DNA of 64,000 nucleotides from an archaeon (GTDB lineage: Archaea; Micrarchaeota; Micrarchaeia; Norongarragalinales; UBA97). Shown piece after piece: positions 1-64,000 of this stretch; position 1 is the first letter of the stretch, and each line of letters begins with the position of its first letter. Where the stretch lies: NCBI GenBank assembly GCA_020057405.1, contig JAGVFW010000004.1, positions 121,660-185,659 on the forward strand. The letters run 5' to 3'. The position numbers and the translations under genes were made by a program. Under the pieces are notes generated by a model that did not search any database, was not told where the DNA came from, and saw only the letters and a program-made list of their open reading frames with translations.

Positions 1-260
1 ACAGCGGCACGACGCACGCCATTGCACTGCGGAACGGCAAGCGCGTGACAGTCAACTCTTACCACGACCACGGCATTGCCGCCGACGGGCTTGGCAATTA
101 CCTAGAACCGCTTGCGTTTAGCGACGACGGCTTCATTGAGGCGTTCGGCCACAAAAGCGTACCCGCCATGGGCATCATGTGGCACCCCGAGCGCGGGCCG
201 ACTGCGTTTAACGACAGTCTAGTCAAGAGATTTTTCACTCGCCGAGGAGAACTCATTTGA
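1..260 (+). CDS. Class I glutamine amidotransferase-like / peptidase C26 family protein, 5' partial
   Basis: Frame is open from the window start; VNSYH and GIMWHPER (catalytic H-x-E) motifs. Confidence 0.75.
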   Translation, partial: SGTTHAIALRNGKRVTVNSYHDHGIAADGLGNYLEPLAFSDDGFIEAFGHKSVPAMGIMWHPERGPTAFNDSLVKRFFTRRGELI

Positions 261-1054
261 AGGCAATCATCCTTGCCGCAGGCAGGGGCACGCGCTTGGG
301 CGATTACGCAAAAGGAATGCCGAAAGCCATGCTCGATTTTGCAGGCAAGCCCCTGCTTGCAACGCAGCTGAAGGTGCTCCGCGCTGCAGGCGTCAATGAC
401 ATTACGGTCGTCACGGGTTTTGCCTCCAAAAAAATTGCCTTTGATGGCGTAAATTACGTCCATAACCCTGATTTTGCGACAACTAACATGGTGGAATCAC
501 TCATCGTTGCGCGCGATGAGCTAAAGGCCGGGGCACTCGTGTGCTATGGCGACATAATCTACGAGCCTAGGGTGCTAAAGGCAGTGATGAAGGCAAAGGC
601 CGACGCCGTAGTTGCAGTTGACTACGACTATCTCGACTATTGGAAGGCAAGGCTTGGGGACGAATGGGAAAATGACACTGAATCCCTGCGGGTCGTAAAC
701 GGCAAAATTACCGAACTAGGCGGGTCAAACCCGTCGGCCAAGGAGCGGCAATGCCGTTACGTCGGGCTCCTCAAGTTCTCTGCAAACGGGGCAAAGTTGT
801 TGCTTGAGACGTACTACGCTGAAAAGCGGCGCCATTGGGAATCCGAGAAGCCTTGGCTTAACTCTCCGTCATTCAAGCAGGCATTCATGACCGACCTGCT
901 AAACGCGTTTATCGCGCGGGGCAATGAAGTCAGGCCAGTGGAGATAGAGCGCGGGTGGATGGAGTTTGACACTGCTGATGACTATGAAAAGGCAAGCGCG
1001 TGGCTGGCTGATGGCAGCATCAAGCGCTTTTTCGACCCACGGACGCTGGCGTGA
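257..1054 (+). CDS. Phosphocholine-cytidylyltransferase-like nucleotidyltransferase
   Basis: MKAIILAAGRGTRL...PKAML, YGDI and WMEFDT motifs. Confidence 0.8.
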   Translation: MKAIILAAGRGTRLGDYAKGMPKAMLDFAGKPLLATQLKVLRAAGVNDITVVTGFASKKIAFDGVNYVHNPDFATTNMVESLIVARDELKAGALVCYGDIIYEPRVLKAVMKAKADAVVAVDYDYLDYWKARLGDEWENDTESLRVVNGKITELGGSNPSAKERQCRYVGLLKFSANGAKLLLETYYAEKRRHWESEKPWLNSPSFKQAFMTDLLNAFIARGNEVRPVEIERGWMEFDTADDYEKASAWLADGSIKRFFDPRTLA

Positions 1055-1099
1055 TAGGCTGGACGGGGTTTAAAAGGATTTTCTGGCCCAACTAAGTTT

Positions 1100-2830
1100 A
1101 TGAACATACTCGGCGTCTACCCCGTTTGGGGCCACGACACCTGCGCGGCAATAATCAAGGACGGCAGGCTAGTCGCGGCTGCGGAGGAAGAGCGCTTCAC
1201 CCGCCACAAGCACGCCCTGCCGCGGCCCCATAGCATGACGAACATGATTGACCAGTCCGTCGAGCCCTCGTTTCACTCAATAAAATTCTGCCTCGACTAC
1301 GCGGGCCTCACCATGGACGACATTGACGCAATTGCAGTGCCTTGGAACCCCGACCTCATCGTCAAGCAAAACTTTACCAGCGGCTCAAGGCTCATTCCAG
1401 AACTCGCCGCAAAGGCGCTCATGCTGCCCGCGGGACGGCTTTGGCGCTACAAGAAACTCTTCCGCAAGGGCGCGTCACTAAAGCAGGCGCTCTACTACGA
1501 CTTTTTCATGGAACCATCGCTCTCGGGATATTCGAGCCTTCCTGAAATAAGGTATTACGAGCACCACCGCGCCCACGCCGCGACCGCTTTCTACGCGTCA
1601 GGATTCGAGAACGCGGCGGTCGTGACTGCAGATGGAGCGGGAGAGTCAAACGCAACAGTCGCCTGGCACGGGAAGGGAAACACGCTAACTAAACTCCGCG
1701 AGAAAATGAAGGACCAGTCAATAGGCAATTTCTACACGCTCGCCACCGAATACCTCAACATGGGCTACGGTGCCGAAGGAAAGACAATGGGCCTCTCGCC
1801 CTACGGCAAGCCCAACGCCAAAATCAGGGAAAAACTCCTCCGCAGGCTTAACCCGGAAACGGGCGACTGGTACGAAGGCAAGCTTGAGACCCTAAACGAG
1901 GCTGAAATGGGCTTTCCAGCGCGCACCAACCAGGCGGTTACTTCGCCGCCCTATAGCGACCTTGCCTACGAGGCAGAGGAGATTCTTGAGGCGGCGATGG
2001 TGAAAGTGGCCAAGTGGACGGTGGAGGCTACGGGAGAAAGCAAGGTCTGCGTGGCAGGCGGCGTCGGGTTAAGCTGCACGACAAACTCGCGCATCATCAA
2101 CGCGGGCTTTGCAGACGACATATTCATCTTCCCGGCAGCAAACGACGGCGGCACCGCAATTGGGGCGGCCCTTGAATGCGCCGCCGAAATGGGGGAGAAA
2201 GTCAAGTTCAAATTCGAGCACGCTTACTGGGGCCCCGAGTACTCTGACGCGCAAATTGAAGTTGCGCTAAAGCAGAGCAACGCGAGGTTTGAAGAAACAA
2301 CTGACCCCGGCGGGGCAGCTGCAGACCTGATTGCAAAAGGAAAAGTAATCGGCTGGTTCCAAGGCAGGATGGAAATCGGCCCCCGCGCGCTTGGGAACCG
2401 AAGCATCCTGGCAGACCCGACGCGCACAGACGCGTGGGAAAAAGTGAATGAAATCAAGCTGCGGGAAAGGTGGAGGCCGCTCGCTCCAAGCATGCTTTAC
2501 GAGGCCAAAGACGAGTACCTGGAAAACGCGCGCGACTCACCCTTCATGATACTCGCATTCCAAGTACCGAAAGAAAAACACAAGGAAATCCCGGCGGTCG
2601 TACACGTCGACGGCAGCACCCGACCGCAAACCGTCAAGAAGACGACCAACGAAAAATACTGGAACCTAATCAAAAAACTCGAGCAAAACAACGGCACGCC
2701 AGTCACACTGAACACCAGCTTCAATGTCGGGCCGGAACCAATCGTCTGCACGCCAAAAGACGCGCTGCGAACGTTCTTCACATCCCAGCTTGACGCAATC
2801 GTAATCGGGAACTACGTGCTAGAAAAGTGA
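1100..2830 (+). CDS. Carbamoyltransferase (NodU/CmcH family)
   Basis: HD, EEERFTRHKH, EHHRAH, EGKTMGL, GPRALGNRSILA and NTSFN motifs. Confidence 0.92.
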   Translation: MNILGVYPVWGHDTCAAIIKDGRLVAAAEEERFTRHKHALPRPHSMTNMIDQSVEPSFHSIKFCLDYAGLTMDDIDAIAVPWNPDLIVKQNFTSGSRLIPELAAKALMLPAGRLWRYKKLFRKGASLKQALYYDFFMEPSLSGYSSLPEIRYYEHHRAHAATAFYASGFENAAVVTADGAGESNATVAWHGKGNTLTKLREKMKDQSIGNFYTLATEYLNMGYGAEGKTMGLSPYGKPNAKIREKLLRRLNPETGDWYEGKLETLNEAEMGFPARTNQAVTSPPYSDLAYEAEEILEAAMVKVAKWTVEATGESKVCVAGGVGLSCTTNSRIINAGFADDIFIFPAANDGGTAIGAALECAAEMGEKVKFKFEHAYWGPEYSDAQIEVALKQSNARFEETTDPGGAAADLIAKGKVIGWFQGRMEIGPRALGNRSILADPTRTDAWEKVNEIKLRERWRPLAPSMLYEAKDEYLENARDSPFMILAFQVPKEKHKEIPAVVHVDGSTRPQTVKKTTNEKYWNLIKKLEQNNGTPVTLNTSFNVGPEPIVCTPKDALRTFFTSQLDAIVIGNYVLEK

Positions 2831-2837
2831 TTTGAAA

Positions 2838-4511
2838 ATGGCTAACGTACTCGGCATTTGCGTTGCTTCGGAAGTCCAGGAACGGCATGATACTGGCGCC
2901 GCTCTAGTCAAGGACGGCAAGCTCATTGCGGCGGTTGAGGAAGAGCGCTTCACGCGCAAGAAGCACGAAACGGCCCCGCCCGTGCTCTCGGTAAAGTACT
3001 GCCTTGCGGCGGGTGGCCTGACGATGGATGACATCGACGGCATTGCAATCATGTGGCGCGACGTGCAGGCGCCTTATGCGGATGTGCTAAACGCAGTTCT
3101 GCGCTACAACAAGGCCAAAAACGTGCTTTTGCGCAAGCTCGGCACTGACTTGAAGAAACTTGCTGGCGGCTACCGCGACCCGCAGCTTGACTTCCTGCGC
3201 GAATACAGCCGCTCGCCTCCAGTCACTTACTACGAACACCACTTGACGCACGCCGCGACTGCTTTCTACCCGTCGGGCTTCAAAGACGCGGCGATAGTGA
3301 CTGTCGACGGCACAGGCGAGTGGAACTCGACAGTCGCTTGGAAGGGCGGCGCCGACGGCATCACAAAACTAAAGGAAAAGCCCAACTCGCAGTCGCTCGG
3401 ATTCTTTTACTCGGCAGTGACAAAGCACATCCGCATGGGAAGCCAGGCCGAAGGAAAGACCATGGGCCTGGCGCCGTACGGCAAGCACGACCCCGACATC
3501 TACTCGCGGCTTACCAACTTTATCAACCCGAACAAGGGCGAATGGTACGAGGGCGCGACGACACGCGACATCAACCAGGCCGACCTCGGCTTTCCCCAAC
3601 GGCTTGATTCTGAAAAAGCCACTAGCGAAAAGTACGCCAACCTCGCCTACAACGCGCAGGAAATCCTAGAAGAGGCGCTCCTAAAAGTTTCCAAGTGGAC
3701 GGTTGACGAAACCGGTTGCAAAAACATCTGCCTCTCTGGCGGAGTTGCGCTAAACTGCACGACGAACTCGCGCATCATCAACGCGGGCTTTGCGGATGAC
3801 ATTTTCATCTTCCCGGCAGCAAACGACGGCGGCACCGCAATTGGGGCGGCGCTCCAGCTTGCTGAAGAACTTGGAGACAAGACGGCATTCCGGATGGAAA
3901 GCCCATACTGGGGCCCCGAATTCACCGACGAGCAAATTGAGGAAGCACTCAAGGAAAGCGGCGCGACCTTTGAAGAGACTGGCGACCCAAGTGGTTCTGC
4001 GGCGGACCTTATTGCAAAAGGCAAAATCATTTGCTGGTTCCAAGGCAGGATGGAAATCGGCCCCCGCGCGCTTGGGAACCGCAGCATCCTGGCAGACCCG
4101 ACGCGCACAGACGTGTGGGAGCGCGTAAACGAGGTGAAGCTGCGCGAACAATGGCGGCCGCTCGCTCCAAGCATGCTCTACGAGGCCAAAGACGAGTACC
4201 TAGAAAACGCGCGCGACTCACCCTTCATGATACTCGCATTCCAAGTGCCAAAAAACAAGCACAAGGAAATCCCGGCGGTCGTACACGTCGACGGCAGCAC
4301 CCGACCGCAAACCGTCAAGAAGACGACCAACGAAAAATACTGGAATCTCATCAAGAAACTCGAGCAAAACAACGGCACGCCGGTAACGATGAACACGAGC
4401 TTCAATGTCGGGCCGGAACCAATCGTCTGCACGCCAAAAGACGCCATCCGGACGTTTAGGAACTCCAAGCTCGATGCCCTCGTCATCGGAAGCTATGTGC
4501 TGCAAAAGTAA
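2838..4511 (+). CDS. Carbamoyltransferase (NodU/CmcH family), tandem paralog
   Basis: Same motifs as the upstream gene; C-terminal DNA nearly identical to it. Confidence 0.92.
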   Translation: MANVLGICVASEVQERHDTGAALVKDGKLIAAVEEERFTRKKHETAPPVLSVKYCLAAGGLTMDDIDGIAIMWRDVQAPYADVLNAVLRYNKAKNVLLRKLGTDLKKLAGGYRDPQLDFLREYSRSPPVTYYEHHLTHAATAFYPSGFKDAAIVTVDGTGEWNSTVAWKGGADGITKLKEKPNSQSLGFFYSAVTKHIRMGSQAEGKTMGLAPYGKHDPDIYSRLTNFINPNKGEWYEGATTRDINQADLGFPQRLDSEKATSEKYANLAYNAQEILEEALLKVSKWTVDETGCKNICLSGGVALNCTTNSRIINAGFADDIFIFPAANDGGTAIGAALQLAEELGDKTAFRMESPYWGPEFTDEQIEEALKESGATFEETGDPSGSAADLIAKGKIICWFQGRMEIGPRALGNRSILADPTRTDVWERVNEVKLREQWRPLAPSMLYEAKDEYLENARDSPFMILAFQVPKNKHKEIPAVVHVDGSTRPQTVKKTTNEKYWNLIKKLEQNNGTPVTMNTSFNVGPEPIVCTPKDAIRTFRNSKLDALVIGSYVLQK

Positions 4512-4536
4512 GCTGCGCGTGACCGTTTCGCTTAAC

Positions 4537-5400
4537 TTAACCTGAAAGACCGAGCGATAGCACAATTGCCAAAGGCACTAAGGCAAGAATGCCAACGGCG
4601 GCAGAAAAGTAGTGTGCGGGAATTCTCTCGGCGGCCCGGGTGATGACGTCCATGGTTCCAAGCGACACTGCGGCAGAAATTATGATGCCTAGCGCCGCGG
4701 CCTCGATTGAAATGCCCGAGAAGCCCTCGACAACGGCAAACGCTGCAAAGGCGGCAAGAATCATCGGCGCGGCCATCAAAAAGCTGAGGCGAACGGCTTC
4801 GTCGGGCTTGAAACCCTGGGAAAGCAGGGCCGCCTGCGTGATGCCGCTGCGGCTGATGCCCGGAAGCACGGCCAAGCCCTGGGCGAGGCCCGTAATGATT
4901 GAGGACTTTAGCGTGAGTCCTTCAGTCCGCTCAAGCGTTTCGGCCTCCGCTGGCGACGGGCCCTCGCGCGAGGCCCACATTATCACGGACATGGTAATCA
5001 AGAGAAGGCCGGCGGCTGCCAGGAGCCACTCGCCCTGAAGGCCGGCTAAGAAGTTCTTTGAAAGAAAGTAAAGCGGGAGGGCCAGGACTGCGGTTGCGGC
5101 AATTGAGACGAAAAGAAACGAGTGCTCCTTGTCGGGATAGTCGCGTGAGGAAAAATCAAGCAGGGAATAAGGGTTTGCGGCTGCCGACTTGACGGCGTTA
5201 AGGTACTCGTCGCGGTAGCGGTAGACTGCAGCGGCAAAGTCCCCCAAGTGCAGCATTAGGGCAAAGGCAAGCGCGTCCTTAAACGAAATGCCGAAAAGCC
5301 AGTTGCCTGCGAGGATGACTTGCGTCTTGCTGCTTACGGGAATCCACGCGGTAATGCCCTGCACGACGGCCAAAACCGCCGCCTGGATTAAATCCACCAT
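4537..5400 (-). CDS. uppP: Undecaprenyl-diphosphate phosphatase (BacA/UppP family)
   Basis: VQGITAWIPVSS and PGISRSG motifs; multi-TM. Confidence 0.8.
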   Translation of the reverse strand: MVDLIQAAVLAVVQGITAWIPVSSKTQVILAGNWLFGISFKDALAFALMLHLGDFAAAVYRYRDEYLNAVKSAAANPYSLLDFSSRDYPDKEHSFLFVSIAATAVLALPLYFLSKNFLAGLQGEWLLAAAGLLLITMSVIMWASREGPSPAEAETLERTEGLTLKSSIITGLAQGLAVLPGISRSGITQAALLSQGFKPDEAVRLSFLMAAPMILAAFAAFAVVEGFSGISIEAAALGIIISAAVSLGTMDVITRAAERIPAHYFSAAVGILALVPLAIVLSLGLSG

Positions 5401-5450
5401 AAGTCGGGTTAACAGCTACTGAATAAAAACAGTGACGGAATTACCCTTGC

Positions 5451-6506
5451 ATGGCGAAAATCGCGTTCTTCGACCTCGAGCCATGGGAAGAGGCGCACTT
5501 GAGAAAAAGGCTGGCCAAGCACACGCTTCACTTCATTGAAGGAACGCCAGCTAACGCTGCCCTTGCTGGGGCGGCAAACGACGAGATAATTGCCGCATTC
5601 GGCCACTACCCGCTTGACGGAGCTGCGCTTAAGCGCTTTGCCAAGCTCAAGCTCGTTGCGACGATGTCAACGGGATTCGACCACATCGACTTTCGCGAAT
5701 GCAGCCGCAGGAAGATTATAGTGTGCAGCGTGCCGGCCTATGGCGACAACACCGTTGCCGAACACACTTTCGCGCTTTTGCTCGCAATATCCCGAAACCT
5801 GCTCCCGTCAATCGAGCGCGCCAAAAGCGGCCGATTCACTCCCCACGGGCTGACCGGATTCGACTTGAAGGGAAAGACAATCGGCATCATCGGCACGGGC
5901 AGGATTGGCGCTTGGGCCGCGCACATCGCCCACGGGTTCGGCATGAACGTAATAGCATTTGACAAGCGAAAGAACCCGGACTTGGAAAAAGAGCTTGCAG
6001 TGCGTTACCAACGCTCTCTTTCCGCACTGCTTGCAAAGTCGGACATCATAGCCATTTTTGCGCCACTCACCCCCCAAACGCACCACATGATTGGGGAAAA
6101 GCAGTTTAGGCAAATGAAGAAAGGCGTTGTTTTGCTTAACACAAGCCGCGGGGGCCTGGTTGACACCGACGCGCTAGTAAAGGCCATCGGCAACGGCACG
6201 GTTGCCCACGCTGGCCTCGACGTGCTTGAAGAGGAGGCTTTCATCCGCGAGGAACGCGAGCTTCTCGCAAAGCACCTGCAAAAACGATTTGACCTGAGAA
6301 CTGCCCTGGAAAACCACGAGCTGCTCAACCACCCTGCGGTGCTTGTCACGCCACACAACGCGTTTAACTCAAAGGAAGCGCTGCAGCGGATTCTTGATAC
6401 AACAGCAGAAAACATCACGGCGTTTCTAGCTGGCCGGCCCGTAAACTTAGTCTCATTAAAAGCACCGGCGGCGACAAAATCGCGCAGAAAACGCTTAGGG
6501 GCTTAG
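5451..6506 (+). CDS. D-2-hydroxyacid (D-lactate-like) dehydrogenase
   Basis: GTGRIG, NTSRG, GLDVLEEE and TPHNAF motifs. Confidence 0.88.
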   Translation: MAKIAFFDLEPWEEAHLRKRLAKHTLHFIEGTPANAALAGAANDEIIAAFGHYPLDGAALKRFAKLKLVATMSTGFDHIDFRECSRRKIIVCSVPAYGDNTVAEHTFALLLAISRNLLPSIERAKSGRFTPHGLTGFDLKGKTIGIIGTGRIGAWAAHIAHGFGMNVIAFDKRKNPDLEKELAVRYQRSLSALLAKSDIIAIFAPLTPQTHHMIGEKQFRQMKKGVVLLNTSRGGLVDTDALVKAIGNGTVAHAGLDVLEEEAFIREERELLAKHLQKRFDLRTALENHELLNHPAVLVTPHNAFNSKEALQRILDTTAENITAFLAGRPVNLVSLKAPAATKSRRKRLGA

Positions 6507-7141
6507 AGGACGCCGGCGGCAACGCCGCTCTTTATGACCGCAGCCTTCACACGGACGGCAACCTGCTCCCTTGACCCGCGGCCGTTGATTACGACAATGC
6601 GGTCTTTTGGAAACTGCTTCGGCAGGCGCAGGTAAAGGCTGCGCAGCCGCGCCATGAACTCAAGCCGCTCGAACTTCTCGTTTCCTTTCACATTGCGCTT
6701 TGAAAGGCGGCCGAAAGCCTCTTTTGCGGGCAAGTCGATGAGGAGCACTAAATCCGGCCGCGCTACCCCCGCGTGCATCTGCACAATGCGCTTTAGCGCA
6801 ATGCCTTGGGTCTGCTGGAAGGCGTAAGAAGAATGCATGAACCTGTCGCACAGCACAAGCTTGCCTGCCTTTAGCGCGGGAACAATTTCTTTAGCGCAGT
6901 GCTCTTTCCTGTCGGCAACATAGAGTTTTAGGAACCGTTCGGCGCCCGCGTAAGGGTCTTTTTCCGAATGAAGGAACCTTCGCAGGCGCCTGCCGTAGGT
7001 TCCCCAAGTGGGCTCGCGCGTGCAAACGATGCTAGTGAATTTCTTGCTTGTTGAAAAGAGCCACTGGGCGAGACGGAAGACCTGTTCGGTCTTGCCGCTC
7101 CCGTCGATGCCCTCAAATGCGATGAAAAATCCTTTAGCCAT
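6503..7141 (-). CDS. tmk: Thymidylate kinase
   Basis: FEGIDGSGKT P-loop, REP, DRF; start re-assigned to MAKGFF. Confidence 0.9.
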   Translation of the reverse strand: MAKGFFIAFEGIDGSGKTEQVFRLAQWLFSTSKKFTSIVCTREPTWGTYGRRLRRFLHSEKDPYAGAERFLKLYVADRKEHCAKEIVPALKAGKLVLCDRFMHSSYAFQQTQGIALKRIVQMHAGVARPDLVLLIDLPAKEAFGRLSKRNVKGNEKFERLEFMARLRSLYLRLPKQFPKDRIVVINGRGSREQVAVRVKAAVIKSGVAAGVL

Positions 7142-7142
7142 G

Positions 7143-7721
7143 CTAAACCACTCCGAGGACTGGGGCGTAGAACGCAATGCCAAGCGCGGCTGCCGGAATC
7201 AAGAGGTTGTCGTCAATCCCGACGTCAATGCTCTCAATAGCGGCGAGGGCAACTGCGTAAAAGAAAGCCGAATAGAGGCCGATTAATGGGAAAGCAGCTG
7301 CGGTGCCAAAGGCCACAAAAGATAGCGTGCCGGCCCAGGTCTTGCTGGGATGCCACTCGAGCTTGCTCCCGCCCAAGTGGATGCCTGCAATGGTCGCCAC
7401 CCCGTCGGCCACCGCCAGAATGGCGAGAATCGCAAGGGCGAGCTTAAACGACTGCGCAAACGACACGAGGAGAAGCGCGCCCGTAAAGTAAAAGAGGGCG
7501 CCCTTTCCAGGCAAGCCAGAGTCGCGCCGCTCGAAATTGGCTAAAACCCAGTCAACTGCAGCGACGCTTGTGCCAACGAGCTTTAGTTGGATGAGAAGCA
7601 AGCCAATTACCACAGCTGCAATCAAAAGCTCGACTAGCGCGGTCTTGCCAAACACGGCGCCGAAGGCTACAAAGCCAAGGCCGAAGAAAATGTGGATTAA
7701 CTGCCTGCCAAGCTCGTTCAA
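7143..7721 (-). CDS. Dolichol/phytol kinase family membrane protein
   Basis: RQLIH, ADGVA...G, KTWAG and DDN motifs. Confidence 0.75.
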   Translation of the reverse strand: MNELGRQLIHIFFGLGFVAFGAVFGKTALVELLIAAVVIGLLLIQLKLVGTSVAAVDWVLANFERRDSGLPGKGALFYFTGALLLVSFAQSFKLALAILAILAVADGVATIAGIHLGGSKLEWHPSKTWAGTLSFVAFGTAAAFPLIGLYSAFFYAVALAAIESIDVGIDDNLLIPAAALGIAFYAPVLGVV

Positions 7722-8284
7722 CGCTTTCTCCTCCTGGCGCGTCCGGCCTTTCGCCTGACTGGCGCTGCTGGTTTTCGCCTGTAGCTCGCAGTAAGAATGG
7801 CGGCGGCGGGGTCTACACCCTCCTTTCGAACATCGGAATCTTCCTTGCGGTCAAGGACTTCAACCAGCCATGCGGAAAACGCGTAAAGCGCAATTCCAAG
7901 CGCAATGCCGCCGGCCACCTGCGATGGCGAGTGCACGTTTAGGTAAACGCGGGAGCCGCTTGCTGCTATTGCAAAGGCGGCAAAGGGCCAGAACCAAACG
8001 CTGCCAAGCGCGGCCATCATGAAAACGGTTGAGGAAACAGCGTGGAAGGACGGCAGGCCGTAGTCGGGCGGGCAATCGCCTTGGAAGGACTCGCTAAAGC
8101 ACGGCCGGTCTTCGTGGAACGCCTCCTTTAGCACTGGGACTACAAGCACGACTAGCAAAAGCGCTAGGAGAAGCACTTTTCGCCTGCGGAGCAGAAGCGC
8201 ACCCGCAACTAATGCAGCAGGCAAAAGCAGCGCGTAGTACTTGTCAAACACTAGCGACAGGGCCAGCAGAACTTCTTCGAGCAT
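7718..8284 (-). CDS. PAP2-family phosphatase
   Basis: K...RP, PSFH and SRVYLNVH motifs; true start 8284 because the longer ORF overlaps tRNA-Met. Confidence 0.82.
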   Translation of the reverse strand: MLEEVLLALSLVFDKYYALLLPAALVAGALLLRRRKVLLLALLLVVLVVPVLKEAFHEDRPCFSESFQGDCPPDYGLPSFHAVSSTVFMMAALGSVWFWPFAAFAIAASGSRVYLNVHSPSQVAGGIALGIALYAFSAWLVEVLDRKEDSDVRKEGVDPAAAILTASYRRKPAAPVRRKAGRARRRKR

Positions 8285-8341
8285 AACAAGTGGTAGCCAA
8301 ACAACTCTTTTATTACTTTTCAACCGCCCAATTCCTATTGT

Positions 8342-8492
8342 GCCGGGGTGGCTCAGCCTGGAGGCTGGCCTGAAAGCCGGGTAATAGAGCACCAGACTCA
8401 TAAGAGCCCACTGCAATCGCTGCAGTGGTCTACAAAACTCAAACGTGCTCTGCGCCATCTGGGTGTCGCGGGTTCAAATCCCGCTCCCGGCA
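8342..8492 (+). tRNA. tRNA-Met(CAT) with two introns (D-loop 8362-8384; canonical 37/38 8403-8456)
   Basis: Removing both inserts gives a 74-nt cloverleaf; BHB-type junctions. Confidence 0.9.
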
Positions 8493-8500
8493 CTTTACAA

Positions 8501-11149
8501 CTAGCCTAGCTTGCCGCGCGCAAACTTTGGCGAGCCGCCGCCCTTTGCGCCCGTTGATTGAAGTAGCTTGACTGCGTCAGAGCCGCTTTCGGGATTGCAT
8601 GCAACTGCGATGAAGCCGCTAGAGTTGGAGGCTATTGCAGAGAGGCCCTTCTCTTCTGCAACGCGCAAGACGATTTTCTCAACCAACTCTTGCGCCAAGT
8701 CAAGCCCTTTGGCTTCGACGATGCCCTTGCCATCCGCCCGCGCTTGGGAGATTAGTTTTTCTCCAAGCAATTGCGCCAGCTGCTCGTCGGCCTTCAAAAG
8801 CTTCTTGCCGCGCTCTTTCCACTCGTCGTAGAGCTTGTGCTCTGCGGAGACAAGCTCGTTTCCGGGAACGCTGAAGACGGCGCTTGCATCCTCGACAACC
8901 GCGTGTTCCTTCTGCATCCACTTGACCGCTTCGGCGCCGGCGACATAGCGCAGGCGCACCATGCCGTCCTGGATGCCCTCGCTGCCAATAATTTTGATTG
9001 CGCCGATTAGTGAAGTGTTGGCCATGTGCAGGCCGCCGCACGCCTGCGTGTCAAAGCCTTCGACTTCGATGATGCGAAGCGTCTTTCCAATTGCCCCGCC
9101 GCCCTGGTAGAGGCGGAAGCCGTACTTGCGCTCCGCCTCGCCGCGGTCCATCCACTTGAAGTTTATTGGCACTGCCTCGAGAACCTTCTGGTTGGCAAGC
9201 TCCTCGATGGCCTCCCTGTCCTCGCGTGAAAGCTTCTTGTAGTGCGTGATGTCAACGTGCGCCTCATCGACCTCTTTTCGGGAGCCGAATTGCCAGACGT
9301 GCTTGCCTAACACGCGTTGGGCACTCTGGATGACTAGGTGGGTTGCAGAGTGGTGGCGCATGAGTGCCAAACGCCGGTCCTTGTCGACGACGAGCTTGAC
9401 TACGCTGCCTTCGGCAATGCCACTCGCGTCAGTGAGCTCGTGGACGATGACGTCGTCGACGTGGTCGACGAAAATGACTTCACGGCTGGCAATGAGGCCC
9501 TTGTCGGTCGCCTGCCCGCCGCCCTCGGGATAGAAAATCGTGGAGTCAAGCGCGACGCGGTTGCCCCTAACTGCAAGCACACGCGCGTGCAACTCTGTCA
9601 GGAGCGGCTTTTCGTAGTAGACGCGTTTTGTCGGCGCCACGCCCTCAAAAGCCTTGGCAAACGGCTTTGCCTCTTTGACACGCGAAGAGTGCTTGTCGGT
9701 CAGCAGGCGGTAGAATTCCGTCGGCACCTCGACTTTCTTGCCCTCCGACTTGGCGACTTTTTCAAGAAGTTCCGGGGTGACGCCGTGGCTCTCGTAGAGC
9801 ACCTGCATTTCCTTCGTCGTGATTGGCTTGTTGCTTGAAATCGTCTGTGACGCGACGCGCCTGCCCTTGTCTAGGCTCTCGGCGAACTTGCGCTTCTCGT
9901 GCGAAAGAATGTCAGAAATGCCGTCGAGGTTCTCGGAGAGCTCTGGGAAAAGCCCGCGTAGGTCGGCCGCCTGCAGGCGCATGAGGTCGATGAGCTCGAA
10001 GTCAAAGCCGTACTCGTCAATGAAGCCGAGCGAGCGGCGAAGAAGCACGCGCAGGTTGTAGCCGCCAGCGGCGTTTGAAGGCAGGGCGCCATCTGTGAGG
10101 GCGAACAAGAGTGCGCGCGAGTGGTCGGCAATGGCGTAAATCGCCTGCATTGGCGCAATGGTTTTTTCAAGTTCCTCTAGAGAAATCTCGAGCGTGCGCG
10201 CAATCTTCTCCTTCTCGGCGCGCATGTTGATGGCGCTCTCGACATCAAGGCCGGACGCGAGCCGCGAGTATCGTCGCGCCAGGTCTTCGGGCGGCTCGAA
10301 GCTCGCGCGCCGCTTCATGTACTCGATTTCTTTCGGGAAGACCGCGTCATAGGCACTCGGCGAGCCATTGTAGTACCACAAGAGGCGCTCGAAGCCCCAG
10401 CCCACGTCGATGACCTTCATGTCAAGCGGTTGGATGAGGTCGTTGTCGCCGCGGCGGAATTCGGTAAACACGCTGTTGACCAGTTCGCTGCCGCGCGAGA
10501 AGCTCTCGATGCACGGGCCGAAGCTGGAGAAGTCGGGAATGCTCCAGATGTCCTCGCCATAGGTGATTTCCTCCTTCGGGATTTCCATCACCTGGGTTAG
10601 AAAGTCGAAATTGTGCTGGATGCACTCGTCCTTCCAGTAGCCTCCCTTGCTCTTGTCGTCGCAGTCGAAAGAATGCTGGCCGGCCATCATGAAGCAGCTT
10701 AAGTGCCGACCGGTGACGCCGACGTTCGCGATGTCATTGAAGCGAAGGCACATCTGGGGAACGACTAGGGGATTTGCGGGATATTCGAAAACGGTCTTGC
10801 CGTGCTCGAGGCGCTGAAAATCTACGATTGAGGCGATTGTGAAGTAGAGGTCGTCGCGCCAGCGTGACAGGACGGGATAGCGGGGGATGATGGTGTGGCC
10901 GCGCTTTTTCCAGAAGTCCTCGTACTTTTTCCAAAAGCCAACGTAAGTCTCTTGCCGGGGCTTTTCCTTGATGAAAGAGTAAGGCTCGTGAATTGAGTCG
11001 CCGCAGTTGGGCCGCTCGACGAGGCTCCAGTAGCCCTTGCCGCACTGGCACACGTAGCGCTTGAAGCCTTCATGCCTGAAGAGCTCGACCTCGTAGTGCT
11101 TTGCGTACTCGTCCGAGAACTTCTTCTTCAGGAACTCTTTGGAGAACAT
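8501..11149 (-). CDS. alaS: Alanine--tRNA ligase
   Basis: FTIASIVDFQ, DVGWGFER, ADHSR, HSATH and CGGLH editing motifs; GGGS C-terminus. Confidence 0.96.
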   Translation of the reverse strand: MFSKEFLKKKFSDEYAKHYEVELFRHEGFKRYVCQCGKGYWSLVERPNCGDSIHEPYSFIKEKPRQETYVGFWKKYEDFWKKRGHTIIPRYPVLSRWRDDLYFTIASIVDFQRLEHGKTVFEYPANPLVVPQMCLRFNDIANVGVTGRHLSCFMMAGQHSFDCDDKSKGGYWKDECIQHNFDFLTQVMEIPKEEITYGEDIWSIPDFSSFGPCIESFSRGSELVNSVFTEFRRGDNDLIQPLDMKVIDVGWGFERLLWYYNGSPSAYDAVFPKEIEYMKRRASFEPPEDLARRYSRLASGLDVESAINMRAEKEKIARTLEISLEELEKTIAPMQAIYAIADHSRALLFALTDGALPSNAAGGYNLRVLLRRSLGFIDEYGFDFELIDLMRLQAADLRGLFPELSENLDGISDILSHEKRKFAESLDKGRRVASQTISSNKPITTKEMQVLYESHGVTPELLEKVAKSEGKKVEVPTEFYRLLTDKHSSRVKEAKPFAKAFEGVAPTKRVYYEKPLLTELHARVLAVRGNRVALDSTIFYPEGGGQATDKGLIASREVIFVDHVDDVIVHELTDASGIAEGSVVKLVVDKDRRLALMRHHSATHLVIQSAQRVLGKHVWQFGSRKEVDEAHVDITHYKKLSREDREAIEELANQKVLEAVPINFKWMDRGEAERKYGFRLYQGGGAIGKTLRIIEVEGFDTQACGGLHMANTSLIGAIKIIGSEGIQDGMVRLRYVAGAEAVKWMQKEHAVVEDASAVFSVPGNELVSAEHKLYDEWKERGKKLLKADEQLAQLLGEKLISQARADGKGIVEAKGLDLAQELVEKIVLRVAEEKGLSAIASNSSGFIAVACNPESGSDAVKLLQSTGAKGGGSPKFARGKLG

Positions 11150-11183
11150 CGAAGAAAGTAAGGGAGTGGGAAATTAATAAAAG

Positions 11184-11459
11184 AGGGGTGGCGGGTTGTA
11201 CTCCGCTTTCTGTTGTCCACGGCATTGGACTGATGCGGCCCTAAGCCTTGCACCGAACGCGGCGCGTTTCATTCCCGTTCCGGCCAAAGTCGCGCGGGTT
11301 CATCCTGCGACCGGCGGGATTCGTTTCTGTTCCGCGTTCTCGCCTGAAGCGAGGGCGCTTTACGCGCCGGAACTGCATTGCTGCAGGGTGAGCGGAAGTT
11401 CCTCAGCTGCGTCCCCTGTGAGGGGAACGCTACCGACAGCCGTGCGCCCACCACCCTTA
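11184..11459 (-). ncRNA. rnpB: RNase P RNA
   Basis: GAGGAACUUCCGCU and ACAGAAAGCGGAGUAC form P4 with a bulged U; termini pair as P1; TTTTTAA about 25 nt upstream. Confidence 0.88.
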
Positions 11460-11579
11460 CATAGTATAGTGTAGAAGGGAGGTTAAAAACGGTTTGGAAA
11501 ATGAGAAAAAGAAAGGGGAGAAACAAAAGCGAGCTCCCCGGAAGGAGAATGGTGCAATCCACGGAATGCTATTCCGAGA

Positions 11580-11609
11580 TTACTTCTTCTTTTTCTTCTT
11601 TGCTGCCAT
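11580..11609 (-). CDS. Putative 9-aa lysine-rich micropeptide MAAKKKKKK
   Basis: ATG GCA GCA AAG AAG AAA AAG AAG AAG TAA; GGGTGA SD 7 nt upstream; TTTAAA box upstream; hairpins and T-rich tract downstream. Confidence 0.55.
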   Translation of the reverse strand: MAAKKKKKK

Positions 11610-11678
11610 TCCGTTTTCACCCGCGTTCTTGTGAAATATTTTAATCGATTAACAGATAACCTAATTTAAACCTTAGCA

Positions 11679-12464
11679 ATGGGAGAAAACATGCAACAAG
11701 ACGATGATTTTTCCAAACATATTTTCGCAGACGAGCACGACATGCACGCGGCGCTCCTCTCGGCATGCTCGCTTCTAGAGGTAAATTCGCAAAACGCGTC
11801 TGCGAAATTCTACAAGTACACCATGCTTAGGGCAACCGCGACGCTTGAGAAAGGGGAAATCAAGCTCCGCGCGAGCGACGGCTTTCGAAGCGCGTCAAAC
11901 GAAGTGCTACTCGGACTCTGCCTCTACCTCGTTGCGAAGCTCTTTAGAAGAAAAATCCGGGGCGACGGCGAAAGGTACGTTCGCGCTTATGGGGAATTCA
12001 CCTCAAGCGAGGGAAGCAGGAAACTAAGCAATTCCATGCGCGTGCTTCGCGGAAGAAAAAGGCAAACGAACCCCAAGGGAGAATTCTTCGACCTCAACGC
12101 GTCAATCGCGCGCGTTGCTGCCGAGTACTGGCAAGAGCTTGACGGCATCGAACTGCCAACCCCGACTTGGGGGGACAGCCGTAGCACGCGGGTCCTCGGC
12201 TACTACGACGACGCGTTTAACGAAATCGTGATTAACAAGGCTTTAGACGACAGGCGCGTGCCCGAGTTCGTGCTCGACTACGTAGTCTACCACGAGCTGC
12301 TTCACGCAAAACATTCACCGCATTACGGCCGGGGAAAGTCGCTTCGGACAACCGTGCACACAACCGCCTTCAAGCGCGACGAGGAGAAATACCCGCGCCT
12401 GGAGGAGGCGCAGGCGTGGGTTGGCAAAAACCGCAGACTTTTCTACGAAATTCGTATTTTATGA
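11679..12464 (+). CDS. SprT/YgjP-like zinc metallopeptidase
   Basis: DYVVYHELLH...H motif. Confidence 0.75.
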   Translation: MGENMQQDDDFSKHIFADEHDMHAALLSACSLLEVNSQNASAKFYKYTMLRATATLEKGEIKLRASDGFRSASNEVLLGLCLYLVAKLFRRKIRGDGERYVRAYGEFTSSEGSRKLSNSMRVLRGRKRQTNPKGEFFDLNASIARVAAEYWQELDGIELPTPTWGDSRSTRVLGYYDDAFNEIVINKALDDRRVPEFVLDYVVYHELLHAKHSPHYGRGKSLRTTVHTTAFKRDEEKYPRLEEAQAWVGKNRRLFYEIRIL

Positions 12465-12492
12465 GCAGTTTTATATAGTTTTTCGTAGAAAA
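12439..12492 (+). promoter_or_regulatory. TATA box flanked by a 12-bp inverted repeat (putative Lrp operator)
   Basis: TTTTCTACGAAA ... TTTATATA ... TTTCGTAGAAAA upstream of the Lrp gene. Confidence 0.45.
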
Positions 12493-12540
12493 ATTGTGTT
12501 GGAAGGCAACTCTCCCAAGGAGGCCATCCGCTAAGGTGTT

Positions 12541-12960
12541 ATGTGCGTGGACTCTCTTGACCGGGCGATTGTTGCTAGGCTCAAGAGGGACGCGCGCACG
12601 CCTTTTCTTAAGATTGCGAAAGACACTGGCGTCAGCGAAGGCACCATTCGCAACCGCGTGGGCGATTTGCTGAAAACTGGCACTATTGCCAAATTCACAG
12701 TAGAAACTGGAGGAAACAATTATGTCTCTGCACTCGTCGGGATAAAGGCAGATGCCAAGCGCAGGTCACCCGACACTGCAGGCGCAATAGCTAAAATCAA
12801 CGGGATCGCTAGCATTTTCGAGGTAAGCGGCGATTTTGACATGTTCGCAATAATCGAGGCGGAGAACTTGCCCCAGCTAAACGCGATAGTCGACAAAGCA
12901 AGGACAATGCAGGGAGTGCGCGAAACTCAGACGTTCATGGTAATGAACCGCATTCGGTAA
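12541..12960 (+). CDS. Lrp/AsnC family transcriptional regulator
   Basis: DSLDRAIVARLKRDARTPF...IA...GVSEGTIRNRV HTH plus RAM domain. Confidence 0.9.
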   Translation: MCVDSLDRAIVARLKRDARTPFLKIAKDTGVSEGTIRNRVGDLLKTGTIAKFTVETGGNNYVSALVGIKADAKRRSPDTAGAIAKINGIASIFEVSGDFDMFAIIEAENLPQLNAIVDKARTMQGVRETQTFMVMNRIR

Positions 12961-12992
12961 GCTTTTTATCTAGCATCGCCGGCAAACTACTT

Positions 12993-13418
12993 ATGCGGCC
13001 AACGCACTACGCAATCTACAAAGCCAGTTCGATTTCACTCGAAGGAGGCGAAAGAATTAGCGAAATCAGCCACTACGTTGTGCACGCGGGCATCAAGCAC
13101 AATTTTGCCGAAGCCTATTCTCAGGCAATAATCAACGGCTACCCGAGAGATTACGTTAAAATTGCGGCAGGACCACTGCCGAAAGAACTGGCTAATTCAA
13201 TTACGCTGGAAAGAAGCGAAGAAAACCCGCACGAAGCTCCAATAATGGCGTTCTATCAGCTCATCAAAGCCGGAAACAAAGCCAAAGTGGCGATCAAAGA
13301 AGTCATTGGATCGGCAGACGATGGATTAAGACAAAAGTTTTTCGAGTTTTTTGAAGATGCCATTAAGGCCGATCTCCGTAAACGCGGCCTCAAGCTCGAA
13401 CAAGCTAGCGGAGAATGA
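12993..13418 (+). CDS. Hypothetical protein
   Basis: 141-aa ORF with TTTTTAT box upstream; no recognised motif. Confidence 0.55.
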   Translation: MRPTHYAIYKASSISLEGGERISEISHYVVHAGIKHNFAEAYSQAIINGYPRDYVKIAAGPLPKELANSITLERSEENPHEAPIMAFYQLIKAGNKAKVAIKEVIGSADDGLRQKFFEFFEDAIKADLRKRGLKLEQASGE

Positions 13419-13707
13419 AGAAAAACCGGTTCAAGTCGACCTTACCGTTAACGACGGCAATGCCCTCTTTCCTCAGGAGATTCCCTTTTGCAGCCTGACC
13501 GCTGGCGAACCCACCCACTTCCCCATTAGAGCGAATGACGCGATGGCACGGGCAGAACGGCATTCCGGGGCTCTTGTTGAGCGCGTTGCCAACTGCCCTT
13601 GCGGCACCAGGGTCGCCAATTGCTTTTGCAACTGCCCCGTAAGTGCTCACTTTTCCGCGCGGAATGCGCTTGGCTGCGGCAAACACGTTTTCTTGAAAAG
13701 AAGTCAA
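13405..13707 (-). CDS. ogt: Methylated-DNA--protein-cysteine methyltransferase
   Basis: IPRGKVSTYG, ARAVGNAL and PCHRV motifs. Confidence 0.9.
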   Translation of the reverse strand: MTSFQENVFAAAKRIPRGKVSTYGAVAKAIGDPGAARAVGNALNKSPGMPFCPCHRVIRSNGEVGGFASGQAAKGNLLRKEGIAVVNGKVDLNRFFFILR

Positions 13708-13713
13708 AAGCTC

Positions 13714-14043
13714 TCACGCTGATTCTGGAATATACCAAACGTGATAATTTCCGCCATTGCTCCACTCGAACTTAACGCGAACATTCGCACCCATGTACTT
13801 GAAGTGCTTACCTGCAGGAAGAGAAATTTCAACTGCCGAATTTGGCATAAACTCCCGTTCAGGAAAAACAACAATATGCTCCGGACGGACCGACGAGTCA
13901 ATCATCTTAAGGCCAGTTAAGACCGCGTGGGCATGCTCGGCAAAGGCCTCTTGCTTTCTGTGAATTGGCAGTGAAAAACGTATTTCAGAAGACGAAAATC
14001 GTGCTGATGATAACGGATGCTTTGCCCAACTCACTAAAATCAC
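13714..14043 (-). CDS. Hypothetical protein (start uncertain)
   Basis: The tracked ORF's 5' extension overlaps the 23S processing stem; GTG at 14043 follows a TTTAAG box. Confidence 0.4.
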   Translation of the reverse strand: MILVSWAKHPLSSARFSSSEIRFSLPIHRKQEAFAEHAHAVLTGLKMIDSSVRPEHIVVFPEREFMPNSAVEISLPAGKHFKYMGANVRVKFEWSNGGNYHVWYIPESA

Positions 14044-14154
14044 CTTTCGTGAGAAATAGCGACGGCAACCACTTAAATTACTTTGCTCAAAGCTACTGCT
14101 AGCAAGCGAAGTCGTATGCGCTTTGTTGGCGAGAGCCGATTTGCTGGGTTTCAG

Positions 14155-14213
14155 CAGAGGCTGTGAAAGTGTAAGGAAGTTTTTAGTGTTGCTACCGAGC
14201 ATTTGAGACTACT
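14155..14213 (-). repeat. 3' arm of pre-23S processing stem (inverted repeat with about 17978-18060)
   Basis: gaggctgtg..gtgtaaggaag..ttttagtgtt..gagcatttgag is complementary to the 23S leader. Confidence 0.75.
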
Positions 14214-14477
14214 CCTTGTCTTTTTTTAATTGCGTTGCAATTAGTGTGAAAAGACAAAGATTATGACCTTTAGTAGCGGTTGACTCACATCTCGCCTTGC
14301 GGCTTGATGCTTACATCTCCGCCCTATCAAACCCGTCTGCTACGGGCGGTCTAAGCCGTCTCGTTTTGGGCACTGCTTCGTCCTTAGATGCTTTCAGGAC
14401 TTATCAGTTAGCGCATGGCTACGCGGCTCGCGTTGACACGACCGCTAGACCAGAGGCGCCGGTTCCCCGTTCCTCTC

Positions 14478-14616
14478 TTAAGCTGAAGACTCGGCATGGA
14501 AAAATTTGAAATGGACCTGCTCGCTTGTTGGACATTCTTTCATTGCAACATATTGCCCAGGAAAGGCGTTGCTAAGATAGTCATCCAGCGAGTGGGTCCC
14601 TAAGCCAAGTTTCCAT
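14478..14616 (-). other. 23S intron, 139 nt, in the sarcin-ricin loop (E. coli 2658/2659)
   Basis: AGUAC|intron|GAGAGGA; BHB AAGU/GCUU with ACA and AAG bulges. Confidence 0.92.
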
Positions 14617-14798
14617 GTACTTAGAGAACCTTACCCTCAGACGGCCAAACACTTCTAGGAGATGCCACCGAACTGTCTCGCGACGTTCTGAACCCAACTA
14701 ACGTGGGACTTTAACGGATGAACAACCCGACCCTTGGTGGCTCCTGCACCACCAGGATGTCCCGAGCCGATAGCGATGTATCAAACCGCGCCGTCGAT

Positions 14799-14926
14799 GA
14801 ATTCCTCTGCGGAAAACATTCTCATGACGGGCGTTAACCTTTTCCTATTTTGCATTCCCTGCAAGCTAAAAGCTTGCGCTGGGAAAATCGAAGACCGAAA
14901 AAGTAACGCGTCGTTTTCCAGAGAGT
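14799..14926 (-). other. 23S intron, 128 nt, in the helix 89 loop (about 2477/2478)
   Basis: GAGUUCAU|intron|AUCGAC; BHB GUUC/GAAU with AUA and UCA bulges. Confidence 0.9.
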
Positions 14927-15096
14927 ATGAACTCTCGGGCGCGACGAACCTGTTACCCCCGGGGTAGCTTGTCTGTCAGAAGAAGGCCTCATTAAAAGGC
15001 ACATTCTTGTTCGTTAAGCCCTGCTTTCGCACCTGCATCCCATTTTGTTAAGGATACAGTCAGCCCAACATTTGTCTTTGACCCTCTACGACGCAT

Positions 15097-15468
15097 GTAC
15101 AGCCCGCAATCCACACACAAAAACTAGCTAAGCGATAACTCGACAACCTGCACTTCCTGCCCGCGCGAGATTTCAACGTATTTCTTGACGTTGACCCGAC
15201 GGGCCTTAGCAGTCTTTTCGAGCTCCTCAATGACGCCATACGCATTGCGCAATTGGTCAGTCGGAACGACTAACGCGTTTCCGCGTATGTCCGAACTGAC
15301 GTTCTTCTGCTTTAGAATCCGCTGGTACTTCTCGAGCAAAAAAGTCACGAGAGCCAGAGGTTGCAAAAGAGCGCGGATGCGCGATACAATGTCATCAAGG
15401 AAGCTTGCCATGCCAAAACCCGCACTGATTAGTGCGGGGTGGCTTTAAAATTGTGTGGAGTGCGCGGT
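15097..15468 (-). other. 23S intron, 372 nt, in the helix 84 loop (about 2310/2311), ORF-containing
   Basis: Removal restores GGCGC-GUCAGAAAU-GCGUC-GUAGAG; relaxed BHB; terminal stem CUCCACAC/GUGUGGA. Confidence 0.88.
15124..15411 (-). CDS. Intron-encoded 95-aa hypothetical protein (no homing-endonuclease motif)
   Basis: ORF fills the intron loop in rRNA sense; TTTTAAAG about 30 nt upstream. Confidence 0.7.
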   Translation of the reverse strand: MASFLDDIVSRIRALLQPLALVTFLLEKYQRILKQKNVSSDIRGNALVVPTDQLRNAYGVIEELEKTAKARRVNVKKYVEISRGQEVQVVELSLS

Positions 15469-15861
15469 TTCTGACGCGCCTGAGTTGAGCTTTGGGCGCC
15501 TTTGTTTTTTTATCGAAGGCGTGCCGCCCCAGCCAAACCACCCATCTGTAGCTGTCTTACGTCTTTTGGACGCAATAAGCAATGCAGTCATCAAATAGCA
15601 GTGTTACATCGTTGCCTATTCCGCCCCCGCGAGGACGGACATAGCGGCTCCTGCTTACGCTACGAATTAACAACCGAATTACAACAACAGACTGTGGTTA
15701 AGCTCCACGGGGTCTTCGTTTCCCCCTAGAAGTCCTCGGCATGTTCACCGAGTAGTAGGTTCGCCAGGTCTAAGACAGGGACAGCGGGACGCTCGTTACG
15801 CCATTCATGCAAGCCGCCAATTAAGCGGCGAGGTATTACGCTACCTTAAGAGTCTCAGAGT

Positions 15862-15904
15862 GTGGCCCTGAGACTTTGCTTGCTGATGTGCGGCAAAGTC
15901 CAGA
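15862..15904 (-). other. 23S intron, 43 nt, in the helix 69 loop (1912/1913)
   Basis: GGGUCUA|intron|ACUCUGAGACUC; BHB GGUC/GGCC with UAU and ACA bulges. Confidence 0.9.
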
Positions 15905-16043
15905 TAGACCCGCTCTTTAGCAGCCCTTTGCTCCCTTGAAAAGGAGTTTGAGGTACTGCCAGTGAGCAGGCGTCAACCTCCGTGCACAACGTTTCCGTCT
16001 TGCGGAGATTTGTGTTTTTGCTAAACAGTCGACGTCCCCAGTT

Positions 16044-16184
16044 TTGCAGCCAACGATGAGCAAATGATTTTGCGCTAGGACGCTATCAACCACATCACAG
16101 AATTGCCGGTAGGTACCGGCGTCAGAGGTTGTTCTCTTTTCCTCAACGCGCAAAAAGGTTCTTGTTTGAATGCCCATCGCGGGT
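16044..16184 (-). other. 23S intron, 141 nt (about 1758/1759)
   Basis: GUCGCAGUG|intron|AACUGGGGACGUCGACUG; central helix GCAG/CUGC, relaxed BHB. Confidence 0.85.
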
Positions 16185-16230
16185 CACTGCGACCTACGAG
16201 TCCCCACTTCAACTTGCGTCTAGTGGAGAA

Positions 16231-16262
<32 letters not shown>

Positions 16263-18188
16263 CCAATATGCCGAATTCCCTTGCCTTAGTTCACCTGCCA
16301 CGCCTTAGTATTTTCTACCTGAGCACCTGTACTGGTTCTTGGTACGGACTCTCTACAGGATTGCAACACCGTTTTCAAGGGCCATTGGACTCAACCCACC
16401 TTGCGGTTTTCAGAACTTAAGCTCGTGCTCCTCTTAACGAGACTTCCGAGCCCTGGTTTCTTTAAATGCCCTCTCGGGCACTGGGCCTATCCACTGGCGT
16501 CCGATGTTACCTTGTGTTACCACGCTCCGTAAAGAGGCAAGAGATTATTAACTCCTTTCCCTGATTTCGACCTACGCGATTACGCTTGGTCTTAGGACCG
16601 GCTTACTCTAGCTCGACTAGCGTTGGCTAGAAACCCTTGCTCTTTCGGCGTCCGGGATTCTCGCCCGGAATAGATGCTACTAGCACCAGGATCTTCATTA
16701 CTACCCGCTCCACAAGACCTCACGGCCTTGCTTCTGGGCAAGCAGTACGCCCTCCTACTCAATCCCGCGGCTCTGCCGCGGTTGCTGCAGTATCGGTGAT
16801 ATACTTAGTCCCGGAAGTTTACGATGCCACAAACCTTGACGGGTCCGCTGTTACGCGTTGTTTAACGGATGGCAGCTTCTGTTCCTACCGCCCCGCTGTC
16901 TATGGAATATGACATCTTGATGAGTAACACTCAGTATATGCTTAGGGACCTTAACTGCAGTAGGGGTCGTTCCCCTCTCGCCGTCCGCGCTTAACTCGGA
17001 CTGGCCAACTCCCAATGTCTACAGCAACCATGGCTTCGGAGTTGGACAAGAAAGTGAGGATTTTACTCCCCGTTCTTTCGAATCCGTCGCTCTACCCATG
17101 GTCCGCCTCGATCGGGGCTGTACTGCGGTACACTTCGGAGGGAACCCGCTATCGCCGGGCTCGTATGGACTTTCACCCCTACACGCAAATCACCCAAGAA
17201 GATATACTATCACTGGATGCGGGCTTCCACCGTCCGGGAGGACGGTTTCACCCTGTTCGCGCGTAGTTCGTTCCGGCTTCGGGTCTGTAAAAAGTGACTA
17301 AACGCGAGTTACCACGTCTTCCCTGGGACCTTACGGCCTTGCGGAATTTCGCTTTCGCTATGCACAATGCTCGCCACTCCCTACAACTCCCTGGCTCTTG
17401 CTTCAAGAAGGATGACTGGACGCCGTTGCCTTGCGGCCCTTTATCGCCCAATCTTCTTGTGGCCAACCAGTTTCAGGCACTTTTAACTAGCCTTTCGGCT
17501 TGCTTTTCAACTTTCGCTCACGCTACTCAATACGCTATCGGTTTCAGATTATATTTAGGGTTACAAGTCAATGACTCGCATCTTCACACCACCTTCTCAA
17601 GCGATGCTACTCTGGAACTCGGCTCACCCAATGAACTACTGCCTACGCGGCTGTCACGCTTTATCGCGCCCTTTTCCAAGGGTCTTCGGCTAAGAACACT
17701 GGTGTTAAACGCCGGTCCGAACACCACATCCGAGCCTCTGTTACCAAAGGCCGTTCGGTTTGCCCTATTCCGCGTTCGATCGCTCTACTGACGGAATCTC
17801 AGTTGATTTATTTTCCTCCGCTTACTAAGATATTTCAATTCAGCGGGTCTTCGCTTCTTCCGAAGCAATTCGGGAATCCCGGGTTAAATGGCTGGATGCG
17901 CCTACCCCGGGCTTTTCGCAGCTTCCCACGCCCTTCGTCGCTATCTGAACCTAGTCATCCACTGGCTGGCTATAGCTAGTAGCCTCAAATGCTCTACTAC
18001 AATCCGATATCTCGGATATAATGTGAACACTAAAAGGCTTCCTTACACCTACACAGCCTCATAAGCTGCCCGGTGCCTTGCGGCACACGAGCAAATCGGC
18101 ACTTCGTTGCGAACACCGGCGGCCAGCCGGACTTACTCCGCAAGCGCATAACGCCCAAAACGGTTTTGACGCCGTCAACGGGCACGAA

Positions 18189-18297
18189 TGGACTCGGTGG
18201 GACTTTCCCCAACCTGCTCTTGCCAGAAGAGCCGGAGGCTTTGAACCCACGACCTCCTGCTTGCAAAGCAGGCGCGCTACCACTGCGCTACGAGCCC
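18189..18297 (-). tRNA. tRNA-Ala(TGC) in the rRNA spacer, with a T-loop intron (59/60, about 18203-18239)
   Basis: 72-nt cloverleaf after removing a 37-nt hairpin insert. Confidence 0.9.
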
Positions 18298-18342
18298 ACG
18301 CTAAACTAACACCGGCGCCCTCTTTCGAGAGCGCCTGAATGT

Positions 18343-18370
18343 TGACAGGTTCTAATTTGGTAGAGTGCTT
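18343..18370 (-). repeat. 3' arm of pre-16S processing stem with BHB (pairs with about 19975-20001)
   Basis: GACAGGUUCUAA-GGUA-AGA pairs with UACC-AAA-UUAGAACCUGUC. Confidence 0.75.
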
Positions 18371-18411
18371 TTGAAACTTCTACCCTCCAGCACTTAGGTC
18401 TTGCTGCCTAT

Positions 18412-19933
<1,522 letters not shown>

Positions 19934-20249
19934 TGGCGCGCCTCCGAAGAGGCGCGCGCTTGGTCGCAAGATCTAAGCACTATCTTACCTTAGAACCTGT
20001 CGTCGCAGCCCAAAGACATTCTAGCGCGTGGGAGCGCATGAAAGCTTACTTGAGTGCCCATGACTGCTATAGTGGAATAAAGTGGATTTTTCATGCCAGC
20101 AACAGACTCACGCGCGCCCATTCATTGCAGAAATAGGCTAATAGACGCCGTATGAACCTGTAAAACTGCTGTCGAATCCGCCGGGACTACAGCAAAACGC
20201 GACACTTCAGTCTCACCCTGAAATGCCTACTGTATAACGCCTCCCGAGG

Positions 20250-20257
20250 TATTTAAA
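20250..20257 (-). promoter_or_regulatory. Probable rRNA operon TATA box
   Basis: TTTAAATA on the minus strand about 320 nt upstream of 16S. Confidence 0.55.
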
Positions 20258-20325
20258 GGTGTCGATAATCAACGATTGAAACGGTTTTAAGAAAAAAGAG
20301 TGCCGGCAAAAGCCGGCTAAAGAAC

Positions 20326-20745
20326 TTACGCGCGAAGCTTGGGCACGGCGTTCGACGCCTTGGGCCTTAGGCTTGAGACCTTGGGCTTAATGCTCGACGG
20401 CACCGGTTTTTTGCCAAACGCGAAAAGCTTGGGCTTTGCCGAAGACACTTTGGGCGTTATGCTGGATGCCCTGGGCTTCACCGTCGAGGCGACGGGCTTG
20501 ATTGCCGAAGGAACTGGCCTGCCAATCACGTAAGGCTTGGGCACGACGTTAGACGCCTTGGGCTTGACGCTTGAGGCAACGGGCTTGACGTTCGACGGCA
20601 GGGGCTTTTCCGCAAACGGCGTGGGAACATCCATGAAAGCCTTGGGCACCATCGAGGACGGCACGGGCTGCAGCGCACTTGCAAAGGCGGGAGTCAGGAT
20701 GAAACCCAACAGCGCGAAGGCGAGCGCGAATTTACCAACATTCAT
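20326..20745 (-). CDS. Secreted Pro/Ser/Lys heptad-repeat protein
   Basis: Signal peptide ending AFA; P-x-x-S-S/N-x-K repeats; GGTGA SD. Confidence 0.75.
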   Translation of the reverse strand: MNVGKFALAFALLGFILTPAFASALQPVPSSMVPKAFMDVPTPFAEKPLPSNVKPVASSVKPKASNVVPKPYVIGRPVPSAIKPVASTVKPRASSITPKVSSAKPKLFAFGKKPVPSSIKPKVSSLRPKASNAVPKLRA

Positions 20746-20863
20746 TTCAAATCACCTGATAGTGATTCTGGCGGGGCGGCTAGATATCCAAGCGCAAATT
20801 GTTAGGCCACAGGCTAATCCAAGAAAACAAGCTTAAGAACAAAAACGCGGATTTCGTCAGCAA

Positions 20864-21178
20864 CTAGTAGACGCCAAAACTTGCTAGCTCGCCCTCGACT
20901 TTCTCCATGTCCTCGAGGAGCTCGCGCAGGAGCTTTTTCGTGAGGATGCGGTTCTTGTTCTTCGTAGCGAGCTTGATGCGGATGTCGGCGACCTGCGAGC
21001 GCATACGCGTGCGGTCCTCAATCAGGCGCATCACGCGGTCCGACTGTCCTGCAGCAACGGCCTGCCTGCTCTCGCCGACGATGAATTTGCGGTAAAGCAG
21101 GTAGAGCAGCACGAAGACTAGGATGACGATGATTGCGTCGAGAACCAAGCTCAGCTCTGCGTTAACGGCCATTGCCAA
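20864..21178 (-). CDS. Hypothetical protein, one TM helix plus coiled coil
   Basis: Hydrophobic N-terminal helix and heptad-like C-terminus. Confidence 0.65.
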   Translation of the reverse strand: MAMAVNAELSLVLDAIIVILVFVLLYLLYRKFIVGESRQAVAAGQSDRVMRLIEDRTRMRSQVADIRIKLATKNKNRILTKKLLRELLEDMEKVEGELASFGVY

Positions 21179-21245
21179 GGCATTACGCAGGTCGGGTTAA
21201 AAAGGTTAAAGAAGGGTTCTGCCGACAGTCTAGCAGGTGATACTT

Positions 21246-21641
21246 ATGTCAGATGAAAACGAAGAAGTTGATTTTCCCGAAGAGTCGCCAGGCCGGAGGA
21301 AAGGTAGTGGAAAGAGCGCTGCAGACCGGACAGCCGAGGCCTTGCTGACTAAGTTCATGCTAACGCTTACTAACAAGGGCGTCGTCCACCAGCCAATTAA
21401 GGACCAGCATCGCGTGTCCCTCGGCCCTTCAAACCGCACGCCCCTTACTAGCATCGCGAATGAAATGGAAATCGCCGTGCATAAGTCGGACCTAGGAGCG
21501 CAGCGGACGGCCTACCTTAGTGGATTGAAAGCGCTTGCGGTACAACACGCGAAAAGCTCGACGCACAAGATTAAGATTACGCGCGGACATACCGGCCCAG
21601 GGCAATACCACGCGGACATCTCCCTCGTTAGGCGGAGATAG
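21246..21641 (+). CDS. Hypothetical protein
   Basis: CAGGTGA SD precedes ATG at 21246. Confidence 0.6.
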   Translation: MSDENEEVDFPEESPGRRKGSGKSAADRTAEALLTKFMLTLTNKGVVHQPIKDQHRVSLGPSNRTPLTSIANEMEIAVHKSDLGAQRTAYLSGLKALAVQHAKSSTHKIKITRGHTGPGQYHADISLVRRR

Positions 21642-21678
21642 GCGCCGGGTATTTTGCAATCATACCGTTGGGTGCAAG

Positions 21679-24510
21679 CTAGCCGCGTTCGAGAACGGTC
21701 TGGCCGGCAACCGGATCGAGGTTGTAGAGGTCGTAGCCAACCCCGTTGTTCACGTCGCGGTTTCCTTGGAAGATGTTGCCTCGCATGCCTAGTATGTTGA
21801 AATTCAAGTCGCCAGAATAGTATCCCTGCAGGGCATAGTTGAGCCGATAGCCTTGCCTGCGTTCGTCTCCGTTTTGGTAGGTTGAACCGGATTGGCCGCA
21901 CTCGGCATACGCCCGGTTGGACACGTAGTTCGGGTCGACATAAACAGTCTGCAGATAGTTCCGACGAACTTCGTTACCAAGCACCTGGTTTTCGTTCCAT
22001 TGCCTGAAGTACTCGTTCAGAGCTAGTTGCATTACAGCGCAATACTTGCCGTTGGTGTTAGTTATTGAATTGTCGGCCAAGTAGTTTCGCATCACTGGCT
22101 GATAGAAGAACGGATTTCTTAGCGGGTCGTTAAAGCTCGTTGCGTCGATTGCGGGCGACCTCATGATAATCGGACCAGTTTCAGCAAGCGTGTTTGAGGC
22201 GTACACGACGTCATAAGCGCCGTTGTAAAGGTAGAGCGGCAGCATCACGTTCGAAAGCTGGTTGTTGTAGATTATGTTTTGGTAGGCGGAGTACGGCACG
22301 AGCGTGTAGAAGCTGCCGGCGGCGGGCGGGATGTCCCAAGGCTTGTCGACAGTCAACTGGCTGTTGGAACGCGAAGTCACTATCCGCACTTGGCCCGCTC
22401 CCTGGCCTGAAAGTATCGTCACGGCAGTCCGCGAGTTGAAGCCGGTCTTGCCCACCCAGTTCTTTGTGGAATCGGTCAGGTAGGTGGCGCCACCGCCTGT
22501 TGCAGTGCCGTAATCTTGAATCTGTTCAGTGTCCTCTCGCGCCTGTTGCGTCATGAACTCTTCTCCATCATTGCGGAATTGATCGTCGTTCTGCGGCCGC
22601 TCGCCAATGTTCTGAATACGGTTGTTGATTATCGCTGCGCCGGGGTCGAAAGAAAATTCTAGGCCGCCGGTTTCGGTCCGGTCGTTCTTGCGGATGCTGT
22701 TGTTCAATATGAAGGTGTTGCCGTCGAAGACCGCGTACTTGAAGTCGGTAAAGAGAATCCGGCCTGCCTCCCGGTCAAAGGTGTTTCCGCGGACAGTCAG
22801 GTACTTTCCGTATAATCCCCAAATGGGATACCACCTGCGGCCGGGATAACGGTAGTTTACGCCCGAAAGCAGTAGGTAATCCGAGTTGACGAAATTCATT
22901 GACTTGGAGGAAAGCGCGTTGATGTACAGGTTCTTGAGGATAATTTTGGAGGCATAAACGCTGCAGTAGGGCGTCTGGCAGCCGCCGCCCGAATCGGTCC
23001 TAATTGAGTGCTCAAGGGCATCACCGCGGTCGGGCGCTTCGGAGTAATTAACGTTAATCAGAGACAAGTCCATCGCGCCAACTCGCGTGGCGCCGTTCCT
23101 AAACGTGATTGCGCCATCGCAGCAGTTGCTGATGTTGTAGTTGACTTTAGTGAGCAGCGGACCGTCTCCCTTGAGAACCACGTTTGAAGGCAACCAAATG
23201 CCGCTGCGGATAAGGTAATCGCCCGTAGGAACGTAAACCGTACCGCCGCCAGCAGCTGAAGCGGCAGCAATGGCCGCGTTGAAAGCAGGAATTTCATTCA
23301 CCAAACCACTGCCTTGAGCGCCATAATCACGCACGTTAAACGTCCTTGACGCGATTTGCGCAAACTCGCCAGCCCAGAACACGTCAAGGCCCCAGGGGTC
23401 TGAAGAAACGGACGCGCCCCTAACAACGTCGTCTGAAAACGCGTCGCCAAAGGACCCTCCGAGACCGTTGTTGACCTTCACGCGGTAGTTAACACCTTGG
23501 GCAAGTGAAGGGGCAGTCAAGGCGAGGTAATAGGGCGTCGACTCCGAACTTAGCACGCTTGCCGCAATCGTGTTGTTCTGGGAATCAACAAACCAAGCTG
23601 AAGGCGAGTGACCCGAAACCTGCATGTTTCGACCGAACACCCTTACCTTGACTCCAGCGTAGGCATACTCCGCGTCAACCATAGTAACGCGCGGCTTGTT
23701 CGCAAACCACTCGTTGCTCCGGCCGCCTGACTGGTCCTCAAGCCAAATAGCATACAATCCAGCTGGCGTCGCTTGTGGAACTCGGCCCTGAAGCACAACG
23801 CTCGAATAACTCACGAACTGTATCTGAACTGCAGCGTCACGAACACCCGTGTCCGAAACACGCTGAACCATCAGCTTGGCTTGAGATTGCGGCGTAAACT
23901 TACCGCCAACGAGGTTGAACGCGTCGTCGGGGTTAAGCGACTCGCTCCCGTAATAAATTCTGGCGCCCGAATCGCCGGGCTCGGGGGTCGGGCTGGGTGA
24001 CGGAGATGAAGATGGAGTTGGGGATGGCGAACCGCTTGGCGTCGGCGAGGGAGAACTGTTTGAAGCGGGACTTGGCGAGCCAATGGGCGTCGGAGACGGC
24101 GAAACTGAAGGACCGGGCGTAGGCACAGGCGTAACGACCGCACCGCCGACGCAGTAAACTGGATCAACCAAAGTCACCCCGGTACAGGCGGCGAGACACT
24201 CATTCCAATAAGTACGGGCGTCAGAAGCGCACACGGGACGGTAAACCCCGCTGCAACCACAATTAACCGGAATCGGCGCAGGCGTCGGATTCACAGACGG
24301 GCTAGGCGACACCTCAGGTTGGGGTGTCGGGGTCGCGCCAACATCGCGAGTAGAATTCGTTATCCGGCGGATCAAGTCTGCTGCGTCGTGGAGACCCACG
24401 AACGCAAGGCCTAGAATAACGATGCCGAGCACGGTAAAGCCGATGAAAAGCAAAGCTGGCCGGTCCAAATCCACGAAAAAGTAACTGCAGAACACTATAT
24501 TTATCTTCAC
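21679..24510 (-). CDS. Membrane-anchored surface protein: Kazal domain, P/S/T linker, Ig-like region, pectate-lyase-like beta-helix
   Basis: TM helix; CGC..YRPVCASDARTYWNECLAAC; PSPTP repeats; FNVRDYGAQG...GGGTVYVPTGDY. Confidence 0.8.
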   Translation of the reverse strand: MKINIVFCSYFFVDLDRPALLFIGFTVLGIVILGLAFVGLHDAADLIRRITNSTRDVGATPTPQPEVSPSPSVNPTPAPIPVNCGCSGVYRPVCASDARTYWNECLAACTGVTLVDPVYCVGGAVVTPVPTPGPSVSPSPTPIGSPSPASNSSPSPTPSGSPSPTPSSSPSPSPTPEPGDSGARIYYGSESLNPDDAFNLVGGKFTPQSQAKLMVQRVSDTGVRDAAVQIQFVSYSSVVLQGRVPQATPAGLYAIWLEDQSGGRSNEWFANKPRVTMVDAEYAYAGVKVRVFGRNMQVSGHSPSAWFVDSQNNTIAASVLSSESTPYYLALTAPSLAQGVNYRVKVNNGLGGSFGDAFSDDVVRGASVSSDPWGLDVFWAGEFAQIASRTFNVRDYGAQGSGLVNEIPAFNAAIAAASAAGGGTVYVPTGDYLIRSGIWLPSNVVLKGDGPLLTKVNYNISNCCDGAITFRNGATRVGAMDLSLINVNYSEAPDRGDALEHSIRTDSGGGCQTPYCSVYASKIILKNLYINALSSKSMNFVNSDYLLLSGVNYRYPGRRWYPIWGLYGKYLTVRGNTFDREAGRILFTDFKYAVFDGNTFILNNSIRKNDRTETGGLEFSFDPGAAIINNRIQNIGERPQNDDQFRNDGEEFMTQQAREDTEQIQDYGTATGGGATYLTDSTKNWVGKTGFNSRTAVTILSGQGAGQVRIVTSRSNSQLTVDKPWDIPPAAGSFYTLVPYSAYQNIIYNNQLSNVMLPLYLYNGAYDVVYASNTLAETGPIIMRSPAIDATSFNDPLRNPFFYQPVMRNYLADNSITNTNGKYCAVMQLALNEYFRQWNENQVLGNEVRRNYLQTVYVDPNYVSNRAYAECGQSGSTYQNGDERRQGYRLNYALQGYYSGDLNFNILGMRGNIFQGNRDVNNGVGYDLYNLDPVAGQTVLERG

Positions 24511-24531
24511 AAGCGGTTTGTCTTACTGCAC

Positions 24532-25377
24532 ATGGCAATAGGGGAAATCGCGGGCTCGCTTGCGGCACTAGGCAGTGCCGGCAGCTCGCTCATCCAACGA
24601 AAAGTATTGCGCCATGACCGGACAAGCCACTTGAGCTACGCAGTGCTCTACAACTTCGGAGGCGCCCTCGTGCTCTTGCCGTTCCTCTACTATTACCCGC
24701 CCATTCCCACCAACCCGGCAGGATGGCTTTACGCAGGGATTGCAACCACGCTTTGGGCAATCATCGGCGTGCTGGGGTTTTTTAACACAAAGAAAGTCGA
24801 AGCACCTAAACTGATTGTCCTCAAGCGCTTCAAGGTCGTCGCAATCGCGGCAATGAGCGTATTTTTCCTAGGTGAAGTACTCTCGCCGCAAAAAATTGGT
24901 GCGCTCCTGCTCATAATCGCAAGCGCGCTCTTGCTCACTTACGATGGAAAGAAACTCAAGCTAGACCGCCAGTCACTCTTGGTGCTCTTCACGGCGTTTC
25001 TTACGGCAGGCGTGGTAATTGCGGACAAGGCCGCGCTTGCGTACTTCCCCCTGACTGCCTACGCGTTCATCGTTTTTCTCGTGCCTGGCCTCCTGGTCTT
25101 CGGCTACGCGAAAACGAGCTTCAACGCGCACTTGACCAACTTAAGCGGGCTCAAAAGGTGGGTTGCCGCCGACGTGCTCGTCGACGCGGCCACCTATTTG
25201 CTCATCCTCTTCGCGCTCCAAAACCTGTCCGCAACTTCAGTCGTGCTTTTGCAGGAACTATCGCTGCCCCTAGTCGCAGTAGGCGGGATAGTCCTGCTTC
25301 GGGAAAAGCGCGACTTGAAGAAAGTGGCCATGGCAGTCGCGCTTGCCCTCGCAGGCAGCGTGCTGCTCGTCATCTAG
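24532..25377 (+). CDS. EamA/DMT family transporter
   Basis: About 10 TM helices with repeated FLGE/LLRE motifs. Confidence 0.82.
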   Translation: MAIGEIAGSLAALGSAGSSLIQRKVLRHDRTSHLSYAVLYNFGGALVLLPFLYYYPPIPTNPAGWLYAGIATTLWAIIGVLGFFNTKKVEAPKLIVLKRFKVVAIAAMSVFFLGEVLSPQKIGALLLIIASALLLTYDGKKLKLDRQSLLVLFTAFLTAGVVIADKAALAYFPLTAYAFIVFLVPGLLVFGYAKTSFNAHLTNLSGLKRWVAADVLVDAATYLLILFALQNLSATSVVLLQELSLPLVAVGGIVLLREKRDLKKVAMAVALALAGSVLLVI

Positions 25378-25415
25378 AAGGTTTAATTCACTATTCCCCA
25401 CACAAGAATACTGAC

Positions 25416-25500
25416 GCAGGGGTGGCAGAGCCTGGCCAAATGCGATGGGTTTAGGGCCCATTCCCTTAGGGGTTCGAGAGTTCAAATCTCTCCCCCTGCA
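25416..25500 (+). tRNA. tRNA-Leu(TAG), intronless
   Basis: 85-nt cloverleaf with long variable arm; ATGGG-TTTAGGG-CCCAT anticodon arm. Confidence 0.95.
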
Positions 25501-25510
25501 TAGTGTAACT

Positions 25511-25534
25511 TACTAGAGTCTTCCCTCTCCAGCT
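25511..25534 (+). repeat. Cassette boundary site 1 (degenerate half site)
   Basis: TACTAGAGTC-TTCCCTCTCCAGCT. Confidence 0.6.
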
Positions 25535-25585
25535 TAGGCAGTCGCCTCAACGCGCCTAGTTGCGAGCAGTACGAGGATAATACTA

Positions 25586-25608
25586 TTTAAATATTAGAAT
25601 TTTCTAAT
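25586..25608 (+). promoter_or_regulatory. TATA box plus palindromic operator for the ArsR gene
   Basis: TTTAAATA followed by ATTAGAA-TT-TTCTAAT. Confidence 0.6.
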
Positions 25609-25615
25609 GTGTTAG

Positions 25616-25930
25616 ATGGACAAGGAGCTTTACAAGATTCATGCGGATGTTTGCAAGGTTTTTTCCAACCCGGCGAGGCTGGAAATCCTTGACTTGCTTA
25701 GGGGCAAGGGAATGTCCGTTTCCGAACTCACCAGGCGGACGGGGTTGAGTCAAGCAAACGTTTCGCAGCACTTGTCGGTAATGAAGTCCAAGGGCATCGT
25801 GTCTTACAGGCGGAAGGGAAAGAACGTCTATTACTCGCTTTCAAACCCGAAGGTAGTTAAGGCATTCGACTTGATGCGCGAAGCGCTGGTAGAAAACCTC
25901 GCCAAGCGCTTTAAAGGAGGGCGGAACTGA
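25616..25930 (+). CDS. ArsR/SmtB family transcriptional regulator
   Basis: FSNPARLEILDLL, SVSEL, SQANVSQHL and RRKGKNVYYSL motifs. Confidence 0.9.
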   Translation: MDKELYKIHADVCKVFSNPARLEILDLLRGKGMSVSELTRRTGLSQANVSQHLSVMKSKGIVSYRRKGKNVYYSLSNPKVVKAFDLMREALVENLAKRFKGGRN

Positions 25931-25931
25931 A

Positions 25932-26246
25932 ATGGCGAAACTGGCGGTAGTTATCAGTTCCAACGAGCCGGAAAAGGCGTGGAACGCTTTCAGGTTCTCA
26001 ACCCTGGCGCTTGGGAAAAAAGACGAAGTAAGCGTTTTTCTCATGAATAGTGGCGTCGAATGCCTTGTTGACTCGGAAAAATACGACGTCAAGGCGCTTT
26101 CGGACAAATTCGAGCAGAACGGGGGGAAGGTGCTCGCCTGCGGCACCTGCGTGAAAAACAGGAGCATGGGAAACGTCTGCGAGATTTCAAACATGGAAAC
26201 GTTCTACAACCTCGTCACCGAGAGCGATAGGGCAATTTACTTCTAA
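25932..26246 (+). CDS. DsrE/DsrF-like sulfur-relay protein
   Basis: EKAWNAFRF, VFLMNSGVE and LACGTC motifs. Confidence 0.82.
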   Translation: MAKLAVVISSNEPEKAWNAFRFSTLALGKKDEVSVFLMNSGVECLVDSEKYDVKALSDKFEQNGGKVLACGTCVKNRSMGNVCEISNMETFYNLVTESDRAIYF

Positions 26247-26257
26247 AACCAACCCGC

Positions 26258-26298
26258 GCTTCAGACTCTAGAAACATACTAGAGTCACTCCCCCTGCA
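26258..26298 (+). repeat. Cassette boundary site 2
   Basis: GCTTCA-GACTCTAG-AAACATA-CTAGAGTC-A-CTCCCCCTGCA. Confidence 0.85.
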
Positions 26299-26310
26299 TG
26301 TTCTATCTTT

Positions 26311-26898
26311 CTATAGTCTGCGCTGAAAAAGAATAGATTTCACTCGACTGCCCAGCCACGTGTGAAAATATGATTTAACCGGGGTGAATCCGTCGCGAAG
26401 AAATTGACTAATTCTAGGCTTGTTCGCGGCATGTGTATCGCTAAGTGCGTACGTACAACCAATAGAGCGAGCATGCGACAATCGGGCGTCAGTAAGCATG
26501 GTGGAGATTTTTTCTCGACGAAAGTCTCTATCTACGAATACTCCGTGCAAATGATAGTAGTTTCCAGGCTCAAGTAACTTATCGAATCGATGATTGTGAT
26601 ATTCGGGATCATAGCGCTCGCCCAATGCCATTCCAACAATACGGTTTCTCGAATTCCTTGCAACGAGAAGAATGGCACTGTCGCCACGTTTTTCACGCAA
26701 GGCCACCATCATCTTGGCTAATTTGGTTGCGTCCCCTCGTTTTTTCAATACCTTTTCGTGAGGGGGCTCAGTGTAACACTGAAAGAAAATGTCTCCGATT
26801 CTTCGCATATCTGTTCTTGAAGGATTCCGCCCAAGTTCGTGGATCGTGAATGTCAGTTGACTAGCACCAGCCATCGTGGGAACACCTGTAGATACCAT
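26311..26898 (-). CDS. GNAT family acetyltransferase
   Basis: IVGMA, LHGVFVDRDFRREKI and N...F..DGF motifs; more AT-rich than neighbours. Confidence 0.75.
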   Translation of the reverse strand: MVSTGVPTMAGASQLTFTIHELGRNPSRTDMRRIGDIFFQCYTEPPHEKVLKKRGDATKLAKMMVALREKRGDSAILLVARNSRNRIVGMALGERYDPEYHNHRFDKLLEPGNYYHLHGVFVDRDFRREKISTMLTDARLSHARSIGCTYALSDTHAANKPRISQFLRDGFTPVKSYFHTWLGSRVKSILFQRRL

Positions 26899-26947
26899 GA
26901 CATCTGGCCATTAAAAATATCACATTCAACGAAAATCCCGAGCACAC

Positions 26948-26987
26948 CTTCAGACTCTAGTACGTTTCTAGAGTTACTCCCCCTGCA
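26948..26987 (+). repeat. Cassette boundary site 3
   Basis: CTTCA-GACTCTAG-TACGTTT-CTAGAGTT-A-CTCCCCCTGCA. Confidence 0.85.
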
Positions 26988-27066
26988 GCTCGTATCTTTC
27001 CAAAGTCTTACGGTTCGCGCCAGTAGGCATATATAGCTGAATTACGTCTATTTACATGGTGATTGC

Positions 27067-27315
27067 ATGCGAACTACACTTGAATTCGGGGGTTTGCCCG
27101 AGGCTATCCTCCAGAAGGCTGTTGAGTTGGGCATAGCGCGGTCCAAGACTGCTGCGCTCAGGATGGGAATTTTCTCTTTAAACAAGGAATTTCATCTCGT
27201 GGAAAATCCCGAGGCTGAACTCGTTTCACGCAAGCTGGCCGAAGAAGAGAAGGAAATGAAGAAAAACAAAGTCAAGTATTTGAGCGAGAAGGAAGCTCTT
27301 TCAAAGTACAGGTGA
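27067..27315 (+). CDS. Putative antitoxin (RHH-like)
   Basis: MRTTL...KAVELGIARSKTAALR; directly upstream of a RelE-like gene. Confidence 0.65.
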   Translation: MRTTLEFGGLPEAILQKAVELGIARSKTAALRMGIFSLNKEFHLVENPEAELVSRKLAEEEKEMKKNKVKYLSEKEALSKYR

Positions 27316-27321
27316 GGCTCT

Positions 27322-27594
27322 TTGGACTTAACGCCTTACCGTCTCGACTTCAAGCCCGGTTGGGACCGCCACTTCAAGGACTTCGACAAGAGCGTACAGC
27401 AACTAATTCTGAAAAAGCTCGAGCACATGAAACAACCATTGCAAGCGAGAGGATTGCACAGCTCGCGTTACCGCGTAGAAGAAGCGGGAGGCTATAGGAT
27501 CGCCCTCATTCAAGACGACGAAAACAGAATCAAACACATTCATTTTGTCGGCAACCACCCGCAATACGAAAAATGGTATTCCGGAAAGGAATAG
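27322..27594 (+). CDS. RelE/ParE-like toxin
   Basis: 90-aa basic protein with FKDFDKSVQQLILKKL, GGYRI and FVGNH..YEKWY. Confidence 0.7.
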   Translation: MDLTPYRLDFKPGWDRHFKDFDKSVQQLILKKLEHMKQPLQARGLHSSRYRVEEAGGYRIALIQDDENRIKHIHFVGNHPQYEKWYSGKE

Positions 27595-27623
27595 CTTCAG
27601 ACTCTAGTCGCTCCCCCCCTGCA
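27594..27623 (+). repeat. Cassette boundary site 4 (internally deleted)
   Basis: GCTTCA-GACTCTAG-TCG-CTCCCCCCCTGCA. Confidence 0.75.
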
Positions 27624-27673
27624 CTCGCTTAAACGGCAGGCATAAATCCCCTAGTTCGATAATCGATGCGCAC

Positions 27674-28867
27674 ATGGCTACGGATTACTTCGGCAAGTCA
27701 GTTGAACTGCACAAGAAGCTAAAGGGCAAGATTTCGGTAGAGCCAAAAATCCGCATCAAGACACGCGAGGACTTGAGCCTCGTCTACACGCCCGGCGTGG
27801 CACAGCCATGCAAGGACATTGCAAAGAACCCCGAGCTCGCCTTCGACTACACGATTAAGGGAAATTCAGTCGCCGTGGTAAGCGACGGAAGTGCAGTCCT
27901 GGGGCTAGGCAACATTGGCGCCAAGGCAGCAATTCCAGTAATGGAAGGCAAGGCGCTGTTGTTCAAGGAATTTGCCGACATCGATGCTTTCCCATTGTGC
28001 CTTGACACGCAGGATGCAGAGAAAATCATCGAGACAGTCAAGGCAATTGCACCCGTATTCGGCGGAATCAACCTCGAGGACATTGCCGCACCAAAGTGCT
28101 TTTTTGTTGAAGAGTCGCTCCAGGAATTAGGCATCCCGGTGATGCACGACGACCAACACGGCACTGCTATCGTCGTTCTCGCTGGATTGTTTAACGCGAC
28201 CAAAGTGAGCGGCAAGCCCCTCGAGGCAATGAAGATTGTCATCAGCGGAAGCGGCGCTGCAGGAACTGCAATCGCCCGCATACTCTCCTGCTACGGCGAC
28301 TTTGACAAGACCTGCAAGAGCGTCAAGGACATAATCGTGGTTGACAGCAAGGGCATCGTCGTGACCGGCAGGCCGGACTTAAACCACGCCAAGCTCGAGC
28401 TGTCCACGCACACTAACGAGGAAAATGTCGAGGGAACGCTTAACGACGCCCTCGTTGGCGCGGATGTCTTTATCGGAGTCAGTGCGCCGGGAGTGCTTAA
28501 AGCAAGCCACGTTAAACTAATGGCGAAAAACCCAATCATCTTCGCACTCGCAAACCCTGTTCCCGAAATCATGCCCGACGAGGCCAAGGCGGCGGGCGCA
28601 GCCATCGTCGCTACGGGCAGAAGCGATTTTCCAAACCAAGTCAACAACGCACTCGCGTTCCCGGGCGTCTTCCGCGGCGCACTTGACGCAAAGGCCGTGC
28701 GCATCACCGACGGCATGAAAGTCGCAGCTGCACGGGCAATTGCCGCCTGCGTGAAAAAGCCATCAACCGAGGAGATAATTCCGGCAGTGCTTGACAGGAA
28801 TGTTGCAAAGAAAGTTGCCGAAGCAGTGAAGGCCGCCGCAATCAAGGAAGGCGTAGTGCGCCACTAA
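27674..28867 (+). CDS. NAD(P)-dependent malic enzyme
   Basis: YTPGVA, VMEGKA, HDDQHGT and GRSDFPNQVNN motifs. Confidence 0.93.
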   Translation: MATDYFGKSVELHKKLKGKISVEPKIRIKTREDLSLVYTPGVAQPCKDIAKNPELAFDYTIKGNSVAVVSDGSAVLGLGNIGAKAAIPVMEGKALLFKEFADIDAFPLCLDTQDAEKIIETVKAIAPVFGGINLEDIAAPKCFFVEESLQELGIPVMHDDQHGTAIVVLAGLFNATKVSGKPLEAMKIVISGSGAAGTAIARILSCYGDFDKTCKSVKDIIVVDSKGIVVTGRPDLNHAKLELSTHTNEENVEGTLNDALVGADVFIGVSAPGVLKASHVKLMAKNPIIFALANPVPEIMPDEAKAAGAAIVATGRSDFPNQVNNALAFPGVFRGALDAKAVRITDGMKVAAARAIAACVKKPSTEEIIPAVLDRNVAKKVAEAVKAAAIKEGVVRH

Positions 28868-28881
28868 GGCAATATCGGACG

Positions 28882-29601
28882 CTAAGGACTGGCCTGCATT
28901 GGCACTTCAATTAGCACTAACTCGCAGGGCGCGATGGTCTCGAAAACTATTTCGTCAGCGCTAGTAATTTCAGCCGAATCACCTTTCTTTAGCTCCTTGC
29001 CGTCCACTTTTGCCCCGCCGTGAACCAGGAAGGCAAAGAGGCCGCTTGAGCCACCGCGCATTTTGTACGCAAACTTTTTGCCTGCGTCAAAAGAGCCAAG
29101 CGAAAAAAAGGCAGTTTGGTGCATTGAAAGCGAGCCGTCCCGACCGTCAGGCGAAACTATGAGTTGGAGCTTGTTTTTCCGGTCGGCGGGGTCAAAGCGC
29201 TTTTGCTCGTATGATGGCGCGATTCCTTCCTTTGAGGGGAGAACCCACACTTGCAAAAAGTGCCCGGGCTCTTCAGTAGACGCGTTCATTTCAGAGTGCA
29301 CGATGCCGGAACCTGCGCTCATGCGCTGCACTTCGCCGGCTGAAATCACGCCCGCGTTGCCCATGCTGTCGGCGTGGCGAAGCGACCCCTCAAGGACGAT
29401 TGAAACGATTTCGGCGTCCGCGTGGGGGTGGCTCCCAAAGCCCCTTCCGCCCGCGATGACGTCGTCATTAAACACGATTAGCGTGCCAAAATTCCTTCTG
29501 TCGGGGTCAAAATACTCGCCAAAGCTAAACGAATGGCGGCTAGTCAGCCAGCCCAATTGCGTCAAGCCCCGCTTTTGCGAGGAGTGGATTGAAACATGCA
29601 T
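28882..29601 (-). CDS. Pirin family protein
   Basis: SRHSFSF, HPH..AEI, MSAGSGIVHSE and FLQVW motifs. Confidence 0.9.
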   Translation of the reverse strand: MHVSIHSSQKRGLTQLGWLTSRHSFSFGEYFDPDRRNFGTLIVFNDDVIAGGRGFGSHPHADAEIVSIVLEGSLRHADSMGNAGVISAGEVQRMSAGSGIVHSEMNASTEEPGHFLQVWVLPSKEGIAPSYEQKRFDPADRKNKLQLIVSPDGRDGSLSMHQTAFFSLGSFDAGKKFAYKMRGGSSGLFAFLVHGGAKVDGKELKKGDSAEITSADEIVFETIAPCELVLIEVPMQASP

Positions 29602-29871
29602 AGCAATTGGTTTACGTGGTTGCGTTTTCTTAACTCTTCGCAATGACAAGGCTTATTAGCAACCGGCGGCACAAAGGATATTATAGACAAAATGACGCTT
29701 TAGTTTGCATTGCTCACCGCGCTTGCCGCGGTTTGTGCGAGCCACTTCTTCTTCGAAGATTGGGGCTCTCTTGCATTAAGGGCTTTAACACCCAAACTGC
29801 AAATGAGCAATCAACTCAAGAGTCTAGTTTTTGCCCGCTTTTAGAACAACAAGCGGCGCGGTGAACCCAAA

Positions 29872-31269
29872 ATGAAATTCAATGAGTTGAACCTCCTCCC
29901 GGAGACCCTAAAGGCAATCGAAGAGAAAGGATTCGTAGACACTACGCCAATCCAGGCGCGCGCCATTCCGCTCCTCATGCAGGGAAGCGACGTTGTCGCC
30001 CAAGCAAGGACGGGCAGCGGAAAAACTGCGGCATTCGGCATCCCCCTCCTAGAGACGATAAAGCGCAATCACTCGAACGAAAAAGGCATTTTCGCAATCG
30101 TCCTGACCCCCACCCGCGAACTCGCGCTGCAAGTGCAGGCAGAGCTAAGCGAACTCGGCAAGCACCTGCACGTGCGGGGCTGCACAGTCTACGGCGGAGT
30201 TGCAATCAACCCGCAAATGCAGGAAATCAGCCACAGCCGCTACGTAGTCGGCACTCCCGGCCGCATCATCGACCACATCCAGCGCGGCAGCCTCAACCTC
30301 TCGACAGTGAAGATGGTAATCCTCGACGAGGGCGACCGCATGCTCGACATGGGCTTCGTCGACGATGTTGAATTCATCCTCTCAAAAACCGCGGCACACA
30401 GGCAAACCGCGCTCTTTAGCGCAACCATGCCGCCAGAAATCCTCTCGCTTGCGAGAAAATACCTGCACACGCCCGAGGAAGTGCGCGAGTCTGAAGACGA
30501 GCTTAACGTCAAGGAAATTACGCACCTCTACATCAGCGTGGCTGCAGAACGCAAACTTGACGCCATCGCCAACCTGCTCAAGCAGCGCTGCACCGAGCGA
30601 ACAATAGTCTTTGCAAGAACAAAGCACGGCTGCGACAAGCTCGCCGGATTCCTCCACCGCTTCGGCTTCGAGGCACTGGCAATCCACGGCGACCTGTCGC
30701 AAAACCGCCGCGAGCAGGTGCTCCAGGACTTCCGCGACAACAGGATTCGGGTCCTGGTCGCAACCGACGTTGCCGCGCGCGGCCTCGACATCGAGGACGT
30801 CGAGCACGTCATCAACTACAACCTGCCGGAAGACGAGAAGACCTACGTGCACCGCATCGGCCGCACTGGCCGCATGGGCAAGAAGGGCGAAGCAATCTCC
30901 TTTGGCACCAACTTAGAGGAAATCCGACTCCTGCAGGCATTCGGCAGGCGCATTGACACTGAAATAAACGAGCTTAAGATGGACATGCCGCACGTCGAGT
31001 TCGTCCGAAACGCTCCCCACGCTCACGAAAGCGCAAGGCCGAGCGGACGCGGAGGCAGGTTCGGCGGTGACCGCGGACGCGGCGGCGGGCGGGGATTCTC
31101 GCGCGGCGGGGACCGGGGAAGCAGCAGCCACAGCGGCGGCTCAAGGAGTTCCGGCGGACGCGATGGCGGAGGACGCTCTGAAGGCGGCTTCGGGCGCGGT
31201 TCGCGCGGCAGCTTCGGTGCAAAGCCGGCAAGCCGCGGCGCGTTTGGCCACAGGCGCACTTCAGGGTAA
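29872..31269 (+). CDS. DEAD-box RNA helicase with RGG-rich tail
   Basis: TGSGKT, PTRELA, DEGD, SAT and HRIGRTGR motifs. Confidence 0.93.
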   Translation: MKFNELNLLPETLKAIEEKGFVDTTPIQARAIPLLMQGSDVVAQARTGSGKTAAFGIPLLETIKRNHSNEKGIFAIVLTPTRELALQVQAELSELGKHLHVRGCTVYGGVAINPQMQEISHSRYVVGTPGRIIDHIQRGSLNLSTVKMVILDEGDRMLDMGFVDDVEFILSKTAAHRQTALFSATMPPEILSLARKYLHTPEEVRESEDELNVKEITHLYISVAAERKLDAIANLLKQRCTERTIVFARTKHGCDKLAGFLHRFGFEALAIHGDLSQNRREQVLQDFRDNRIRVLVATDVAARGLDIEDVEHVINYNLPEDEKTYVHRIGRTGRMGKKGEAISFGTNLEEIRLLQAFGRRIDTEINELKMDMPHVEFVRNAPHAHESARPSGRGGRFGGDRGRGGGRGFSRGGDRGSSSHSGGSRSSGGRDGGGRSEGGFGRGSRGSFGAKPASRGAFGHRRTSG

Positions 31270-31274
31270 CTTGA

Positions 31275-31688
31275 ATGAAAATCGCCATTTGCGCGAGCAT
31301 GGTTTTTACCGAAAAAATGCTTGAGGCAAAGGCGACCCTGGAGCAGATGGGCCACGATGTCTTCGTTTCGCAGTTTGCCGCCGGCTATGTCGGCAAGAGC
31401 GATGCGGAAAAAGAGGCCCTGACTTTACACAACAAGAACAACAACGACGCCATTCGCGCGTTTTGGGAAAAGATTAGGGCAAGCGACGCGATTCTGGTTC
31501 TAAACTACGACAGGCGCGGCATTGCCAACTACATTGGCGGCAACACCTTGATGGAAATCGGGTTTGCCCACGTGCTTGGCAAGAAAATCTTCCTCCTTAA
31601 CCCTGTGCCCGAAATTGAGTTCTACAAGAGCGAGATTGAGGCCTGCAAGCCGGCTATCATCAACGGCGACTTCTCGCTCATCAAATGA
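31275..31688 (+). CDS. Conserved hypothetical protein (nucleoside 2-deoxyribosyltransferase-like fold)
   Basis: SDAILVLN...YIGGNTLMEIGFA motif. Confidence 0.65.
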   Translation: MKIAICASMVFTEKMLEAKATLEQMGHDVFVSQFAAGYVGKSDAEKEALTLHNKNNNDAIRAFWEKIRASDAILVLNYDRRGIANYIGGNTLMEIGFAHVLGKKIFLLNPVPEIEFYKSEIEACKPAIINGDFSLIK

Positions 31689-31722
31689 CGCCGTGCGCCG
31701 GCAAAGAAATCCCCGCGTCCGT

Positions 31723-32448
31723 TTAGGCGTACATCGGGTTTTGTTCCATTTCCTTGTAGTCGGCGTGCAGGTCGTGCATTTTCTCCATCGCGTCTTTAAG
31801 GCGCGTCTCTATCTTCTCGCCTTCGGAAATCAGGTCATGCGTGTCAATAGGCACGCCGATGATTTTTGCAACCGCGTCGAGGAGCCGGGCTGACGACTTG
31901 GGGTCAAGCGAGAGCGAAGTCTGCACCATGAGGTTGGCTGCGGGGAACTTTTCGCTTGCGCACTCTGCAATCAGAACACCACTAACCCCCTGGGTGGCGC
32001 CCTCCTTAATCAACTGGACGCCGGACTTAACGAGGTTTGCAGACACTGCCGGGGTGCTTGCAATGCCGTAAATCTTGTCGTCAGGCTGCTGGCTGGCAAC
32101 GCCGGCGAGGCTGTAAATCATCTTCGCCTTCTTTTCCTTCGAATAGTCGATTATGGTCTGCGAGAGGGCGAAGACAATGTTTGAGGGAATGACGAACTCG
32201 GAAAACAGCACGATGAGCTGGTGCTTTTCGCTTGCGTAAATTCTTGCCGGCGAGACGGGCTTGTAGTCGTGGATTGCGGCAATGGGCGGAAAGTGGGAGC
32301 TTGCGAAATAGCCCGCGAGCTTCATGTCAAGCTTCTCGGCCAAGTATGAGGCGCCAATGGTGCCAATCATGCCGATGCCTGGAAAGCCTTCAATTATTGT
32401 TGGACGGTCGAGCTTGACTTTCTCGACTTCCTTAATCTCGACTATCAC
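31723..32448 (-). CDS. Proteasome assembly chaperone (PAC2 family)
   Basis: IEGFPGIGMIG motif; C-terminal MYA HbYX-like tail. Confidence 0.88.
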   Translation of the reverse strand: MIVEIKEVEKVKLDRPTIIEGFPGIGMIGTIGASYLAEKLDMKLAGYFASSHFPPIAAIHDYKPVSPARIYASEKHQLIVLFSEFVIPSNIVFALSQTIIDYSKEKKAKMIYSLAGVASQQPDDKIYGIASTPAVSANLVKSGVQLIKEGATQGVSGVLIAECASEKFPAANLMVQTSLSLDPKSSARLLDAVAKIIGVPIDTHDLISEGEKIETRLKDAMEKMHDLHADYKEMEQNPMYA

Positions 32449-32519
32449 AAAACCACCTGCAGGAATTAGGCGCGCTTCTTTTAAAACAACGCGTGCGAAG
32501 AGAGGCAGCGAAAGGCGGG

Positions 32520-32885
32520 CTAAGCGCGTTTGGCGCGCTCTAGCGAAAGCAAGTCGCCTACCTTGACGCGGGCAGACTCTCCCGGCGCAACTTCAAGAAC
32601 AAGCTTGCAGGGCATTGCGGGCACGATTAGCAGGCGGTTTGGCTTCACGCGCGCCTGCACGTCAACCACCCTGCCGCTTGCGTCGAGGAAAATCGCGTCG
32701 AAGACAGGACAAAAGAGGGAATGCAGCGCATTTCTCCGCCTGCCGGTTGTGGGGAAGGGGATGGCGAGCGGAATTGAAGCGCTGCCCTTGAACATCAGGC
32801 CGCTTGCGCGCTCGCCGGGCGTCTCAAGCAAGAGGCACTTTGGCCACAAAACACGCTTTTTGGAAACGATTTTGACGCGCTTCAT
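32520..32885 (-). CDS. DUF192 family protein
   Basis: ERASGLMF, H..F...DAIFLD and VLE motifs. Confidence 0.7.
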   Translation of the reverse strand: MKRVKIVSKKRVLWPKCLLLETPGERASGLMFKGSASIPLAIPFPTTGRRRNALHSLFCPVFDAIFLDASGRVVDVQARVKPNRLLIVPAMPCKLVLEVAPGESARVKVGDLLSLERAKRA

Positions 32886-32989
32886 GAACTCCCTCTAGAA
32901 TCAGGCTGCAAGCATTACCCAATCTGCTTTATAAAAAGCTTTTTATTGGCTGAACGGGTTTAAAGACTTGATACGGCTTTTAGAATACA

Positions 32990-33703
32990 GTGGTGGAAAG
33001 AGTGAAATCCCTTGCAATAATCCCCGACGGCAACCGCAGGTACGCAAAGAAGCACGGCCTGCCCCTAGAAGTCGCCTACCGGGACGGGTTTAAGAAAGTC
33101 GGAAAGGCCATGGAATGGGCCCGCGACTACCGCGTGGAATCCATGAGCTTCTGGGCGCTCTCGCTTGAGAACTTCCAAAACCGGTCCGCGCTTGAACTGC
33201 GCACGATATTCAGCCTCATGCAAAAGCAGCTTGCCGAGGCAATGGTAAAAGAAGACCAGGTAAACGAGCAGCAGGCCCAAGTCAAGTTCTTCGGCCGCAC
33301 CGAACTACTGCCAAAGCAACTTCGGGAATCAATGGCGGCACTAGAGCGCAAGACAGAAGGCAACAAGAAACTTTTGCTCAACGTCGGGGTCGCCTACAGC
33401 GGCCAGGACGAACTCGTGCGCGCAAGCACCCTATTGGCAGCGGACATGAAAGCCGGCAAGGTTGACGAGCGCGCACTCGCCAGTGACGGCGGCAAGATTT
33501 TCTCAAACTACCTCTTCACCAAGACTGCGCCCGACCTCATCATACGCACGGGCGACGTGCAGCGGCTCTCCGGCTTCCTGCCGTACCAAAGCGCCTACAG
33601 CGAGTACTACTTTTCAAGAAAACTCTGGCCAGAGTTCACGCGGGCGGACTTCGCAAAGGCACTCGAGTACTACGACGGCACGCAGCGAAGGTTCGGGCGT
33701 TGA
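32990..33703 (+). CDS. uppS: cis-Prenyltransferase (polyprenyl diphosphate synthase)
   Basis: IPDGNRRYA, SLENF and DLIIRTG..RLSGFL motifs. Confidence 0.92.
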   Translation: MVERVKSLAIIPDGNRRYAKKHGLPLEVAYRDGFKKVGKAMEWARDYRVESMSFWALSLENFQNRSALELRTIFSLMQKQLAEAMVKEDQVNEQQAQVKFFGRTELLPKQLRESMAALERKTEGNKKLLLNVGVAYSGQDELVRASTLLAADMKAGKVDERALASDGGKIFSNYLFTKTAPDLIIRTGDVQRLSGFLPYQSAYSEYYFSRKLWPEFTRADFAKALEYYDGTQRRFGR

Positions 33704-33714
33704 AAGGTAGCCGG

Positions 33715-34071
33715 ATGAGCGAGTGGAAAGCGCCAACCGGAATGCTCAAAGCCTATGTAGACCACGGGTTGCTTTCAGAAGCTCACCTAAAGCTGCTGGC
33801 GCTGGGCTATCACCACCCTCAGGTTAAGGAACAACCGCTTGCTAAAGCACGATTGAATGAAGTCGTCAAAACACTACAGAAAGCAGCGGACGCCGGACTG
33901 GTGTACGGCATTAAATCAGCTAGCCTGCTCCAGGCCATTAACGCACAACTCAATCCCTTCAAGGGCCATAAAGTCCCAAAAAAGCTGGATCCACACCTAA
34001 AAAAGTACTACGAACAAAACAAGGAATCTGACGAAGCTCTTTGTATGACAGGAAAACTCCTTAAAAAGTAA
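33715..34071 (+). CDS. Hypothetical protein
   Basis: Basic ORF of about 118 aa; no recognised motif. Confidence 0.5.
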   Translation: MSEWKAPTGMLKAYVDHGLLSEAHLKLLALGYHHPQVKEQPLAKARLNEVVKTLQKAADAGLVYGIKSASLLQAINAQLNPFKGHKVPKKLDPHLKKYYEQNKESDEALCMTGKLLKK

Positions 34072-34088
34072 TTGCGCGGAAAAAACAC

Positions 34089-35210
34089 CTAGCTCACTAT
34101 GAAGTCCATGTCCCCTTTAGCCGAGAGGAAGCCAGGCAGGCCAATCGCATTGCCGACTGCAAGACTGGCCTTTAGCACACTGCCGTTGTCGAACCCTTCA
34201 GCAAAATTGTAGGCCGCGCGAATGAAATTGTGCGCCTTAAGCACGCCCCCGTACTTTTCACGCCAGCGCCGTTCGTAGTTGATTGGCGTGCCTGAAGAAA
34301 AGTGGTTTGCAATCTCGTCAGCTGCGATAAAGGCGCACTTGCCCCCGAATACCACGCCCCCGCCGGTCGTCGCCTTCACCTGGCCGGCTGAATCGCCGCA
34401 CAGCATGGCGTTGCCGGCCTGCGTGGCAGCGCGAGGCTTGATGGGTATGACGTAGTTGAATTCCCGCACGCACTCGCAGGAGGCGCTCCCCGTTGGGCCC
34501 AGTACTTCCTGCACGGGGGCCAGGTTAAGGAAGGCTTGTTTTGCTTCGCGCACTTTTGGAAAATCGGCGGATGCAAAGCCGATTCGGGCACGGTCTTCGC
34601 TTACGGGAATGAGCCAGCCGAAAAACCCCTTGCAGATTGACGGCTCCAGGTAAATGTGGACAAGCCGCGGATCGCTCACGCGGCAGCCGGAAAACTCGCC
34701 TTCCCATGCGAGGACGAAGTCCCGCGCTTCGATTGGCGGAAAGCCCAGAGTGCGGGCGACAGTGCTGTTTGCCCCGTCGCAGCCCACTAGCACTTTAGAC
34801 GAAAAGGAATCTGAGGGAGTCGAAACGGTGAAGCCGCCATCGTGCGATGAAACTTTCTCCACACGCGCGTTTAGCACGAGTTTTGCCCCTGCCTCCTGCG
34901 CCTCTTGCGCGCAGCGCTCGTCGTAAGCCTGCCTGTCGATGACGACGCCTTTTGTGGAGGAAGCCTCGAATTTTAGTTCAGTGCCGCCGGCAAAGACGCG
35001 CGCGCCGCGCACTTCGTTTAGCGTGCATTCCTTGATGCTAACGCCAAGCGACTCGAGGCCCGCTTTTGACATGATGCCGCTGCACTTGTGGAACTTGCCG
35101 GGCTTGAAGTTCTCTTCCAAAACGAGGGTTTCGACGCCGTGGTTCGCTAGTGCCTTTGCGCACACGCCCCCAACAGCGCTTGAACCAACCACTATTGCCT
35201 TCGCTTCCAC
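34089..35210 (-). CDS. Geranylgeranyl reductase family flavoprotein
   Basis: CSG, GCDGANS, GFFGWLIP and GDSAGQVKATTGGG motifs. Confidence 0.85.
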   Translation of the reverse strand: MEAKAIVVGSSAVGGVCAKALANHGVETLVLEENFKPGKFHKCSGIMSKAGLESLGVSIKECTLNEVRGARVFAGGTELKFEASSTKGVVIDRQAYDERCAQEAQEAGAKLVLNARVEKVSSHDGGFTVSTPSDSFSSKVLVGCDGANSTVARTLGFPPIEARDFVLAWEGEFSGCRVSDPRLVHIYLEPSICKGFFGWLIPVSEDRARIGFASADFPKVREAKQAFLNLAPVQEVLGPTGSASCECVREFNYVIPIKPRAATQAGNAMLCGDSAGQVKATTGGGVVFGGKCAFIAADEIANHFSSGTPINYERRWREKYGGVLKAHNFIRAAYNFAEGFDNGSVLKASLAVGNAIGLPGFLSAKGDMDFIVS

Positions 35211-35292
35211 TTCGTCCCCCCTTCAGCAAATAGTGTTAGCCGTGAAATGGGTTAAAAAGCGGCGAGGTGGTTTAATTCGTTAGGCGTGCGGA

Positions 35293-36180
35293 TTGAAGAT
35301 ACCAAAATGGCTTTTGCCCCTCGTTTCAATAGCGCTCATTGGCTTTTTGCTCTCGCAAATCGACCTTAAGGCAACTGCAGGCGTGCTCTCGCGGGCGGAC
35401 TTGGGTCTCGTCGCCCTCGCAATCTGCTTCACTACAATCTCGCTTGCGCTAAAGACGGTCAGGTGGCAAATCCTGCTCTCAGAAAAGCAGGCGATTCCGT
35501 TTAAGGAACTCTTTCCCATCCAGGTGGCGGGCATTGCGACAAGCAACTTTTCCCCTGGAAAAATGCTCGAGGCACTTAAAGTCGTGCCCCTAAAGCAGCG
35601 AGGCTTGACGTACAGCTACTCGATGCTCACCGTGTTTTGGGAAAGGGGATTCGACCTCGTCGTGCTCTTCGGCTTTTCGTTTTCGGTAATTTCCCTCCTT
35701 GACCCGGCAGTCGGCACGGTCTTAACGGCAATATTTATCGCACTTGTCGCTGCGATGCTGCTCATGTTCCGCCACTTCGAAAAGATCCTCACGTTTGTCA
35801 AAAAGCACGTCAAGCTCGCCGTGCTTGAGGAAGTAAAACCGCATTCGTTCAAGAAACGCACGCTCTTTGCCGCATTTCTAGTCACCGCAGTCGCGTGGCT
35901 TGCTGACGCAGGTGTAATGTTCGCTTCCTTTCGGGCAGTAGGCCTTGACTACGAGTTCATGCGCATCCTAAGCGCCTACGCGGCAAGCATCATCGTCGGC
36001 GTAGTGTCATTCCTGCCGGGGGGCATCGGCAGCACCGAAGCAGCATTCTTGCTATTACTGGGCACTACAAAAGCAGTATTGCCGCAGGTCTTCGGCGCAA
36101 TCCTACTCGGCCGCCTCGCAAGCCTGGGCTTCAGCTCACTTTTGGGATTCGCCTTGCTGCCGCTTGTGAAGAAAAACTAG
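35293..36180 (+). CDS. Flippase-like membrane protein (UPF0104/LPG synthase TM family)
   Basis: RW, ERGFD and PGGIGSTE motifs. Confidence 0.82.
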   Translation: MKIPKWLLPLVSIALIGFLLSQIDLKATAGVLSRADLGLVALAICFTTISLALKTVRWQILLSEKQAIPFKELFPIQVAGIATSNFSPGKMLEALKVVPLKQRGLTYSYSMLTVFWERGFDLVVLFGFSFSVISLLDPAVGTVLTAIFIALVAAMLLMFRHFEKILTFVKKHVKLAVLEEVKPHSFKKRTLFAAFLVTAVAWLADAGVMFASFRAVGLDYEFMRILSAYAASIIVGVVSFLPGGIGSTEAAFLLLLGTTKAVLPQVFGAILLGRLASLGFSSLLGFALLPLVKKN

Positions 36181-37565
36181 AAGCCTGCCTTTACTTCCTT
36201 ATAGCGCAAGAGCGCACGTCTGAAAACGCCTTGGATGCGTTTAAGTGCCGCAGGCGTCTTTCCTTCAAAGCGAAGCGAGAGCTCGGGCTCGTTTTTGCTA
36301 AAGCGCACGAGGCCCCAGCCGTCCGAAAAGAGCACGCGGGCACCGTCAATGTCGATTACCCGGTTAGTCTTCTTGAAGGCACGGGTGAGCTCAGCCACGA
36401 TCTCCGCTTTTCGAGTTTCGGCTCCTTCGCCGGTCACGTGAAGGCGGTATTCCTGCGAGGAATAGTATTTTGGCGCGTCGGAAATCAAGTCTTTGATGGA
36501 TTTTCCCGAATCACTAACGAGCTTGCACAGCCGGTTCGAGGCGTAAATTGCGTCGCTAAGCCAGGCGCGTTTTTCCATGAAGTAAAAGTGGCCGCTCATC
36601 TCGGCACCGACGCGAGCGCCCTCCTTGGCCATGAGCTTCTCAACATTCGTGTAGCCCGTGCGGCTAAGAATTGGCTTTCCGCCCCTCGACCTCACGTCGT
36701 CGATGACAGACTGCGAGCACTTGATTTCAACTACGATTTTGGCGCCCTTGCGCACCGCCACTTCCCTTCGGGCGAAGAGCAGGAGTAGCATGTCGGGCCA
36801 GATGATGTTGCCATTGGCGTCAACTGCGGCCACGCGATCGCCGTCGCCGTCGAGCATCAGGCCCAAGTCGGCTTTTTGTTTTCGCACTTGCGCAATCAGC
36901 CACGGGAAGTTCTCAGGCTTGACGGGATTGGGCGAGTGGTTTGGAAAGCGCGGGTCTGGCTTGCAGAAAAGGGCAGTGACTGAAGCGCCGATTGCGCGAA
37001 GCGCCGGGACGACGAACGGGCCGGCAGTGCCGTTGCCGCAGTCGACGACGACTTTGAACTTGCCGCGCAATTTGTTACCGGAAGAAACTGCCTTGAGGTA
37101 GTTTGAAAAAATGTTTTTCGAACTTGCTTTGCCGGAACCGGTTGCGAACTTTCCACTAACGACGTAATCTTTGAGGTCAAGGCCGCTTACGGGAAGCATC
37201 TTGAAACGCATTTTGAGGCCGTTGTATTGGGGCGGGTTGTGGCTCGCGGTTACTGAAGCCGCACCAGTGGTGTGCAGAAACTCGTTGGCAAAGTATGCCA
37301 TCGGCGTGGTCACTTGCCCAATGCGCACGACGTCACAGCCGGTTGAGCGCAGGCCCTTGACAAAAGCGCGTTCGTAAGAAGGCGACGAGGCGCGGTTGTC
37401 GCGGCCGACTGCGCAGGAGGGTCTTTTGCCGCCATTGCGCTTGGCAAGCAGGGTGCCAAAAGCCTTTCCGAATAGCTCGTAAGAGGCAGGCGAGAGTTCT
37501 TTTTGCGCCAGGCCCCGCACGTCGTACTCTCTAAAGACATGAAGTGGTGGCGAATTGCCCATCAT
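36177..37565 (-). CDS. Phosphomannomutase/phosphoglucomutase
   Basis: FREYDVRG, TASHNP, DGDGDR and EMSGH motifs. Confidence 0.92.
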   Translation of the reverse strand: MMGNSPPLHVFREYDVRGLAQKELSPASYELFGKAFGTLLAKRNGGKRPSCAVGRDNRASSPSYERAFVKGLRSTGCDVVRIGQVTTPMAYFANEFLHTTGAASVTASHNPPQYNGLKMRFKMLPVSGLDLKDYVVSGKFATGSGKASSKNIFSNYLKAVSSGNKLRGKFKVVVDCGNGTAGPFVVPALRAIGASVTALFCKPDPRFPNHSPNPVKPENFPWLIAQVRKQKADLGLMLDGDGDRVAAVDANGNIIWPDMLLLLFARREVAVRKGAKIVVEIKCSQSVIDDVRSRGGKPILSRTGYTNVEKLMAKEGARVGAEMSGHFYFMEKRAWLSDAIYASNRLCKLVSDSGKSIKDLISDAPKYYSSQEYRLHVTGEGAETRKAEIVAELTRAFKKTNRVIDIDGARVLFSDGWGLVRFSKNEPELSLRFEGKTPAALKRIQGVFRRALLRYKEVKAGF

Positions 37566-37612
37566 AACCGCTTTAAATCACTCTGTGTTTTTAATCAGGT
37601 AGGTGTTCAAAA

Positions 37613-38860
37613 ACGACGGCTAATAGCGGCACAAAGGCCCTTCTTCTCGCAGGCGGTTATGGCACGCGGCTCTTTCCGTTAAGCCTCCGCATCCCAAAGG
37701 CAATGGTGCCGGTTGCGGGAAAACCGGTTCTCGAGCACCTGGTGCGCGTCTGCGTCTCTGCGGGCATTCACGACATCGTCATTTCACTTAACACTAACCA
37801 GCGCGTGATTGAGGAGTACTTTGGCGACGGGAACCGCTTTGGCGCACGCATTTCATACGCTTACGAGACTACAGCGAATGACGAGGACAAGCTTGGCGCA
37901 ATCGGCGCCATCCAATACGCCCTCGAGAAGACGGGCGGGCCTGCCGAGTGCATCATCCTTGGCGGGGACAACGTATTTTACGGCCTTGATGTAAAGGCAA
38001 TGCGCGAGGCGCATAAAAAGCGCGGCGCGGTTGCAAGCATCGCGCTATTTTCTCTTTCCGACCCGCGCGACGCGCCCCAGTACGGCATCGCGAAAGTCGA
38101 CGCGTCAGGCAGGCTCACGCGATTTAAGGAAAAGCCCGCACCGGAGGAAGTGTTTTCGGACAAAGTGGCAACTGCTGCGTACTACCTCGAGGAGTCGTTC
38201 GTGCGCGAGTACTTGCCCGCTTACGTCGAGCGGCTAAAGGCCCAGGGGCAGAAGGCCGACAAGCTTGGCGACTTGTGGGCGCACTTTGTGAAGGAACTGC
38301 CGCTCTACGGCCACGCCTTCCAAGGAATGTGGGGCGATACGAATAACGCGAAAACCTACATCGAAACGCACAAGCAGGCGATGAACTTCGTTGCCCCGAC
38401 GTCGCTTGAGGGCATCGAGTGCACGATTTACCGTCCGGGAAACGTCTGCATTTCAAGGGCCCACATTTCACCTGACGCTACCATCCGGGGCCCGGCGATA
38501 ATCGAGGAAGGGTGTGTGGTCGAGGCGGGCACGGTTGTAGGCTCCGGCACTCACTTGATGAAAAACGCGCGCGTTGGCAAGGGCGCGTCCGTCCAAGGTA
38601 GCGTGGTCTTTAGGGACTGCGAAATCGGGGAAGGCGCCCGGATTGTCGATAGTGTGCTTGACATTGGCGTTCGCGTGGGTCGCGGCGCGCAAGTGGGGCC
38701 CAACTGCATTTTGGGCTACAAATCCTTCGTCTGCCCCAATGCGAAAGTGCTTGGGGAAACGCGCGTGTGGCCCTACTGTGAAATCGGCGCGGTAGTGAGC
38801 GGCGATGTTACTATACCCGAAGAGCTCTTCCGGCACAAGATGACAGACCGGCTTTACTGA
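37613..38860 (+). CDS. Sugar-phosphate nucleotidyltransferase with LbH domain (start non-canonical or uncertain)
   Basis: In-frame KALLLAGGYGTRL...PKAM lies upstream of the first ATG (37703); FKEKP; hexapeptide repeats. Confidence 0.85.
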   Translation, partial: TTANSGTKALLLAGGYGTRLFPLSLRIPKAMVPVAGKPVLEHLVRVCVSAGIHDIVISLNTNQRVIEEYFGDGNRFGARISYAYETTANDEDKLGAIGAIQYALEKTGGPAECIILGGDNVFYGLDVKAMREAHKKRGAVASIALFSLSDPRDAPQYGIAKVDASGRLTRFKEKPAPEEVFSDKVATAAYYLEESFVREYLPAYVERLKAQGQKADKLGDLWAHFVKELPLYGHAFQGMWGDTNNAKTYIETHKQAMNFVAPTSLEGIECTIYRPGNVCISRAHISPDATIRGPAIIEEGCVVEAGTVVGSGTHLMKNARVGKGASVQGSVVFRDCEIGEGARIVDSVLDIGVRVGRGAQVGPNCILGYKSFVCPNAKVLGETRVWPYCEIGAVVSGDVTIPEELFRHKMTDRLY

Positions 38861-39408
38861 CGCAACAGCCAGCCGAAAACCGTCGAGGGCACTGCACGGG
38901 CGTAAGTTTCGTACGGCTTTCCGAACTTTTTCCGAAGTATTGTCTCCTCAACGCGCACGCGGTAGGCCAGGTATGCAACGACTAAGGCGTAAGCCACAAG
39001 CGATGCCGTGCTAAGCAAAAGCACCGCGAGGCCGAGGAAAAAAAGCGCGGCTGAAGAGTAGAGGGGATGGCGGGCGATTGCGTAAACTCCGGTCGTCACA
39101 AGCCTTGGCTTTTTTGAAAAAGTGATGCCGGCGCTATAAGACCTGCCAAGGCCCCTAACCGACTTGAAGTGCAGGACTAAGCCAGCGGCTGCGGGCAAGA
39201 ACCCTAGGTAATTGATTGCGCTTGAGGCGCCCGAACTAATGAAGTCGGCTGTCGAAGCGGCAAAGAAAAAGCCGTACGTTGCGTACATCGCAAGCCTTGA
39301 CGGCCAGTGCATCTCCCCGCCGCCGTGGCCTGAAAGCGTCGCTGCTGCCGACGGCGCATAGTAGGCTAGGGTGAGGGACGCGGCTGCGGCCAGTAAAAAC
39401 TGCTGCAT
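38854..39408 (-). CDS. Isoprenylcysteine carboxyl methyltransferase/PEMT family membrane protein
   Basis: LVTTGVYAIARHPLY and EETIL...FG..YETY motifs. Confidence 0.82.
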   Translation of the reverse strand: MQQFLLAAAASLTLAYYAPSAAATLSGHGGGEMHWPSRLAMYATYGFFFAASTADFISSGASSAINYLGFLPAAAGLVLHFKSVRGLGRSYSAGITFSKKPRLVTTGVYAIARHPLYSSAALFFLGLAVLLLSTASLVAYALVVAYLAYRVRVEETILRKKFGKPYETYARAVPSTVFGWLLRQ

Positions 39409-39513
39409 TTAGCAGAACTCGCAGGCGCTAGCCTTCTTCTTGGGTTTGGAGAGCTTCTTTCGTGCGGGCATTGTTGTCACCAAAACTGCGGTTATCTACT
39501 CGAATTTTGATTG

Positions 39514-39840
39514 TTACGCAACGTCGAGGTGGTGCTCGTACTGGAAACCGGCTTCGCCGTTTATCGTAAGCAGCTCGCGCGTGGCAATGCGGAAAAGCTC
39601 GATTGACTCGACTTGACCCTTGCCGGCTATAGCTGCCTCGACGCGGGCGAGCACTTTTGCGGAAATTGTCTCGGCGCTCTCCTCGTCCATTCTTGCATCG
39701 CGGCAAGCGTGGTAGACTGAGGCAAAGAGCTTCTTGCCGTCAAAAGGTTCGAAGCGGCCGCGGCGCTTGACTACGACGACTGCGGGTGGCTTCTCCGGTT
39801 CGTGTTTCTCGCGCGTTTTCTTCAAAGCCAATTTGACCAC
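39514..39840 (-). CDS. ATP-cone domain protein
   Basis: VVKRRGRFEPFDGKKL motif. Confidence 0.8.
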   Translation of the reverse strand: MVKLALKKTREKHEPEKPPAVVVVKRRGRFEPFDGKKLFASVYHACRDARMDEESAETISAKVLARVEAAIAGKGQVESIELFRIATRELLTINGEAGFQYEHHLDVA

Positions 39841-39852
39841 ACTCCCAAATAA

Positions 39853-40575
39853 CTAGTCCTTAAGCGACGACCACTCGAGGCCTTCCTTAGAGTTTACTGA
39901 AATGCCAGTGTCGTCGATTGTGACTGCGTGAACGTTTTTGTCGTGGTTGGTGCCACGCATCTTGCGCACGAAAAACAGCCGTTGCGGTGCGATGAAGTAA
40001 AGCATGAGGAGGCCGTCGGAAAGGAATTCCTCGACGCCAAATTGGGAAAAGTCGCTTTTGCCGCCCCTAGTCTCGCAGGTGATTATCGTCGTGCAGTTTA
40101 GCTTGCGCAGCTCCTCGACGAGGTTGTACATCACGTAGCGCGTCTTGTTCTCGTCAATGAACCAGTAGCTAAAGGCGCTGATGCTGTCGATGACGAGGCG
40201 CTTTGCCCCGATTTCCTTCACTTTCTCGACAATGCGCTTGATTTGCTCGTTCGCGTTAGTCTGCATGTCCTCGCCGGGCTCGAACTTGTAGATTTTAAGC
40301 AGGTTGTCGCGCTCTAGGGGCAAGAGGTCCCACTTGAAGCGCTGCATGTTCCACCACAGGTTGTGCGGGCCTTCCTCTAGCGTGATGTAGACGCCTGGCT
40401 CGCCCTGCTCTTTCGCGCCGTAGTAGAGGTACTGGAGGCAGAATATGCTCTTGCCAGCTCCAGCAGCGCCGCTAAGAAGGATGCTGGAGCCTTCCGGAAA
40501 GCCGCCCTCGATGAGCTCGTCAACGCCGGGAATGCCGGTCTTAACTCGATTCAATGCAATCGATAGGCTTTTCAC
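39853..40575 (-). CDS. KaiC/RAD55 family RecA-like ATPase
   Basis: TGIPGVDELIEGG, GAAGAGKS, LVIDS and RKMRGT motifs. Confidence 0.88.
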   Translation of the reverse strand: MKSLSIALNRVKTGIPGVDELIEGGFPEGSSILLSGAAGAGKSIFCLQYLYYGAKEQGEPGVYITLEEGPHNLWWNMQRFKWDLLPLERDNLLKIYKFEPGEDMQTNANEQIKRIVEKVKEIGAKRLVIDSISAFSYWFIDENKTRYVMYNLVEELRKLNCTTIITCETRGGKSDFSQFGVEEFLSDGLLMLYFIAPQRLFFVRKMRGTNHDKNVHAVTIDDTGISVNSKEGLEWSSLKD

Positions 40576-40684
40576 GGGCGGTCTTAAAAAAGACTAGCAC
40601 AGACGCGCACCGAAGCCCCCGGCAAGCTTTTAAAAACCCGGCAACCGTAAACTCCTTTACCCACCAGAGAAAGTGATAGTAAGA

Positions 40685-41494
40685 ATGGACCTGCTAAGCG
40701 TAGTGGTCAAGCCCACTTGGAAAGAGTTCCTCATCGACTTAGTCCAAACCAAGCAAATGGACCCGTGGGACATCGACATTTCAGCAGTCGCCGAGGCATA
40801 CCTAGAGCGCGTTCGCGAACTCCAGTCGCTTGACTTGCGCGTTCCTGCAAACGTCATCCTCGCCTGCGCACTCATGCTGCGCTACAAGGCCGAAACAATC
40901 TCTTTTGCAGACCCGATAGAGGAAGAGTACTACGAGGAACCGGCGCTCATCGACGAGGAATTGCCAGACCTTCTTTATCGCCCCAACCTGCCCAGGCGCC
41001 GCGGCGTCACCCTCGAGGAACTCATCACTGCAGTAGAGAAGGTGATGAAGGACGGCGAGCGGCCCGCAGTCAAGTTTGCTGCACCCAAGGAGCTTAACCT
41101 CGATTTGCCGAAGACCGACATGGACGAACTGATGGCGGCCGTTTACCACAAAGCCCACTCGCTAAAAGACACCGAAGGCGTGCTAATCTTCTCCGACCTA
41201 ATCAAGGCCAACACGGCTACTGTTGACACAAGCGGGCTAAACGGCAACCGCGCCAAAGTCGAGAACGCGTTTAAGCATCTCGACTCGGCAAAAACGCGGG
41301 GCGAGAAAGTAGTCTACCACCTGATTCCGGTGCTCCACCTCGTTCAGGACGAGAAGCTCCACGCGTGGCAAAACGACTTTTTCGGCGAAGTGTTCATAAA
41401 AGTGCTAGACCCGGCCCACATTCCTCAACCGGCAGAAGCGAAGGCGGAAGAGCAGCCCGTAGAACCTATTACTAAATCCCCGGAAACGGCCTAA
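40685..41494 (+). CDS. scpA: Segregation and condensation protein A (kleisin)
   Basis: MDPWDIDI, LRYKA, VTLEELI and Q..FFGEVFI motifs. Confidence 0.85.
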   Translation: MDLLSVVVKPTWKEFLIDLVQTKQMDPWDIDISAVAEAYLERVRELQSLDLRVPANVILACALMLRYKAETISFADPIEEEYYEEPALIDEELPDLLYRPNLPRRRGVTLEELITAVEKVMKDGERPAVKFAAPKELNLDLPKTDMDELMAAVYHKAHSLKDTEGVLIFSDLIKANTATVDTSGLNGNRAKVENAFKHLDSAKTRGEKVVYHLIPVLHLVQDEKLHAWQNDFFGEVFIKVLDPAHIPQPAEAKAEEQPVEPITKSPETA

Positions 41495-42522
41495 AGCAGG
41501 AATCCGTAGGCGTCTTCAATCAAGCCAATGCCCTTCTTTAGTTTGACATCCTTGAAGACAAAGTCCGTGCACTCTACGAAGTACTCGTCGTAATGGAATT
41601 CTCCGCGGCCCTTGAGCAAAAACTGCTTGAAGGCGTAAGTCTTCAGGTAGGCGACAACTTCGTTTCCTTCAAGCACCCACCTGTCTCCCGCAAGTTTTCG
41701 CAAGCGGCAATTGCCAAGCTTAACCGTCTTTCCGGAAGGCAGCCGGTAGGTTCCCGAATGGAACAAGTACTCGCCAAGGTCAAGCTTGTCAAGGCGAACT
41801 GCATAAAAGTCAAGAACCGACTTGTTGGGAAAAGTGAGCCGCAGCCAATTCCAGGGAACAAACGGCGCAGTCACGATGACTTTTTGAACATACGCAAAGC
41901 CTGAGAACTTTTTCCCGCCAATCGTGCCACGCGCGTCAAGGTAGAGGTTGTACATGCCGAGGCCCAGGGAATTTGCCGAGGCGTCAAGTGCCTCAAATGG
42001 AACGCCACTTTTGGGCGTCGATAACTTCAATCGCGTGCCATTGCCGGCGCTTAGCTCGTAGTGAGGAAAAGCGCCCGTAAGCTCAAAAGAACGGGCCTTT
42101 AGTGAGTTCTTGGTCGCTTCAAGCGCAACTGACTCTTCGACAAAAACGTTTTTCTTGCCAGAATAATACCAGCCTACTGCAGCTACCTTTCCGCCGTGGC
42201 CTGCCCTGCCGTTTACCCACGCGTCGAAAAACGAGCGGCCGAAAGTGAGGACGAGCTGGGTCTTATCGCCCGAAGTTGACGCGATTTGAATGAACCAGTA
42301 CTCTTTTCCTCCAGGTGCAAGCGGCACTTGTGAGAAAAGGAACTCGTCAAGCCTTGTTGCTTCCCTTCGGTCAGTAACTATTTGAAAGAGCCGCGCCTTC
42401 TTTGCAGCACTCGAAAGGGAGTTTAGCAGGAGCTTGCCCGGGCCCTTGACGACCCCCTTTGAGTAAAAGCTAGCGGACTCTAGATTTGAGCCCAACTTTC
42501 GAACAAGGGAAGAAATTTTCAC
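41491..42522 (-). CDS. Conserved hypothetical protein (beta-rich)
   Basis: 343-aa ORF with GKEYWF, YVQKV, PWNW and EDAYG; function unknown. Confidence 0.65.
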   Translation of the reverse strand: MKISSLVRKLGSNLESASFYSKGVVKGPGKLLLNSLSSAAKKARLFQIVTDRREATRLDEFLFSQVPLAPGGKEYWFIQIASTSGDKTQLVLTFGRSFFDAWVNGRAGHGGKVAAVGWYYSGKKNVFVEESVALEATKNSLKARSFELTGAFPHYELSAGNGTRLKLSTPKSGVPFEALDASANSLGLGMYNLYLDARGTIGGKKFSGFAYVQKVIVTAPFVPWNWLRLTFPNKSVLDFYAVRLDKLDLGEYLFHSGTYRLPSGKTVKLGNCRLRKLAGDRWVLEGNEVVAYLKTYAFKQFLLKGRGEFHYDEYFVECTDFVFKDVKLKKGIGLIEDAYGFLL

Positions 42523-42589
42523 TAATCAAACCACCAAAAGCTGTACGCTAATTACCCAAAAGCAACGGCGATTATTAAAGCGAAGAGAG

Positions 42590-42660
42590 TGCGGTCGCCG
42601 GGAATCGGACCCGGGCAGCGAGCTTGGAAGGCTCGTATCATACCATTAGATCACGACCGC
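42590..42660 (-). tRNA. tRNA-Gly(TCC)
   Basis: 71-nt cloverleaf; T-loop reads TCCGATT. Confidence 0.9.
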
Positions 42661-42697
42661 GCGTGATTAGGAATTTAGGTCGAAAGAGTTTAAGAAG

Positions 42698-42770
42698 TGG
42701 GGCCGCTGCGATTTGAACGCAGATCACTTGCCCCCCAGGCAAGTAGGATGCCAGGTTACCCCACGGCCCC
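42698..42770 (-). tRNA. tRNA-Pro(GGG)
   Basis: 73-nt cloverleaf; CTTGC-CTGGGGG-GCAAG anticodon arm. Confidence 0.93.
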
Positions 42771-42835
42771 GTTGGGATAAGGAATACTCTAATGGTCGAA
42801 AAAGAATAATAAAGGGAAGAAATACCCGAGTCGAC

Positions 42836-43033
42836 TTAGAAGCGGGGGTATTTCCTGATTTCGTCCATGAGCTCCGCTTGGGCGAGGAACATGCGCCTGC
42901 AGCAGTAGCGTTCCATGCCAACGTCGTCGAGGGCGGTTGCCGCTGGCGTGCCATTCTCGACTGCCGACTTGTACGCGTCGTACTTGTCTGCGACGGGCTT
43001 GCCGCACGTGAAGCATCGGACGGGAATCATCAT
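42836..43033 (-). CDS. rpoN: RNA polymerase subunit N (Rpo10)
   Basis: MIPVRCFTCGK...RYCCRRM. Confidence 0.95.
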   Translation of the reverse strand: MMIPVRCFTCGKPVADKYDAYKSAVENGTPAATALDDVGMERYCCRRMFLAQAELMDEIRKYPRF

Positions 43034-43123
43034 TTTTTCATCACTCCAATTTGGTGAAGCTTTTCAAGCTCCGGGCACCGAGCCGGCAACCAGCCGGGAG
43101 CCTCGCAGCGCGCAGAAAAGGTT

Positions 43124-43561
43124 CTACCTGTAGCTCTTGGTAAAGCGGGCGCGCGCCTTGGGGCCCTTGAACTTCTTGGGCTCTACGCGGCGTGGGTCGT
43201 TGATTACCATCGACCTGTCAAAAGCGACCATCTTGGCTTTTAGCGTAGGGTCGCCTGAAAGTGCGATTAGTGCCTTTGCGATTGCAGTGCGGGCGGCTTG
43301 CGCCTGTCCCATAACCCCGCCGCCGTTGGCCTTGACGCTGACGTCATAGTCCGAGGCGGTAACGAACGAAAGTGGCTCGACGATAATCTCGCGGGCGGTC
43401 GCGTCTGAAAGAAGCGAGAGATGCCTGCCGTTAAAGGTGATGCGCCCGGTGCCCTTGCTGACCGACGCGCGGGCGATTGCGCGCTTGCGCTTGCCTGAAG
43501 CGACGGTTGCCTTGAGGACCTTCTTTCGGGGAGAGCGTTTGGTAGTAGTTTCTTCAGCCAT
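43124..43561 (-). CDS. rps9: Ribosomal protein uS9
   Basis: GKRKRAIARA, GGGVMGQA and KSYR motifs. Confidence 0.95.
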   Translation of the reverse strand: MAEETTTKRSPRKKVLKATVASGKRKRAIARASVSKGTGRITFNGRHLSLLSDATAREIIVEPLSFVTASDYDVSVKANGGGVMGQAQAARTAIAKALIALSGDPTLKAKMVAFDRSMVINDPRRVEPKKFKGPKARARFTKSYR

Positions 43562-43562
43562 T

Positions 43563-43988
43563 TTAACGGTCACCTGCCTTCCAGCCAAGCCGTTCGCCGA
43601 GCTGCTCTAGCGTGATGGATGCGATGCTTAAGTTCTTTACTGCAAACCGCTCTTTCTGGGTTCCCTCGAACTCTTTTGGAACGCCCATGAATGTCTTTAT
43701 CTTGTGGTACGCGACGGAACCGCGGGAGCTCTTCTTGGGAACCATGCCGCGGATGATGCGCTTGAAGAGTAGGTCGGGCCGCCGTGGCCACTTGGCAGCG
43801 TGGTCGGGGTTGCCCTTTTGCGTCATCAGCCTGCGGTTGTAGTACTTGCTAACAACCATCTTTGGGGCACCGCTGATGATTGCCTTCTCTGCGTTGACTA
43901 TGACTATGTCCTCGCCTGCTAGTGCTTTTTTAGTCGCCAGGGCAGCGAGCCGTCCAGCGACACTACCGGTTGCGTCAAAAACTATCAT
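43563..43988 (-). CDS. rpl13: Ribosomal protein uL13
   Basis: DA...GRLA, NAEK and IIRGMVP motifs. Confidence 0.94.
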   Translation of the reverse strand: MIVFDATGSVAGRLAALATKKALAGEDIVIVNAEKAIISGAPKMVVSKYYNRRLMTQKGNPDHAAKWPRRPDLLFKRIIRGMVPKKSSRGSVAYHKIKTFMGVPKEFEGTQKERFAVKNLSIASITLEQLGERLGWKAGDR

Positions 43989-43997
43989 TGTTAATCA

Positions 43998-44357
43998 CTA
44001 TCCTAGAATGCGGGCGTTCTTGCTATCGCCCTTGTCTGCAGCTTCCCTCAAAGTCATCAGCTTGCCCCCAGCCGCGACAATCTTGTCGCGGGCGGGCTTT
44101 GTTGCCGAGAGGGCTGCAATCGTGAGTTTCTTGCTAAGCTTGCCTAATGAAAGAATCTTGCCTGGGACGATGACGAGCTCGCCTTCCTTGCCGTACTTTT
44201 CAAGGGCGTAAAGGTTGACTTCAACGCGCCTGCGGCTTGAGCGCGAGAGCACCTCGGCTGCGCGCAGCCAAACGGCTTTCTTCGTCTTGCCGTAGGCCTT
44301 CTTGAGTGCCCGTAGTGCCTCGAGGACTTCGAAACTTTCAGCGCCTGTTTTTACCAT
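43998..44357 (-). CDS. rpl18e: Ribosomal protein eL18
   Basis: RRRVEVNL and VPGKIL motifs; position after rpoD. Confidence 0.92.
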   Translation of the reverse strand: MVKTGAESFEVLEALRALKKAYGKTKKAVWLRAAEVLSRSSRRRVEVNLYALEKYGKEGELVIVPGKILSLGKLSKKLTIAALSATKPARDKIVAAGGKLMTLREAADKGDSKNARILG

Positions 44358-44391
44358 ATTTATCGACCAAATGAACTTTTTGATGCGAGAG

Positions 44392-44505
44392 TGCGGGGGA
44401 AGGGATTTGAACCCTCGGACCCCTAAGGGACAGGAACCTCAATCCTGCGCATTTGGCCAAGCTTTTTGAACAAAAAGCTTTTTGACCAGGCTCTGCCACC
44501 CCCGC
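44392..44505 (-). tRNA. tRNA-Leu(GAG) with a D-loop intron (21/22, 44453-44481)
   Basis: 29-nt hairpin insert; BHB-like GGUC/GGCC with AAA bulges; mature D-arm matches tRNA-Leu(TAG). Confidence 0.92.
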
Positions 44506-44509
44506 GCGA

Positions 44510-45238
44510 TTACTTCAAAATCTTTCTAATCTCCCCCGCATGCGTTGCCATTACCTTGAGCGCCGTGCGCAAGTGGCTTGCTGCGGGAACATTGTTGAAG
44601 CTTTCAACCGTGAAAACGAAATCCTTGTCGTCAAGCCCGTATTCTGCGATGTCGGGATTGTCGGTGGCGAACTTCTCAAGCGCCGTGCACTTCCACGCGA
44701 CGGGCTCGCCCTTTGAGTCAAGCATGCTCTTGGGCAGCTTCTCGATGAACTCCTTTAGCTTGGGGGAGTTCTTCTTGACCTTGAAAAACGGCATCATGCC
44801 GTATGAAGCGTGGGCGCACTGGAACTTGGCGTGCTTCTTGCCAGTGCCCTTCACAGCCCATGCCTCAACGCGCACGCGCTGGTTGTCGCCCAAGTCAACG
44901 ATGGGGAAATTGTCATTGACGGGCTTGATTACGCCGTCGGCGCTGACCATGTCTTTTGAGTAGATGATGCCGGGGCCCTGAACGTTGACTGTGAGGGAAA
45001 CGCGCGCGTCGTCGGCAACGTCGTCATCGAAAGTGAGCGGGATTAAGCCCATGCGGTTGGCGAGGTACTCGTTGTAGAGGGCCGAGTTGTTCTCGTAGAA
45101 GTCAACCTCGTCGATTGCAAAGCATGGAATCTGGCTGATGATAGCGCGGCGAAGGCCATTGGCTTCGCTTACACTCGCGCCGCTGACCTTAAGCACGATT
45201 TTCTCGTCGCCCTTTGCCTCAAGTACGGTGAACTGCAT
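44510..45238 (-). CDS. rpoD: RNA polymerase subunit D (Rpo3)
   Basis: ANGLRR, NSALYNEYLANRMGLIPL and GTGKKHAKF motifs. Confidence 0.94.
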   Translation of the reverse strand: MQFTVLEAKGDEKIVLKVSGASVSEANGLRRAIISQIPCFAIDEVDFYENNSALYNEYLANRMGLIPLTFDDDVADDARVSLTVNVQGPGIIYSKDMVSADGVIKPVNDNFPIVDLGDNQRVRVEAWAVKGTGKKHAKFQCAHASYGMMPFFKVKKNSPKLKEFIEKLPKSMLDSKGEPVAWKCTALEKFATDNPDIAEYGLDDKDFVFTVESFNNVPAASHLRTALKVMATHAGEIRKILK

Positions 45239-45248
45239 TTTTTCTCAC

Positions 45249-45740
45249 CTACACCCTGCGTCCGCGTTTTCCGCCCGGCCGTTTCGTCGTGTCGGTTGGA
45301 ATAGGCGTGACGTCCTCAATTTTGCCAATGCGAAGGCCACTGCGCGCGAGTGCGCGAATGGCTGCTTGTGCGCCGCTGCCGGGAGTCTTGCTCTTGTGGC
45401 CACCCGGGGCGCGAACGCGAATGTGAACGCCAGTGATACCGCGCTCTTTTGCCTTGTCGGAAGCCCTAAAGGCTGCCTGCATGGCAGCGTAAGGCGAGCC
45501 TTCCTCGCGGTCGGACTTGACAATCATGCCGCCACTGCCAACTGCAATGGTCTCGGCGCCGCTAAGGTCGGTGACAGTGATAATCGTGTTGTTCTTTGAC
45601 GAGAAAATGTGGGCGACGCCCCAGTTGCCCTGCTCGGGAACGGGCGCGCGGTCGTAGCGGGATGCCTCGGGTTGCGCCTTCTCTGCTACAGGCTGGGCCT
45701 TCTCGGCGGCGGGTTGTTCCTTGGGTTTTTCTTCAGCCAT
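45249..45740 (-). CDS. rps11: Ribosomal protein uS11
   Basis: [15 protein letters not shown] and EDVTPIP motifs. Confidence 0.96.
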
Positions 45741-45742
45741 AA

Positions 45743-46321
45743 TTACGCACCTTGCGCCTGCTTCTCAACTGGCTTTTCAGCCTCTGCAACCTTGCCTTCG
45801 GGCTTCTCCTCTTTTGCGAGCTCGCCGCCAGCGCCTTCATAGCGAATGGGCTTGGAGTACCACAGGATGTCGGTCTCCTCGCTAAACGCGATGAGCCTCG
45901 AGGGGGAAGTCGTCTTGTTGCCGCTAACCGCGATGTGACCGTGGACAATGGCCTGTCGCGACTGGCCTAGCGTCTTGGCCATGCCTTTTCGCACCACTAG
46001 GGTCTCGAGCCTGCGCTCGAGAATGTCACGGGTTGAAAGGGCGAGAATGTCATCGAGTGTGACTTGCGCTTTATTGATGAGGAAGCGCTTGGCGCGGCCA
46101 AGGAGACGCTCGGCGCGGCCTTCGATGCCGGCACCGCGGGCTGCAAGCAGGCGCCGGGCCTCGCGGCGGATTTTTCTTAGAATCGTTTCCATGCGCCACA
46201 GCTCGCGCTGGTTTTTCAGGCCATACTCCTTTAGCAGGCGGTGGTCGTCTTCAAGGCGGCCAGCCTCCCAAAGCATCTTAGGCCTTTCGTAAAGTTTTCG
46301 TTTCCTTCGTGGACTACCCAT
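45743..46321 (-). CDS. rps4: Ribosomal protein uS4
   Basis: [15 protein letters not shown] and HGHI motifs. Confidence 0.95.
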
Positions 46322-46335
46322 TCAAATCACGCTAG

Positions 46336-46875
46336 TTACTTCTTTGCGGGAGCGGCGTCCTTCTTGTCGCCGGCCTTTGAGGCTTCCTTCTGCGCCTTGA
46401 TTGACTTCTTAAGAACGCCGACGGTCATGCCGCTTCTGCCCGTGGTGCGGTTGTGCTGCCCGCGGGTCTTCTGGCCAAGCGCAGTGCGCCAGCCGCGCCA
46501 AGAGCGGCTGTTCTTGAGGCGCTCTACGTCAGCGTGAACTGCGATTTGCAAGTCTGACTGCACAACGTGCTTGTTGGTGCCGGACTCTACATCGCCCTTG
46601 TGATTAATCATGAAAACAGGCACGCCGGACTTTAGCGGGTCGCGGATAATGTCTTCAATCTGGCCAATCTGCTTGTCGGTAAGTTCGCCGACTGGCAGCA
46701 CCAAGCTGATGCCAAGGTCTTTTTCGACTTTGAGGCCAATGGCGTTAGCCAAGTTGCGGCCAATGCCCTTTACTTTGGCAAGCCCCTCGCGCACCTTGAG
46801 CTGGCCCTTAAGGTCCTTGCCCATGATGCGGACTATGCCACGGAATTCCTTGGACTCTTTTACAGGTTCGGCCAT
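46336..46875 (-). CDS. rps13: Ribosomal protein uS13
   Basis: IVRIMGKDL, KGIG and RGQHNRTTGR motifs. Confidence 0.95.
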   Translation of the reverse strand: MAEPVKESKEFRGIVRIMGKDLKGQLKVREGLAKVKGIGRNLANAIGLKVEKDLGISLVLPVGELTDKQIGQIEDIIRDPLKSGVPVFMINHKGDVESGTNKHVVQSDLQIAVHADVERLKNSRSWRGWRTALGQKTRGQHNRTTGRSGMTVGVLKKSIKAQKEASKAGDKKDAAPAKK

Positions 46876-46895
46876 GTTTCAAATCACTTGTTAAG

Positions 46896-47095
46896 CGCCG
46901 GGACTGGGATTCCCGCACAACTTTTTTGCGCCATTACGCGCTCAAAAAAGCTCTATTTAGGCAACCCCGCTCTCGCGAGGAAATTGCTTCGAACCCAGGA
47001 GGCTTTACAGCCACTAGCTCTTTGTCCCGAGACCCTTTTATGCCTAAAAGTCTCAGAATTCCAGGCCAGCCCTTTAACCGCTCAGGCATCCCGGC
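46896..47095 (-). tRNA. tRNA-Ser(GGA) with two introns (37/38 47020-47058; T-loop 59/60 46910-46987)
   Basis: Class II cloverleaf is restored after removal; T-loop BHB UUCG/CGGG with AAG and AAU bulges. Confidence 0.9.
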
Positions 47096-47137
47096 AGCGA
47101 TAATAATAATGAAAGGAAGGGCTTTTAAGGCTTGTTT

Positions 47138-48079
47138 TCAGGCACCGTATGACCGCACCACGCGAACGACGTCGGCAGCCAGGCCGCGCTCGCCCGCTTG
47201 AATTGCCGAAGAAATTTTCTTGCCGTCAACCATCGCCTTTGCGATGCAGGCAAGCTCGCCCTTGCCCGTGAATAAGCCGATAGTCTGGCCCGGTTCGATT
47301 GAATCGTCGTAGGACACGATGCTCGCATAGCCGAGGTTGGCACCCGTGCAAAGCGGCTTTAGCGACTCGTCGTCAACGGTAATGCGCTTTAGCTTGACCA
47401 CGTCCTCAACCGGCACGATGCACTTGCGCAACGGCTTTTCGTCGCCACGCTCTGCCGCAAGCCACAGTCTATCGGAGAGTTCCTGCAGCGTGACGCACTG
47501 GCCTTCCTTGATGCCCGCGGCTACGGTGCGGCGAAGTTCCGCCATCGTCGCAGTCATGCCGAGCAATAGCCCGATGTCTTTTACTAGAGTGCGGATGTAA
47601 GTGCCGCCCTGCACGCGGCTGTCAAAAAGCACGAGATTGCCTTTGCGCTCAAGCAGCTTGAGGGAGTAAATTTCCCTGATGCGCAGGGCCTTTTTCACCG
47701 CGCTTTCTAGGGGCGGAGTTTGGTAGATTTTTCCGTAGAAGTGGGAAAGCGCTTCGTCAAGCTCTTTATCACTGGCCTCGCCCTCAAGCGCCATTACGCA
47801 AACGTATTCTTTCGGGCTGCCGAGCAAGAGTGGAGCGAGCTTGGTCGCGTTGCCAAGCATGACTGGCAGGACTCCGCTGACGTTGGGGTCAAGGGTGCCC
47901 GAATGGCCGGCCTTCGGGATGTCGAGCATTTTCTTGACAAAGCTTGAGACCTCGTGGCTGCTTGGCCCGCGGGGCTTGTCAAGAAAAACGAGGCCGGAGT
48001 CAAAGAGCTGCCGCAAGCTGCGCTTTTCAGGCTCAATGCCAATTTTGCTTTCGTGCTTCCGCACAGTAACAAGCGTCAC
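47138..48079 (-). CDS. cbf5: Pseudouridine synthase Cbf5/TruB
   Basis: DKPRGPSSHEV, GHSGTLDP, GTYIR motifs and PUA domain. Confidence 0.93.
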   Translation of the reverse strand: MTLVTVRKHESKIGIEPEKRSLRQLFDSGLVFLDKPRGPSSHEVSSFVKKMLDIPKAGHSGTLDPNVSGVLPVMLGNATKLAPLLLGSPKEYVCVMALEGEASDKELDEALSHFYGKIYQTPPLESAVKKALRIREIYSLKLLERKGNLVLFDSRVQGGTYIRTLVKDIGLLLGMTATMAELRRTVAAGIKEGQCVTLQELSDRLWLAAERGDEKPLRKCIVPVEDVVKLKRITVDDESLKPLCTGANLGYASIVSYDDSIEPGQTIGLFTGKGELACIAKAMVDGKKISSAIQAGERGLAADVVRVVRSYGA

Positions 48080-48165
48080 GTAAGAATAAGTGTTTTAAAG
48101 AGTTAAATAGGAAAGGCTTTTCAATAATCAAGACGGTAGACACCGTGCTCAAGGATTAGACGAGG

Positions 48166-48564
48166 GTGATGTTGATGGCATGGATTGTAGCGAAACACAC
48201 GATGATAACCGAGGAGAATCCCGGCGTATTTCACCTCGAACCAAAAGGCAAGTTACTGGGCAAGAAACCCGTGATAAGGCTCGACTCCAGAGTGCATAAG
48301 ACCGGCGAAGAGCCCTACTACAGCGTTGCGGTGGGCTTCACTAAAAGCGGGAGATTCCAAACAATACTTCTCGCGACAAGCGAAAAGGATGGACAGAGCC
48401 TTACGATATCAAGCCACAAGCCCGGATTAAGCGCCGCTGAACACCAGGAAGCGCTAAAAGTAGTCGGGGATTCCATAAGTCGGGAAGCCAAATACGCGCC
48501 CTTCATGAAAATCATGCAGGAGCTTTCAAAGAAAGTTGAAAAGTCGACGCCCAAAAAAGACTGA
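48166..48564 (+). CDS. Hypothetical protein, opposite strand within the r-protein operon
   Basis: GAGGGTGA SD; 132-aa ORF. Confidence 0.6.
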   Translation: MMLMAWIVAKHTMITEENPGVFHLEPKGKLLGKKPVIRLDSRVHKTGEEPYYSVAVGFTKSGRFQTILLATSEKDGQSLTISSHKPGLSAAEHQEALKVVGDSISREAKYAPFMKIMQELSKKVEKSTPKKD

Positions 48565-48610
48565 GCGCTTGAAAATAAGAACTGGAAAAAAAGCCTTAGT
48601 CCGGTCTAGC

Positions 48611-48772
48611 TTAGACCGGCTCTAGGTGCTTGATGTTGCAACGCTGGACCTTGCCTTTCGCGTTCTTTATCTCGACGAAAGCGTCGTCGATGACTTTCGT
48701 CACCGTGATTTCGGTGCCGGCGTCGTTTCCTGCGATTTTAACGCACTTGCGACCAACTTGGATTGCTGCCAT
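48611..48772 (-). CDS. rpl14e: Ribosomal protein eL14 (short form, 53 aa; absent from ORF track)
   Basis: MAAIQVGRKCVKIAGNDAG...IDDAFV...CNIKHLEP; GGAG SD. Confidence 0.85.
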   Translation of the reverse strand: MAAIQVGRKCVKIAGNDAGTEITVTKVIDDAFVEIKNAKGKVQRCNIKHLEPV

Positions 48773-49403
48773 GTAACTCCCTCCATAACTTATTATTCTT
48801 TAATTTTTTCGTGATGAGCGCCTTTACGTGCTTTGCGATTCGGCTCGGCTTGAGGAGATTGTTTTCCTTAGCAAGCTTCGCGGCTGCGACGATTAGGGCG
48901 GAAACCTGCGCAGCAGTCAGGTATTCGGTGTTGACGATTAAGTCAAAGCCGTCCCGGTCGTTTAAGTCAATGCCATAGTGCTTCTTGTACCGAACGGCGT
49001 TCTCATGGTCGCGCCGGGTCGTGTAGCCAAGCACTTCCCTAAACGGCTTGTCCTCGCGCAGTGCAATGCGCCGTGCGCGCGCTTCGGGGGCGGCGTGCAG
49101 CCACACGCGCAAGTCCGCGTTGTCGATTACCCAGCCGGCCAAACGCGTGCCAATGACGCAGCCGGGTTCTTGTTCTGCAAACGAAATCTGGCGGTACTCT
49201 AGGATGTAATCGTAAACGGGGTCCTTCTTCGACATTTTCTGGAGAGTCTCGAAAGGCAGGCCCAGGTCCTTTGCCAAGTCGCGGAAAGTGTAGTTTATGA
49301 CTTTGAGGCCGAGTGCCTTGGCAACGTTGCGCGTGGCGGTCGTGTTGCCGCAACCGCTCAAACCAGAGATGGTGATGCGCATTGCCTTTTCACTTGAGCG
49401 CAT
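48738..49403 (-). CDS. cmk: Cytidylate kinase
   Basis: ITISGLSGCGNTT, RLAGW and RYKKHYGID motifs; synteny. Confidence 0.85.
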   Translation of the reverse strand: MRSSEKAMRITISGLSGCGNTTATRNVAKALGLKVINYTFRDLAKDLGLPFETLQKMSKKDPVYDYILEYRQISFAEQEPGCVIGTRLAGWVIDNADLRVWLHAAPEARARRIALREDKPFREVLGYTTRRDHENAVRYKKHYGIDLNDRDGFDLIVNTEYLTAAQVSALIVAAAKLAKENNLLKPSRIAKHVKALITKKLKNNKLWRELHGSNPSWSQVR

Positions 49404-49644
49404 TTACGTAGGCCGCGCGACGCAAGTCAAGGTCCTCTTTTGCGATTGCGCCCGACTTTAGCCGCGTGTGCTCCTTTAACACTAGCCGCGTGCAGCTGCC
49501 GCAAAGGACACCGCCGAAAACGCGTTCGGGACGCTTTTCCGTCTTGGCAAGCTTTCGCATGCCGGCGGTTCCGCGCTTTGGAACTGCGTTGAGCTTAGCG
49601 TGGCAAAGGGCGCACTTGGCGTGAGAGGGCTTTTTGGACTTCAT
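49390..49644 (-). CDS. rpl34e: Ribosomal protein eL34
   Basis: CALC...KRPERVFGGVLC. Confidence 0.9.
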   Translation of the reverse strand: MKSKKPSHAKCALCHAKLNAVPKRGTAGMRKLAKTEKRPERVFGGVLCGSCTRLVLKEHTRLKSGAIAKEDLDLRRAAYVNALK

Positions 49645-49688
49645 TTCTAAACCACTTCCTATATGTTTATTGAGAGGGCAAAAGGCAT

Positions 49689-50219
49689 TTATTGCGTTTG
49701 ATTGGGCGCGGGAACGGCTGCAGCCTGCTTTTCAAATCGGCTGACTACCGCCTCTAGTATGAAGCCCGAGATTATGGCCCAAACTATGAAGTAGCCGCGG
49801 GCGCCGTAAACGCTTGGGTTAAGGACGTTTAGTGAAAGAATTTCTGGCAAGTGGATGCCGAAAGGCAGTACGATGATGAAGTCGGGGAATGCACTCGGGA
49901 TGAGGCCGGGGAAGTTGATGCCGAGAAAGCCGCTAGTGCCGATGAGCAAAAAGAACGCGGGCAGGATGAAAACCATGGACTTCCATGGAAGCCACATCAT
50001 CTCCATCATCTTGCCGGTTACTTCCTTCTCGCGCAGTTTGAGGCGCTCCATCTTCTTCTCGTCATTGGCCTTGGCTGCTTCGGCAAGTTCCTTCTGGTAA
50101 GCGCTGGTTTCGGCCTGGATTTTCTTCATCTTCTGGCGAGTGCCGGTAAAGCGATTGAACCAGATGGTTGCGCCTACGTAGAGGAAGGAAGCGATGGGAA
50201 TGACGTACTCCGCAACCAT
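49689..50219 (-). CDS. EMC3/TMCO1 (DUF106, Oxa1 superfamily) membrane protein
   Basis: TM-coiled coil-TM layout directly after secY. Confidence 0.8.
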   Translation of the reverse strand: MVAEYVIPIASFLYVGATIWFNRFTGTRQKMKKIQAETSAYQKELAEAAKANDEKKMERLKLREKEVTGKMMEMMWLPWKSMVFILPAFFLLIGTSGFLGINFPGLIPSAFPDFIIVLPFGIHLPEILSLNVLNPSVYGARGYFIVWAIISGFILEAVVSRFEKQAAAVPAPNQTQ

Positions 50220-50224
50220 TTTTA

Positions 50225-51634
50225 TCAGCCCATCATCTGCCTTAGGGCAGGGTATGTTTCAAAAAGCTGCTGTGAAGCGAGTTCCTCGTAAAAGCGGTAG
50301 AGAATACCTACGGTAAGCAGTATGCCCGTGCCCGTTCCTAAGGCACCGGTAATGTCCGCAAACCACGCAAGCACCCCGACGAAAATGCTGCCGAGGACGG
50401 TAATTACGGGAATGTAGCGGTTAAGCACGCCCTCGATGATGCGCGGGTCGGCGCGGAAGCCCGGGATTTGCAGGCCCGTGCGCTCGAGCTGGCGCGCGAC
50501 TGAAGAGGCGCTCATGCCGGTGCTCTCAATCCAGAACCAGCCGAAAATAACGCAAAGCGTGACTAGAACGAGGCCATAGACGAGCATATGGAGGAGCTCA
50601 TAGGGCTGGACGATGAAGTCTAGGTACGCGCGGTAGTTGCCGTCAAAGAGAAGGAGGGGCGACGGAAGCGCGCTTGAGAGGTAAGCAAACCCGCTGACGG
50701 GCTGGTTATTCGCATACTCTCCGAAGAAGCGGAAGCCCGCGTTGAAGATGACCAGGCCGATAAGCTGGATGTTGAGGATGACTGCGCTTGCCAAGATGAC
50801 GGGAATGTTGCTCACGTAGAGGAACTTGATTGGGTAGCGCGCACCCAGTCCACGGGCCTTGCCGTAGGCGAGCGGCAACTCGATTTTCATGCCCTCGACG
50901 TAGACGACGCCAAGAAAAACGAGTACAGTAAAGATTACGGGCGGGAGGTACCAGATGGCATTGACAATGTCACCGCTCGCGGCCACCTGGATTGCCTTTG
51001 GAATCAGGCCATAGAAAACGCCGGTTGCGCTTGTGCCAAAGCTAAAGGCTCCCAGGAAAACCGCTTGCGATACTCCGGCGGCGATGAAGAGGCTGATGCC
51101 GCTGCCGATACCGTACTTTTGCACGACCTCGTCTAAGTACAAGAGAATGATTGAACCGATTGCGAGCTGCAGGATGACGAACAACTGCGCGCCAATGACG
51201 CTTCCAAAGAGCGGGTTCGCTACGTTGATGCTGACATAACCGCTAATGACGTAAATGCCGGCTTCGACAAAGCTAAGTGCGATGCCGAGGAGCTTTTGTA
51301 AGCCCTGGAAAGTCTTCTTGTTCTCGGGCAAGCTCAGGTCCATATTGATTAGGCCGGCGCCAACCGAAAGCTGCAGGAAGATGCTGGCGAGAACGAGGGG
51401 GCCGATGCCTGCGGTGAGAAGCGTGCCGACCTTGCTACCGAGAAGAATTTCAAGCCGCTCGAAGGAAACGAGGCGCGTCGGGTCTACGCCGAGGGGGTAA
51501 ATCTGGCCGAGAACGAAGAAAATGAGGAGCGCGACGCCAGTCCACATCAACTTTTCCTTAAGCGCTGGTGCGCGCTCGGGGCGTCGGACTTCAGGCAAAA
51601 CAGAAACAATCGGCTTGAGCCATTCGAGTGCCAT
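50225..51634 (-). CDS. secY: Preprotein translocase SecY
   Basis: GIGP, YGIGSGISLFIAAG, YVSNIPVI and IPGFR motifs. Confidence 0.97.
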   Translation of the reverse strand: MALEWLKPIVSVLPEVRRPERAPALKEKLMWTGVALLIFFVLGQIYPLGVDPTRLVSFERLEILLGSKVGTLLTAGIGPLVLASIFLQLSVGAGLINMDLSLPENKKTFQGLQKLLGIALSFVEAGIYVISGYVSINVANPLFGSVIGAQLFVILQLAIGSIILLYLDEVVQKYGIGSGISLFIAAGVSQAVFLGAFSFGTSATGVFYGLIPKAIQVAASGDIVNAIWYLPPVIFTVLVFLGVVYVEGMKIELPLAYGKARGLGARYPIKFLYVSNIPVILASAVILNIQLIGLVIFNAGFRFFGEYANNQPVSGFAYLSSALPSPLLLFDGNYRAYLDFIVQPYELLHMLVYGLVLVTLCVIFGWFWIESTGMSASSVARQLERTGLQIPGFRADPRIIEGVLNRYIPVITVLGSIFVGVLAWFADITGALGTGTGILLTVGILYRFYEELASQQLFETYPALRQMMG

Positions 51635-51688
51635 TTTCCAACCACTTACACTCTAACGCAGGTTATGCTTAAAAGGCGGTTGCGCCCC

Positions 51689-52177
51689 TCAGGCCTTTTT
51701 CGCGGACTTTGCGTCGGCTTTGGCCTTGGCCTTCGCCGCGGACTTTATTCTCTTGGGCGACTTGACCTCGAAGAGCACGGCCTTGCCACCAGTCGCCTCG
51801 ATTTTCTTGACCGCGCCTTCCGAAAATCCGCTCGCGAGGATTACTGCGGCGGCCGAAAGAGCGCCGGTGGCGACCACTTTGGTGTCTTTTAGCACGAGCT
51901 TGAAGGCATTGCCTTCCTTCTCGCACTTGCCTGACGCGATGATTGCGGAAATCTGCTCAAGAGTAATTGTGGAGAACTGGCCCGCTACGCTACGGAAGCC
52001 GTACTTGCGCTTCTTGTGCTCGCCGCGCTTGATAGTGCGAAGCCACTTGTGCTTGTGGAAACCGGCATTGCCCTTGCCGCCCTTGTTGCCCTTGCCACGG
52101 CGGTTCTTCGTGTTGCCGCCGCCGTAAGTGCGGTTGCCCATGTGCTTGCGTTTTTTGGATTTTATTCTTCGTGCCAT
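51689..52177 (-). CDS. rpl15: Ribosomal protein uL15
   Basis: GNRTYGGG..K.RRGKGNKGGKGNAG. Confidence 0.94.
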   Translation of the reverse strand: MARRIKSKKRKHMGNRTYGGGNTKNRRGKGNKGGKGNAGFHKHKWLRTIKRGEHKKRKYGFRSVAGQFSTITLEQISAIIASGKCEKEGNAFKLVLKDTKVVATGALSAAAVILASGFSEGAVKKIEATGGKAVLFEVKSPKRIKSAAKAKAKADAKSAKKA

Positions 52178-52182
52178 GTTTC

Positions 52183-52536
52183 TCACATTGGAAGCATTCT
52201 TTCAATAACGTTGTTGATGCGCTTGCCGATGTTGCCAAGCGCCCCCTTTGGACCGCCCTTCTTGACTGAACGGAAGCCCTTGCGCGGGGGGTGCATGCGG
52301 TAGACCGCTTTTTCGCCCATCTTCGCGTTTAGCTTGGCAACCACTTCGGGGTCGACCTCGCCCCAGGCAACGTAGTCCTTGCAAAGGTTAAGCATGGGCC
52401 GAAGCGCTGGGTTTTCGGGCAAGAGCACCATGTGGTGCCTGCGGGTCAAGTGCAAGGCCTCCATCGTGCGCTTAGCGCGCCACCTAGCGCCCTGAACGCC
52501 GCGAATGCGGATGATTGCAACCAAAGCTACTGCCAT
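52183..52536 (-). CDS. rpl30: Ribosomal protein uL30
   Basis: IIRIRG, KDYVAWGE and RMHPPRKGF motifs. Confidence 0.93.
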   Translation of the reverse strand: MAVALVAIIRIRGVQGARWRAKRTMEALHLTRRHHMVLLPENPALRPMLNLCKDYVAWGEVDPEVVAKLNAKMGEKAVYRMHPPRKGFRSVKKGGPKGALGNIGKRINNVIERMLPM

Positions 52537-52548
52537 TTTTTACACCGT

Positions 52549-53256
52549 TTAAGCTGATTCCGCTGTTGAAGCCTCTCCCACTTCCGCTGCTACGTCGTCT
52601 GCAACGCCCTGCTTTAGGACGTTTAGCGAGTCAAGCGCGTCTAGGGTGGCGAGAACCATGTTGAGAATGTTGCGCGTGCGGCCTTTTGTGAAGGTCCACA
52701 CGTCCTTGACGCCAGCCAACTTTAGCACTTTTTTTGCGTTCTCGTTGGCGACAATGCCGACACCGCGGGGCGCGGGCTTGAGGAAAATTTCAGTTGAAGA
52801 GTTCTGCCCCTTGACCTCGCGGATGATGGTATGAGGCGTGCCGCACCGGCATTCCCACGAGCTGCAGCCAAGCTGGACTTTGACAAGGCGCTTTTTAGCG
52901 TCAGTAATCGCTTCGTTGATTGCGTCCCTGCTCTCGGCAGCTTTGCCGACGCCAACCCCGACAAAGCCGGTGCCGTCGCCTATGATGACAACCGAGCGCA
53001 TCTGCTGCTTTCTGCCGTAGGCGGTCATGCGCTGCGTGCTTGAGACCTGCACGACTTCCTTTCGCAGTTCGGGAATCAAGTAGTCTACCATCTCGGGCTC
53101 AAGAATCTTGGCGCCCATGGCTAGAACCTCGTCCATCGAGGTGATTTGTCCAGCGCGGACTTTCTTGCCAAGCGTCGTTCGCGGTATCCAGTCAGCCGAG
53201 CGCTGCAAGCTGTCGTCGCGTTCCCGTCGTTCCCTGCGCTGTTTCATCATGTTCAT
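52549..53256 (-). CDS. rps5: Ribosomal protein uS5
   Basis: WIPRTTLGKKV and PAPRGVG motifs. Confidence 0.95.
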   Translation of the reverse strand: MNMMKQRRERRERDDSLQRSADWIPRTTLGKKVRAGQITSMDEVLAMGAKILEPEMVDYLIPELRKEVVQVSSTQRMTAYGRKQQMRSVVIIGDGTGFVGVGVGKAAESRDAINEAITDAKKRLVKVQLGCSSWECRCGTPHTIIREVKGQNSSTEIFLKPAPRGVGIVANENAKKVLKLAGVKDVWTFTKGRTRNILNMVLATLDALDSLNVLKQGVADDVAAEVGEASTAESA

Positions 53257-53756
53257 CCACCAACAATTTTCTTTTTAGCTTCGGCAAACTTCTTTGCTGA
53301 CTCGCCCTTCAGGTGCTTGCCTTCAAGCCGGTCGGCCGAAGGCATTTTTTCCTGCGAAAACGGAATTTTTAGCCCGGCGTCAAAGGCGCCCTGGAGGACT
53401 GCGTAAAGCAGGCTGCCCTTTGAGGCCGCGTGCCTGCCAAAATCGGCGATTGCTTCCTTGACCCCTTTGGCCGCGCCCTTCTTTGCAAGGAGGGCACCGG
53501 TAAGGTAGGCGGAAGGCGTGTTGCACTTGCCGTCAAAACCGAATTCCTTCAAGTCCTTCGAGGAAACGCCGACTACAGTCTTGTCGCCCGTCGGGGCGTA
53601 GTTGACAAGCTGTGCGACTATGTACTTGTTCGTCTTTCGCACAACTAGCCGCGTCTTTGCCGAACGCAGTAGGGCCAACCGCTTGGTGTAGTCGGTGATG
53701 CCCTCGCGCCTGCGGCGGAGTGCTACGCGGTAAAGTGGACCGTGTGCTTTGCTCAT
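53253..53756 (-). CDS. rpl18: Ribosomal protein uL18
   Basis: RRRREGITDY, RLVVRKTN and SAYLTG motifs. Confidence 0.95.
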   Translation of the reverse strand: MSKAHGPLYRVALRRRREGITDYTKRLALLRSAKTRLVVRKTNKYIVAQLVNYAPTGDKTVVGVSSKDLKEFGFDGKCNTPSAYLTGALLAKKGAAKGVKEAIADFGRHAASKGSLLYAVLQGAFDAGLKIPFSQEKMPSADRLEGKHLKGESAKKFAEAKKKIVGG

Positions 53757-54199
53757 TTCTTGGCACCCTCAGCTGCATTGCCGGCCTTTGCGTATTCGAC
53801 CAGCTGCTTCTTGTCGCGAACGGAACCGCCCTTCACCATTCGGTAAAGGCGCTTGTAATCACCCAGCGCAAGTGATGACTTAAGCGACTTTAGGAGACGA
53901 CGGAGCGCGCGAACGCGGCGCATCCAGCGCTTCTTGTCGGTTAAGACTGCGCTCGGCGTGCCGTGCCTGCTGCCCTCGCCACGGCCACGGCCTGCCTTTC
54001 GGCGAATGTCACGGATTCGTGCCTTGCCGCGGCCTGTGCCGGTCTCGGGAATAACTACAACAGCGCCGGACTTTAGAAGAGCGCGGATGTCATCTGCAGT
54101 GAGTGCGGACTCGGCTGCCTTGACATCCATGATGCGCACGCGGCTAACGCCGGTCTTTTCCAGGCGGGAGACGACGCGCTTGACTGTTTTCAAAGACAT
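53753..54199 (-). CDS. rpl19e: Ribosomal protein eL19
   Basis: GRGRGEGSRHG, WMRRVRALR and LYRMVKGG motifs. Confidence 0.93.
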   Translation of the reverse strand: MSLKTVKRVVSRLEKTGVSRVRIMDVKAAESALTADDIRALLKSGAVVVIPETGTGRGKARIRDIRRKAGRGRGEGSRHGTPSAVLTDKKRWMRRVRALRRLLKSLKSSLALGDYKRLYRMVKGGSVRDKKQLVEYAKAGNAAEGAKK

Positions 54200-54212
54200 T
54201 TTTCATAACACC

Positions 54213-54590
54213 TTAATTGAGAATTTTCAAGCCCTTCTTCTTCGCAACTTCTGACAAAATCTTGCGGCGCCTGCCGCCGAGTGTGCCGGAGAAGCGCACT
54301 GCAACGCCCTTCTGCACTGCCTCAAGTTCTTTTATGGTGGCGACGAGCACTTCGCGGACGCCGCTGGGGTGCAATCCGCGCTCGGCCTTCGGCGTGCCGT
54401 AGCCGATGCGGGGAATAGCGCTGAAACCCTTGCGCATCATACGAAGCTTGTTGTCAATGCCGCGGGGCTTGCGCCAAGCGTCGCCGACACGCGCCTTAAA
54501 GCGGTTCTGTCGGGTGAAGTGCGGAATCTTCTTTCCAGCGGGCTTGGCTGCTGCCTTTGGGGCAGCGGGAGCCGCTTTCTTTTCAACCAT
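54213..54590 (-). CDS. rpl32e: Ribosomal protein eL32
   Basis: WRKPRGIDNK and GLHPSG motifs. Confidence 0.94.
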   Translation of the reverse strand: MVEKKAAPAAPKAAAKPAGKKIPHFTRQNRFKARVGDAWRKPRGIDNKLRMMRKGFSAIPRIGYGTPKAERGLHPSGVREVLVATIKELEAVQKGVAVRFSGTLGGRRRKILSEVAKKKGLKILN

Positions 54591-55096
54591 TAAGCAACAA
54601 CCTCGTAAATGCCATCCTGGAAAATGCGGCGGTCGCGCTTGGTGATGACCGTAGCGCGAATTATGTTCGCCGCAGTCTGGCCGACAGCGTCGCGGTCAGC
54701 GCCGCTTACGGTGATGTCCTGCTTTTGAACCACGACTTTGACACCCGCGATGACGCGCGCCTTTCGGACGCTCTTTTCGCCAAGGAAGTTCTTCACGTGA
54801 ACCTCTTCGCCCTTGACTTCGACTGTGACTGGAAAGTGCGCGTAGACGACGGACAACTTCTTCTCAAAGCCCTTCGTCACGCCGTTAAACATGTTGTTGA
54901 TGTGGGCCTTTACCGAGTTTACGGCAGCGTGAACGCTTTTCTTCTCGCGCACGGCTGCGGTGACCTCGACCTCGCCGTTTGTGAGAGCGACGATGACGGT
55001 CTTTGAGTCAAAGCGCTTCTCGACAATGCCCTTTGGTCCGGACGCCTTCATCGCGCCTGGGGACACGTCAAACGAAACGCCTTCGGGAACTTTCAT
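54590..55096 (-). CDS. rpl6: Ribosomal protein uL6
   Basis: GPKG, YAHFP, NFLGEK and DRRIFQDGIY motifs. Confidence 0.95.
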   Translation of the reverse strand: MKVPEGVSFDVSPGAMKASGPKGIVEKRFDSKTVIVALTNGEVEVTAAVREKKSVHAAVNSVKAHINNMFNGVTKGFEKKLSVVYAHFPVTVEVKGEEVHVKNFLGEKSVRKARVIAGVKVVVQKQDITVSGADRDAVGQTAANIIRATVITKRDRRIFQDGIYEVVA

Positions 55097-55105
55097 TTTT
55101 TACAC

Positions 55106-55489
55106 CTAGTAAACGAATGACATCATCCTGCCCCCTAAGCCCTTTTCCTTGGCTTCGGAGTGCGTCATGATGCCGGCTGAAGTGGATACGACGAGGAGGC
55201 CGATGTCGCGGGCTGGCAGGTAGCGCTGCTCGAACTTCTCCCAGTCGGTCTTCTTGACTGAAAAGCGGGGCTTGACGACGCCGCAGTCGTTTATCTTGCC
55301 GACGAGCTTGACAGTGAACTCTCCGCTTTTCCCGTCGTCAATGAACTCGAAGTCGCCGACGTAGCCTTGGCGTTGCAGGAGGAGAAGAACCTGCTTTAGC
55401 ACTTTGGAGGCGGGCCTGACGGTGACGGTGTCGCGGCCGCGGAGCTCGGCCATCTTGATTGAATTTAATGCGCTAGCAAGTGTGTCCAT
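55106..55489 (-). CDS. rps8: Ribosomal protein uS8
   Basis: MDTLASAL, GKINDCGVVKPRF and STSAGIMTH motifs. Confidence 0.95.
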   Translation of the reverse strand: MDTLASALNSIKMAELRGRDTVTVRPASKVLKQVLLLLQRQGYVGDFEFIDDGKSGEFTVKLVGKINDCGVVKPRFSVKKTDWEKFEQRYLPARDIGLLVVSTSAGIMTHSEAKEKGLGGRMMSFVY

Positions 55490-55497
55490 TTTTTTCC

Positions 55498-55653
55498 CTA
55501 GTTGTACTTCTTGAATCCGAGCTCTACCGCGCGTTCGCGGAAGCACTTGCGGCAAATGTAGAGGCTATACTTGCGTATGAGGCCGCGCACGTTTCCACAG
55601 AACTTGCACTTGCGGTTCCCGCGGTGCTTGAACTTGGTTTCAATCTTCTGCAT
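55498..55653 (-). CDS. rps14: Ribosomal protein uS14 (absent from ORF track)
   Basis: CKFCG...[15 protein letters not shown]...LGFKKY. Confidence 0.93.
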
Positions 55654-55659
55654 TAAAGC

Positions 55660-56172
55660 TCACTCCTGGACTTCTTCTTGGAACTTGACGCCGAACTCTT
55701 TTTCGAGATATGCGCGCGTCTCCGCTTTCTTTGGCCGCTGCTTTGCGGGCAGTGTCTTCTGCCTTATGCGGCGGCGCGCGATGCGCGTACCGGGCTTCTC
55801 GATTGTTACGCAAACGTCAAACCCCAGCATGCCGATTTTCGGGTCGTACTTCACGCCGGGAAAGTCTATGTACTCGGCGACGCCGAACGCCAGGTTGCCG
55901 TGCCTGTCGATTGAACGCAGCGGAATCAAGCTATCGCGGCTTTCAAGCGCCTTTTTCACGATTTCCTCACCGGGCTTGCCTCGGATGGTGACTTTCACGC
56001 CAAGGGGGTCGCCCTTCCTAATCTTGAATGATGGAATGCGCGTTTGCGCCTTCATGATGATTGCCTTTCGGCCAGAGACGCGCTCGATGAGCGTCTTTGC
56101 ATTCGCAAGCTTCTCGCCGCCTTCCCCAACGCCGATGTTGAGGGTGACTTTCGCAATGTGGATGCCTTTCAT
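55660..56172 (-). CDS. rpl5: Ribosomal protein uL5
   Basis: KVTLNIGVGEGG, FKIRKG and YDPKIG motifs. Confidence 0.95.
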   Translation of the reverse strand: MKGIHIAKVTLNIGVGEGGEKLANAKTLIERVSGRKAIIMKAQTRIPSFKIRKGDPLGVKVTIRGKPGEEIVKKALESRDSLIPLRSIDRHGNLAFGVAEYIDFPGVKYDPKIGMLGFDVCVTIEKPGTRIARRRIRQKTLPAKQRPKKAETRAYLEKEFGVKFQEEVQE

Positions 56173-56177
56173 TTAAA

Positions 56178-56891
56178 TCACAACTTGAACGAATCGTCGA
56201 TTACGAAGAGGTATGACTTGCGCGTGATAATCTCTTCTGACCCGCCGGCTTTTAGCTTGACTTCAGTTGATGCGCTGCCGGGGCGTTCGAGGAGCTCCTG
56301 GAGAACTGCGATTTGGCCCGCGTGGCGTCCCGCGTGGACGTAACAGCGCGCGCCCTTCTCGAGTTTTAGAAAGCCCGCCATCTTCTGGGCCGGCATTTCG
56401 AACTTGACTGTGTCGCCCAGGGAGAACTGGTCCTCCTCGCGCTCAATCACGTGAGTGCGGCCGTCATGGAAAGCGAGCTGAACTTTGCCGCCCTTGATAA
56501 TCTTCTTGCCAACGACTTTACAGAGCTTGACTTTCGCTTCGGCCTCCGAGATTACAACCGGCTCGAGCTTGCCTTTGATGATTGAAATGCGGTAGTATGC
56601 TTTCATCTTGGGGATTGAGACTATATCCATCAGGCCGATGGGGAATCCCTCGTGCTTTCGGGCAATCCCGTCAACCATGACTCCACCGGCTGAGAGAACC
56701 TTCTTTGCCTCGCGCCTCTGGCGGACAATCTTGAGGTAATCGCGAAGGAGCAGGAGGATTGACATTGACCCTGCAGCAGCGTGCCTGCCTGCGTCGGGCT
56801 TGTTTAAGTAACGGTGGGCTTTTCGGCCAATCTTAAGGGCTACGCTGGCTGCCATTCTCTTCAAGTGTCGACTGCCGCCGTGCGATGCCAT
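56178..56891 (-). CDS. rps4e: Ribosomal protein eS4
   Basis: HLKR, LRDYL, PIGLMD and HDGR motifs. Confidence 0.94.
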   Translation of the reverse strand: MASHGGSRHLKRMAASVALKIGRKAHRYLNKPDAGRHAAAGSMSILLLLRDYLKIVRQRREAKKVLSAGGVMVDGIARKHEGFPIGLMDIVSIPKMKAYYRISIIKGKLEPVVISEAEAKVKLCKVVGKKIIKGGKVQLAFHDGRTHVIEREEDQFSLGDTVKFEMPAQKMAGFLKLEKGARCYVHAGRHAGQIAVLQELLERPGSASTEVKLKAGGSEEIITRKSYLFVIDDSFKL

Positions 56892-56894
56892 TTT

Positions 56895-57233
56895 TTACAC
56901 CTTCTTTGAAGCGCGTTCAATGATTACGAGGTTGCTTGGCTGCATGGGAACGAGCTTCTCGCGGCCCGACTGCATGCGCGTGACAACGCCCTCGACCTTA
57001 ACTTTCAGGGTAGAATAGTCAACGTCAGTCACAAGGCCGCTTGCGCCCTTAAACGATCCCATCATCACTCGGACCTTGTCGCCCTTGTGGACCAGAACAT
57101 TGCGCTTCTTGAGCGACTTTCGAAGGTCTTTAGCAAGGTGGACGGACATGAGCGGCCGCCTTGCGTGAAGGGGCGCCTGGTTAACCGACTTGCGCTGCTT
57201 GCGCGGCTGCTTTGAAACGTTTGACTTCTTCAT
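56895..57233 (-). CDS. rpl24: Ribosomal protein uL24
   Basis: SKQPRKQRK, APLH and KGDKVRVMMG motifs. Confidence 0.94.
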   Translation of the reverse strand: MKKSNVSKQPRKQRKSVNQAPLHARRPLMSVHLAKDLRKSLKKRNVLVHKGDKVRVMMGSFKGASGLVTDVDYSTLKVKVEGVVTRMQSGREKLVPMQPSNLVIIERASKKV

Positions 57234-57235
57234 TT

Positions 57236-57634
57236 TTAGACCACACTGGATGCGATTGCGACTACTTTGGGAAAGCGCTCGGCGATTTCGCGGGCGGCTG
57301 CGCCCTTGATTTCGGTTGCCTTGGGCAATCCGTTCTCGTCAATGATTGTGCAGGCGTTGTCCTCGAAGCGCACGCGCTCTTTTCCGCGGCGGAACTCCTT
57401 TCGCTGGCGGATGATTAGGGCGCGCTCTTTCTTCTTGACCATCTCGGGCTTGCCTTTCTTCACTGCGACAATGACGACGTCGCCGATGCCGGCTGAAGGT
57501 TGCCTGCGCAAGCGAGGGCGGGTGGCAAGCACGCCGATGACTTCGACGATTTTCGCACCGCTGTTGTCATCGCAGATTAGCTGCGTGCCGGTCATGATGC
57601 CTTTGGAAATCTTTGCTGCAACTGCGAGGGCCAT
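57236..57634 (-). CDS. rpl14: Ribosomal protein uL14
   Basis: DNSGAK, VKKG and FEDNA motifs. Confidence 0.95.
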   Translation of the reverse strand: MALAVAAKISKGIMTGTQLICDDNSGAKIVEVIGVLATRPRLRRQPSAGIGDVVIVAVKKGKPEMVKKKERALIIRQRKEFRRGKERVRFEDNACTIIDENGLPKATEIKGAAAREIAERFPKVVAIASSVV

Positions 57635-57934
57635 TTATTCAAGCACCTTTGTGACGACGAATGCCTTGGTCTTCGAGAGCTTCCTGCACTCGTCGATGCG
57701 CACCTTGCTGCCTACGAGGACTTTTCCAAGCAGGCACTCGGGAACGTGGGCATGGATCTTGCTGCGGCGCTTTTCAAAGCGCTCGTACTTCGCAACGCGC
57801 CGAAGCATCGGAATCTCGACGACAATCGTTTTTTTGGACTTTGCGTTCTTGACAACGCCTTCCTTTACCGCACCGCGAGTCTTTAGCCCGCCGTGCATTG
57901 GGCAACGGTAGTCATTACAGTCTTTTTCAGTCAT
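57635..57934 (-). CDS. rps17: Ribosomal protein uS17
   Basis: CPMHG, KYERFEKR and ECRKLSKTKAF motifs. Confidence 0.94.
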   Translation of the reverse strand: MTEKDCNDYRCPMHGGLKTRGAVKEGVVKNAKSKKTIVVEIPMLRRVAKYERFEKRRSKIHAHVPECLLGKVLVGSKVRIDECRKLSKTKAFVVTKVLE

Positions 57935-57941
57935 TTTTGCA

Positions 57942-58286
57942 TCAAATCCTATTGTACAACTTCTTTGTCCTGTCCTGAGGCCGGTGCAACAGCAACTTGC
58001 CGTCGACAGTCACTCCAGCATCGGGGAAAGCGAAGGTGCAAGAAGTCTTTGAGACCCGCTTGGTGCCTTTCCCGGTGTGCAACACGAACGTGTTGAGTGA
58101 CTCGTCCTCAATGCTCCCTTCCAAGCCCATCAGGGACGGCTCCGCAGAAAACGCGATTTTCACGCGCTTGCCGATGAGTTCCCCGAGCAGGAATTCCTTC
58201 TCTGCCGGCTTGAAACGGGGTTTTCGTGCTTTTGATGACACGAAGACCACTTCAAACAACCAAAATCGCTTCAGGCGGGTAACCAA
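57942..58286 (-). CDS. rnp1: RNase P protein component 1 (Rpp29); start uncertain
   Basis: ELIG, GLEG.I.DES.NT and RPQDR motifs; synteny. Confidence 0.85.
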   Translation of the reverse strand: MVTRLKRFWLFEVVFVSSKARKPRFKPAEKEFLLGELIGKRVKIAFSAEPSLMGLEGSIEDESLNTFVLHTGKGTKRVSKTSCTFAFPDAGVTVDGKLLLHRPQDRTKKLYNRI

Positions 58287-58557
58287 GCTGCACCAGGTAC
58301 TGGCGCACTTTTTCCTTGTGGTCGCCTTGAAGCACTACCCGACCGTCTTTATAGGAACCCCCGCACGCCAACTTGTGCTTGAGTTCCTTGGCGGTCCGCT
58401 CGAGGTCTTCCCCCGAGAGTCCCTCGACGACGGTGACGGGCTTCTTGAACTTCTTTTCCTCGCGATAAACCCTTAATTTTTGCGTGGTTTCCTTCGCGAT
58501 TGTCGTACAAGCGCAAATGTCTTTTGGAAGTCCGCAAACGCTGCAAATCTGTGGCAA
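58252..58557 (-). CDS. sui1: Translation factor SUI1/aIF1
   Basis: CSVCGLPKDIC, LKHKLACGG and LQGDH motifs. Confidence 0.93.
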   Translation of the reverse strand: MPQICSVCGLPKDICACTTIAKETTQKLRVYREEKKFKKPVTVVEGLSGEDLERTAKELKHKLACGGSYKDGRVVLQGDHKEKVRQYLVQLGYPPEAILVV

Positions 58558-58578
58558 GTTTAATTCCTAACCTCTACT

Positions 58579-58785
58579 CTATACTTTTAGCCCGCGTTGG
58601 CTTAAAAGCGTTTTTATGCGCGCCTTTAGCTTTCGCGACTCGGCAAGCTTGCCAGGGTTGCCCGGCCGGCCGCTCGTGTGCTTTTGCGCCGTCTCGCGCT
58701 GGATTTCAAGCTCAAGCTCGGCGAGCTTCTTTTGCATGTCCTCGTTGCCTAGTTCCTTGAGCTGTTTTTTCTTTATGATAGCCAT
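58579..58785 (-). CDS. rpl29: Ribosomal protein uL29
   Basis: NPGKL...ARIKT; synteny. Confidence 0.9.
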   Translation of the reverse strand: MAIIKKKQLKELGNEDMQKKLAELELEIQRETAQKHTSGRPGNPGKLAESRKLKARIKTLLSQRGLKV

Positions 58786-58798
58786 GTCAATCACTCGT

Positions 58799-59479
58799 TT
58801 AGGCCGCTGATGGCTTCTCTTCAACTGCGGGCGCTTCTGGCGCCACTGGTTCGGCTGGTGCCTGGACCACTGCGGGCTTGGCCTCTGGAGGAAGCTGGAT
58901 CTTGTCGGGAAGCTTGGTGCCGGGCGGGAGGATTTTCACGCGGATGCCGATTGCACCTGCCTTGGGATAGGTGGTAAACGCCGCTTTTCGGACAAGCTTC
59001 ATCAGCTCGCCGCTCTTCTTTAGGAAGCCCGAGCGGACGGTAATCGTCTTTGCCTTGCCGCCCTTGCCGACGATCTTGCCGGAGACGCGGATTTCTGCGC
59101 CGAGTGCGCCTGCAGCCATTATCTCACGAAGCGCGATGCGCATCGACTGCTTGACGTTGCCGCGAAGCTCGATTGACTTTGCGATGCGGTGTGCGATGAG
59201 TTTTGAGTCAAGAGCGGGAACTGCGACTTCGATGACTTCGATTTGCGGGTTATCAATGCCGAATTGCTTGAGGTCTGCAGCAAGCTCGTCAATTGCGGTG
59301 CCGCGCTTGCCAACGACGATGCCCGGCTTTTGGACTTCGAGGGTGATTCGGGTGGCAATTGGAGTGCGCTGGATGGTCACGCTGCTTACGCCGGCGCGCT
59401 CGAGCTTGTTCTCAAGGAACGCCTTTACCTCGAAATCGTTAATCGCCTTTTGCAAGAACTTCTTTTCAGTTGCCATCAA
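58799..59479 (-). CDS. rps3: Ribosomal protein uS3
   Basis: PGIVVGKRG and GALGAEIRVSGK motifs. Confidence 0.95.
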   Translation of the reverse strand: MMATEKKFLQKAINDFEVKAFLENKLERAGVSSVTIQRTPIATRITLEVQKPGIVVGKRGTAIDELAADLKQFGIDNPQIEVIEVAVPALDSKLIAHRIAKSIELRGNVKQSMRIALREIMAAGALGAEIRVSGKIVGKGGKAKTITVRSGFLKKSGELMKLVRKAAFTTYPKAGAIGIRVKILPPGTKLPDKIQLPPEAKPAVVQAPAEPVAPEAPAVEEKPSAA

Positions 59480-59492
59480 ATTCCCTCGTTAC

Positions 59493-60206
59493 TTAGCTTT
59501 TTACTTCAGTCTTGTCGGTTGCTTTTGTTTCAGTTGCCTTTGCTTCAGTGGGCTTGGCTTCGGTTGACTTGGCCTCGGCTTTCTTTTCCGCGGCTTTTTG
59601 CTCGGTTTTTGCTTCGACCGTCTTGGTCTCGGCCTTTGCCTTCTCGGCTGCAGCCTTCTTCTCGGCAACTTTTCGCTTCTTCTCTGCGGCCAACACTTTC
59701 TTCGTCTTCTTTGGCGAGGCCTTTAGCCCTTTGGGACCAAGCGCAAGCTCGACGCGGGCAGTAGAGTAGTTTGCAATCATTGAGTTCTTGCCGTAACCGA
59801 GAACCGCGCTTGTGGCAAAGTAGCGCTTGTAGCGGGGAAAGACGTTCTGCTTGTAAGCCTGGGCGTGAACGACCGTGAGTGTCTTTTCGTCAAGGCCCAG
59901 TGACTGCGCGTTGGCAAAGGCGTTTCTCAGCAACCCGAGCACGTACCTGCTTTCGTTTTGCGGGAACCGGCCGCGCTTGCCGCCCAGTTGGCTCTTGTGC
60001 GAAGTGCCTTTTGCGTGGGCGCTGTAGGGCAGCGGCTTCTTCAACGAGAGGGCGTCCTCAAGCACCGAAATTGCCTGGGCGTAGGGCTTGCCTTTCACTG
60101 CACCGCAGACTTGCGTGAGGTCCTTGTAGGAGCAGTTCGCATCGTAGCCCTGCGCGCGGGCGGCCTTGCCGGCGCCAAACTCGAGTGAATAGTCGTAGAA
60201 AGCCAT
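59493..60206 (-). CDS. rpl22: Ribosomal protein uL22 with K/A/E-rich C-terminal extension
   Basis: GRFP and LLRNAFANA..GLD motifs; synteny. Confidence 0.9.
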   Translation of the reverse strand: MAFYDYSLEFGAGKAARAQGYDANCSYKDLTQVCGAVKGKPYAQAISVLEDALSLKKPLPYSAHAKGTSHKSQLGGKRGRFPQNESRYVLGLLRNAFANAQSLGLDEKTLTVVHAQAYKQNVFPRYKRYFATSAVLGYGKNSMIANYSTARVELALGPKGLKASPKKTKKVLAAEKKRKVAEKKAAAEKAKAETKTVEAKTEQKAAEKKAEAKSTEAKPTEAKATETKATDKTEVKS

Positions 60207-60209
60207 TTT

Positions 60210-60596
60210 TTACTTCAGCTCCACGGTCTTGCTTCCGCGGGTGGCGCCAATGCCTGGGCCCGAGTGCTTGACAAGTTTAGTGGTAATCGCGTATTCGCCG
60301 AGCTTGTGGCCCAGCATTTCGGGAGTGCACATGACGGTGACGTACGACTTGCCGTCGTAGACTAGGACCTGCGATTCAAGCATTTCGGGAATGATGACCA
60401 TCTCCCTGAAGTGCGTCTTGTGGACCTTGCCCTTCTTCTTGTCGTCGCGGAACTTCTCAAGGAACTTTCGCACCTGCAGGCCCATGCGGCTTAGCGTGCG
60501 GCGTGCCTTTGAGGGGATGATTTTGAGAAAGTCTGCCAATGGCATGGCTTTCATCTGGTCATTCGTCAATCCATGGTAGTTGAATTTGCGTGCCAC
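60210..60596 (-). CDS. rps19: Ribosomal protein uS19
   Basis: KTHFREM, MLGHKLGE and GIGATRGS motifs. Confidence 0.95.
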   Translation of the reverse strand: MARKFNYHGLTNDQMKAMPLADFLKIIPSKARRTLSRMGLQVRKFLEKFRDDKKKGKVHKTHFREMVIIPEMLESQVLVYDGKSYVTVMCTPEMLGHKLGEYAITTKLVKHSGPGIGATRGSKTVELK

Positions 60597-61331
60597 TTAC
60601 TCTCCTCCTATGTTGCGCTTCGCCTTGCGCCGGCCGGTCGAACTTGCGGCAATGTGGCCGGCTTTTCTACCAGGGGGCGCGTGTCGGCTGACTGCCGTGG
60701 GCCGACCGCCAGTGCGGCCGCCGTACGGGTGGTCATAAGCATTCATTGCGGTACCGCGGACCTTCGGGTACACGCGACCGCGAGCTTTAGCGGCAAAGAA
60801 TGCATTGCCAGCCTTCTTGAATGGCTTTTCAAGACGACCCCCGCCGCTTGCGATGCCGATTGTGGCCATGCACTTGGGCGAGAGGGCAAGGGTGCGCTTT
60901 GAGGGCAGTTGAACGCTGACGATGCCAGTCTCCTCATCATGCGAGACGATGAATGCGCTCGTGCCGCCTGCGCGGGCGACGTGGCCGCCGTCTTGCGGGT
61001 GAATTTCGATGTTGAAAATGGGAGTGCCGTCAGGAATGTTGCCAAGGGGCATGATGCTGCCGATGATGGGCGAGCCTGAAGAGCCTAACGATACCCAGTC
61101 GCCGATTGCGAGGCCCTCGGCTGCGATGCAGAGGATGCGCTTGCCTTCAAGCGACTGAAGTTCTGCTAAAGGCGACGAGCGCCCGACGTCGTCGTGGAGA
61201 GCAATGACCTGCGCCTTTGAGTCTGAAGTGTAGACGCAGGGCTCGTACTGGAGCTTGGCGAAGAACCGGTGTGACGGTACTTCGAAAACTCCGCCCTTGC
61301 CGCGCCTTTGGTGAGTCAGCATTTTACCCAT
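60597..61331 (-). CDS. rpl2: Ribosomal protein uL2
   Basis: MGK...QRRGKG, PKVRG.AMN..DHP.GG and APPGRK motifs. Confidence 0.96.
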   Translation of the reverse strand: MGKMLTHQRRGKGGVFEVPSHRFFAKLQYEPCVYTSDSKAQVIALHDDVGRSSPLAELQSLEGKRILCIAAEGLAIGDWVSLGSSGSPIIGSIMPLGNIPDGTPIFNIEIHPQDGGHVARAGGTSAFIVSHDEETGIVSVQLPSKRTLALSPKCMATIGIASGGGRLEKPFKKAGNAFFAAKARGRVYPKVRGTAMNAYDHPYGGRTGGRPTAVSRHAPPGRKAGHIAASSTGRRKAKRNIGGE

Positions 61332-61341
61332 AGTGCATCAC

Positions 61342-61593
61342 TTAGAGAATCTTGAGCTTGGCTGCAACGTCTGCTGCAGCGCCCTTCTTTAAGAATTTTA
61401 CGCGCGCCTTCTTTCGGCCATCAGCGGTAATCGTGGTCGTGACGTTAGCAACCTTCTCGGAATACTGTGCCTCGACTTCCTTCTTCACATCTGGCTTGGT
61501 CGCATCCCTGGAAACGACAATAGTAAGCGTGTTCTCGCGCTCGATTGCCGAAAGGGCTTTTTCAGTTGCAACGGGGTAGAGGATGACTGCCAT
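61342..61593 (-). CDS. rpl23: Ribosomal protein uL23
   Basis: PVATEKA, ENTL and KKARV motifs. Confidence 0.93.
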   Translation of the reverse strand: MAVILYPVATEKALSAIERENTLTIVVSRDATKPDVKKEVEAQYSEKVANVTTTITADGRKKARVKFLKKGAAADVAAKLKIL

Positions 61594-61598
61594 GTTAA

Positions 61599-62387
61599 TC
61601 ACTCAAACAACTTCTTTGCGCCAAGCTCGCTTATCGCGTCTTTTGTCCAAAGCGTGAGGCGGCCTGCAACTCCGCCCGGAGCGAGCAGTGAAGCGGCAAG
61701 CGCGTCAACGCGCACGGCCTGAACGCCGGGAAGGTTGGCAACCGCCCTTGCGACGCCATTGTCCTTGGCGTAGACAACGAGGACACTTCGGGGGGTTTTG
61801 TAGCCGCCCTTGCGACCTCGAGCGGGCTTGCGGCCCGACTCGGCGCGCATCAGGTCCTTGCCGAAGCCGAGCTTGACAAGAATACTGCGAGCCTGAGCGG
61901 ACTTCTTGATTGACTCGAATGAATTGTCAACAACTACTGGGAGCTTGCCTTCGAAAATGTGGCCGCGCTTCGTCACTACATCCGATTTGCCGGTTGCGGC
62001 GATTGCGCTTCGTACTGCGAGCTTCTTTTCCTTCATGTTGATGCGCTCGATAATCATTTTTTCTGGCTTTGGAGGGTGAGCGCGCCTTCCCTTTACTGAG
62101 TGGGGAACACGGCGGACGCGGCCAAGGCGCATTCCTGCAAGCTTTTCGCGCGGCAAGCGGGACTTGCCGACGTTGATGCTCGCGCGGGGCCGGTGGCGTC
62201 GGCCGAAGTACTCGGCGCTCGTCTGCATGCCTGCGTAAGGCGAGACACCCTTGGGCTGAAAGTCTAGCGTGGCTTCAGCGTGGAAAGCGCGCCTGATTAC
62301 GTCAGGGCGAACGTTTCCGTTAAACTGCACGGGCAGCTCTATTTCACCTGCGTTCTTTCCTTCAAGGTCGAGTACTGGAGTTTTCAT
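61599..62387 (-). CDS. rpl4: Ribosomal protein uL4
   Basis: RPDVI, GRRAHPP and LAPGG..GRLTLWT motifs. Confidence 0.95.
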   Translation of the reverse strand: MKTPVLDLEGKNAGEIELPVQFNGNVRPDVIRRAFHAEATLDFQPKGVSPYAGMQTSAEYFGRRHRPRASINVGKSRLPREKLAGMRLGRVRRVPHSVKGRRAHPPKPEKMIIERINMKEKKLAVRSAIAATGKSDVVTKRGHIFEGKLPVVVDNSFESIKKSAQARSILVKLGFGKDLMRAESGRKPARGRKGGYKTPRSVLVVYAKDNGVARAVANLPGVQAVRVDALAASLLAPGGVAGRLTLWTKDAISELGAKKLFE

Positions 62388-62395
62388 GATTATAA

Positions 62396-63325
62396 TCACT
62401 TGAGTAAGGTTGGTTGCTTGACTGCCATGGGCGCTTCAAGGGCGCGCCTTAGCGTGATGAATCGCTTCCTGGGGCCAGGTACGCTGCCTTTTAGCAAGAG
62501 CAAGTCGGACTTGATTGGGCCGTAGTGGGGGAAAATCTTTGCGGGAGAAACGGTTGCGTCGCCGACTGCGAGCACGCGCTTGTTGCTGTCGGTCCGTCGG
62601 TGGTAGCCGTGCTGGCCTGCCCGCGGGATGGTGTACATGACTTTCGCCTGGCGTTCGCCGCCAATGCTGCCGCCGTGCCTTCGCGACTGGCTGGCCTTTC
62701 TGGGATTGAGTGAAACGCCGTGGCGCTTGATAATGCCCTGCCAGCCGCGGCCGATTGAAACTGCGATGGCGTCAATGAACTCGCCGGGCTTGATGACGTC
62801 GGAGACCCTGACTTCCTTGCCAAGCACGCTCTTTGCGTACTCAAGCTGGGCGTCGGGGGTTCCCGAAATGCCAATCTCAAGCACTTCAGGCGTTTTTTTG
62901 CCGACGGTTGACTTCCACGGCTGCATTGCGGCAAACACGCGGTACTCGTCAAAGCCAGCGAGTTTTGAAACATCACCCGCCTTCTTTGCGGGAGTGATTA
63001 CGCGCTTGAGATTCTTGGGCAAACCAAGGGCGTTGACCTGCGCTGCGGCCTTGATTCCAAAAGTCGTTTTCTTGTAAGCGACGATAGAGCAAATGAAAAG
63101 AGGGGGAACTTCGACAATGGTGACGGGAACAATGATTTCCTGGCCCTTTGTCGCGGCTTCAGTGTCGTCAAGCATCATCACGCTCGACATGCCGGCCTTA
63201 TAGCCAGCAAAAGCGCCCAAGCCTGAACCGTCTTTCGGCCAGCTGCGCACTCGAGGCACTAGCCGCTTTGCACGCGAACGGTGCCAGTATGCCAAAGAGC
63301 CCCGACGGGGACTTCGATCTCCCAT
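62396..63325 (-). CDS. rpl3: Ribosomal protein uL3
   Basis: PRRGSL, GYKAGM, RAGQHGYH and KGSVPGP motifs. Confidence 0.96.
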   Translation of the reverse strand: MGDRSPRRGSLAYWHRSRAKRLVPRVRSWPKDGSGLGAFAGYKAGMSSVMMLDDTEAATKGQEIIVPVTIVEVPPLFICSIVAYKKTTFGIKAAAQVNALGLPKNLKRVITPAKKAGDVSKLAGFDEYRVFAAMQPWKSTVGKKTPEVLEIGISGTPDAQLEYAKSVLGKEVRVSDVIKPGEFIDAIAVSIGRGWQGIIKRHGVSLNPRKASQSRRHGGSIGGERQAKVMYTIPRAGQHGYHRRTDSNKRVLAVGDATVSPAKIFPHYGPIKSDLLLLKGSVPGPRKRFITLRRALEAPMAVKQPTLLK

Positions 63326-63329
63326 CTAA

Positions 63330-63473
63330 TTAGTCACTGCTCACTTTCTTGAGTATTGGAGGAGTCTGCTTGAAGAGTACCTTCGAACCGCAGTAAGGGC
63401 AGCGGCTCGTGGCTGCCGCCATTTCCTCCGACTTGAACTGCTTGTTGCATTTCCAGCAAATGTACAATCCCAT
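63330..63473 (-). CDS. rpoP: RNA polymerase subunit P (Rpo12; absent from ORF track)
   Basis: YICWKC...RCPYCGSKVLFK zinc ribbon. Confidence 0.88.
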   Translation of the reverse strand: MGLYICWKCNKQFKSEEMAAATSRCPYCGSKVLFKQTPPILKKVSSD

Positions 63474-63531
63474 TTTCAAACCAACCTATGAACCGCGATA
63501 GTCATTGAAAGCTGTCCTGAGCGATTGCTTT

Positions 63532-63870
63532 TCAGAACACGTTATACACGAGCGCCGCACCGGCAACCCAGGCAACGGCCATGACAGCCGCGCTTTGGGC
63601 GAGCGACAGACGGAAAGCGAACTGTGCGAAAAGCACCAGAACAACGAGCGCGGCAATCGCGCCCACGAAATCCGTAGATAAGAATACCCCAAGGTCGCTT
63701 AAGAACATTGCGCTTACGAACGTTAGTACAACCAACCCCACTAGAGGAATGCTTTCGGTAACCATACGGGCGCTAGCCCAGATGACCGCCCAAAATGCCA
63801 GAAGCGTTACAATCAGCTGGTCGCCGAAAAGGTACACCACTGACACCGAATAAAAATAGGTTTGGTGCAA
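63532..63870 (-). CDS. Hypothetical multi-TM membrane protein
   Basis: Strongly hydrophobic 112-aa ORF. Confidence 0.6.
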   Translation of the reverse strand: MHQTYFYSVSVVYLFGDQLIVTLLAFWAVIWASARMVTESIPLVGLVVLTFVSAMFLSDLGVFLSTDFVGAIAALVVLVLFAQFAFRLSLAQSAAVMAVAWVAGAALVYNVF

Positions 63871-64000
63871 CTATAAAAAGCCTGCGGCTTGCGGCAAACT
63901 ATGTTCTTCACGGAAACCGTGACACACTTTTTCATAGTTTGAATGCGAAGTATCTTTCGTAGGGTTTTCGGTAGTTTATGCCGCCGTGGGGGCGGCAGTA

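Follow-up and report, generated by a model that had tools for sequence, protein, structure and literature searches.

A selectively maintained gene for a 95-residue protein inside a bulge-helix-bulge-like intron of an archaeal 23S rRNA gene

The 23S rRNA gene and its insert

The analysed window, a stretch of 64,000 nt from an archaeal genome (G000), contains an rRNA operon on the minus strand. Rfam models locate the SSU rRNA gene at 18412-19933, a tRNA gene at 18227-18297 and the LSU (23S) rRNA gene at 14251-17991. The LSU match extends over 3741 nt, compared to 2987 positions in the model, which corresponds to a surplus of about 750 nt. In a local alignment of positions 14900-15700, a single block of 373 nt remains unaligned. 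The consensus structure line draws a hairpin between the stems of H83 and H85, and this block is located in its apical loop. The hairpin is nested in the next outer stem and is followed by a small hairpin. We take this loop to be helix 84 (H84), near E. coli position 2308; the assignment uses the E. coli helix numbering and an estimated offset of approximately 100 between E. coli and LSU model positions. Excision of 15097-15468 restores the conserved loop, and a shift by one A fits equally well. On the RNA strand, the insert runs from 15468 down to 15097. The features of the locus are the following:

14251..17991, minus strand: archaeal 23S (LSU) rRNA gene, host of the intron (Rfam RF02540, 2173 bits, model positions 1-2987)
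15097..15468, minus strand: 372-nt intron in the loop taken as helix 84 (373-nt unaligned block; abutting flanks in relatives)
15468..15480, minus strand: 5' half of the BHB-like core, with exon helix strand GGCGCGU (15480-15474), central CAG (15473-15471) and bulge AAA (15470-15468) containing the predicted 5' splice site (MFE fold; L004 and L007 arranged alike)
15452..15467, minus strand: 5' strand of the intron basal stem, pairing with 15103-15117 (MFE fold)
15443..15450, minus strand: TATA-like box TTTTAAAG, starting 39 nt and ending 31 nt before the ATG
15419..15438, minus strand: 8-bp hairpin CCCGCACU-AAUC-AGUGCGGG between box and ATG (fold)
15124..15411, minus strand: gene for the 95-aa orphan protein P0001, ATG to TAG, stop included (dN/dS; homologs P0002-P0008)
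15103..15117, minus strand: 3' strand of the intron basal stem (MFE folds)
15090..15102, minus strand: 3' half of the BHB-like core, with central CUG (15102-15100), bulge UAC (15099-15097) containing the predicted 3' splice site and exon helix strand AUGCGUC (15096-15090) (MFE folds)

The site was compared in 68 genomes of the same order, using the 197 nt after the insert as query. Matches were obtained in 46 genomes, G000 included. The junction was inspected in the best 30 of these 46 loci, G000 among them, and the other 16 were covered by the protein searches. All 29 other genomes of the best 30 loci have an H84 site without insertion. The exon flanks abut with zero extra bases in 28 of these loci and with -1 in one, and in eight of the 29 the two flank alignments meet exactly at the predicted junction.

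The MFE fold has an energy of -164.4 kcal/mol (z = -4.76), and none of 100 shuffled sequences was as stable. In this fold, a 7-bp exon helix is followed by three bulged nucleotides on the 3' strand, the CAG/CUG helix, three bulged nucleotides on the 5' strand and the intron stem. Bulges on opposite strands between exon and intron helices are also present in the MFE folds of two related introns, L004 and L007. The same architecture is thus found in all three distinct full versions of the intron, and the sequence of the intron stem differs in each. Conservation of the basal stem with differing sequences represents the compensatory pattern expected of a conserved structure, with three versions being too few for statistics. 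The 3' bulge reads UAC, CAC or CAA and the 5' bulge AAA or AAU, or AAACC in the L004 fold. The central helix consists of three Watson-Crick pairs (CAG/CUG) instead of the canonical four. A would-be fourth pair is U-U in the window and U-C in the other versions of the thermodynamic fold, from which the geometry seen by the enzyme may differ. Because the central helix is one pair short, the motif is called BHB-like or relaxed. After cuts in both bulges, the mature loop has the same length as in the intronless genome G066.

Group I or group II introns were detected neither in the window at the Rfam gathering threshold nor in the intron at E <= 1, and no RNA family matched the intron at these thresholds. 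Since 288 of the 372 nt are coding, a ribozyme would not fit. Genes for a splicing endonuclease (PF01974, 72.8 bits; a single 407-aa frame matching the catalytic domain twice) and for the ligase RtcB (PF01139, 576.8 bits) are present in the genome. The endonuclease is apparently of a multi-unit type, which presumably accepts relaxed motifs, as has been reported for such enzymes. Positions 15097-15468 represent a genuine archaeal-type intron closed by a relaxed bulge-helix-bulge motif.

None of the public sequencing runs contains more than a quarter of the sampled words. Contigs from two RNA runs (X12 record 9, X7 record 26) join 15095 exactly to 15468 and skip 372 nt; since they differ from the window at 4-7% of the letters, they may originate from intronless relatives and fit splicing and an intronless gene alike. 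Cover of the intron was absent from the RNA runs, which are silent on expression in the window's organism. Both intron-exon boundaries are covered by contigs from DNA runs (X1 record 5, X2 record 20). A 382-nt skip together with 10 different letters is seen in further contigs of X1 and X2, which represent intronless relatives.

The intron-borne gene and its relatives

The ORF for P0001 fills 288 of the 372 intron nucleotides in rRNA sense. A position within an intron and in rRNA sense is typical of selfish endonuclease genes and speaks against a cargo gene. When the five closest proteins were aligned and used as query, a metagenome scan identified four further loci, L004-L007. No difference was seen between L004 and L005 within the compared 490 nt, and both contain an intron of about 370 nt at the same site. 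The LSU gene of L004 aligns with that of the window straight through the intron (93.5% identity over 3764 columns). That of L006 aligns through as well, until the contig ends within the intron. L007 originates from a more distant organism; its insert at this site, approximately 348 nt long, encodes a 79-aa protein with 49% identity to P0001. The non-coding parts of the L007 insert showed no alignment with those of the window.

Between the window and L004, 36 synonymous and 28 non-synonymous differences were counted over 68.5 and 216.5 sites, respectively (dS 0.905, dN 0.142, dN/dS 0.157; Fisher p ~1e-10). The comparison of L004 with L006 yielded a dN/dS of 0.27 over 55 codons. Values against L007 are 0.33-0.44 with dS near saturation, and dS against the homolog in G066 is saturated. 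The reading frame is intact in all four complete copies (window; L004, equal to L005; L007; G066), while the copy in L006 is incomplete owing to the contig end within the intron. The P0001 ORF is a real, selectively maintained gene.

The ORF identity to P0001 decreases in the same order as the exon identity to the window, with 77% versus 98-99% for L004, 49% versus 87.5-94% for L007 and 37-40% versus 83.5-90% for G066. Downstream of the rRNA operon, L005 and the window share synteny, and the proteins encoded there are 77-89% identical, the same range as the ORF. A divergence in step with the host rRNA and the neighbouring genes fits a retained cargo better than a decaying selfish gene. The pattern suggests that intron and gene have been inherited vertically, and it fits one relocation between a position behind the 23S gene and one inside H84.

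The copy in G066 is free-standing. The Rfam LSU call in this genome ends early owing to an insert, and blastn with the window's LSU gene extends the 23S gene to about position 4200 of L003. The 3' strand of the 23S processing stem is located at about 4137-4072. The homolog starts at L003 3961 in rRNA sense and comprises 76 aa, counted from the Met that matches P0008. It is located outside the rRNA, approximately 110 nt past the 3' strand of the processing stem, and a convergent gene for a solute-binding protein adjoins its end. G066 lacks the H84 intron, and no BHB or other structure was found around the copy (z +0.39). Another insert in the G066 23S gene carries a 177-aa LAGLIDADG ORF. The location of the homolog directly behind the 23S gene indicates a link to the rRNA operon that is independent of the H84 intron. 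In every readable context (n = 5), the gene is tied to the 23S gene, with four distinct in-intron sequences and one free-standing copy; these contexts include the close kin window, L004 and L006.

The family is small. Searches of 1.84 billion cluster representatives retrieved five proteins at E <= 0.001, and a set of 5.8 billion proteins yielded eight clusters with a single query or a profile alike. The members P0001-P0008 have 76-95 aa, no name and no Pfam domain. Longer or fused forms were not found in these sets, which is weak evidence. Six-frame matches in genomes were confined to G000, with a single copy of the P0001 gene, and G066. Including G000, homologs are present in 2 of 68 genomes of the order, 2 of 7 of the family, 2 of 401 in the phylum sample and 2 of 401 in the class sample; many of these assemblies are incomplete, and incomplete assemblies often lack rRNA regions. 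P0004 is known from a contig of 837 nt. The contexts of P0006 and P0007 had no match in the genome contigs or viral contigs searched. Six apparent relatives of P0007 on viral contigs are part of a 483-aa protein and were rejected as chance matches (hhalign probability 2.4%). As far as searched, the proteins form an orphan family confined to one archaeal family.

These results agree with the first-pass annotation on several points. It had described a 372-nt BHB-type intron in the H84 loop of the 23S gene, for which the LSU alignment, the fold and the abutting flanks in the 29 of 29 loci examined were obtained. The archaeal type of this intron is corroborated by the BHB-like fold, the lack of a group I or II signal and the genes for endonuclease and RtcB. 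The 95-aa ORF almost filling the intron in rRNA sense was recovered with the same sequence. A comparison of dN/dS among homologs, proposed at that time, gave 0.16-0.27 in close pairs and indicates purifying selection. Broken and unconstrained frames in homologous introns, regarded then as evidence against the proposal, were not seen in the four complete copies.

Protein properties and expression signals

AlphaFold2 with the alignment of eight sequences predicted a compact fold with a pLDDT of 86 overall and 93-95 over residues 21-90. Residues 2-35 and 51-70 are predicted as helices, the first followed by a hairpin (41-50) and the second by a long hairpin (73-94). Residues 1-20 reach a pLDDT of 57 only, and in distant homologs this segment is shortened or absent. 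The model represents a generic alpha-beta-beta-alpha-beta-beta sandwich. Foldseek detected nothing in the PDB at E <= 0.001. In the wide VIA search, the best matches were a designed protein (Z 9.7) and the cap domain of a trehalose-6-phosphate phosphatase (Z 8.8). The structure matches comprise generic two-layer alpha/beta sandwiches, i.e. designed proteins, phosphatase caps, periplasmic domains of secretion systems and uS10-like proteins. The best BFVD match had an E-value of 3e-3, with uncharacterised proteins throughout, and the ESM Atlas scores of 0.81 are at noise level. The homodimer prediction scored 0.01, without a verdict in either direction. The predicted fold is uninformative with regard to function, which also counts against a cargo gene.

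No Pfam family matches P0001. NCBIfam contributed one row far under the cut-off, the best matches in a PDB sequence search had E-values of 0.03 or worse, and PHROG and PADLOC gave matches at chance level only. LAGLIDADG families did not match any of the eight family members at E <= 10. The detection of eight clear LAGLIDADG_3 matches elsewhere in G000, used as positive control, demonstrates that such genes are found by the method. An hhalign comparison with the 177-aa LAGLIDADG protein from the other G066 23S insert gave a probability of 0.14%, and no LAGLIDADG chain was present among the best 50 VIA matches listed (lowest Z listed 5.2) or the Foldseek matches. The core topology of LAGLIDADG proteins is also alpha-beta-beta-alpha-beta-beta, the domain being alpha-beta-beta-alpha-beta-beta-alpha. 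The helix-hairpin-helix-hairpin order of the model would be topologically compatible with this domain; topology alone therefore cannot set aside a drastically reduced relative. His and Cys are absent from the four closest members, P0001-P0004, and the family alignment has no invariant His or Cys column. The absence of both residues from P0001-P0004 argues against HNH, His-Cys-box and zinc-dependent nucleases. Profiles of GIY-YIG, PD-(D/E)xK and EDxHD nucleases in Pfam, NCBIfam, PHROG and PADLOC gave no match and the alignment contains no such motif, although very divergent small forms could escape sequence tests. Invariant residues are the acidic E65, E80 and E86 and the basic R43, R71 and K77. 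The G066-type proteins are acidic (pI ~5.5) and the others basic (8.1-9.75); the acidic members weaken a simple nucleic-acid-binding role. Weak profile matches to ASFV I73R and an ArsR regulator (E 0.03-0.13) were rejected, as the predicted topology is not that of a winged helix. P0001 is probably not a homing endonuclease of any known class.

The TATA-like box TTTTAAAG and the hairpin precede the start codon. The hairpin core GC(A/G)CU / AGUGC is kept in all three intron versions (window, L004, L007). In G000, the motif TTTWWW accumulates 28-32 nt ahead of start codons; among the 718 ORFs analysed, its count peaks at 33 for position -30 over a background of about 3-5. Such a pile-up is the signature of leaderless transcripts. 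The motif precedes the start codon at -39 in the window, -35 in L004, -44 in L007 and -29 in G066. It occurs in the window about once per 600 nt, so that four occurrences are unlikely by chance, but the window is closely related to L004 and the apices of introns are rich in A/U. The modal spacing is realised only in the free-standing G066 copy, and the -30 peak itself was measured in G000, not in G066. In the intron copies, the box is located 5-14 nt farther from the start codon than the -30 peak, which would imply leaders of 5-14 nt. A Shine-Dalgarno match to the CCUCC near the 3' end of the 16S rRNA was not found before the gene. A promoter inside the intron is plausible from these signals.

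In the first-pass annotation, LAGLIDADG, HNH, GIY-YIG and PD-(D/E)xK motifs were reported missing, and none was found now by motif or family search. The profile, AlphaFold and Foldseek analyses suggested there did not yield a confident match to a degenerate homing endonuclease. The box about 30 nt upstream and the hairpin CCCGCACU/AGUGCGGG were located at 15450-15443 and 15438-15419, respectively. The assumption that the gene has its own promoter stays tentative. Each of the four versions has a box in front of the gene, while the spacing in the intron copies deviates from the -30 norm of the genome.

Interpretation and known systems

Taken jointly, a genuine intron, a real gene and the lack of any known nuclease family are held to be true with high confidence. 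The best explanation overall is a vertically inherited cargo gene linked to the rRNA operon, to which we assign a probability of about 0.5. That this gene serves the cell in connection with the operon may be rated somewhat short of an even chance. The cargo gene is suggested by constraint without decay, a divergence similar to that of the host, the lack of spread to near-identical sites and the rRNA-linked position in G066. In the proposed mechanism, the host splicing endonuclease would cut in both bulges and RtcB would join the exons, thereby restoring the H84 loop. P0001 would be retained for cellular work connected with the rRNA operon. As a guess, it could be a small nucleic-acid- or ribosome-associated factor that is made in step with rRNA transcription. 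Expression may start from the TATA-like box in the intron, yielding an mRNA with a short leader, or may use the excised intron RNA. A cargo or domesticated gene had been suggested in the first annotation. Purifying selection, host-like divergence and the rRNA link in G066 sustain this part, whereas the function itself is a guess and the dosage coupling through a circular RNA, also suggested there, would be conjectural. A more specific version, in which the rRNA intron has been turned into a carrier of a host gene, is predicted only tentatively and is rather unlikely in full. The protein would then be a ribosome- or pre-rRNA-linked factor whose synthesis is coupled one-to-one to 23S transcription, and its message would be either the intron RNA after excision, probably as a circle, or a transcript from a promoter nested in the rRNA gene. 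An equal coupling may be achieved in the sister lineage by the gene directly behind the 23S gene.

Two alternatives assign to the protein a role in the intron's own life. It may represent a novel class of very small homing or mobility proteins that recognise or cut the intronless H84 site or nearby rDNA and thereby preserve the intron together with their own gene, with the G066 copy as the free-standing form. Location and orientation are those usual for intron-borne nuclease genes, and free-standing copies adjoining the target gene are also known for selfish nucleases. One site is used by versions that are only 49% identical and have unalignable non-coding parts. The distribution is patchy, with the site intron-free in 29 of 29 other genomes (best 30 of 46 matching loci). 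The alpha-beta-beta-alpha-beta-beta topology, shared with the LAGLIDADG core, and the invariant E65, E80, E86, R43, R71 and K77 would suit such a protein. However, no nuclease family matches, His and Cys are absent from P0001-P0004 and the best 50 VIA matches listed include no LAGLIDADG structure. The ORF diverges as its host does, and degenerate copies were not seen. An active element would be expected in relatives with near-identical junctions, eight of which align straight across the site. In addition, 76-95 aa is well below the size of any homing endonuclease known to us. A homing function is considered unlikely on this balance. A maturase-like helper that binds its own intron RNA, at the hairpin or the relaxed BHB, and is needed for cleavage or ligation would explain why the gene persists, since its loss would cripple the 23S rRNA. 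The non-canonical BHB with its 3-bp central helix, the conserved-core hairpin that closely precedes the start codon in each of the three intron versions, the basic character of most members and the strong purifying selection combined with vertical descent agree with this role. The homolog in G066, which is intact without the H84 intron and in unstructured surroundings (z +0.39), argues against it. Moreover, the host endonuclease has two catalytic units, and the multi-unit type is reported to tolerate relaxed motifs; we know of no archaeal BHB splicing that needs an intron-encoded helper. A helper function is accordingly rated as improbable.

Excision might also proceed without rejoining. In that case, the mature 23S rRNA would be left in pieces separated at H84, as with bacterial intervening sequences, and the excised part would contain the ORF. 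The H84 loop is located at the surface, and breaks are tolerated there in some organisms. The presence of an RtcB gene and of RNA-run contigs with the exact joined sequence, though from relatives, opposes such a fragmentation, and archaeal BHB cleavage products are normally ligated. It is given very little credence. Least credible is a chance open frame in a structured intron that yields no protein. Other frames of the intron, antisense ones included, are fairly open too, but a dN/dS of 0.16, with 36 synonymous against 28 non-synonymous differences, brings this explanation close to refutation. The frame is furthermore kept at 49% (L007) and 37-40% (G066) identity, and AlphaFold predicts a compact fold (pLDDT 86).

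Archaeal rRNA introns have so far been viewed as vehicles of LAGLIDADG genes or as empty remnants. A constrained non-nuclease gene would represent either an undescribed class of protein for intron mobility or maintenance or the domestication of an rRNA intron for a protein made in step with ribosomes. The relative behind the 23S gene in G066 provides a second, independent rRNA-operon context. If the intron carries a host gene, this would be the first BHB rRNA intron with a cargo gene, and also a natural example of rRNA splicing that sets free a protein-coding RNA. The H84 loop joins the list of archaeal rRNA intron sites; to our knowledge, it has not been reported as such a site before. The case involves a single 95-aa protein, a single 372-nt RNA and a single target site and is thus small enough to test. 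Neither a non-endonuclease ORF in an archaeal BHB rRNA intron nor an H84 intron was found in the literature searched, outside which the older archaeal-intron papers largely fall. Nothing further came from Jay and Inskeep (2015; PMC4496867), and PMC12918454 is not concerned with introns.

Among known systems, rRNA introns with BHB-type closure and LAGLIDADG endonucleases occur in the 23S genes of Desulfurococcus mobilis (I-DmoI) and Pyrobaculum organotrophum (I-PorI). The window's intron shares with them the BHB-type closure in a 23S gene, an rRNA-sense ORF filling most of the intron and the absence from most relatives. In contrast, the P0001 ORF has no LAGLIDADG motif or family match and about half the size of a single-motif enzyme. 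It looks vertically inherited and constrained, and a homolog is located outside any intron, behind the 23S gene. Micrarchaeota also harbor group I introns, which have been described at LSU/1923, 1931 and 2593 and at SSU/1498 (Nawrocki, Jones and Eddy 2018; PMC6125680). Host group and gene are shared with the present case, and the group I introns often contain a nuclease ORF. None of the sites given in that source (PMC6125680) is near H84, and the window's intron has neither a group I signal nor room for a ribozyme. In CPR bacteria, rRNA inserts with LAGLIDADG or GIY-YIG ORFs occur besides uncharacterised inserts (Tsurumaki et al. 2024; PMC11270868). Common features, according to the portion of that account considered here, are ultrasmall organisms with many rRNA inserts, some belonging to neither intron class and some long ones with unassigned function. 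Those inserts are bacterial and are not removed by an archaeal splicing endonuclease (PMC11270868). I-AniI is an intron-encoded LAGLIDADG maturase and serves as model for a helper function of P0001, as an intron-borne protein kept because the host gene depends on it (PMC2647301). Unlike P0001, whose role in splicing is conjectural, I-AniI is, from what that source presents, a recognisable LAGLIDADG protein in a self-splicing group I intron (PMC2647301).

Inserts in 23S rRNA genes of the order

Inserts at two sites just downstream of the helix-84 loop split the 23S rRNA matches of other genomes of the order. At the site equivalent to window position ~14953, an insert of ~45-690 nt is present in G013, G016, G054, G056 and G011. 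The site equivalent to ~15043 carries ~47-140 nt in G030, G024 and G028. Inserts in the rRNA are therefore common in the order, at places other than the helix-84 loop. The 23S gene of G066, the order member with a free-standing homolog of the 95-aa intron protein, harbors an insert of ~650 nt, which encodes a 177-aa LAGLIDADG protein. A further insert of ~396 nt is located closer to the 3′ end, and because of it the Rfam LSU match in G066 ends ~840 nt too early. In comparison with G066, the window 23S gene contains, besides the helix-84 intron, three stretches with extra sequence of ~141 nt, 128 nt and, in a variable region, 127 nt versus 194 nt.

Inserts and extra stretches in the 23S rRNA genes of G066 (rRNA locus L003) and the window
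L003 5377-6444 and 4694-5089: LSU regions of G066 in which the two inserts lie
L003 5792-6325, minus strand: 177-aa single-motif LAGLIDADG ORF within the ~650-nt insert
Window 16039-16226, minus strand: extra sequence relative to G066, inside the LSU gene
Window 14799-14925, minus strand: extra sequence relative to G066, inside the LSU gene
Window 14487-14613, minus strand: extra sequence relative to G066, inside the LSU gene

Folding of the three window stretches yielded long hairpins, and no long ORF was found in them. They may represent ORF-less mini-introns or expansion segments.

Processing stem and start-proximal motifs

The flanks of the window 23S gene (14157-14207 and 17992-18226) pair as a long processing stem. 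A 162-aa ORF (13714-14202, minus strand) starts inside the 3′ strand of this stem. In L005, a metagenome locus closely related to the window, this frame lacks conservation, and it is therefore probably not a gene. Throughout the window's own genome (G000), the TATA-like motif TTTWWW shows a sharp peak at 28-32 nt before the start codon (33 at -30; 718 ORFs). This spacing suggests leaderless transcripts for most of the organism's genes.

Probable tRNA intron and splicing endonuclease

A tRNA match at 44392-44505 (minus strand) spans 114 nt, compared with a model of 71 positions; judged by this length, the gene probably contains one or more introns. The splicing endonuclease gene of the same genome (G000:C6:129521-130000) shows two catalytic-domain matches in a single 407-aa open frame. 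This two-domain architecture is reminiscent of the multi-unit splicing endonuclease of ARMAN-type archaea.

Follow-up and report, generated by a model that had tools for sequence, protein, structure and literature searches.

The locus examined here raises the question of how three unrelated gene modules come to lie one after another behind a single tRNA gene in a small archaeal genome. The window, that is, the whole stretch of 64,000 nt that was analysed, belongs to a Candidatus Micrarchaeota genome (G000) of 1.22 Mb, estimated to be 90.6% complete. Within it, a tRNA-Leu(TAG) gene (25416..25500, + strand; ARAGORN; Rfam tRNA, 49.8 bits) is followed by three modules of 0.64–0.80 kb. The first (25616..26246, + strand) encodes an ArsR-family regulator (25616-25930; Pfam ArsR/HTH_5, E 1.2e-14) and a DsrE-family protein (25932-26246; 9.4e-13); the second (26311..26898, − strand), oriented oppositely to the others, encodes a GNAT acetyltransferase (Acetyltransf_1, 7.3e-10); and the third (27067..27594, + strand) encodes a putative antitoxin of 82 aa (27067-27315) and a 90-aa protein (27322-27594). 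This last pair had no Pfam or NCBIfam match, and RelE matches in a PDB profile search with the pair were weak (E 0.03–0.33); in an AF2 model, however, the 90-aa protein has a RelE fold (pLDDT 85), with RelE 2khe as the top Foldseek match (E 9.9e-6), and on the strength of this fold search we take it to be a RelE-fold toxin. The chromosomal flanks are an EamA-family transporter gene on the left (24532..25377, + strand; Pfam EamA, 8.5e-18) and a malic enzyme gene on the right (27674..28867, + strand; Pfam malic and Malic_M), with a genome-like GC of 0.563 and a GC of 0.553, respectively. The modules have GC contents of 0.495, 0.455 and 0.476, as compared with 0.558 in the genome and 0.55–0.56 in the flanks, and rank in the lowest 2–5% of 700-nt segments of the genome; their base composition is foreign.

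Along these 2.1 kb the cassettes lie in tandem, and their junctions, spaced 798, 689 and 636 nt from start to start, are built on one composite site: a left arm containing a palindrome, an 11-nt core identical to the 3′ end of the tRNA, and a right arm. The core, CTCCCCCTGCA, is exact at 25490, where it is the tRNA end, and at 26288 and 26977; the copy at 27613 has a single mismatch. With up to one mismatch allowed it matches six times in the window against 1.27 expected, a count reached in 0/100 shuffles, and the remaining two matches (11382 and 55374) are without arms. The palindrome, GACTCTAG-N7-CTAGAGT, lies at 26264-26285 and 26953-26974, giving four strand-wise matches against 0.02 expected, with none of 100 shuffles reaching four; CTTCAGACTCTAG occurs at 26259, 26948 and 27595, three times against 0.05 expected. 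These counts bear out a preliminary description of the locus, according to which the modules are separated by a shared site behind the tRNA gene.

All four sites lie on the + strand. Site A (25490..25521), attL-like, consists of the core at the tRNA end (25490-25500) and a right arm, R1 (25501-25521), ending ACTAGAGTCT. Sites B (26259..26319) and C (26948..27008), both attP-like, consist of a left arm, L1 (26259-26287 and 26948-26976), the core (26288-26298 and 26977-26987) and R1 (26299-26319 and 26988-27008). Site D (27595..27623), attR-like and decayed, retains the first half of L1 (27595-27607) and the core with one mismatch (27613-27623). The preliminary description had read a degenerate palindrome at 25511; what lies there is R1, for at the first three sites conservation extends ~21 nt past TGCA as an N5-TATCTTTCTAGAGTCT-like right arm. 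It had also called the site near 27594 degenerate; only half of the left arm is kept there after an internal deletion, leaving the site ~11 nt shorter than its aligned homologue in genome G016; in addition, the right arm is absent. Taken together, the first half of L1 and the loop are reverse-complementary to R1, giving each cassette inverted ends.

The tRNA gene is intact, direct repeats equal to its 3′ end bound the inserts, and the order of the junctions (attL, attP-like, attP-like, attR) matches the outcome of successive attP × attB events. We think it likely that the array consists of three integrase-less mini integrative elements, CIME-like in kind, which a tyrosine integrase acting in trans inserted serially at the 3′ end of tRNA-Leu(TAG). 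Each cassette would comprise R1, a small operon and L1, and its circular form would carry an attP-like L1-core-R1. Strand exchange inside the 11-nt core shared with the tRNA end would then restore the tRNA and leave attL (tRNA plus R1), two L1-core-R1 junctions and attR (L1 plus chromosome). In cassettes 1 and 3, TATA-like AT-rich boxes can be read 30–40 nt upstream of the first ATG; the cassettes appear to bring their own promoters. The cassettes are probably stranded now, the outermost site having already decayed.

That the crossover lies in the inverted arms around the 7-nt spacer, as the preliminary description implied, is probably wrong. A second type of site (type II), formed by 11-7-11 inverted repeats around CTCCCCC, occurs in the genome besides the type I site of the window, and the two are found combined: C16:54533 has a type II left arm with a type I right arm, while C6:79620 has a type I left arm with a type II right arm. 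Because arms of both types are mixed at single sites that have only the 11-nt core in common, exchange is likely to take place within the core. The palindrome probably acts as a predicted protein-binding element of the arm type in an attP-like site rather than as the point of crossover. The anatomy of the site, its recurrence, its link to one integrase clade, the sharing of cassettes between families and the foreign composition are observed; the exchange point, mobilization in trans and the present activity of the system are inferred.

The preliminary description had proposed that the genome and related MAGs be searched for the motif and for tyrosine recombinases. Apart from the window array, G000 holds at least four further loci with the same core and the second arm type. 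Exact cores number 18 in the genome, and 17/18 lie at tRNA or array junctions (six on C6, five on C16, two on C1, C11:90744, and those of the window), the lone exception at C2:37374 being without arms; the palindrome occurs at four places only, each an array junction. There are at least 13 site-bounded cassettes with genes, and up to six units lie in a row; units measure 0.03–2.9 kb and hold one operon; ‘empty’ ones, of 32 and 128 nt, also occur. The type I palindrome is present in 11/68 genomes of the order (controls, 0), the core with a type II right arm in 14/68 (one control match), and L1 plus core in 22/401 sampled genomes of the phylum, from at least eight families (controls, 0); every genome compared is a metagenome bin, in which mis-binning is possible. 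A looser search for the site pattern in genome contigs returned at least 119 stretches, mostly from unrelated bacteria, and two further sites. The type I palindrome was also matched at 33 loci in viral contigs, which we regard as chance matches (0/33 have an adjoining core), and the type II pattern had 0 matches there.

This distribution bears on whether the site is simply an intergenic repeat of the terminator or REP kind that resembles the tRNA end by chance, as would have been indicated by a motif scattered through the genome and unlinked to variable cargo. Short palindromes immediately after stop codons are indeed what such a repeat would look like. The confinement of the palindrome to array junctions, the position of nearly all exact cores, the varied cargo between them and the association of the sites with integrases in relatives nevertheless leave this explanation a negligible probability.

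As the preliminary description had stated, there is no integrase in the window, where PF00589 has no match. The sole PF00589 integrase of the genome lies on contig C17, in a 5.3-kb element at tRNA-Phe with different arms, and is 30–32% identical to the type I clade described below; a tblastn search of all G000 arrays with 20 of the order’s integrases found no remnant. Since the cognate integrase is missing from the assembled genome, the cassettes would depend on one acting in trans. In relatives, the same arms flank elements of 3.3–5.6 kb encoding tyrosine integrases of ~400 aa and of one clade. Integrase genes lie within type I-bounded units at G392:C12, G301:C29, G003:C14 and G164:C1, and at G009:C69 R1 is found 81 nt ahead of the integrase start; at G003:C14 the 3.3-kb integrase element stands in tandem with an integrase-less cassette of 954 nt that has an identical R1. 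In a tree of 26 integrases, the six that adjoin type I arms all fall into a single clade (support 100/99), and the four beside type II-like right arms into another (94/96). PF00589 is absent from 35/68 genomes of the order, and 7/17 genomes with either site pattern have no match, all seven being 69–89% complete. The window units, having no integrase of their own and sharing their arms with integrase-bearing units in four genomes and with an adjoining integrase in a fifth, are non-autonomous relatives of tRNA-targeting integrative elements. The enzyme responsible would be a ~400-aa integrase of the type I-arm clade, from autonomous elements of 3.3–5.6 kb in other Micrarchaeota, an identification that we infer from the shared arms. 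The first suggestion, that a tyrosine recombinase in trans iteratively captured accessory and toxin–antitoxin genes at the 3′ end of the tRNA gene, is supported by the layout, by this arm-linked clade and by the recurrence of cassettes considered below.

The inverted ends given by R1 and L1, together with the 11-7-11 inverted repeats of the type II site, could instead be the terminal inverted repeats of transposons with a specific target, namely MITE-like elements derived from casposons or other cut-and-paste elements, with the core as target duplication. Casposons target tRNA 3′ ends, which would fit. The gene adjoining the arms in autonomous units is, however, always a tyrosine integrase, and the repeated segment is the tRNA end itself, the gene being restored as in att recombination; Cas1 (PF01867) was found in 6/68 order genomes, the array-holding G000, G016, G004 and G028 not being among them, and on this distribution we reject casposons. 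We regard a transposon origin as scarcely credible. The pdif modules of Acinetobacter plasmids and the Xer-dependent IMEX elements, which are small, often carry toxin–antitoxin or resistance genes and use host XerC/D at dif-like 11-6-11 sites, resemble the cassettes in being small modules with short recombinase sites, presumably moved by a recombinase that they do not encode. They differ in that no Xer-type enzyme was detected here (with the XerA model the best integrase scores are 86–97 bits against a cut-off of 220) and in that the sites contain a tRNA end.

The preliminary description had called the array integron-like. A true integron platform would have the palindromes act as folded, attC-like single strands, with an adjacent platform integrase inserting promoterless cassettes. 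Arrays of short modules with toxin–antitoxin, GNAT and Fic cargo and an imperfect palindrome at every junction are what it would produce, and integrase-less, CALIN-like arrays are common in archaeal integron surveys (10.1101/2022.02.06.479319). Single strands of site C, however, fold no better than their shuffled versions (z −0.58 and −0.49); those of site B reach z −2.09 and −3.96, but the pairing joins L1 to R1 across the core. The 8-bp helix of L1 shows no covariation among 21 sites, its pair 12-24 is unpaired in 11/21, and 232/500 shuffles pair equally well. On these z-scores and the absence of covariation we reject a hairpin as the structured site. No integrase lies beside the array, and with the integron-integrase model TIGR02249 (cut-off 265 bits) the C17 integrase scores 32.5 and two arm-linked integrases 48.4 and 44.7. 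In addition, the tRNA 3′ end is part of the site, whose arms match those of attP in ordinary integrative elements; the orientation of one cassette is reversed, and operons have TATA-like boxes ahead of them. A true integron is thus very improbable. What holds of the first description is the resemblance in the resulting array; a strict integron is not supported, given the low scores and a site without covariation or significant fold. Its remark that the site is unlike attC was sound, the canonical R′ motif not being seen in the site. The best reading is of an array that is integron-like in outcome, yet without IntI or attC, and with a crossover that would lie in the core and not in the palindrome.

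Of the window cassettes, two are found again with sites at their bounds in genomes of another family, with about 87% and 77% nucleotide identity. A copy of cassette 1 at G029:C41, with 87% identity over 729 nt, is preceded by a tRNA-Leu 3′ fragment and the core and closes with L1 and a one-mismatch core, CTTCCCCCCGCA; the homology ends at the closing site, and the right arm is R1 in the window and type II-like in G029. Cassette 3 recurs in G016:C6 as the second of three cassettes (77% over 604 nt), with further site-bearing homologues in G013:C40 and G066:C34; toxin–antitoxin homologues in G029:C12, G045:C5 and G063:C13 are without such sites. The toxin is 76–82% identical across families, the same-genus genome (76%) not being the closest, against a baseline of 39–50% for one housekeeping protein, a DEAD-box helicase; by these sequence comparisons, toxin identity is out of step with kinship. 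The GNAT of cassette 2 has no close homologue among the 68 order genomes (best, 36% identity). Relatives in the family are not syntenic, their EamA and malic enzyme genes lying on separate contigs or being unmatched by the queries, and in one metagenome scan anchored on malic enzyme (top identity 66%) 0/80 loci had the site. As a counterpoint, the same cargo with differing right arms, and mixed-arm cassettes such as cassette 5 of C6, are not predicted by ‘one element, one attP’.

Such recurrence matters for the alternative that the cassettes are immobile fossils, left by three full-size elements, inserted in tandem, from each of which deletion removed the integrase and most genes, and that they were never mobile as small units. 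Site D has decayed, G000 has no cognate integrase, and the 1.6-kb unit at G164:C1, with a truncated integrase of 190 aa, is a plausible intermediate; integrase loss following integration is mentioned in a review of archaeal tyrosine recombinases. Integrase remnants are, however, absent from every G000 array, and sub-kilobase, one-operon units keep intact arms, ‘empty’ units among them. The same small cassettes are found site-bounded in other families, in another array position and among other neighbours; because the same boundaries recur, independent decay is an unlikely source, as it would not reproduce them. We consider the fossil explanation unlikely.

The mini-element reading is close to known systems without coinciding with any. 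CIMEs lack integration and transfer genes and retain attL and attR (PMC5704250), and the window cassettes likewise have both att sites and no such genes. The likeness extends to accretion in streptococci, where, in the same account, tandem arrays form through a resident att at a tRNA 3′ end and require the integrase of a related element (PMC5704250). The units here are nevertheless single operons of 0.03–2.9 kb and not decayed multi-kb ICEs/IMEs, and they stand up to six in a row, recur across families and belong to a DPANN host with no conjugation context. With integrons, including archaeal ones (10.1101/2022.02.06.479319), they share ordered small cassettes of accessory genes, among them toxin–antitoxin and acetyltransferase genes, each with a recombination site, capture by a tyrosine recombinase and frequent lack of an integrase; they differ from integrons as described there in having no IntI-specific enzyme, no attI beside an integrase and neither fold nor covariation of the attC kind, in inserting at a tRNA 3′ end, and in using double-stranded, attP-like sites whose arms flank an 11-nt core. 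Prochlorococcus tycheposons, as described (10.1101/2020.12.28.424599), are likewise tRNA-targeting tyrosine-recombinase elements of a streamlined genome, with tandem pile-up, remnants and niche-adaptive cargo. In that description, tandem tycheposons are separated by partial tRNAs alone, whereas the repeat here is an 11-nt core with conserved arms, and they span several kb and carry integrases, whereas most units here are sub-kilobase and integrase-less (10.1101/2020.12.28.424599). Literature searches found no account of such arrays in Micrarchaeota or DPANN; Micrarchaeota go unmentioned in the main text of the preprint on archaeal integrons, whose supplementary CALIN tables, like other supplements, may bear on the point (10.1101/2022.02.06.479319). 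On our reading, integron-like arrays can be built through tRNA-targeted att recombination of the classical kind, with neither IntI nor attC, and surveys restricted to attC or to integrase-bearing islands would overlook them. For biochemistry, the system is a source of compact, naturally occurring attP/attB pairs and of an integrase clade of an uncultivated lineage.

The genomes of DPANN archaea are tiny, and few ways in which they exchange genes are recognised. The presence of at least 13 cassettes with genes in 1.2 Mb, and of the same cassettes in other families, points to modular, site-specific exchange of accessory genes, and this small genome appears to gather and exchange such genes piecewise. 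More tentatively, Micrarchaeota may possess an integron-analogous capture system based on ordinary att recombination, in which the tRNA-Leu end and its 11-nt copies would serve as a landing pad, single-operon cassettes with little besides an attP site and a promoter would circulate between families, and a dedicated integrase clade, encoded on a handful of small autonomous elements, would load, shuffle and unload them in trans. If so, ~1-Mb genomes would share genes for defence and stress as an exchangeable pool.

The cargo of the arrays as a whole comprises toxin–antitoxin pairs, Fic, GNAT, the ArsR-family regulator with the DsrE-family protein, and a nucleotidyltransferase. A 263-aa cassette protein was considered as a hidden recombinase; it has no Pfam or NCBIfam match, its Atlas scores (0.84) fall under the useful range, and it was rejected as a candidate, being unrelated to the 129-aa protein of a C1 cassette with the same long right arm. 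This long right arm occurs at three places, the C1 cassette among them, the third running off the end of C16.

Three cassettes lie behind tRNA-Leu(TAG) (25416–25500; ARAGORN, Rfam) in the source genome, G000 (1.22 Mb in 17 contigs, estimated completeness 90.6%): ArsR+DsrE (cassette 1; Pfam), GNAT on the opposite strand (cassette 2; Pfam) and a gene pair for proteins of 82 and 90 aa (cassette 3). The window corresponds to C11:121660–185659 of this genome. The 90-aa protein has no match in Pfam or NCBIfam; its model (pLDDT 85, built on an alignment of 15 homologues) has RelE toxins as top structural matches (2khe, E 9.9e-6), with TM 0.63–0.71 for the first four. The array is flanked by genes for an EamA transporter and a malic enzyme (Pfam). 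Cassette GC (0.455–0.495) is in the lowest 2–5% of windows of the genome, while both flanks are typical. Elsewhere in the window, 72 nt at 44392–44463 (minus strand) are 81% identical to positions 14–85 of tRNA-Leu(TAG), with a GAG-like anticodon loop, no 5' acceptor strand and no ARAGORN call; this stretch may be a pseudogene, a split-tRNA half or a tRNA fragment that has been displaced.

The palindromic motif reported in the preliminary description proved real and far beyond chance, with four strand-wise matches against 0.02 expected. The core with at most one mismatch has six matches in the window against 1.27 expected, and CTTCAGACTCTAG has three against 0.05. Conserved sequence reaches ~21 nt rightward of TGCA at sites A–C, and the site therefore has three parts: a left arm, L1 (CTTCA-GACTCTAG-N7-CTAGAGTY-A); an 11-nt core, CTCCCCCTGCA, which is the tRNA 3' end; and a right arm, R1 (N5-TATCTTT-CTAKAGTCT), which is L1's first half plus loop in reverse complement. 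Site A (25490–25521) consists of tRNA, core and R1, sites B (26259–26319) and C (26948–27008) of L1, core and R1, and the decayed site D (27595–27623) of half L1, core and chromosome. Their order is that of attL, two attP-like sites and attR, the pattern that circles with L1-core-R1 would leave on integrating three times in succession. The sequence of the L1 palindrome is conserved, but covariation is absent and site C has no significant fold; we therefore read the palindrome as a putative protein-binding arm element. Its 7-nt loops at site B (26272–26278, AAACATA) and site C (26961–26967, TACGTTT) are reverse complements at 6 of 7 positions, flipped while the palindrome flanks stay in a single orientation; sites of other genomes likewise show the loop in either orientation.

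A genome-wide motif search turned up further such loci. The genome has 18 exact copies of the 11-nt core, 17 of them at the tRNA or at junctions like those of the window locus. Contig C6 carries six sites and six cassettes (two unknown proteins, a 923-aa Kazal/beta-helix protein, TauE+Fic, Fic and VapBC); C16 has five sites and one decayed, and its units include one for a nucleotidyltransferase of the poly(A)-polymerase family and two ‘empty’ ones, 32 and 128 nt long; C1 has two sites and C11:90744 a single one. Most sites outside the window locus bear a second arm type, type II, with inverted repeats around CTCCCCC and then ~50–110 nt more of conserved arm. Some cassettes have mixed arms. Since arms of type I (window-type) and type II are joined in either combination at the core (C16:54533, C6:79620), we infer from these sequences that the exchange point lies in the core and not, as first proposed, in inverted arms around the 7-nt palindrome spacer.

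The 923-aa gene, in the third C6 cassette, has paralogous DNA at C6:72046–73107 and C10:21875–22179. Its product appears to resemble that of a 943-aa ORF just upstream of the window locus (21679–24510, minus strand), which by eye has a cysteine-rich Kazal-like N-terminal motif. An identical 99 nt (100%, same orientation) ends three contigs (C8:29220–29318, C12:4035–4133, C16:59273–59371), the C16 copy beginning 113 nt past a tRNA-like fragment plus core site; it is probably one terminus of a multi-copy element (IS or similar) that the assembly lacks.

Among the 68 genomes of the order, the type I palindrome occurs in 11 (controls 0) and the core with a type II right arm in 14 (one control match). 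L1 plus core was found in 22 of 401 sampled phylum genomes, from at least eight families (controls 0), often in several copies on one contig. All compared genomes are metagenome bins. Arrays stand at tRNA-Leu genes or 39–43-nt 3' fragments of them in, among others, G016:C6, G004:C3, G028:C39, G023:C28 and G061:C10 (genome:contig), with different cargo (PIN, RelE-like, Fic, secreted proteins). No near relative of the window locus was found among family relatives or in a metagenome scan. Two bins of different families, G066:C1 (L015) and G036:C53 (L016), are identical around tRNA-Leu(TAG) and the next 694-nt cassette, through either the double binning of one contig or very recent transfer.

A cassette of G029:C41 shares 87% identity with cassette 1 over 729 nt; a tRNA-Leu 3' fragment plus core precedes it, and L1 followed by a one-mismatch core (CTTCCCCCCGCA) closes it. 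The similarity is limited on the right by that end site and starts on the left only ~33–72 nt past the core, because the right arms differ; the same cargo can thus have different right arms. In G016:C6, a homologue of cassette 3 (77% over 604 nt) stands between unrelated neighbours in the middle of a three-cassette array, and G013:C40 and G066:C34 also contain cassette 3 together with sites. Toxin identity across families is 76–82%, the same-genus genome (76%) not being the closest, against 39–50% for the DEAD-box helicase, the sole housekeeping baseline. No close homologue of the cassette 2 GNAT turned up in the order. The comparisons for cassettes 1 and 3 argue that cassettes move as units. 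Toxin–antitoxin homologues are also found without these sites. One, at G045:C5:1800–6100 (L288), lacks tRNA-Leu-type sites and is flanked by another direct repeat of ~40 nt (CCTAACCTG..TAGAGGC..GGCGTTT; around 1640–1680 and 2320–2360 of L288), which may be a third site family.

Only 33 of the 68 genomes of the order contain tyrosine recombinases, and all those tested fell far under XerA and integron-integrase cut-offs. The single integrase of G000 sits in a 5.3-kb element at tRNA-Phe (C17:33521–38931, L014), delimited by a direct repeat (18 nt) of that tRNA's 3' end and with arms unrelated to those of the arrays; besides this 382-aa tyrosine integrase, the element holds ORFs of 167, 389 and 460 aa. 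No cognate integrase is present in the G000 assembly, and a tblastn search with 20 of the order's integrases found no integrase remnants in its arrays. In other genomes, units with type I sites contain an integrase gene: 5.6 kb in G392:C12; 3.7 kb, in tandem with others, in G301:C29; 3.3 kb in G003:C14, after which comes a 954-nt cassette that has the same R1 and no integrase; and 1.6 kb, the integrase truncated, in G164:C1. R1 lies directly ahead of an integrase gene in G009:C69. In a tree of 26 sequences, six integrases adjoining type I arms, from four families, form one clade (support 100/99) and four adjoining type II-like right arms another (94/96), while the G000 integrase occupies a separate long branch (30–32% identity to the type I clade). 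This separation of the two groups indicates that arm type tracks integrase lineage.

The likeness to integrons proposed in the preliminary description extends to the outcome, but not to the defining features, IntI and attC, on both of which the G000 arrays failed. The sequences fit best with non-autonomous relatives of tRNA-targeting integrative elements, their units probably CIME-like and built up by site-specific accretion, as described for CIMEs (PMC5704250). Tycheposons (bioRxiv 10.1101/2020.12.28.424599) form akin tandem islands, and tandem integration and integrase loss are already known in archaea from a review of archaeal tyrosine recombinases. Against this assignment stand the missing cognate integrase, the decay of site D, the mixed arms, the differing right arms on one and the same cargo, the site-less toxin–antitoxin homologues and the origin of every compared genome in metagenome binning. 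In the literature searched we found no description of miniature single-operon units, of arrays of up to six of them, of two arm families exchangeable at a shared core or of cassette sharing across families in DPANN archaea.

In G046:C50 (L313, 11622–13485, minus strand), a tRNA(-like) 3' end with core and R1 opens a 5-kb unit closing in L1 and core, and a divergent integrase gene sits directly upstream of it, a layout that recalls integrons in placing the integrase beside the landing pad.
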